IMG/VR virus record: IMGVR_UViG_3300043414_000021
Coordinates: 1-26,499 of that record
Direction: 5' to 3' (one strand)
Source: a virus
Taxonomy: Duplodnaviria > Caudoviricetes
Length of the DNA stretch: 26,499 nucleotides
A program made the position numbers and the translations under genes. This document shows positions 1-26,499 of the stretch, in pieces. Positions within the stretch are counted from its first letter, which is position 1; every line of letters starts with the position of its first letter. A model generated the notes under the pieces. The model made no database searches and had not been told where the DNA came from. It saw only the letters and a program-made list of their open reading frames with translations.

Positions 1-202
1 GAGCAGTGCCTACTAGCCTTTGCCTGTCTCGGTCATCAACAACACAACCGAGAGACTGCATAGTAGCACTACTGTTTAAACAAGTGCAAGTGCCAGTGAT
101 GACAAGTTGTCGCAGGGGGACAACGCCACGTGCGTGTGTGCGTGCGCGTGTATGCGCGCCTGATTTCTTTTTTGTAAACCTCGCATCGGGTTGAAGGGCG
201 AG

Positions 203-441
203 TTATCCACAACTGTATGAATGACCATATGCCCCGGAATCGGGTCTAGAACGGCCTCAGAGCGATTTAAACGCTAGTGCAGGGCTGAGTACCAGCACTA
301 TCGCGTTCGTCGATTCTGGAGGGTTTCCCAGTAAACATGCGGGTTCCAGAGGGGGTCTGAACCTGTATATCCGTACAGTGTGGATAAGCTGTGGATAACG
401 TTATTAGAAATTGTCCACAGGCTATTCACAAGTTATCCACA
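203..441. promoter_or_regulatory. Cluster of DnaA boxes (oriC-like)
   Basis: TTATCCACA at 203-211 and 433-441; TGTGGATAA (reverse complement) at 379-387 and 390-398; near-consensus TTGTCCACA at 411-419 and CTATTCACA at 422-430. Confidence 0.85.
363..378. promoter_or_regulatory. SOS box (LexA operator, beta/gammaproteobacterial type)
   Basis: CTGTATATCCGTACAG matches CTGT-N8-ACAG with the typical AT-alternating spacer start. Confidence 0.7.
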
Positions 442-452
442 AGGGGTAGAAT
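425..452 (+). promoter_or_regulatory. Putative sigma70 promoter for terS
   Basis: TTCACA (425-430), 16-bp spacer, TAGAAT (447-452); overlapped by two DnaA boxes. Confidence 0.5.
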
Positions 453-509
453 GCGAACAGGTTTAAACGGTGCATGCAAGCGCCGACAACATAAGTGAGG
501 GTTGGTCGA

Positions 510-1133
510 ATGAGCAGAGATGATTGGGATGATGGGGTCGAAGAGGACGGTCAGAGCGATAGCGTGGATGAAAACCCCGCATCAAGCACGAACGTTGAAG
601 ACCCCGGCATCCGCAGGGAAGTGCTCCAAATGATAGAGGGCACCAAAGAGAGAAGAAGAGTAGATGGAAAGCCAATAGGGGTGAAGACAGATTTACCTAG
701 GATCACACCCAAGATGAGGCAGTTCGCCTCCCTCGTTGCCCAAGGCAATAGTCCAAGAGACGCCTATCGAAAAGCCTATGCAGTGCGCACAGATACAGCA
801 GAGTCGACAGTGATCGCCAGCGCGAACAAGCTCATGAAGGATCGGAGGATATCTGGACTCATGGAACCCATCTGGGAGTCGATAAAACAGAACGTAATTG
901 ATGACGCAATCGCCACTAGACGCCACGTTCTAGAGCAGTTACATGCCCATGCATCCGACACCAATGTGCGCACTGGTGACCGTTTAAAGGCCCTAGAACT
1001 GATGGGCAAAGCCATCGGCATGTTCGTAGACAAGACCGAGCAAAAGGTCGAGCAGGTCGATCCAGAACAGCTGAAGCGTGAGCTTGACTCTCACCTCAAG
1101 GCGTTCAAGCTGAAAGCAGTTGGTTCCACGTGA
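510..1133 (+). CDS. terS: Terminase small subunit
   Basis: HTH-like ITPKMRQFASLVAQGNSPRDAYRKAY and DRLKALELMGKAIGMF motifs typical of TerS; lies upstream of terL. ATG at 510 (GAGGG at 497-501) preferred over the ORF-track start at 495. Confidence 0.8.
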   Translation: MSRDDWDDGVEEDGQSDSVDENPASSTNVEDPGIRREVLQMIEGTKERRRVDGKPIGVKTDLPRITPKMRQFASLVAQGNSPRDAYRKAYAVRTDTAESTVIASANKLMKDRRISGLMEPIWESIKQNVIDDAIATRRHVLEQLHAHASDTNVRTGDRLKALELMGKAIGMFVDKTEQKVEQVDPEQLKRELDSHLKAFKLKAVGST

Positions 1134-1136
1134 AAC
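1123..1136. promoter_or_regulatory. parS-like site (ParB binding palindrome)
   Basis: GTTCCACGTGAAAC matches the core of chromosomal parS (TGTTTCACGTGAAACA / TGTTCCACGTGGAACA); overlaps the terS stop codon. Confidence 0.65.
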
Positions 1137-1140
1137 GATA

Positions 1141-1246
1141 GTTCTGGTCTAGACGATAGTGCAAGCGCAGATGATCATACGATTGCAGAGGATGATGCAA
1201 GCGCAGAGGATGGTTCTGGTCTGGAGAACGACCCGAGGATGGTTCT
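1141..1246. repeat. Mosaic short direct repeats downstream of terS
   Basis: GTTCTGGTCT x2, TGCAAGCGCAGA x2, GCAGAGGATG x2 and GAGGATGGTTCT x2 within about 105 bp. Confidence 0.7.
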
Positions 1247-1262
1247 AATCGGCGGTAGGAGA

Positions 1263-1468
1263 CCCCACCCGTACCCCACCCCCCCGTTGGGCCACCGGGT
1301 GCATCGTCACACCCTACACTCTGTTCCACACATCCCATCACCACTCCCCCAACAAGTGCTATCATCCAAACACCCCCCCACCCTATTGCAAATTATGACT
1401 TGCAATGTTTAAACTTGCGTATAGAATACCCCCCCATACGAACGTTCGTGTTTCTACCGGGGGGGGGG
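1263..1468. repeat. C/G homopolymer-rich intergenic region
   Basis: C4-A-C3-GTA-C4-A-C7 at 1263-1285; further C5-C7 runs to 1383; C7 at 1429-1435; G10 at 1459-1468. Confidence 0.85.
1400..1427 (+). promoter_or_regulatory. Putative sigma70 promoter for the lexA-like/terL operon
   Basis: TTGCAA (1400-1405), 16-bp spacer containing GTTTAAAC, TAGAAT (1422-1427). Confidence 0.55.
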
Positions 1469-1469
1469 T

Positions 1470-1721
1470 ATGTTTCAAAAGCAAGAAGGACTTACCCCTA
1501 GGCAAGAGCTAGTGCTTGAGTTTGTGCATGCGTATATCAAGTTAAAAGGCTATCCGCCTTCGTATAACAACATTGCACAAGGCATGAAGTTAAAGAGCAG
1601 ATCTAACGTTCATAGGATTGTTCATACATTGAGGCAAAAGGGTTACCTAAGAGTGCAAGCTCACAAGTTTAGGAGTTTGAAGGTGGCTGACAAGGGCATT
1701 AAGAAGATACTTGCCTTATGA
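1470..1721 (+). CDS. Stand-alone LexA-type winged-helix DNA-binding protein (no peptidase domain)
   Basis: LTPRQELVLEFV..YIK.KGYPPSY..IA..M.LKSRSNVHRIV..L..KGYL matches the LexA N-terminal domain; only 83 aa; ATGA overlap with terL. Confidence 0.85.
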   Translation: MFQKQEGLTPRQELVLEFVHAYIKLKGYPPSYNNIAQGMKLKSRSNVHRIVHTLRQKGYLRVQAHKFRSLKVADKGIKKILAL

Positions 1722-3223
1722 GTTTGTTAACAAAACAGGAAGTAAAAGACTATCGCAAGCTTCTGGATGCCCTTCCAGAGGGGCATCCCAACATTGGGAA
1801 GATTGCTCAACTTTTAAAGGCAGATAAGGTTGAGCGTTGTAAGGAAAATTTCTTACCCTTTGTAAAAGAGATGTGGCCTGTCTTTATATCTGGAAGGCAT
1901 CATCAAATCATGGCAGAGGCTTTTGAAAGAGTTGCCTCGGGCGATTTGAAAAGACTGATCATTAACATGCCTCCCCGTCACACTAAGAGTGAGTTTGCCT
2001 CTTTTCTGTTTCCTGCGTGGTTTCTAGGTAAGTTCCCAGAGAAGAAGATCATTCAGACCGCGCACACCGCTGAGTTAGCAGTTGGCTTTGGTAGGAAGGT
2101 GCGTAACGTTGTTAACACTCCCGAATATCAGGCAATCTTCCCTACCAAGTTATCAACTGATTCCAAAGCGGCAGGTAGATGGAACACCAACAAAGGAGGC
2201 GATTACTTCGCTATCGGCGTTGGTGGAGCTGTTACAGGCAAGGGCGCAGATGTTCTAATCATTGATGATCCGCATTCAGAACAAGAGGCAATGCTAGGAA
2301 ACCCCGCAGTCTATGACCGCGTGTTTGAATGGTACAACGCCGGTCCTAGACAGCGTTTGCAACCGGGCGGGGCTATTGTTGTTGTTATGACCAGATGGTC
2401 TAAAAGAGATCTAACTGGTCAGATTGTTAACAACGCAATCAAACGGGATGCAGATGAATGGGAAGTTATAGAACTTCCCGCATTGATGCCTTCAGGAAAT
2501 CCTTTGTGGCCTGAGTTCTGGAGCCAGAAAGAACTAGAGGCAATCAAGAATGAACTCCCGGTAAGCAAGTGGGAAGCCCAGTACCAGCAGAACCCAACCT
2601 CTGAAGAGGGGGCAATCATCAAGCGGGAGATGTGGCAAGTCTGGGAAAAAGATAATCCCCCGCAATGCGAGTACCTTATACAGTCTTGGGATACAGCCTT
2701 TGAAAAGAATTCAAGGGCTGACTACTCCGCTTGTACAACATGGGGCGTGTTCTATCATCCAAATGAGAATGGAGATGAGATAGCCAACATCATCCTATTG
2801 GATGCTTTTAAAGATCGAATGGAGTTCCCGGCTTTAAAAAAGAAAGCATTAGAGATGTACAAAGAATGGGAGCCAGATTCATTGATTATTGAAAAGAAAG
2901 CAGCAGGCGCTCCCTTAATCTATGAACTAAGGCAACTAGGTATTCCATTGTCGGAATACACGCCATCAAGAGGCAATGATAAGATTGCCCGTGTAAACGC
3001 AATATCAGATGTATTTGCCTCTGGTTTGGTCTGGGCACCAGATACCAGATGGGCAGAGGAATTAGTTGAAGAGGTCGCGTCTTTTCCAAACGGGGACCAC
3101 GACGACCTTGTGGATTCTACAAGTCAGGCTCTTCTTAGATTCAGACAAGGCGGTTTCATTAGGTTGGAATCCGACATGAAAGAAGAAGAGCCAGTGTTTA
3201 AACGTAAAATGGCGTATTACTAA
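1718..3223 (+). CDS. terL: Terminase large subunit
   Basis: Walker A-like INMPPRHTKS, Walker B LIIDDP, coupling motif VVMTRW, YQQNP, nuclease motifs QSWDTA and HDDLVD. Confidence 0.97.
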   Translation: MSLLTKQEVKDYRKLLDALPEGHPNIGKIAQLLKADKVERCKENFLPFVKEMWPVFISGRHHQIMAEAFERVASGDLKRLIINMPPRHTKSEFASFLFPAWFLGKFPEKKIIQTAHTAELAVGFGRKVRNVVNTPEYQAIFPTKLSTDSKAAGRWNTNKGGDYFAIGVGGAVTGKGADVLIIDDPHSEQEAMLGNPAVYDRVFEWYNAGPRQRLQPGGAIVVVMTRWSKRDLTGQIVNNAIKRDADEWEVIELPALMPSGNPLWPEFWSQKELEAIKNELPVSKWEAQYQQNPTSEEGAIIKREMWQVWEKDNPPQCEYLIQSWDTAFEKNSRADYSACTTWGVFYHPNENGDEIANIILLDAFKDRMEFPALKKKALEMYKEWEPDSLIIEKKAAGAPLIYELRQLGIPLSEYTPSRGNDKIARVNAISDVFASGLVWAPDTRWAEELVEEVASFPNGDHDDLVDSTSQALLRFRQGGFIRLESDMKEEEPVFKRKMAYY

Positions 3224-5634
3224 TGTCTATTGAAAAATCTCTCTACGCGGCACCAGAAGGTCTTGAAGCTCTCGATGACGGAGAGGAGCTAGACATTGAA
3301 GTTGATGATGAACTTGGTTCAACCCAAGAAGAACCTGAAGAACCTATTGGGTTTGATGAGAACCTTGTAGAGCATCTTGACCCACGGGTTGTAGAAGAAC
3401 TTGTTTCAGATATTCTTAGTGACTTTGATGATGATATCTCTGCCCGTAAAGACTGGATCAAAGCTTATGTAGATGGTCTTGAGCTTTTAGGATTAAAAAT
3501 TGAAGAGCGCATGGACCCGTGGCCGGGTGCCTGTGGCGTTTACCACCCGCTACTGTCGGAAGCCTTGGTTAAGTTCCAAGCAGAGACAATCATGGAGATC
3601 TTCCCTGCTTCCGGTCCTGTAAAGACCGAGATCATAGGCAAGGAAACTCCAGAGAAGAAAGACGCCGCCGCTCGGGTTCAAGCCGACATGAACTATCGGT
3701 TGACTGATGAAATGACCGAGTACCGCCCGGAGACAGAACGTCTTCTTTGGGGTCTGGGAATTTCAGGCAACGCTTTCCGTAAGGTCTACTTTGATCCCGG
3801 TTTAAACAGGCAAACAGCTTTGTTTGTACCGGCTGAAGATGTTGTGGTTCCTTACGGCGCATCCAACATTGAAACATCCCCTCGCGTCACTCATGTAATG
3901 AGGAAGACCGAGAATGAGCTTCGCCGTCTTCAAGTTCTAGGTTTTTATGCTGATATTGACCTTGGCGAACCCAACAACACTTTAGATGAGGTTGAAAAGA
4001 AGATTGCCGAAAAGATGGGATTTCGGGCCTCATCAGACGACCGATACAAGCTACTTGAGATGCAGGTAAATCTTGACATCCCCGGACTAGAACACACGGA
4101 TGAGGACGGCGAACCCACTGGATTAGCATTGCCATACCTTGTCACAGTTGAGAAGGGCAGCAATAAATGCCTTGCCATTCGCAGGAACTGGGAAGAGAGT
4201 GATGAGACACACAAAAAACGCCAGCATTTTGTTCATTATGGGTACATCCCCGGTTTTGGATTTTATTGTTTTGGTCTTATTCATCTTATTGGGGCTTTCG
4301 CCAAGTCTGGCACTTCTATCATTAGACAGTTGGTTGACGCCGGAACTCTTGCTAATCTGCCCGGAGGCTTTAAAACAAGAGGAATGCGGGTCAAAGGTGA
4401 CGACACCCCAATTGCCCCAGCAGAGTTTAGAGACGTAGACGTTCCGTCAGGGGCAATCAAAGACAACTTGATGTTGTTGCCCTACAAAGAACCAAGCCAA
4501 GTCCTTCTAACGCTCTTAAATCAAATCGTAGACGATGGGCGTAGGTTTGCTAACACCGCAGACTTCCAAGCGTCTGACATGTCTGCTAACGCCCCTGTAG
4601 GGACAACGTTAGCCATCCTAGAGCGTACCCTAAAGGTAATGAGTGCGGTCCAAGCCCGTATCCATTACTCCATGAAGCAAGAGCTTCGTCTGCTTAAAAC
4701 CATCATTGCAGACTATACGCCAGAAGAGTATGAGTACCAGCCTATTGAGGGGGATAGAAAAGCTAAGAAGTCTGACTATGAAATGGTGGATGTTATCCCC
4801 GTGTCAGACCCAAACGCCGCAACGCTTTCTCAAAAAGTTGTTCAATATCAGGCAGTCATTCAACTTGCACAGCAAGCGCCACAGTTGTATGACTTAGCCT
4901 ATCTACATAGGCAAATGCTTGAAGTTCTTAGCATTCCAAATGCTAATAAGTTGGTTGCATTGGAAGACGACCAGAAACCAATGGACCCAATGTCCGAAAA
5001 CATTAGCGCAATGAAAGGCAAACCCTTAAAGGCGTTTATCTATCAGGACCAAGACGCCCATATTGCAGCGCACCAAGCGTTCATGCAGGACCCAGTTGTT
5101 ATGCAAACAATTGGTCAAAACCCGCAAGCGCAAATGATCATGTCTTCCCTGCAAGCGCATATTGCAGACCATCTAGGGTTCTCTTATAGGGCAAAACTAG
5201 AGAAACAAATGGGCGTCACTATGCCACCGCCCGACAAAGAACTTCCAAAAGAACTTGAAGTGGAGCTTTCCAAGCTTATTGCTGTTGCATCGCAACAATT
5301 GCTACAGAGCAATAAAGCTCAAGCCGCGCAGCAGCAAGCGCAGCAACAAGCCCAAGACCCGCTTATTCAAATGCAACAAGCAGAACTTCAAATCAAAGGA
5401 CAAGAAGTTCAACGTAAAGCAACAAAAGACCAAACAGATGCCCAGATCAAAGGGCAACAACTCCAGATTGAAAGAGAAAGAATTCAACAACAGGCACAAA
5501 CAGATGCAATGCGTATACAGGCGCAGCAACAACAAGCCCAAGAACGTAACGCTCATGACCACGAACTAGAACGGACGCGATTGGGTGTACAAACGGCAAT
5601 TGAACAAGCCAGATTACAAAAAGGTCAAGAATGA
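3223..5634 (+). CDS. Portal protein
   Basis: 803 aa directly after terL; GFYCFGLIHLIG and RQLVDAGTLANLPGG motifs; long Gln-rich C-terminal coiled coil like the P22-type portal barrel. Confidence 0.9.
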   Translation: MSIEKSLYAAPEGLEALDDGEELDIEVDDELGSTQEEPEEPIGFDENLVEHLDPRVVEELVSDILSDFDDDISARKDWIKAYVDGLELLGLKIEERMDPWPGACGVYHPLLSEALVKFQAETIMEIFPASGPVKTEIIGKETPEKKDAAARVQADMNYRLTDEMTEYRPETERLLWGLGISGNAFRKVYFDPGLNRQTALFVPAEDVVVPYGASNIETSPRVTHVMRKTENELRRLQVLGFYADIDLGEPNNTLDEVEKKIAEKMGFRASSDDRYKLLEMQVNLDIPGLEHTDEDGEPTGLALPYLVTVEKGSNKCLAIRRNWEESDETHKKRQHFVHYGYIPGFGFYCFGLIHLIGAFAKSGTSIIRQLVDAGTLANLPGGFKTRGMRVKGDDTPIAPAEFRDVDVPSGAIKDNLMLLPYKEPSQVLLTLLNQIVDDGRRFANTADFQASDMSANAPVGTTLAILERTLKVMSAVQARIHYSMKQELRLLKTIIADYTPEEYEYQPIEGDRKAKKSDYEMVDVIPVSDPNAATLSQKVVQYQAVIQLAQQAPQLYDLAYLHRQMLEVLSIPNANKLVALEDDQKPMDPMSENISAMKGKPLKAFIYQDQDAHIAAHQAFMQDPVVMQTIGQNPQAQMIMSSLQAHIADHLGFSYRAKLEKQMGVTMPPPDKELPKELEVELSKLIAVASQQLLQSNKAQAAQQQAQQQAQDPLIQMQQAELQIKGQEVQRKATKDQTDAQIKGQQLQIERERIQQQAQTDAMRIQAQQQQAQERNAHDHELERTRLGVQTAIEQARLQKGQE

Positions 5635-5825
5635 TTGATAAGTACATACGCATTCTTATTGACGAGATTGACGACAAAATTGAACAACTCCAAGACGCGA
5701 TGTCGATTGGTTCGCCCCGCGACTTCCCGGAGTACAAAGAAATGGTCGGTGTGGTTAAAGGTCTACGCATCGCCCGTTTAAACCTAACAGACCTACGTTC
5801 TAAAGTTGAGGAATCCGATGACTAA
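5631..5825 (+). CDS. Small hypothetical protein
   Basis: 64 aa, ATGA-coupled to the portal stop; helical, with YKEMVGVVKGL. Confidence 0.75.
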   Translation: MIDKYIRILIDEIDDKIEQLQDAMSIGSPRDFPEYKEMVGVVKGLRIARLNLTDLRSKVEESDD

Positions 5826-6210
5826 ACTCGTATTGGCTACAGAAAACGGCGAAGTACCTGAAAACGCCGAAGACAAAGCCAAACAACTACCCCGCCCAGC
5901 CGGGTATCACGTTCTTTGTGCAGTACCAGAAGTTGAAGAAGAGTTTGAAAACGGTCTTATCAAATCTTCAACAACCGTTCACTTTGAAGAAATGCTAACC
6001 ACAGTGCTTTTTGTGGTTGCAATGGGTCCAGATGCATACAAAGACCCTAAGAAGTTCCCTTCTGGGCCTTGGTGCAAGGTGGGAGACTTTGTTTTAGTAC
6101 GTCCAAACGCAGGTTCTAGGCTGGTAATCCACGGCAAAGACTTCCGTTTGATCAATGACGACACCATTGAAGCCGTAGTAGATGATCCTCGCGGAATCAA
6201 ACGTAAATAA
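5818..6210 (+). CDS. groES: GroES/Cpn10-like co-chaperonin
   Basis: LPRPAGYHVL, GLI, VVAMGPDAY, WCKVGDFVL and FRLINDDTIEAVV match the GroES fold; GAGGA RBS before ATG 5818. Confidence 0.88.
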   Translation: MTKLVLATENGEVPENAEDKAKQLPRPAGYHVLCAVPEVEEEFENGLIKSSTTVHFEEMLTTVLFVVAMGPDAYKDPKKFPSGPWCKVGDFVLVRPNAGSRLVIHGKDFRLINDDTIEAVVDDPRGIKRK

Positions 6211-6220
6211 GGAGCTAGAA

Positions 6221-7126
6221 ATGGCTGAATACGAGAAAGAAGAGTTTAAATTCCCTGATGAAATCGAATCCGAAGCCAAAAACGAGGCTGAAGACGACGA
6301 CATCGAGGTAGATATTGAAGACGACACCCCTGAAAAGGACAAAAACCGCGAACCTTTGCCTAAAAAAGTGGCAGAAGACCTCTATAACGACGAGTTAGAG
6401 GACTATTCAGCCAAGGTAAAAGGCAAACTTGTAGCTCTAAAGAGGCTTGCACACGACGAAAGACGCGAAAAAGAGCGTGTTTTGCGTGAAAATCAAGAGG
6501 CAACAGCCCTTGCAAAGCGTCTTTTTGAAGAGAATAAACGCCTAAAATCGTCAATAAATGAGAATGAAAAGGTCACTCATTCAACGGTTTCAAGGGCAAT
6601 TGAGCTTGAATTGGATGGTGCAAAGCGAGCTTACAAAGAAGCATATGAATCTGGTGATACAGATAAGATGCTTGAAGCTCAATTGGATTTAACGCGAATT
6701 GCCAATAGCAATGAACGTGTTAAAAACTATGTACCAACCCCTTTACAAGAAGAAGAGTTTCATGTTCCAATAGAAGAACAGAAGTCAAATGTTGATCCAA
6801 CGGCTGTTCGCTGGCAAAAACAGAATCAGTGGTTTGGTCAAGATAAGGTGATGACGGGCATGGCTTTAGCCTTGCACGAAGCACTGAAAGACGAAGGTAT
6901 CGTTGTGGCTTCTGACGAATACTACAAACGCATTGATCAAACAATGCGACATAGGTTCCCTGAGAAATTTTCAAAGGCACCTTCTAAAAGCTCGATTGTG
7001 GCTCCCGCAACTCGTAGCACATCCTCTAAGCGTATTGCTTTGAAGACCTCGCAGGTCAACATTGCTAAGAAACTTGGAATCACTCCTGAGCAGTACGCTC
7101 GGGAAGTACTAAAACTGGAGTCATAA
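6221..7126 (+). CDS. Capsid scaffolding protein (putative)
   Basis: Acidic N-terminus, long coiled coil, NQWFG, C-terminal IAKKLGITPEQYA; between portal and capsid genes; AAGGAG RBS before ATG 6221. Confidence 0.75.
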   Translation: MAEYEKEEFKFPDEIESEAKNEAEDDDIEVDIEDDTPEKDKNREPLPKKVAEDLYNDELEDYSAKVKGKLVALKRLAHDERREKERVLRENQEATALAKRLFEENKRLKSSINENEKVTHSTVSRAIELELDGAKRAYKEAYESGDTDKMLEAQLDLTRIANSNERVKNYVPTPLQEEEFHVPIEEQKSNVDPTAVRWQKQNQWFGQDKVMTGMALALHEALKDEGIVVASDEYYKRIDQTMRHRFPEKFSKAPSKSSIVAPATRSTSSKRIALKTSQVNIAKKLGITPEQYAREVLKLES

Positions 7127-7127
7127 A

Positions 7128-7574
7128 ATGGCTGACCGTACACCTCGCAATCTTGAAACCCGTGATGTTGAAACCCGTCCAGCATTTTGGCGTCCGCCAG
7201 AGCTGTTGCCGGAACCAGACAAACAGGCAGGATACGCATACCGTTGGATTAGGATTTCTCTAAATGGCAGTGCTGACCCCCGCAACATTTCCGCAAAACT
7301 TCGGGAAGGCTGGGAACCAGTAAAGCTAGAAGAGCAACCACAGTTTCAAATGCTTGTTGATCCCAATAGTCGATTCAAAGACAATATTGAGGTTGGCGGG
7401 CTGTTGTTATGCAAGATTCCTGAAGAGTTTATGGTGCAACGTGCAAGGTATTTTGACGAAATGTCCCATAAACAGACGGAATCAGTAGACAACAATCTTA
7501 TGCGTCAAAGCGATCCGAGGATGCCACTGTTCAACGAACGGCGCTCCACGGTTAGTTTTGGCAAAGGCAGTTAA
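7128..7574 (+). CDS. Head-module hypothetical protein
   Basis: 148 aa, GGAG RBS, YRWIR and REGWEPV motifs; between scaffold and capsid genes. Confidence 0.8.
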   Translation: MADRTPRNLETRDVETRPAFWRPPELLPEPDKQAGYAYRWIRISLNGSADPRNISAKLREGWEPVKLEEQPQFQMLVDPNSRFKDNIEVGGLLLCKIPEEFMVQRARYFDEMSHKQTESVDNNLMRQSDPRMPLFNERRSTVSFGKGS

Positions 7575-7592
7575 ATTTTAATGGAGCTTTAA

Positions 7593-8504
7593 ATGGCTTA
7601 TCCTACGATTGACGCGCCCTATGGGCTAAAGCCAATCAATTTGATTGGTGGTCAGGTATTTGCGGGTTCTACTCGCATGATCCCGATCCTTCAGGCGTAC
7701 GGCACCGGACTTTTTAACGGTGACGTTGTTCAAATGGCTACTACCGGCACGGTAGCGATTAGCACGTTGGCTATTGGCACGACCTCACAAGCTGTCCAAA
7801 CCGTTGTTCCTGCAACGGTTGGTGTGTTTGTTGGTTGTGAGTACTCGCCCCCGGCTGGTCCTCTGTTTGGCAAACAACGCGCTCAGTACTGGCCTGCCAG
7901 CACGAACGCAATTGATGCTGTTGCTTATGTTGTTGATGATCCTGACACTGTGTTCCAGTCGGCTGTGCTATCCATGCCAGCTTCGGCAAACAACACGGCA
8001 ACGGCTCTTAGCACGATTGGCTACATGTCTCCCATCTTTGTGGGAACCAACGTGTACTACGTCGGCGCTAACGTAGGTAGCACGACAACGGGTAACGCCA
8101 CTGGTGGTGTGGTTGGTAACACTGCTGGCGCAAGTAACGGCGCTGGTAACGTAGTCAAAACCAACAGCAACACGGCAGCTTTCCGTGTAGTTGGTCTGGT
8201 TGAAGAGTCATCGGTTACGGTCACGACTTCGTTGACTGCGGCGGCTTCGTCTACGTCATTGACGGTTGCTTCGACCACGGGCGTGTTCCCCGGCATGCAA
8301 GTCATTGTTCCATCCTTTACGGCTGGGGCTGGTGGCGCTGGATACAACACCTACGTCACGGCTGTGACAAGTTCGACGGCTGTTACCGTTTCGGCCAGCA
8401 TCACTGCTGCAAGCGGTTCTGCTGTTGCATTTGTCGGACATCCTGAAGTTCTAGTTAAATGGAACTTTGGATATCACGGCTATTACAACGCTACCAGCGT
8501 TTAA
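7593..8504 (+). CDS. Capsid-associated (decoration/cement-like) protein
   Basis: 303 aa directly upstream of the MCP; APYGLKP, GVFVGCEY and AYVVDDPDTVF motifs; Thr/Ser/Ala-rich beta insertion near the C-terminus. Confidence 0.65.
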   Translation: MAYPTIDAPYGLKPINLIGGQVFAGSTRMIPILQAYGTGLFNGDVVQMATTGTVAISTLAIGTTSQAVQTVVPATVGVFVGCEYSPPAGPLFGKQRAQYWPASTNAIDAVAYVVDDPDTVFQSAVLSMPASANNTATALSTIGYMSPIFVGTNVYYVGANVGSTTTGNATGGVVGNTAGASNGAGNVVKTNSNTAAFRVVGLVEESSVTVTTSLTAAASSTSLTVASTTGVFPGMQVIVPSFTAGAGGAGYNTYVTAVTSSTAVTVSASITAASGSAVAFVGHPEVLVKWNFGYHGYYNATSV

Positions 8505-8514
8505 GGAGTAACTC

Positions 8515-9423
8515 ATGGCTATTTCACGCGCACAGCTACTTAAAGAGCTGCTCCCCGGTCTGAACGCCCTTTTCGGTCTTGAGTATTCTCGCTACGGCGA
8601 AGAGCACAAAGAGATTTACGAAACGGAAACTTCAGAGCGTTCTTTTGAAGAAGAGACCAAGCTGTCTGGTTTCTCTGCTGCACCAGTCAAAAACGAAGGC
8701 CAAGCCATCGCTTATGACAATGCACAGGAAGCATGGACCGCTCGTTACAACCACGAAACCATTGCTCTTGGTTTTAGCCTAACCGAAGAAGCAATCGAAG
8801 ATAACCTCTACGATTCGCTTTCGGCTCGCTATACCAAAGGCTTGGCTCGCGCAATGGCTTACACCAAACAGGTGAAGGCTGCTGCGGTTCTAAACAACGG
8901 CTTCAACGCTGCCTATGTTGGTGGTGATGGAAGGTCTTTGTTTAGCGCCTCGCATCCGTTGGTTTCGGGTGGAGTAAACAGCAACACGCCAGCAACTCAA
9001 GTTGACCTGAATGAAACTTCGTTGGAAAACGCAGTCATTCAGATTGCAGCTTGGACTGATGAACGTGGTCTGCTGATTGCTGCCAAGCCACGTAAGTTGA
9101 TTGTTCCTCCATCGCTCCAGTTCGTTGCAACTCGTTTGCTCGAAACGGAACTGCGTGTTGGTACAACCGACAACGATGTGAACGCTCTGAAGAACAATGG
9201 CTCTATCCCAGAAGGGTATACCATTAACCACTTCTTGACGGACACGAACGCTTGGTTCCTGACCACGGACGTTCCTAACGGTATGAAGCACTTTGTGCGT
9301 ACTCCGTTGCAGAACTCAATGGACGGTGATTTTGACACCGGTAACGTACGTTACAAGAGCCGTGAGCGGTATTCGTTCGGCTGGAGCGACCCGCTTGGAA
9401 TGTACGGTTCTTCAGGTTCCTAA
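8515..9423 (+). CDS. Major capsid protein (HK97 fold, Mu gpT-like)
   Basis: MAISRAQLLKELLPGLNALFG, ALGFSLTEEAIEDNLY, DG.SLFSASHP, PRKLIVPP and RERYSFGWSD motifs; AAGGAG RBS; followed by a terminator. Confidence 0.92.
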   Translation: MAISRAQLLKELLPGLNALFGLEYSRYGEEHKEIYETETSERSFEEETKLSGFSAAPVKNEGQAIAYDNAQEAWTARYNHETIALGFSLTEEAIEDNLYDSLSARYTKGLARAMAYTKQVKAAAVLNNGFNAAYVGGDGRSLFSASHPLVSGGVNSNTPATQVDLNETSLENAVIQIAAWTDERGLLIAAKPRKLIVPPSLQFVATRLLETELRVGTTDNDVNALKNNGSIPEGYTINHFLTDTNAWFLTTDVPNGMKHFVRTPLQNSMDGDFDTGNVRYKSRERYSFGWSDPLGMYGSSGS

Positions 9424-9443
9424 GCAATCACTTAGCGTGGTTG

Positions 9444-9473
9444 GAGGGCCTCTTCGGAGGCCCTTTTCTTTTT
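9444..9473 (+). terminator. Rho-independent terminator after the MCP gene
   Basis: Stem AGGGCCTC/GAGGCCCT with a C(UUCG)G tetraloop, followed by TTTCTTTTT. Confidence 0.92.
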
Positions 9474-9581
9474 ATGTGGGTATTACCTGTTTCGTAACGC
9501 AGGTTGATATGTTTCGTAAACCTACGAATTTTTGTAATTCTCCGTCCATCCCGTTACCAGTTACTAAGTCTTTTAAATCGC

Positions 9582-9610
9582 TTGCGTATAGCTAAAAACA
9601 ATGGTATAAA
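9582..9610 (+). promoter_or_regulatory. Putative sigma70 promoter restarting transcription after the MCP terminator
   Basis: TTGCGT (9582-9587), 17-bp spacer, TATAAA (9605-9610); immediately followed by GTTTAAAC. Confidence 0.65.
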
Positions 9611-9617
9611 GTTTAAA

Positions 9618-9687
9618 CCTAGACCACCCCATCCGTTGACTGACTAGGCAGACTTTCCTCAAAAGACAACGGATGCAGACTTGAGGA
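9618..9687 (+). ncRNA. Candidate structured cis-regulatory RNA leader (double pseudoknot)
   Basis: CATCCGTTG (9630-38) pairs with CAACGGATG (9667-75); CCTAG (9618-22) with CTAGG (9644-48); TCCTCAA (9656-62) with TTGAGGA (9681-87, includes the RBS). Confidence 0.6.
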
Positions 9688-9693
9688 CTTATT

Positions 9694-10245
9694 ATGGGTT
9701 TCGCTTCCCACCTTGGACCGTGGCTACTTGGCACTAACAAGTACACCACTGGCACGACCGCTGGCACGATTCAGAACATGGGCGCAACTATTGTGCTCCA
9801 ATCTGGTTCGTATACCACCCCCGCAGGCGTGTCTACTTCCGCTGCTTATACTGGTGATACTACGCGAATTGCAGTTCTGCCAGCCGGTGCAATCATCCAC
9901 GCAATCATTGCTGATGTAACCACCGCCTTTGTTGGCGCTTCGCTTGCAACCACGTTGACGTTCCAGACTGGCAACGCTACGACTGGTTTGTCTAGCAACT
10001 TTGCGTCAGGGAGCACTTTGGGCACACTTAGCGGCACCAGCACCCTCTCCGCTGGACGTTCGACCATTACGCCAAACACAACCAACATTGCAATCTTTGA
10101 CAATATCGGCACCACAGACCTTATTGTTAATTTGGTATTTGCCACTGCTGGTAACTATACTTCTGGCGGTTCGGTAAACGTACAGATTGTCTATGCTGTG
10201 TGTGGCTCTGACAACGCAATGTACCCGACTGGTTTCCAAAACTAA
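9694..10245 (+). CDS. Virion structural protein (possible head decoration)
   Basis: 183 aa, Thr/Gly/Ala-rich beta protein with LPAGAII; GAGGA RBS. Confidence 0.7.
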   Translation: MGFASHLGPWLLGTNKYTTGTTAGTIQNMGATIVLQSGSYTTPAGVSTSAAYTGDTTRIAVLPAGAIIHAIIADVTTAFVGASLATTLTFQTGNATTGLSSNFASGSTLGTLSGTSTLSAGRSTITPNTTNIAIFDNIGTTDLIVNLVFATAGNYTSGGSVNVQIVYAVCGSDNAMYPTGFQN

Positions 10246-10254
10246 GGGGCTGAT

Positions 10255-10605
10255 ATGCGCCCAGTTGTTTACACGATTACCGGCGGTGCTGGTACGCAGG
10301 TTGTTTCGCGGGTGTGCCCCATTGACCACTATGTTTCTCCGGCAAACATTGCTTTAAACGTGGTGGTCACGGGCACTATTACTTATACGGTGCAGTACAC
10401 GTTTGACGATGTGTTTGCTGCTAATTACGATCCTGCCAATGGTAATTGGACTAATCATCCCACGTTGGTAACCAAAGTGGTCACGGCGGATTCAAATATT
10501 TCGTATCCAGTTCGCGGGATTCGGATTATCTCTCCGGCATCGCCATCGTCTTCTGGTACTGCTACGTTGACCATCATTCAAGGTGGTGGAGGCGGATTAG
10601 CATGA
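10255..10605 (+). CDS. Hypothetical virion protein
   Basis: 116 aa, beta-rich (YTVQYTFDD, PVRGIRI); AAGGGG RBS. Confidence 0.75.
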   Translation: MRPVVYTITGGAGTQVVSRVCPIDHYVSPANIALNVVVTGTITYTVQYTFDDVFAANYDPANGNWTNHPTLVTKVVTADSNISYPVRGIRIISPASPSSSGTATLTIIQGGGGGLA

Positions 10606-11147
10606 TTGCGACAAGCATTGACGGCTCTAACTCGACTCTTGAGTTGCTATCGACGCTGCTTGCTGACCCGACTGTCTATGCTGACAAGCTCAAGGCACTG
10701 ACCGACGCCACTGCTGAAAACAAAAAGTATGTGGAGTTGGTTGGTCCTGTTTCTGAGATTGTGGCTATTCGGGAACAAGCAGATGCAGACCGCGCAGCAG
10801 CAGCACAGGCTGTAGCAGAGGCAAAAGCGCAAGCCATCAATATTGTTGGTGAGGCTCAAGCTGATGCTGCGGGCATTCTTGCAGACGCACAAGGTCAAGC
10901 AGATACCTTAATTGCACAAGCTAAGGCTCAGAAAGACCAGTCTGATGCGGTGTTATCTCAATCTGAGATTTCATTAGCTGATGTTAAACGGGCAGAAGCA
11001 GAGGCCAAAACAGCAACTGCTGCGGCTAATGCACAAGCTCAAAGTTTAGCAGCAGCGCAGGCAGCAGCAGAAGCTCTGCAAGCAGAAGCAAACGATATCA
11101 AAGCAGCTTTATTGGCAAAGACTCAAGCCTTCATTGAAGGGTTGTAA
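10602..11147 (+). CDS. Ala/Gln-rich coiled-coil protein
   Basis: 181 aa helical heptad-like composition; coupled to both neighbours. Confidence 0.75.
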   Translation: MIATSIDGSNSTLELLSTLLADPTVYADKLKALTDATAENKKYVELVGPVSEIVAIREQADADRAAAAQAVAEAKAQAINIVGEAQADAAGILADAQGQADTLIAQAKAQKDQSDAVLSQSEISLADVKRAEAEAKTATAAANAQAQSLAAAQAAAEALQAEANDIKAALLAKTQAFIEGL

Positions 11148-12742
11148 TGTCAGTTGTCCTGCTCACAGAGCCTTTCTCTGGTGGGGGTAGTGGTTCGGGC
11201 ACGGTAACGTCGATTGATGTTGTTGGCGGTACTACCGGCTTAACCACATCCGGCGGTCCCGTCACGACCGCTGGCGTTATCACGCTTGGCGGGACGCTTA
11301 GTGTTGGTAGTGGTGGTACTGGCGCTACGACGCTCACGGGTATCCTAAAGGGTACAGGCACTACCCCGATTACGATTGCCACAGCAGGGACTGACTATCA
11401 AGCACCGATTACGCTGACCACTACGGGGTCGAGTGGTGCCGCTACATTCATAGGTAACACGCTCAACATCCCGCAATACACGGGGGGTGGTGGCGGAACA
11501 CCTGCTGGTAGCAACACCCAGATTCAGTTCAACGCTGCGGGTAGTTTTGGAGCCAGCTCAAATCTGTACTGGGATGGGTTCACGCTCTATGTTGGCGGTA
11601 ATACGCCAGTTGGTGGTCTGACCAATCCGATTGCGGCGTTTGTTCAGAGTTCTCCAAACTACATTCAAGCCTATATTCACAACGGCAATCCGGGTGTCAA
11701 CGCATCTTCGGATTTTGTGATGTACCCAGACAATGGGTCAGAAACGGTAGGTTGGGGTGACATTGGCATTAACAGCTCTACATTTGCTGATGCCACTTAC
11801 TCAATCACGGGGCCAAATGAAACATACATTATGGCGTCCGGTACTGAAGGAAAGACCGGCAATCTGGTCTACGCAACAGATTCAACTGGAACAACAAACG
11901 CGCATCAGTGGTATGTAGGCGGTTTTACTCAAGCTAAATCAGCTTGGAAGATGCAGTTGACCAGTAGTGGTTTACAACTGTCTACGGCGCTATCAATTGC
12001 TAACGGCGGCACAGGCCAAACAACAGCTAATGCTGCTTTAAACGCGCTGCTGCCATCTCAAACCGGCAACGCTAACTACTACTTAAAAACTGACGGCGCA
12101 AATACATCTTGGGCGCTTGTTAGTGGAACTGGAACTGTTACGACGGTATCCATTGTTTCGGCCAATGGGTTGGCGGGTACGGTATCAAACCCCACAACAA
12201 CGCCAGCAATCACGCTATCGACCAGCGTAACAGGTCTATTAAAAGGCAACGGAACTGCAATCAGCGCGGCAACGGCGGGAACGGATTATCAAGCACCAAT
12301 CACGCTGACCACGACCGGGACTTCTGGTGCTGCTACATTTGTAAGCAACGTCTTAAATATCCCCCAGTACACGGGAAGCGGCACTCCGGGCGGGTCAAAC
12401 ACCGAAATTCAGTTTAACAGTTCCGGTTCTTTTGGCGGCTCTGCCAACTTTACTTGGGACGGTACTAACGTACAATTAGGGGCGCAAGGTGCTTTGCGTT
12501 TTGCTGACGCGGATAGCAGTAACTATGTAGCGTTTAAATCACCTGCAACAGTTTCTAGCAATGTAACTTGGACGCTTCCAAGTGTTGACGGAACTTCAGC
12601 ACAGGTGCTATCAACAAATGGTGCTGGTACGTTGTCTTGGGTAACTCAGACTGGTGGCGGCGGGGGCAGTCCAAACCTTGATGGTGGGACACCCACAAGT
12701 AACTATGGCGGTATTACCGCAATCGATGGAGGTACACCGTAA
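11147..12742 (+). CDS. Fibre-like virion protein with an internal duplicated module
   Basis: Gly/Thr-rich; GGTG motifs; two copies of TG.LKG.GT...ATAGTDYQAPITLTTTG.SGAATF..N.LNIPQYTG...GSNT.IQFN..GSFG. Confidence 0.8.
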   Translation: MSVVLLTEPFSGGGSGSGTVTSIDVVGGTTGLTTSGGPVTTAGVITLGGTLSVGSGGTGATTLTGILKGTGTTPITIATAGTDYQAPITLTTTGSSGAATFIGNTLNIPQYTGGGGGTPAGSNTQIQFNAAGSFGASSNLYWDGFTLYVGGNTPVGGLTNPIAAFVQSSPNYIQAYIHNGNPGVNASSDFVMYPDNGSETVGWGDIGINSSTFADATYSITGPNETYIMASGTEGKTGNLVYATDSTGTTNAHQWYVGGFTQAKSAWKMQLTSSGLQLSTALSIANGGTGQTTANAALNALLPSQTGNANYYLKTDGANTSWALVSGTGTVTTVSIVSANGLAGTVSNPTTTPAITLSTSVTGLLKGNGTAISAATAGTDYQAPITLTTTGTSGAATFVSNVLNIPQYTGSGTPGGSNTEIQFNSSGSFGGSANFTWDGTNVQLGAQGALRFADADSSNYVAFKSPATVSSNVTWTLPSVDGTSAQVLSTNGAGTLSWVTQTGGGGGSPNLDGGTPTSNYGGITAIDGGTP

Positions 12743-13833
12743 TGGCCGTTCAGATTCAAATGAGAAACGGAACGGCGTCGCAGTGGACAAGTGCAAACCC
12801 GACGCTTTCTGTTGGTGAGATTGGTGCTGAAACAGACACCGGCAGGTTTAAGGTTGGTACGGGATCAACGGCATGGAACAGCCTTGGTTATGCAACTGGA
12901 TTTGCATGGAAGGGTACTTGGTCTGGCGCAACTGCTTATGTAGTAAATGATTTTGTTTACTACAACGGGTCTACTTACATCTCTATCCAAAACGGCACAA
13001 ACCAAAATCCAGCTACACAAACTGCGTATTGGAGTACTGTTGCCCTTGCCGGTACGAATGGAACTAATGGGACCAACGGTACAAACGGTACGTCATTTAC
13101 ATGGCGTGGCACTTTCGTTGGTGGGACAAGCTACGCGGTAAACGATAACGTCTACTACAGCGGCTCTAGTTATATCTGTACGGTCGCCACATCAAGCGCA
13201 ACGGTCCCCCCATCGTTGCCGGGTAACTGGTCATTACTAGCTCAAGCCGGTTCAATGTCAGGGCCGGTATCGTCCACCGATAGGGCTATTGCCACGTTCA
13301 GCGGTACAGGCGGAGCAACGCTTCAGAACAGCACTATTACGGTTAGTGCCACTGGAACGATAGCGGCGGCATCGGGGTCATTGACGCTGACCAGCCCAAA
13401 CATGACCACCATTGTTAATACTGGAACGCTAACGCTGCCGACCAGTACGGATACATTGGTTGGCCGAGCGACAACAGACACGCTCACAAACAAGACCCTG
13501 ACCAACCCCACGGTAACTAACTACGTTGAGACGTTATACAGCGCCAATACCGGCACGGCAATCACTGTAGATTTGACCAATGGTACGGTTCAGAATTTGA
13601 CGTTGACGGGTAACGCCACGATTACAATGCCCACAGCAGTAGCGGGCAAATCGTTCATTATCATCTTGTCTCAAGACGCTACAGGAAGCCGGACGGTCAC
13701 TTGGTCAACGGTATCATGGCCTTCAGGGACCGCGCCAACAGTCACCAGCACCGCGAGTAAACGGGATATTTTTTCGTTCTTCTCTAACGGTACAAGCTGG
13801 TTCGGAACCACTATCGGCCAGAACTACACATAA
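12742..13833 (+). CDS. Fibre protein with Mtd-N/hyaluronidase-type N-terminus and carbohydrate-binding-like repeats
   Basis: N-terminal QIQMRNGTASQWTSANPTL..GEIGAETDTGRFKVG.G..AWNSL.Y; two W.GT....T.Y.VND.VYY.GS.YI repeats separated by (GTN)4. Confidence 0.8.
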   Translation: MAVQIQMRNGTASQWTSANPTLSVGEIGAETDTGRFKVGTGSTAWNSLGYATGFAWKGTWSGATAYVVNDFVYYNGSTYISIQNGTNQNPATQTAYWSTVALAGTNGTNGTNGTNGTSFTWRGTFVGGTSYAVNDNVYYSGSSYICTVATSSATVPPSLPGNWSLLAQAGSMSGPVSSTDRAIATFSGTGGATLQNSTITVSATGTIAAASGSLTLTSPNMTTIVNTGTLTLPTSTDTLVGRATTDTLTNKTLTNPTVTNYVETLYSANTGTAITVDLTNGTVQNLTLTGNATITMPTAVAGKSFIIILSQDATGSRTVTWSTVSWPSGTAPTVTSTASKRDIFSFFSNGTSWFGTTIGQNYT

Positions 13834-15815
13834 TGTTTGCTGCATCTAAATCAGGTCGAGTTGCTGCCGCCGCTACAGACCCGTACTTTCCGTATGTCCC
13901 GCTGCTGCTGGAAACGACTAGCACAAACGGTCAGCAGAACAATACGTTCTTAGACTCCAGCACCAATAACTTCACGATTACCCGCAACGGAACCGTAACG
14001 CAAGGTTCTGTGACTCCGTATTGGCCGAATGGGCAGTGGGGTAACTACTTTAATGGATCAAGTGATTATTTGACAACGCCTAGCAACACGGCGTTTGATT
14101 TTTGGGCTGGTAGCTTTACGTTTGAATGCTGGTTTTTTCCAACTGGAAATCTAAATAATAGCGTTTTGTTTTCTACAGGAAGCGCAACTACCGGAGCAAA
14201 CGTAGGGTTCTTTAACAATACAAACGTATATTTCAATTCTGGCGGTGGTTCTCAAGTCATCGGCGGAACAGCCCCAACCTTGAACGTTTGGAACCACATC
14301 GCTTTAACCAAATCTGGATCTACGTTTGCGGTTTTTTTAAACGGAACAAGACTCGGGACTTCAACGTCAACTGGCTACCCAACCGGCAACCAAGTCGCAT
14401 ATCTTGGTGCAAACTCTGCAAACAATAGTCAATTTATTGCCGGTTATTTGTCAAACGCTCGACTTGTCAAAGGTACTGCGGTTTACGATCCAACCCAAAC
14501 AACCCTCACCGTTCCAACAATCCCGCTCACGGCGATCACCAACACTTCCCTGCTGACCTGCCAAAGCAATCGGTTTAAAGACAACAGCACCAATAATTTT
14601 GCCATCACAACGGCCGGCACTCCCAAGGTCCAAGCCTTCCAGCCGTTCTCGCCAACGGCATCCTATACCGATGCGGCGTATGGGGGGAGTGGGTATTTTA
14701 GCGGAAGCGCACAGTATTTAACTGCACCATCTACTTCCGGCGCTCTTGGGTCGGGAGATTTTACAGTACAAGCGTGGATTTACTGCACAGGAAATCCATA
14801 CACATACAGTACAATATTAAGTAATTACAGCGTTAGTGGGGCAACTGCTTTTGCTATATTCAGCAGTTTTAATAATAGCAAAATTACTCTTTATGTAGGA
14901 AATTCAACGGCGGTTGTAAGTAGCGCCAATATCGTATTTAACACTTGGATTCATGTTGCAGCAGTAAGAAGCAGCGGGATAGTGACGCTATATATAAACG
15001 GGGTTTCTCAAGGTACTGTTTCGTATTCTGGCTCATCATCTGGCGACGGGATTGCACGAATTGCTTGCGCTGGCGATAACCCAACAGGAACAAATTTTCA
15101 AGGCTACATTTCAAATGTTGCTTGGGTAATTGGCACAGCGGTCTACACCGCTAACTTCACCCCACCCACCGCGCCCGTAACAGCAATCACCAACACCAGT
15201 CTGCTGCTCAACTTCACCAACGCAGGAATCTACGACGCGGCGGTGCAGAACAATGCAATCACAGTAGGTAGCGCACAGTCCAGCATCACTCAGTATAAGT
15301 GGTCCCCAACCAGTATGCGGTTCAACGGGACTACGGATTGGCTGACAACAATTGATAAGCCGCAGTTAAATATAGGGACTGGAGATTTTACAATTGAATG
15401 CTGGGTAAACAGATCCGCAACAGCAAGCGGAGCTGGCAATGGGGATTCAATTATATCAAAAGGCACAAACAATATTATTTTAAGTATAAATGTAAACACT
15501 TCCAAATTTGAGTTTGCACAATATGGGGTTGCTGTACTTCTTACGTCAACTACTGTTATTAGTAACAGCACTTGGTATTACGTTGCAATTACGAGGTCTG
15601 GGACTACGTTGCGTATGTTTGTAAACGGAACACAAGAAGCAAGCACAACAAATTCCGCTAATTTTACTTCTACAACCAGTATGTTCATTGGTGCGGATGC
15701 AAATAACACAAACCAAAGACTTAACGGCTACATCCAAGATTTGCGTATCACCAAAGGCATTGCTCGATATACCGCCACCTTCACTGCGCCAACAGCCGCA
15801 TTCCCGACGAGGTAA
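13833..15815 (+). CDS. Receptor-binding protein with three LamG/concanavalin-A-like domains
   Basis: Three repeats of F.G...YL...DFT.E.W...W.H/YVA..RS......F/Y.NG...GY......KG.A.Y. Confidence 0.85.
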   Translation: MFAASKSGRVAAAATDPYFPYVPLLLETTSTNGQQNNTFLDSSTNNFTITRNGTVTQGSVTPYWPNGQWGNYFNGSSDYLTTPSNTAFDFWAGSFTFECWFFPTGNLNNSVLFSTGSATTGANVGFFNNTNVYFNSGGGSQVIGGTAPTLNVWNHIALTKSGSTFAVFLNGTRLGTSTSTGYPTGNQVAYLGANSANNSQFIAGYLSNARLVKGTAVYDPTQTTLTVPTIPLTAITNTSLLTCQSNRFKDNSTNNFAITTAGTPKVQAFQPFSPTASYTDAAYGGSGYFSGSAQYLTAPSTSGALGSGDFTVQAWIYCTGNPYTYSTILSNYSVSGATAFAIFSSFNNSKITLYVGNSTAVVSSANIVFNTWIHVAAVRSSGIVTLYINGVSQGTVSYSGSSSGDGIARIACAGDNPTGTNFQGYISNVAWVIGTAVYTANFTPPTAPVTAITNTSLLLNFTNAGIYDAAVQNNAITVGSAQSSITQYKWSPTSMRFNGTTDWLTTIDKPQLNIGTGDFTIECWVNRSATASGAGNGDSIISKGTNNIILSINVNTSKFEFAQYGVAVLLTSTTVISNSTWYYVAITRSGTTLRMFVNGTQEASTTNSANFTSTTSMFIGADANNTNQRLNGYIQDLRITKGIARYTATFTAPTAAFPTR

Positions 15816-15817
15816 TC

Positions 15818-16243
15818 ATGCAGCTTGCTAACCAAGACCTCATCATCAAAGACCACACCGAGTGGTTCCCCAATACTTCGTTTGGTGACCGGGGTCCAAC
15901 TCTGGACTGGATTGCCGAGCAAGGTTACTACGTCATCTCGGTGTGGAAAAACCATGACCAGAAGACCGAAAAACTTGTCTCTGCTGCCCCGCATCTGTAT
16001 GACGGGATGTGCTGCTTGGTTGATGTAGAACCACTGACCGCTGAAGAACTTCAGGCACGAATCAACACGCAGTGGCAGGTCATCCGTACTCAGCGCAATC
16101 AGTTACTTGCAAACTCAGACTGGACCCAATTAACGGACTCTCCCGTTGACAAAACTGCATGGGCAACGTATCGTCAGGCATTGCGCAATATCACTACTCA
16201 GCCAGACCCGTTTAACATTACGTGGCCGAAGCAAAATGGCTAA
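15818..16243 (+). CDS. Tail fibre assembly chaperone-like protein
   Basis: IRTQRNQLLANSDWTQL.DSP...WATYRQALRNIT...WP motif; follows the fibre gene. Confidence 0.8.
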   Translation: MQLANQDLIIKDHTEWFPNTSFGDRGPTLDWIAEQGYYVISVWKNHDQKTEKLVSAAPHLYDGMCCLVDVEPLTAEELQARINTQWQVIRTQRNQLLANSDWTQLTDSPVDKTAWATYRQALRNITTQPDPFNITWPKQNG

Positions 16244-16496
16244 ATCACCTGCATGGCAGAGAAAAGAAGGCAAGGCAGAGAGCGGGGGCCTGAACGCGAA
16301 GGGTCGGGCGTCAGCAAAAGCGCAGGGGATGAATCTAAAACCTCCCGCACCGAAACCAAAAACGACCGAAGACGCCGGGAGAAAGAAGAGCTTCTGCGCC
16401 AGAATGAGCGGCATGAAGGCGAAACTTACCTCAGCGAAAACAGCCAAAGACCCAAACTCCCGGATTAACAAAAGTCTTCGGGCGTGGGATTGTTAA
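16236..16496 (+). CDS. Small basic protein (resembles the DUF6321 family from recall, unverified)
   Basis: MAKSPAWQRKEGK..SGGLNAKGRAS...RKKSFCARMSG...SRINKSLRAWDC; ATG 16236 preferred over the ORF-track start at 16146. Confidence 0.75.
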   Translation: MAKSPAWQRKEGKAESGGLNAKGRASAKAQGMNLKPPAPKPKTTEDAGRKKSFCARMSGMKAKLTSAKTAKDPNSRINKSLRAWDC

Positions 16497-16497
16497 G

Positions 16498-16734
16498 ATG
16501 GAACACACAATCTGGAACGCAATTCTTTCGGTAAGCATTAGTGTTGTTGGGTTTTTCCTCAAGAGCATGTATGACGAGACAAAACGCCTTCAAGTACTGG
16601 TCAACAAGACTCGCGAAGAGATTGCCAAAGAGTACGTAACCAAGACACAGCTAGATGCGGACGTTAACCGCATCTTTGACCGGCTTGACCGGCTTGAAGC
16701 TAAGATTGACCGATTGGTGGAAAAGCATGCCTAG
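16498..16734 (+). CDS. Small membrane-anchored coiled-coil protein
   Basis: N-terminal hydrophobic helix (IWNAILSVSISVVGFFL) followed by RLDRLEAKIDRL. Confidence 0.75.
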   Translation: MEHTIWNAILSVSISVVGFFLKSMYDETKRLQVLVNKTREEIAKEYVTKTQLDADVNRIFDRLDRLEAKIDRLVEKHA

Positions 16735-17836
16735 TCACAGTTCCAAGCAGCACAATTTTATGGAGGCTGTAGCCCACAGCCCCAGTTTTGCCAAGAAAGC
16801 TGGCGTCCCTCAGTCCGTGGGCAAGGACTTCTCAGCGGCTGACAAGGGTCGCAAGTTTTCAAAAGGTGGTGATATGACTGAGTCAAAGAAAATGGTTGGT
16901 AAAGAAGTGGCTTTCATGAAGAAGAAAGGTGCTCCAGCCGCCATGATCAAACATGAAAAGTCTGAGATGATGGGTATGAAGAAGGGCGGTAAAGTACGCC
17001 GGTATGGTGCTGGCGGCGGTCCTCTTGGTGATGAGTCAATCATGACCGATGAGGAATACGCAAAGCAAAAAGAACAAGGCGCAAAGAACTTGAAAAGCTT
17101 GAAAAACTTTTTTGGTTTTGGGGAAAAAGAACCTGCGCCTATTGACCGCTCGCGTGATATTGACCGAACAACCAAATCAAATGAAGGGGCTGTTTACACG
17201 CCGCGCCCTCCGCTTGGCATTACTAAAAACCAATCGCCCCGTACATCTTCAGGCGCTAGTGCAGAAGAAGACGCAGTAGAACGTTCAGATGCCGCCTCAA
17301 TGGACAACACTGCAAAAGGTCCTCAGTTCATAAGTTCTATTGCAAAAGACGAAGGCAAGTACAGCGGACCGTCGTTTAAACAAGAACTCAAACAGGAACC
17401 TCGCGTTTCTCGTCCGCGCAACCCAATTGGCGTAGAAAAAACTCAAACAAAAGAACGAGTCATTACTGCTCCGGTTAAACCTTCCGCAAAAGACGTTTCA
17501 AAGTTTAGCTCTGATTCTCCAGATCTAGAAAGCCGAATGGAAGCAATGAAACCCAAGCGCAAGTTTGGAATGGCTTCTGATGAAACCCGCGCAGCAATTC
17601 GCAAAGGACTGGGTAGTGCCTTTGATTTCTTTGACTTAAGCAAAGCTCACGAAAGAGAGTTTGGCAAAAAAATGGCTAAAGGTGGTAATGTTGATGGTAT
17701 TGCCAAGAAAGGCAAGACAGAAGGCAAAGTGGTTAAAATGGCTTCTGGCGGGTTTGTAAAAACCGCTGATGGTTGCGCTCAACGCGGCAAAACCAAAGCA
17801 TTCCAAGTCAAGATGAACCGTGGCGGGATGTGTTAA
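16727..17836 (+). CDS. Lys-rich low-complexity protein with repeated [MFY]xxGG motifs (possible internal virion polyprotein)
   Basis: Starts MPSHSSKQHNFMEAVAH (ATG 16727 overlaps the upstream gene); contains FSKGG, MKKGG, YGAGG, MAKGG, MASGG and MNRGG. Confidence 0.75.
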   Translation: MPSHSSKQHNFMEAVAHSPSFAKKAGVPQSVGKDFSAADKGRKFSKGGDMTESKKMVGKEVAFMKKKGAPAAMIKHEKSEMMGMKKGGKVRRYGAGGGPLGDESIMTDEEYAKQKEQGAKNLKSLKNFFGFGEKEPAPIDRSRDIDRTTKSNEGAVYTPRPPLGITKNQSPRTSSGASAEEDAVERSDAASMDNTAKGPQFISSIAKDEGKYSGPSFKQELKQEPRVSRPRNPIGVEKTQTKERVITAPVKPSAKDVSKFSSDSPDLESRMEAMKPKRKFGMASDETRAAIRKGLGSAFDFFDLSKAHEREFGKKMAKGGNVDGIAKKGKTEGKVVKMASGGFVKTADGCAQRGKTKAFQVKMNRGGMC

Positions 17837-17839
17837 ACC

Positions 17840-18079
17840 ATGCGCCCTTCTCGCGGGATGGGGGCAATCAACCCCTCTAAGATGCCGGGGGTTGTCAAAC
17901 AAAAAGACAACCCAGTTGATATGTACGCTGATGGCGGACCCGTTGGCCTTTACGCCAACATCCATGCAAAGCAAGAGCGTATTTCCAAGGGTTCCGGGGA
18001 GAAGATGAGAAAGCCCGGAAGCAAAGGCGCTCCCACTGCTGAAGCATTTAAACAGTCAGCAAAGACAGCTAAGAAATGA
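17840..18079 (+). CDS. Small basic protein
   Basis: MRPSRGMGAINPSK..YADGG..GLYANIHAK..GSGEKMRKPGSKGAPT; ATGA overlap with the next gene. Confidence 0.75.
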   Translation: MRPSRGMGAINPSKMPGVVKQKDNPVDMYADGGPVGLYANIHAKQERISKGSGEKMRKPGSKGAPTAEAFKQSAKTAKK

Positions 18080-18990
18080 GCACCTCCGGCACCGCTTCGT
18101 TTAACCTGACGTTCAATGAGATAGCCGAAGAGTGCTATGAGCGTTGCGGTGTTGAGATGCGTAGCGGGTATCAGCTTCGTACTGCTCGCCGTTCTATGAA
18201 TCTAATGACCATAGAATGGGCAAACAGGGGCATCAATCTGTGGACAATTGAACAGGGGGAGATTCCTCTTGTACAAGGTCAAGTTGCCTACCCTCTGCCA
18301 GCTAATACAATTGATTTGCTTGACCAAGTAATCAGGCAGAATCAAGCAACTACTAACCAGCAAGATATCAACATTACGCGGATATCGGAATCAACCTACT
18401 CCACAATTCCAAACAAGCTTGCCCAAGGTAGACCTATTCAAGTTTGGATTAACAGGCAAACAAACTCTAGCTATGCAACTTCAATAACCCTTTCTACCTC
18501 AATCAACGCAACTGATACGTCCATTACAGTTAGTGATGCATCAAGCCTTGGAGGAGCTGGTTACATTCAGATTGATAGCGAACAGATTTACTTTACAAGT
18601 GTATTGGGTAACGTCCTGCAATTGTGTAACCGTGGACAGAACGGAACGACCGCAGCAAGCCATACCGCTGGCGCGGCAATCTCTGTAGTTAACAGCACTA
18701 CAATCAATATCTGGCCTACTGCAAATGCTGGTGGGTCTTATACCTTTGTTTACTGGCGCATGAGGAGAATTCAAGATGCCGGTTCAGGAACAAAGACCGA
18801 AGACATCCCGTTTAGATTCCTTCCTTGCCTCATTGCTGGCTTGTCTTATTACTTGGCAATCAAGATTCCGGAAGCAGCAGACAGAGTTGCAATGCTCAAA
18901 AGCCAATATGATGAGCAATGGCAACTTGCAGCAGATGAAGACCGTGAAAAGGCTTCCTTGCGCTTGGCTCCCAGACAAATGTTCTTCTAA
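18076..18990 (+). CDS. Head-tail adaptor / tail tubular protein (putative)
   Basis: EIAEECYERCG...RTARRSMNLM..EWANRGINLW, GRP.Q.W, IWP and C-terminal helical PFRFLPCL.AGLSYYLA.K pattern typical of podovirus adaptors. Confidence 0.65.
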   Translation: MSTSGTASFNLTFNEIAEECYERCGVEMRSGYQLRTARRSMNLMTIEWANRGINLWTIEQGEIPLVQGQVAYPLPANTIDLLDQVIRQNQATTNQQDINITRISESTYSTIPNKLAQGRPIQVWINRQTNSSYATSITLSTSINATDTSITVSDASSLGGAGYIQIDSEQIYFTSVLGNVLQLCNRGQNGTTAASHTAGAAISVVNSTTINIWPTANAGGSYTFVYWRMRRIQDAGSGTKTEDIPFRFLPCLIAGLSYYLAIKIPEAADRVAMLKSQYDEQWQLAADEDREKASLRLAPRQMFF

Positions 18991-19406
18991 TGGCAAATAA
19001 GTTTGCATCTGGCAAGTTCTCAATTGCTGAATGCGACCGATGTGGTCAGCGTTACAAACTGAGTCAACTAAAGAAAGAGGTCATCAAGACAAAACTTTTC
19101 CAGATTAAAGTTTGTCCTGAGTGTTGGGACCCTGACCAACCGCAGTTGTCATTAGGGCTTTATCCAGTTTATGACCCGCAAGCAGTCAGAGAACCAAGAC
19201 CAGATGTAAGCTACTATCAGTCTGGAAACAGTGGGATAGTAACTAACAATACAAGCGGTACGGCTTTTAACCAGAACGGTTATCCAGAAGAAGGTAGCAG
19301 GGTTTTTGAATGGGGGTGGAACCCAGTTGGAGGCTCTCAAGGATTTGATAGTGTTTTGACGCCAAATGCTTTGATATTAGACTTTACACTTGGTAACGTA
19401 ACTTAG
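18990..19406 (+). CDS. Zn-ribbon protein
   Basis: CDRCG and VCPECWD.DQPQL motifs. Confidence 0.8.
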   Translation: MANKFASGKFSIAECDRCGQRYKLSQLKKEVIKTKLFQIKVCPECWDPDQPQLSLGLYPVYDPQAVREPRPDVSYYQSGNSGIVTNNTSGTAFNQNGYPEEGSRVFEWGWNPVGGSQGFDSVLTPNALILDFTLGNVT

Positions 19407-19414
19407 GAATTAAG

Positions 19415-19573
19415 ATGAATCGCAAAGAAGTTAAAGGCATTGCTGATGCTGAAGCCACGAAAGTGGTTAAAGGGCATGAGAAAAAAATGCATGGCATGAA
19501 GAAAGGTGGGCCTACCAGCCTTGACCGCAAGAAGTACGGGAAGAACATGTCCCGCGCAATGAATCAGAGGTAA
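19415..19573 (+). CDS. Small basic protein (52 aa, absent from the ORF track)
   Basis: AGGA RBS; translates as MNRKEVKGIADAEATKVVKGHEKKMHGMKKGGPTSLDRKKYGKNMSRAMNQR and fills the gap. Confidence 0.75.
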   Translation: MNRKEVKGIADAEATKVVKGHEKKMHGMKKGGPTSLDRKKYGKNMSRAMNQR

Positions 19574-19575
19574 AT

Positions 19576-19833
19576 ATGTTTACTATGAAAAAACAAGGCA
19601 AAGAGATTGGCCCTGCTAGTGTCTATGCCAAACCTCATACCGGATCAAGCCCAACGGTTGATTTGAGCAACTTTGGTTATGGCTCCAAAAAGGGAGATCA
19701 GCTAGACGACTTATGTGTGTCTGTGTCTTCTATTTCTAGTAAGCCATGCGCAGAGCCAAAAACCACTGGCGTTAAAACCCGTGGTAATGGTTGCGCGACT
19801 AAAGGCACAATGGCTAGGGGTCCAATGGCATGA
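19576..19833 (+). CDS. Small basic protein
   Basis: GAGG RBS; C-terminal KTRGNGCATKGTMARGPMA. Confidence 0.75.
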   Translation: MFTMKKQGKEIGPASVYAKPHTGSSPTVDLSNFGYGSKKGDQLDDLCVSVSSISSKPCAEPKTTGVKTRGNGCATKGTMARGPMA

Positions 19834-20492
19834 CCTACACCGAACTGGTTGCGGCGATTCAGAACTACTCAGAGAATAGCTTTGACTATTCAACGACGCC
19901 TAGCATCCTCAATCGGTTCATTGAGCAAGCTGAACAGACAATCTATAACGCTGTTCAGTTACCGGCCCTTCGTAAGAATGTTACGGGCACAGCTACGCCA
20001 TCAAACCCATATTTGGCGTGCCCAGATGATTGGCTTGCCACATATTCAATGGCTGTTGTTGACGGAACAGGCGCGTATACATATCTTTTAAACAAAGATA
20101 CAAGCTTTATGCAATCTGCGTATCCAAATCCAAGTGATACCGGATTGCCTTTGTACTATGCTTTGTTTGGACCAAGAACAAACGCGCAAAGTGAACTAAC
20201 ATTTTTGCTTGCGCCAACGCCTAATGCCGTCTACACGATGGTATTGAATTATTTCTATTACCCGCCTTCAATCGTTACCGCTGGCAATACATGGCTTGGC
20301 GATAACTTTGACATTGCATTGCTTAACTATTCTTTAATGGAAGCAATAACTTATATGAAAGGCGAACAGGATATGGTCGCTTTGTATAAGTCACGTGCAG
20401 AAGCTGCAATGGTTCTGTTGAAACAACTGGGTGATGCTAAAGAGAAGGGTGACTCGTTCCGCAACCCGCCGCCTAAGTACAAGGTCATATGA
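19830..20492 (+). CDS. Head-tail adaptor-like protein
   Basis: MTYTELVAAIQNY.E...FIEQAE..I, G.P.YYA, APTP and TWL....LL..SL.EA..YMK pattern. Confidence 0.65.
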   Translation: MTYTELVAAIQNYSENSFDYSTTPSILNRFIEQAEQTIYNAVQLPALRKNVTGTATPSNPYLACPDDWLATYSMAVVDGTGAYTYLLNKDTSFMQSAYPNPSDTGLPLYYALFGPRTNAQSELTFLLAPTPNAVYTMVLNYFYYPPSIVTAGNTWLGDNFDIALLNYSLMEAITYMKGEQDMVALYKSRAEAAMVLLKQLGDAKEKGDSFRNPPPKYKVI

Positions 20493-20905
20493 TTACTCAG
20501 ACGGTCACCACATCGTTTAAATATGACTGCTACACGGCGCAGCAGAACCTATCAACGGACACGTTGAAGATGGCGCTGTACACGGCGTCAGCAGATTTAA
20601 ACGCTGCAACAACAGCATATACGTCTAGCAATGAAGTAACTGGTGGTAACTATACAGCCGGTGGTCTGGTACTTACAAATGTAACCGTGACCACCTCTGG
20701 TACAACTGTGTACCTTAGTTTTTCTAACCCCTCGTGGCCGAACGCTTCGTTTACATGCAGGGGAGCTTTGATTTATAACTTAACAAAAAGCAATAAGTCT
20801 ATTGCGGTGTTGAACTTTGGCTCTGATAAAGTTGCAACGCCCGCAACTCCGTTTGTTGTAGTTTTACCGGCAAACACAGCCGCTACAGCACTAATTCGTT
20901 CTTAA
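20489..20905 (+). CDS. Tail-associated structural protein (paralogue 1)
   Basis: DTLKMALY...LNAATTAYT..NEV.G.NYTAGG motif. Confidence 0.75.
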   Translation: MITQTVTTSFKYDCYTAQQNLSTDTLKMALYTASADLNAATTAYTSSNEVTGGNYTAGGLVLTNVTVTTSGTTVYLSFSNPSWPNASFTCRGALIYNLTKSNKSIAVLNFGSDKVATPATPFVVVLPANTAATALIRS

Positions 20906-20914
20906 AGGAAACCA

Positions 20915-21106
20915 ATGTTAGTTAACACTATTCACGGCGAAATGGACGATTCCCTTTTGGTCAAAAAAGAGGGTTCGCTGGATAATGACATTGAGCTTAC
21001 AACTTGGGTTGAGTATTGGCTCAATGATGAGTTGGTTCATCGTTCTGCTCATGTTAGATTAAAAACCTCTCCCCCTCTGTTTGCTGAAGCAGCAGAAATT
21101 GCATAA
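20915..21106 (+). CDS. Small hypothetical protein
   Basis: 63 aa; AAGGA RBS; WVEYWL..ELVHRS.HV.LK. Confidence 0.75.
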   Translation: MLVNTIHGEMDDSLLVKKEGSLDNDIELTTWVEYWLNDELVHRSAHVRLKTSPPLFAEAAEIA

Positions 21107-21115
21107 AGGCATATC

Positions 21116-21607
21116 ATGGCAAATACTCAATCAATGTGTACTTCGTTCCTTGGGGAACTGATGCTTGGTCAGCATCAACTTGGAACGTCAACTATTGTTT
21201 CCCGGTCAAGCCTGACTTCACCAACGACTGACACGGTTAAAGCTGCGCTTTATCTTGCTTCGGCCACAATCAACGCGGCAACAACTGCGTATACGGTTAC
21301 TGGAGAGGTAACAGGTACTAACTACACCGCTGGTGGTGTAACGGTAACGAACGCAACGGCACCAACGTCTGCTAACAGTTCAGCTACTGCTGGCGTGGGG
21401 TATTGGACGCCCTCTGCTTCAATTACTTATACAACTGTCACGCTTTCGACGGCGTTTGATACTGTATTGCTCTACAACTCAACGCAGAGTAACAAGGCAA
21501 TTAGCGTCCACACTTTTGGTTCACAGACTATTACTGCTGGAACTTTTACTTTAACGATGCCGTCTAACACGACCACGACTGCTTTGATTCGTTTAGCCAC
21601 CACCTAA
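21116..21607 (+). CDS. Tail-associated structural protein (paralogue 2)
   Basis: DTVKAALY...INAATTAYT..GEVTG.NYTAGG; clearly homologous to 20489-20905. Confidence 0.78.
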   Translation: MANTQSMCTSFLGELMLGQHQLGTSTIVSRSSLTSPTTDTVKAALYLASATINAATTAYTVTGEVTGTNYTAGGVTVTNATAPTSANSSATAGVGYWTPSASITYTTVTLSTAFDTVLLYNSTQSNKAISVHTFGSQTITAGTFTLTMPSNTTTTALIRLATT

Positions 21608-21608
21608 C

Positions 21609-22928
21609 ATGGCGGGTTGGGGCGTTGGTGCTTGGGGGTACGGCACTTGGGGTAACGGTGAAACCATCCTTACTGGGGATGACGCAACCGGAATCCCCGG
21701 CTCAGTCACGTCTAGCAGAACAAAAGCCCTTACTGGTGTATCAGCATCAGGTTTATTAGGGACCGAAACCCCGAATATAACAAAAGCTCTTACTGGTGTA
21801 TCGGCTTCAGGTTTATTAGGGGTTGAAACTCCTAACAGTACTGTAGCGATTACTGGTGTATCTGCCGCAGGTTTGCTAGGAACTGAAACCCCTAACAACA
21901 CCATAACCCTTGCTGGCGTATTGGCGTCGGGGTCAGTTGGTACAGTTTCTAGAGGGGCTACCTCTCTTTCGATTACTGGTGTATCGGCTTCTGGTGCAGT
22001 TGGAACGGTTACTAGAGGGGCTACATCTCTTGCTCTGACAGGTGTATCTGCCGCAGGTTTGTTGGGAACTGAAACTCCTAACAACATCATAGCTATTACT
22101 GGTGTATCGGCTTCTGGAGCGGTTGGCACAGTTTCCAGAGGAGCCACATCCCTTGCCCTAACAGGTGTCACTGCATCGGGTTTGTTAGGAACCGAAGTTC
22201 CCAACAACATTAGATCTATTACTGGAGTATTGGCTTCTGGAGCGGTTGGTACAGTCACTCAATCTAAATCAGTTGCTCTCACCGGGACAGCAGCATCAGG
22301 TTTATTAGGGGCCGAAACTCCCAACAACACCAAAGCTATTACTGGTGTGTCTGCGTCTGGTGCAGTTGGCGCCGTCACTCAATCTAAATCAGCAAACCTT
22401 ACGGGCGTATTTGCTTCTGGCGTTGTTGGAACAGTAACGCATAGTAAATCTGTTTCTTTGACTGGCGTATCCGCAACAGGTGCGTCAGGTAGTTTTGTTG
22501 TACCGTTTTCAGGAGTAGAGGCTCAAGGATTTGTTCAATCTGTTGAATCTTTTACAGGTATTGCGCTTAACTCAGCGTCGGCAACAGGGGCTGTTGGAAC
22601 AGTAGTTAAGGATGTTTCTGTCGCTCTGTCTGGTGCTGCCTCAACTGGAGATGTAGGTTCTGTTGCTTTTGGGCCTAGAAGTTTCGCCCTTACAGGAAAC
22701 TACGCTCAAGCTGATGTTGGGGTTGTAATAGCAGTTTATTGGAAATTGATTGATGATATGCAATCTCCTAATTGGCAAAATGTGACTAACAGCCAAACAC
22801 CCGGATGGACGAATATTTCTGCAAGTAATGTTCCAAACTGGCAAAATGTAACTAACACCCAAACACCTGTTTGGACGGATATTTCAGATACACAAACGCC
22901 CAATTGGGCTGACGTAGCTACTGTTTAA
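21609..22928 (+). CDS. Repeat-rich fibre/spike protein
   Basis: N-terminal GWG.G.WG repeats; about 12 good 20-21 aa repeats (TGVSASG..G); five C-terminal 11-aa P.W repeats. Confidence 0.8.
   Translation: MAGWGVGAWGYGTWGNGETILTGDDATGIPGSVTSSRTKALTGVSASGLLGTETPNITKALTGVSASGLLGVETPNSTVAITGVSAAGLLGTETPNNTITLAGVLASGSVGTVSRGATSLSITGVSASGAVGTVTRGATSLALTGVSAAGLLGTETPNNIIAITGVSASGAVGTVSRGATSLALTGVTASGLLGTEVPNNIRSITGVLASGAVGTVTQSKSVALTGTAASGLLGAETPNNTKAITGVSASGAVGAVTQSKSANLTGVFASGVVGTVTHSKSVSLTGVSATGASGSFVVPFSGVEAQGFVQSVESFTGIALNSASATGAVGTVVKDVSVALSGAASTGDVGSVAFGPRSFALTGNYAQADVGVVIAVYWKLIDDMQSPNWQNVTNSQTPGWTNISASNVPNWQNVTNTQTPVWTDISDTQTPNWADVATV
21726..22490 (+). repeat. Coding tandem repeat of 60/63-bp units
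   Basis: Repeated ACTGGTGTATC..C.TC.GG cores at 60-63 bp spacing. Confidence 0.9.
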
Positions 22929-22937
22929 AGGACTGAC

Positions 22938-24398
22938 ATGGCATCTTCTTATACCTCCTCCTTGGGTCTTGTGCTTCCTGTTCAAGGCGAGCTGTCAGGT
23001 ACATGGGGCGATACGGTCAATAACTACCTAACAACTTATGTTGACACGGCTGTTGCTGGGCAATTAGCAATTTCATTGACTGCGAATGTAACGCTTACCA
23101 AGTCCACAGGAACAAGCCTTGGGTCTACGTCATCCCAGTACGCAATCTTAAATGTAACTCCTAGTGCGAGTACATGGACGATCACGGCCCCGGCGGCAAG
23201 CAAGACGTACTACATCAACAACTTGTCGAGTTCTTTTACCTTCACGTTTAAAGCGTCTGGGCAAACGGGCTTTGTGGTTGCTGCTGCTGAAAAATGCGTT
23301 GTTGCTTACAACGGGACTGACTTTGTTCGGGTAAGCAGTACGTCTGTTTTTGGTTCGCCAAGCACAGCGATGACGCTGGATACCTCCGGCAACCTTGGTA
23401 TTGGGGTTACGCCGAGTGCTTGGAGCCAAGGCAAGGCGATGGAACTCCTCAACCCCGGCTACGGGATTTGGAATGGCTCTGGTAGCCCAGCAAGTATGTA
23501 TATGCTTGCCAATGCTTATTACAACAGCGGGTTTAAATACGGTGGCACTGGGCAGGCAAGCCACTACTATCAGTATCAAGGCCAACACATTTGGTCTACA
23601 GCAACTTCCGGCACAGCAGGAAACGCAATCACCTTCACACAGGCGATGACGCTGGATTCTTCCGGCAACCTTGGTATTGGGACAAGTTCGCCAACAACTA
23701 AGTTGGATGTTAGTTCTTCAGGCACAACTACACTTCGCGTAAACCGTCTTGGCGTAGCAGATGTGTACTTAACTGCTGGGGCTAATAGCATTTATGGACT
23801 GGATACAGCGTCAACCAATTTGGGGTTTGGTGTAAACAACAGCCTAAAGATGACCCTCGACTCCTCCGGCAACCTGCTGGTGGGGACTACTGTTGCATAC
23901 GCTAAAACCGTATCAATATCCTCAGACGGGGTTTTGGCAGGTGTTATTGGTATAAATGATTTTTCAGGCGTTGGTTGCGTAGATTCGTGGAATCGAGCAA
24001 CATCTGGTAATAATACTTTTTCAGTCTTTGGCACAGAAACAAGTTTTACTACTCGTGGCTCTATTACTTATAACCGCGCAGGCGGTTTAGTTGTTTACAA
24101 CACAACTTCTGATTACCGCGCTAAAGACATCATTGGTCCTGTACAAGATTCAGGAGCAACAATTGATGCACTGAAGGTTTACGAAGGCCAGATGAAGGAC
24201 GCTACACAAAGCCGTCCAATGTTGATTGCTCATGAAGCCCAAGCGGTAACCCCTTACGCTGTAACAGGCGAGAAAGATGCCGTAAAAGAAGACGGCACAC
24301 CCGATTATCAGCAAATGGATGTGTCATCTTTGGTTCCTTTACTTATTGCTGAAGTTCAATCTCTTCGTATCCGTATCTCTCAACTGGAGGCCAAATAA
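22938..24398 (+). CDS. Tail fibre with C-terminal intramolecular chaperone (peptidase S74)
   Basis: N-terminal S.LGL.LP..GE..GTWG..VN; three MTLD.SGNL.[IV]G repeats; autocleavage motif TSDYRAKD, then IAHEAQ.V.P.AV and a terminal coiled coil. Confidence 0.88.
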   Translation: MASSYTSSLGLVLPVQGELSGTWGDTVNNYLTTYVDTAVAGQLAISLTANVTLTKSTGTSLGSTSSQYAILNVTPSASTWTITAPAASKTYYINNLSSSFTFTFKASGQTGFVVAAAEKCVVAYNGTDFVRVSSTSVFGSPSTAMTLDTSGNLGIGVTPSAWSQGKAMELLNPGYGIWNGSGSPASMYMLANAYYNSGFKYGGTGQASHYYQYQGQHIWSTATSGTAGNAITFTQAMTLDSSGNLGIGTSSPTTKLDVSSSGTTTLRVNRLGVADVYLTAGANSIYGLDTASTNLGFGVNNSLKMTLDSSGNLLVGTTVAYAKTVSISSDGVLAGVIGINDFSGVGCVDSWNRATSGNNTFSVFGTETSFTTRGSITYNRAGGLVVYNTTSDYRAKDIIGPVQDSGATIDALKVYEGQMKDATQSRPMLIAHEAQAVTPYAVTGEKDAVKEDGTPDYQQMDVSSLVPLLIAEVQSLRIRISQLEAK

Positions 24399-24721
24399 TG
24401 GCAACTGTATTTAACTGGCAAATCGAGCAACTCAACTGCTACCCACAGGCTGACAATCAGACGGATGTAGTGTTCACCGTTCACTGGCGCTTAACTGGCA
24501 CAGACGGAACTTACTCTGGCACGGTCTACTCGACCTGTGGAGTAACATACGAAGCCGGTACGCCGTACACCCCGTATGCCGACCTGACTCAAGACATTGT
24601 TCTTGGTTGGATTTGGGCAAACGGTGTAGACCAAGCATCTGCCGAAGCCGCTGTGCAAGCGCAGATTGACAATCAAATCACGCCGCCCGTAATCAGCCCA
24701 AAACTTCCTTGGAATAACTAA
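24398..24721 (+). CDS. Tail fibre-associated hypothetical protein
   Basis: W.I..L.C......VV..VHW, PYADLT...VLGW and LPW motifs; GGAGG RBS. Confidence 0.78.
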   Translation: MATVFNWQIEQLNCYPQADNQTDVVFTVHWRLTGTDGTYSGTVYSTCGVTYEAGTPYTPYADLTQDIVLGWIWANGVDQASAEAAVQAQIDNQITPPVISPKLPWNN

Positions 24722-24870
24722 TGGACAACATCACTCTCACCCTGACCTTGGCGCAAGTTAACATTGTTATGGCTGCTCTTGGCAAAGCCCCGTATGAAGC
24801 GGTTGCTGATGTCGTTCAGTCAATCCGCGAACAGGCAATCCCGCAGGTTCCTAAAGAACCGCAGACCTGA
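24721..24870 (+). CDS. Small hypothetical protein (49 aa, absent from the ORF track)
   Basis: TAATG coupling; MDNITLTLTLAQVNIVMAALGKAPYEAVADVVQSIREQAIPQVPKEPQT. Confidence 0.72.
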   Translation: MDNITLTLTLAQVNIVMAALGKAPYEAVADVVQSIREQAIPQVPKEPQT

Positions 24871-24944
24871 AGAAGTAACTTTCTTGTCTTACGCCCTCGG
24901 TAAAATGTTGGCGGGCATCTGCCCATCAAACCCCGGAGAATCTT

Positions 24945-25151
24945 ATGAAAGACCAAATCATTGAAATTCTTGAAGGCTCTGAGCCTATTGATGCGCTGAA
25001 CGTTCTGTTCTCCGCTATCTACGCAGTTGCTTCGGCAAACGGTGTAAGCGAGTTCACGTTAAGCAGCCTTTTCTCTTCTAACATCGAAGCTCAATTTGAG
25101 ATTGACGCTGAGAAAGAAGAAGAAGAAGAAGACGAGCAAACTGACGACTAA
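24945..25151 (+). CDS. Small, very acidic protein
   Basis: GGAG RBS; 68 aa with 19 D/E and 2 K. Confidence 0.72.
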   Translation: MKDQIIEILEGSEPIDALNVLFSAIYAVASANGVSEFTLSSLFSSNIEAQFEIDAEKEEEEEDEQTDD

Positions 25152-25225
25152 TGCCCCAGTAGGGGTGTCATTTTGCCCTCACAATACTGTGCTATTAGCT
25201 GGGTTCCCCAACAAGGAACCCGGCT

Positions 25226-26182
25226 ATGATAACTAAAGTATCTGACAAAGATTTTTTAGAGGCTTGGGAAAAACTCAAGTCCCCAGCAGCACTTGCAAGG
25301 CTGTTTAAAATGTCTGAACGCCGCGTCCACAGCAGGCGACGTTCATTAGAGAACAGTTTAAACATTAAGCTTAACGCTGAAAAATTAATTGAACCACACA
25401 TAAAAAAAGCCCGTCATCAAGCAGGTGTAACAGACGGCATAGTCCTAGTATTTAGTGATGCCCACTTCTGGCCCGGCATCAGAAGCACCGCGTTTAAAGG
25501 GCTTCTATGGGCAATCAAAGAACTCAAGCCCCACGTTATTATTAACAACGGAGACGCATTTGATGGCTCCGCAATCAGCAGGTACCCTAGAATCGGTTGG
25601 GGGCATCAGCCCTCGGTCCGCCAAGAACTAGAAGCCTGTCAGGAAGCTCTAGGAGAGATTGAAAAGGCAGCACACAAGGCTAGGCACCACACACAGTTGA
25701 TATGGCCTCTGGGCAATCATGACAGCCGGTTTGAGACTAAATTAGCTCAGTCGGCATCAGAGTTTGAAGGGGTTTCAGGTTTAGCTCTTAAAGACCATTT
25801 TCCCAAATGGCATGCCTGTTGGTCATGTTGGCTAACTGATAACGTGATTGTCAAACACAGATATAAGGGTGGCATTCACGCTACGCATCAGAACACCCAA
25901 TCAGCCGGGATATCAATAGTGACCGGGCATCTGCACAGTCTTAAAACGACTCCGTATTCAGATTACAAAGGCACCCGTTGGGGGGTAGATACTGGAACAT
26001 TGGCAGAAATCGACGGTCCTCAGTTTATGGACTATCTGGAAGATTCGCCTGTAAACTGGAGATCTGGCTTCGCGGTCCTTACATTTAAGGACTCAAAGAT
26101 GTTATGGCCGGAGTTGGTAAGTAAGCACGAAGATGGGATAATAGACTTTCGTGGTCAACTTATTGATGTAAGTGGGTTCTAA
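25226..26182 (+). CDS. Calcineurin-like metallophosphoesterase with N-terminal HTH-like region
   Basis: SDAH, NGDAFD, GNHD, KH and TGHLH metal-binding motifs. Confidence 0.9.
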   Translation: MITKVSDKDFLEAWEKLKSPAALARLFKMSERRVHSRRRSLENSLNIKLNAEKLIEPHIKKARHQAGVTDGIVLVFSDAHFWPGIRSTAFKGLLWAIKELKPHVIINNGDAFDGSAISRYPRIGWGHQPSVRQELEACQEALGEIEKAAHKARHHTQLIWPLGNHDSRFETKLAQSASEFEGVSGLALKDHFPKWHACWSCWLTDNVIVKHRYKGGIHATHQNTQSAGISIVTGHLHSLKTTPYSDYKGTRWGVDTGTLAEIDGPQFMDYLEDSPVNWRSGFAVLTFKDSKMLWPELVSKHEDGIIDFRGQLIDVSGF

Positions 26183-26343
26183 TGGAAATTGTTGAACTTT
26201 TCCTTAAAGCATGGCCTGTGCTACTTGGTCTTGTCACGCTCATTATCGTGCTCTCCAAATTAGACTTGCGGGTTGCGGTTTTGGAAGAGAAGGTCAAGTC
26301 AGCGTTTGAGATCATTAACAAAATGAGGGACAAAAATGGCTGA
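26182..26343 (+). CDS. Holin-like single-TM protein (53 aa, absent from the ORF track)
   Basis: MEIVELFLKAWPVLLGLVTLIIVLSKLDLRVAVLEEKVK...; one TM helix plus charged tail; overlaps the endolysin start. Confidence 0.65.
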   Translation: MEIVELFLKAWPVLLGLVTLIIVLSKLDLRVAVLEEKVKSAFEIINKMRDKNG

Positions 26344-26499
26344 GTTCAATCCCGCTTTTGAGCAAATGATCCGCGACGAAGGCGGTTACGTTCTTCACAC
26401 TATTCCCGGTGATACCGGAGGGATGACTTATGCTGGAATTGCACGAAACAAAAACCCCCAGTGGGGCGGATGGAACCTCATCGACCACAAAGAAATCAA
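26336..26499 (+). CDS. Endolysin, glycoside hydrolase family 108 (truncated by the window end)
   Basis: MAEFNPAFEQMIRDEGGYVLHTIPGDTGGMTYAGIAR carries the EGGY...D.GG.T..GI GH108 signature. Confidence 0.85.
   Translation, partial: MAEFNPAFEQMIRDEGGYVLHTIPGDTGGMTYAGIARNKNPQWGGWNLIDHKEI

Follow-up and report, generated by a model that had tools for sequence, protein, structure and literature searches.

The 26,499-nt stretch of viral DNA analysed here (the window) carries part of a phage head and tail module. On its plus strand lies a major capsid protein gene (8515..9423) that matches Mu-like_gpT and Phage_capsid_4 in Pfam, the PF10124 match on 8515-9423 identifying it as a member of the Mu gpT family. 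The encoded protein is HTVC023P-like, being 63% identical to the capsid protein of Pelagibacter phage HTVC023P. The capsid gene is followed on the same strand by a hairpin and U-tract resembling an intrinsic terminator (9443..9474), by a predicted sigma70-type promoter (9582..9610), and by a gene for a putative capsid-surface accessory protein of 183 aa (9694..10245), which consists of an N-terminal arm and a predicted jelly-roll domain. The promoter was read from the sequence and comprises a −35 hexamer TTGCGT (9582-87) that matches at three of six positions, a 17-nt spacer, a TG at 9602-03 and a −10 hexamer TATAAA (9605-10), placing the predicted start site near 9616-17; it was absent from the list produced by a consensus scanner. 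Among relatives, a TATnnn hexamer resembling a −10 element lies just upstream of the first helix of the leader described below (P1) in 109 of 126, and a stricter −10 test was passed by 82 of the 126 compared with 17% of shuffles. One RNA run and one probable DNA run contained contigs of relatives only and gave neither a 5′ end nor information on expression.

Elsewhere in the head module we observed a GroES-like gene (5806-6210), as in cultured relatives, and a gene of 303 aa immediately before the capsid gene (7593-8504) that has no Pfam or PHROG match. For the latter, the Atlas points weakly to phage cement/minor capsid families (score 0.87; 28% and 25% of members), and these phages may thus have two proteins on the capsid surface. 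The gap between the capsid and accessory genes is 120 nt longer here than in the relative L001 and contains a small hairpin (9481-9510) with AGGT and an ATG after it. This resembles the leaders of endonuclease-like ORFs that are inserted after the capsid terminator in four relatives (L002, L048, L062 and L266), in which the hairpin covers the ribosome-binding site of the ORF, and the gap may hold the remnant of a lost insertion. In a further relative, an insertion between the capsid gene and the leader carries an abiF RNA motif (L023:1798-1835; RF03085, 45.5 bits).

The leader RNA that occupies the remainder of the intergenic region is a three-way junction with one lone adenosine in each of three GAC strands and with two pseudoknots. 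Its closing helix, P2, pairs 9630..9638 (CATCCGTTG) with 9667..9675 (CAACGGATG) over 9 bp and encloses two short arms that end in loops of 6-7 nt, one of which pairs with the 5′ tail and the other with the 3′ tail. The first arm, P4 (9640..9651), has 3 bp formed by CUG 9640-42 and CAG 9649-51, and within its 6-nt loop (9643-48) the segment CTAGG (9644-48) pairs with CCTAG in the 5′ tail (9618..9622) to give the first pseudoknot, P1. The second arm, P5 (9653..9665), is formed by CUU 9653-55 and AAG 9663-65; it has 3 bp in the window and 1-2 bp in most relatives. Its 7-nt loop, UCCUCAA (9656-62), pairs with TTGAGGA in the 3′ tail (9681..9687) to give the second pseudoknot, P3, and the 3′ strand of this helix contains the Shine-Dalgarno (SD)-like GAGGA (9683-87), 6 nt before the ATG at 9694. 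The conserved core is made of three R-A-Y strands, which in the window are GAC at 9638-40, 9651-53 and 9665-67. These strands pair with one another in a ring: G9638, the first base of strand 1, closes P2 with C9667, C9640 opens P4 with G9651, and C9653 opens P5 with G9665, leaving the central adenosines A1 (9639), A2 (9652) and A3 (9666) single.

The initial annotation had drawn P1, P2 and P3 at these positions, and none of 1000 dinucleotide shuffles of 9424-9696 yielded such an arrangement, defined as a 9-bp stem whose loop pairs over 5 bp upstream and 7 bp downstream. It had taken the linkers ACTGA, CAGAC and AAGA to be unpaired, which proved incorrect, as they form P4 and P5 and only A9639, A9652 and A9666 remain single. 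It had also read pseudosymmetry into a repeat, GCAGACTT, which does occur twice (9648-55 and 9675-82). The second copy, however, is not conserved: L001, the nearest relative, whose capsid protein is 97% identical, already has an altered version and the others lack it, and we therefore rejected the repeat as a functional symmetry and attribute it to chance. The conserved symmetry of the leader is that of the three GAC strands. The minimum-energy fold alone is unremarkable (z −1.2), as is to be expected from a folding program that cannot form pseudoknots. In the nearest-neighbour model P4 and P5 add ~0.5 kcal/mol to P2, from which the junction is predicted to be only marginally stable by itself and probably needs the pseudoknots or a ligand.

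Conservation and covariation of the leader

The leader fold is real and is strongly conserved, by compensating base changes, in many freshwater and marine phages. Comparison of the post-capsid intergenic regions of relatives showed that the helices covary, both pseudoknots included, which bears out the three helices proposed from a single sequence. Of 80 loci with related capsid genes, 57 showed these helices under a first descriptor, and several of the remaining 23 were cut short or parsed later. Marine and genome-bin loci were then included, and the start of the downstream gene could be located in 211 of 299 sequences; 209 of these 211 could be parsed, giving 175 distinct sequences. Thirteen mis-parsed rows, which include natural variants and a third architecture, were dropped, leaving 162 leaders (128 long forms, the form seen in the window, and 34 short forms). 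When 76 long forms were aligned with MAFFT, 91.2% of cells were paired, and the covariation score was 0.86 vs 0.215 for shuffled alignments, a value that none of 500 shuffles reached; all controls with slid partners scored ≤0.12. The row of the window is out of register in alignment A3 owing to its longer loop.

Both pseudoknots were also recovered by alignment-free tests. Pairing of at least 5 bp between the P4 loop and the 5′ tail of the same leader was present in 115 of 117 distinct loop-tail pairs (P1), and between the P5 loop and the 3′ tail in 87 of 91 (P3); each test gave a z of ~20, no value as high was seen in 2000 permutations, and the crossed controls were null. Within the junction, the middle pair of P4 occurs in four forms with zero mismatches among the 76 leaders, the CUG strand swapping with CAG, and the closing pair of P5 is C-G in 157 and U-A in 5 of the 162 with no mismatch. 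A strict junction test selected 110 of the 128 long leaders vs 1 of 1915 control windows from capsid genes. Conservation of the lone adenosines is partly fixed by the parser's own requirement; in the first alignment, where only the middle strand was fixed, the other two adenosines were present at ≥90%, and three variants have a G at A1 (L019, L039 and L262). Since the sequences are related, all these counts overstate the number of independent events, and the helices are present in dozens of different sequences.

Three architectures and the Mu-gpT-DE motif

The position of the junction relative to the translation start differs between forms. In the long form, P3 ends 5-17 nt before the AUG (n = 120) and overlaps the SD by 1-4 bases in 70 leaders, lies directly beside it in 23 and is separated from it by 1-5 nt in 27. 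The short form is a three-way junction in which a loop pairs across the AUG and codon 2. Its P2 holds the AGG of the SD in 34 of 34 leaders, and the sequence of its P5 loop covaries with codon 2, GCC being found with an Ala codon in 18 of 18 distinct pairs and CCC or ACC with a Gly codon in 11 of 11 (permutation p 0.0004 over 31 pairs, 2 of which are long forms with a mis-called start). In the third form, exemplified by L125, L149, L429 and L434 among others, P2 closes on the AUG itself and the SD lies in the P5 arm. A pattern scan for this form, in which P2 pairing was forced, gave 100 hits, of which 20 (9 distinct) precede an arm-bearing gene of the type found in the window and 80 are without a visible arm gene. 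The proposal that the fold covers translation-start signals is thus supported by pairing in all three architectures, and because each of them places the same junction on the translation start, we read the element as a translational control element and as the 5′ leader of the next gene. Mapped on the capsid-protein tree, the leader switches between short and long form (9 changes among 158), even between phages with 98% identical capsid proteins.

We also observed nine loci of intermediate form (L119, L121, L322, L323, L328, L330, L354, L367 and L399), which have a long P2 and the 5′ pseudoknot, yet whose P5 loop pairs with the AUG and codon 2. Planktothrix phage Pag-Yong1 (L082:3440-3510) has a ‘minor capsid protein’ leader without the junction; judged by eye, a hairpin loop in it could pair over the SD, forming a different knot in the same slot.

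The search of Rfam proposed for the leader returned no relevant match in the window, so the novelty of the long form holds with respect to Rfam models. The leader nevertheless has a catalogued relative, Mu-gpT-DE (RF03012), with the same core in the same slot. This motif reportedly originates from the Weinberg 2017 survey. It is typed ‘Gene; sRNA’ in Rfam and drawn there as a hairpin with an internal loop ending at the AUG. The Mu-gpT-DE model matched 16 of 16 short-form loci, 9 of them above the cut-off, and did not match 4 long or third-form loci; in Roseobacter phage CRP-902 it scores 72.3 bits in the slot after the gpT-family capsid gene. No match to it was found in the window at the gathering threshold, at E ≤ 10 on 9400-9800 or in a search of the window's own record, and at a cut-off of at least 49 bits none was found in 50 related records.

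Like the catalogued motif, the leader in the window closely follows a gpT-family capsid gene and runs up to a start codon (ATG 9694). It contains the motif core GACWG...CWGAC...GAC with its bulged A, as GACTG at 9638-42, CAGAC at 9649-53 and GAC at 9665-67, so that both RNAs run through a stem, a lone A, a CWG/CWG helix, AC, 7-9 nt, GA and a stem. Mu-gpT-DE is closed by a stem of 4-5 bp that includes the start of the SD and lies 13-15 nt before the AUG, a feature that the window lacks: its P2 has 9 bp and ends 18 nt before the AUG, and the SD is covered by P3 instead. The form in the window further differs in having a 5′ pseudoknot and a 3′ pseudoknot upstream of the AUG, and in giving no model score. 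On the basis of the shared slot and the shared junction core we place it with Mu-gpT-DE despite the differences in score and stem. The long form of the window is a larger, uncatalogued variant of this orphan motif, and we read Mu-gpT-DE as a 5′ leader that belongs to the following gene, not as a 3′ element of gpT.

Part of the fold may already have been drawn, as a supplementary entry of the CaCoFold study gives Mu-gpT-DE a pseudoknot label and two extra covariations (PMC7657543). GP20-a, GP20-b and the 8,495 candidate RNAs from IMG/VR described in PMC10690425 are likewise orphan structured RNAs found by covariation directly upstream of phage genes, and differ from the leader in the genes that follow them; the GP20 models gave no Rfam match in the window. 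The Polynucleobacter-1 motif (RF01718) was rejected as a relative, since the rows of its published alignment differ and its model matched none of 46 records. The term ‘gpT’ is absent from the main text of Weinberg 2017. We did not find the long form in the literature covered, and it may already be present among the 8,495 candidates of PMC10690425 or in the supplement of Weinberg 2017.

A compact double pseudoknot with few invariant purines might also suggest a ribozyme whose self-cleavage would process the message between the capsid and spike genes, and one leader subtype contains the sequence CUGACGA, which we take to resemble the hammerhead core. The CUG of this sequence is a helix strand that is paired, covaries and swaps with CAG, and we rejected the hammerhead-like reading of it on these grounds. 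No Rfam family of this kind was matched (HDV-like, twister, pistol, hammerhead or hatchet), the terminator and promoter already part the two messages, and the short form pairs with the start codon, all of which makes a ribozyme highly improbable.

Association with one class of downstream gene

The initial annotation had tied the double-pseudoknot leader to the gene after the capsid gene, and this link extends well beyond the window. In a scan with 14 core bases, none of them taken from P1, P2 or P3, 104 of 120 hits precede an arm-bearing gene. Among these 104 hits, P2 was present in 101, P1 in 101 and a P3 before the AUG in 95, and 7 pair across the AUG. The element remains beside the downstream gene when more than 300 nt part it from the capsid gene (48 of 162 leaders), and six loci without the arm gene are also without the element; one locus, L259, has the arm gene and no visible element. 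It fills the whole predicted 5′ UTR of a capsid cement/spike gene. No second copy was found in the window, nor in the cultured carriers of the long form (HTVC023P, HTVC027P and DSL-LC04), which have one each. The search model was built on the long form and missed CRP-902 and Pag-Yong1, and the 14-base core pattern alone is estimated to occur in ~3,800 IMG/VR stretches.

Sequence searches of Pfam, PHROGs, GenBank phages and the PDB with the 183-aa protein gave no match, and the ESM Atlas returned only unnamed clusters. Its predicted model has a mean pLDDT of 75, with low confidence for residues 1-18, the N-terminal arm. Foldseek matched the model to chain H of the Pam1 capsid (E 2.4e-4), and VIA-align ranked it against the trimeric cement of KHP40 (Z 10.8, rmsd 3.1, 116 aligned), GP4 chain J (Z 10.2) and Pam1 chain H (Z 10.1), a tie between the trimeric KHP40 cement and the cement-like chains of GP4 and Pam1. 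The Pam1 cement is a dimer. The counterpart gene in DSL-LC04 is annotated ‘cement protein’, and the predicted fold, which resembles phage cement/spike proteins, is consistent with the decoration-type product proposed for the gene after the capsid gene. For a second downstream family the top fold is the knob of the Pa223 capsid spike (Z 11.1, rmsd 2.1, 99 aligned), a homotrimer that sits on three-fold axes and is anchored only by residues 2-41 (bioRxiv 2025.06.11.659172). The two families tested show no profile similarity to each other.

Across 114 downstream proteins we found 19 C-terminal clusters that are not linked by BLAST and a common N-terminal arm. The arm is at a fixed distance from the initiating Met, with GP (or its equivalent) at residues 8-9 in all 113 of the 114 proteins that have the motif, and an Arg or Lys follows GP[VIW] in 71 of the 113 arms and not in the protein of the window. 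Divergent versions of the arm use the same RNA junction. These observations suggest that the post-capsid gene is a modular cassette with one arm and at least two folds, in which the exposed domain is frequently swapped.

That the element is seen with a single gene class and once per genome favours a protein over a metabolite as its ligand. The initial annotation had left open either a riboswitch-like or a protein-binding switch, and it is the metabolite half of this proposal that fares poorly. As an orphan riboswitch, the leader would use a three-adenosine pocket to sense a small molecule or ion reporting the stage of infection and would lock P3 over the start signals. Translational riboswitches use knots that cover the SD, which P3 resembles, and P3 is able to cover the ribosome-binding site (GAGGA in the window, with overlap of the SD in 70 of 120 long forms). 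The leader also has the features given for ‘sophisticated’ RNAs in PMC5737381, namely a multistem junction, two pseudoknots and conserved core bases. The element was seen in front of one structural gene class only (104 of 120 core hits), however, and once per phage genome, and was found in 0 of 100 other genomes from each of two host orders (0 of 200 bacterial genomes in all, these being samples that include incomplete genomes), and no metabolic logic connects a metabolite with a capsid spike, so that we consider a riboswitch quite unlikely.

Models for translational control and comparison with known systems

We consider it likely that the leader controls the start of translation in one way or another. 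Sequence analysis establishes the five covarying helices, the tie to a single class of genes, the pairing of the SD in the window and the core shared with Mu-gpT-DE; repression by folding, and the agent that would stabilise the fold, are our interpretation. The mechanism that we tentatively favour, although it falls short of being probable, is a translational OFF operator that would be locked by unassembled spike/cement protein. Host RNA polymerase would start just before P1, making the element the entire 5′ UTR, and the junction, marginally stable alone, would breathe enough for ribosomes to load. Protein that has no free site on a capsid would then bind the junction, probably via the conserved N-terminal arm that otherwise serves as its capsid anchor, and would hold P3 over or beside the ribosome-binding site. 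New capsids would draw the protein off and translation would resume, matching supply to the number of capsids; P1 may additionally guard the 5′ end against decay. Should the protein be the ligand of its own message, binding would have to be through the arm, for which capsid and RNA would compete. A more specific version, which we regard as doubtful, is that the RNA mimics the three-fold docking site of the capsid, with the three lone adenosines meeting the three arms of a free trimer and thereby producing self-shutoff.

Several observations speak against an operator locked by the spike/cement protein. Its arm is not strongly basic, and divergent arms share the junction. P3 takes no SD base in 50 of 120 long forms, the fold match of the window's protein is split between the trimeric KHP40 cement and the GP4 and Pam1 chains, a G replaces A1 in some variants, and the element or its junction is missing in L259 and Pag-Yong1. 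The capsid protein, being more conserved than the arm, would by sequence fit as the ligand equally well. The same operator could be bound by another head protein (the capsid protein, a scaffold or the product of the cement-like gene 7593-8504) or by a host protein, with the result that spike would be made only once capsids have assembled, a possibility that we judge unlikely. The capsid protein is at least 53% identical across all 158 carriers tested, the downstream proteins share the arm only, and the element never lies far from the capsid gene; autoregulation of the P22 scaffolding protein, as cited in PMC2115188, would provide a precedent. Yet where insertions intervene the element keeps with the downstream gene, and it is missing from loci that have the capsid gene but not the downstream one. 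This pattern fits either ligand and gives the capsid protein no special role, and the swapping of short and long forms on near-identical capsid proteins also argues against such a ligand.

An operator locked by its own spike/cement protein must further be weighed against a purely structural leader that needs no ligand, which would set a fixed translation rate, protect the 5′ end by means of P1 and conserve its junction bases for folding. In favour of such a leader, P1 begins within a few bases of the predicted start site, and the SD is fully open in the 50 of 120 long forms whose P3 takes no SD base, where the fold alone need not repress. For the T4 genes e, soc, 49 and I-TevI, RNA structure by itself keeps expression low (PMC3014915). 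A simple hairpin would suffice for this purpose, however, whereas here the GAC/GAC/GAC core is kept in three architectures and the short form constrains codon 2, and release in T4 is achieved by a late promoter that removes the 5′ strand, whereas here the promoter is predicted upstream of the whole element. We therefore regard a ligand-free leader as unlikely.

To judge from sequence comparison, the leader is a widespread and structurally unusual RNA that is better defined than its catalogued short relative and has a candidate function. What Rfam lists as an orphan ‘sRNA’ becomes a group of 5′ leaders whose junction is defined and whose role can be tested, and the repertoire of RNA folds gains a natural three-adenosine three-way junction with two pseudoknots. 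We know of no description, in phages, of the supply of a capsid decoration protein being matched to the number of capsids. The cultured carriers HTVC023P, HTVC027P, DSL-LC04 and CRP-902 make the leader directly testable, and phages of the HTVC023P type are stated in PMC10149686 to be among the most abundant in the ocean.

Among known systems, further comparisons come from T4, in which soc is a capsid decoration gene. As in our leader, the SD and/or AUG is held in a helix in the leaders of T4 soc, e, 49 and I-TevI, as set out in the section of PMC3014915 on these genes. In the case of gene e, the same source describes a late promoter that omits the 5′ strand and so releases the start, an arrangement that is not predicted for the leader studied here: across relatives the −10 signal lies upstream of the whole element rather than within it, as an internal promoter of the T4 e/soc type would, and release would therefore need another cause. 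The operator of T4 gene 32 is likewise a structured phage mRNA leader; excess gp32 is proposed there to repress its own translation through a leader pseudoknot, with DNA and mRNA competing for the protein (both from the gene 32 account in PMC3014915). Its knot is a simple H-type, 67 nt upstream, and its product is a nucleic-acid-binding protein (PMC3014915). Our leader, like an autogenous operator, is a structured RNA placed where translation of a single class of genes begins, and unlike that of gene 32 it precedes a capsid-surface protein gene and combines a three-way junction with two knots, to which, by analogy, a protein would bind.
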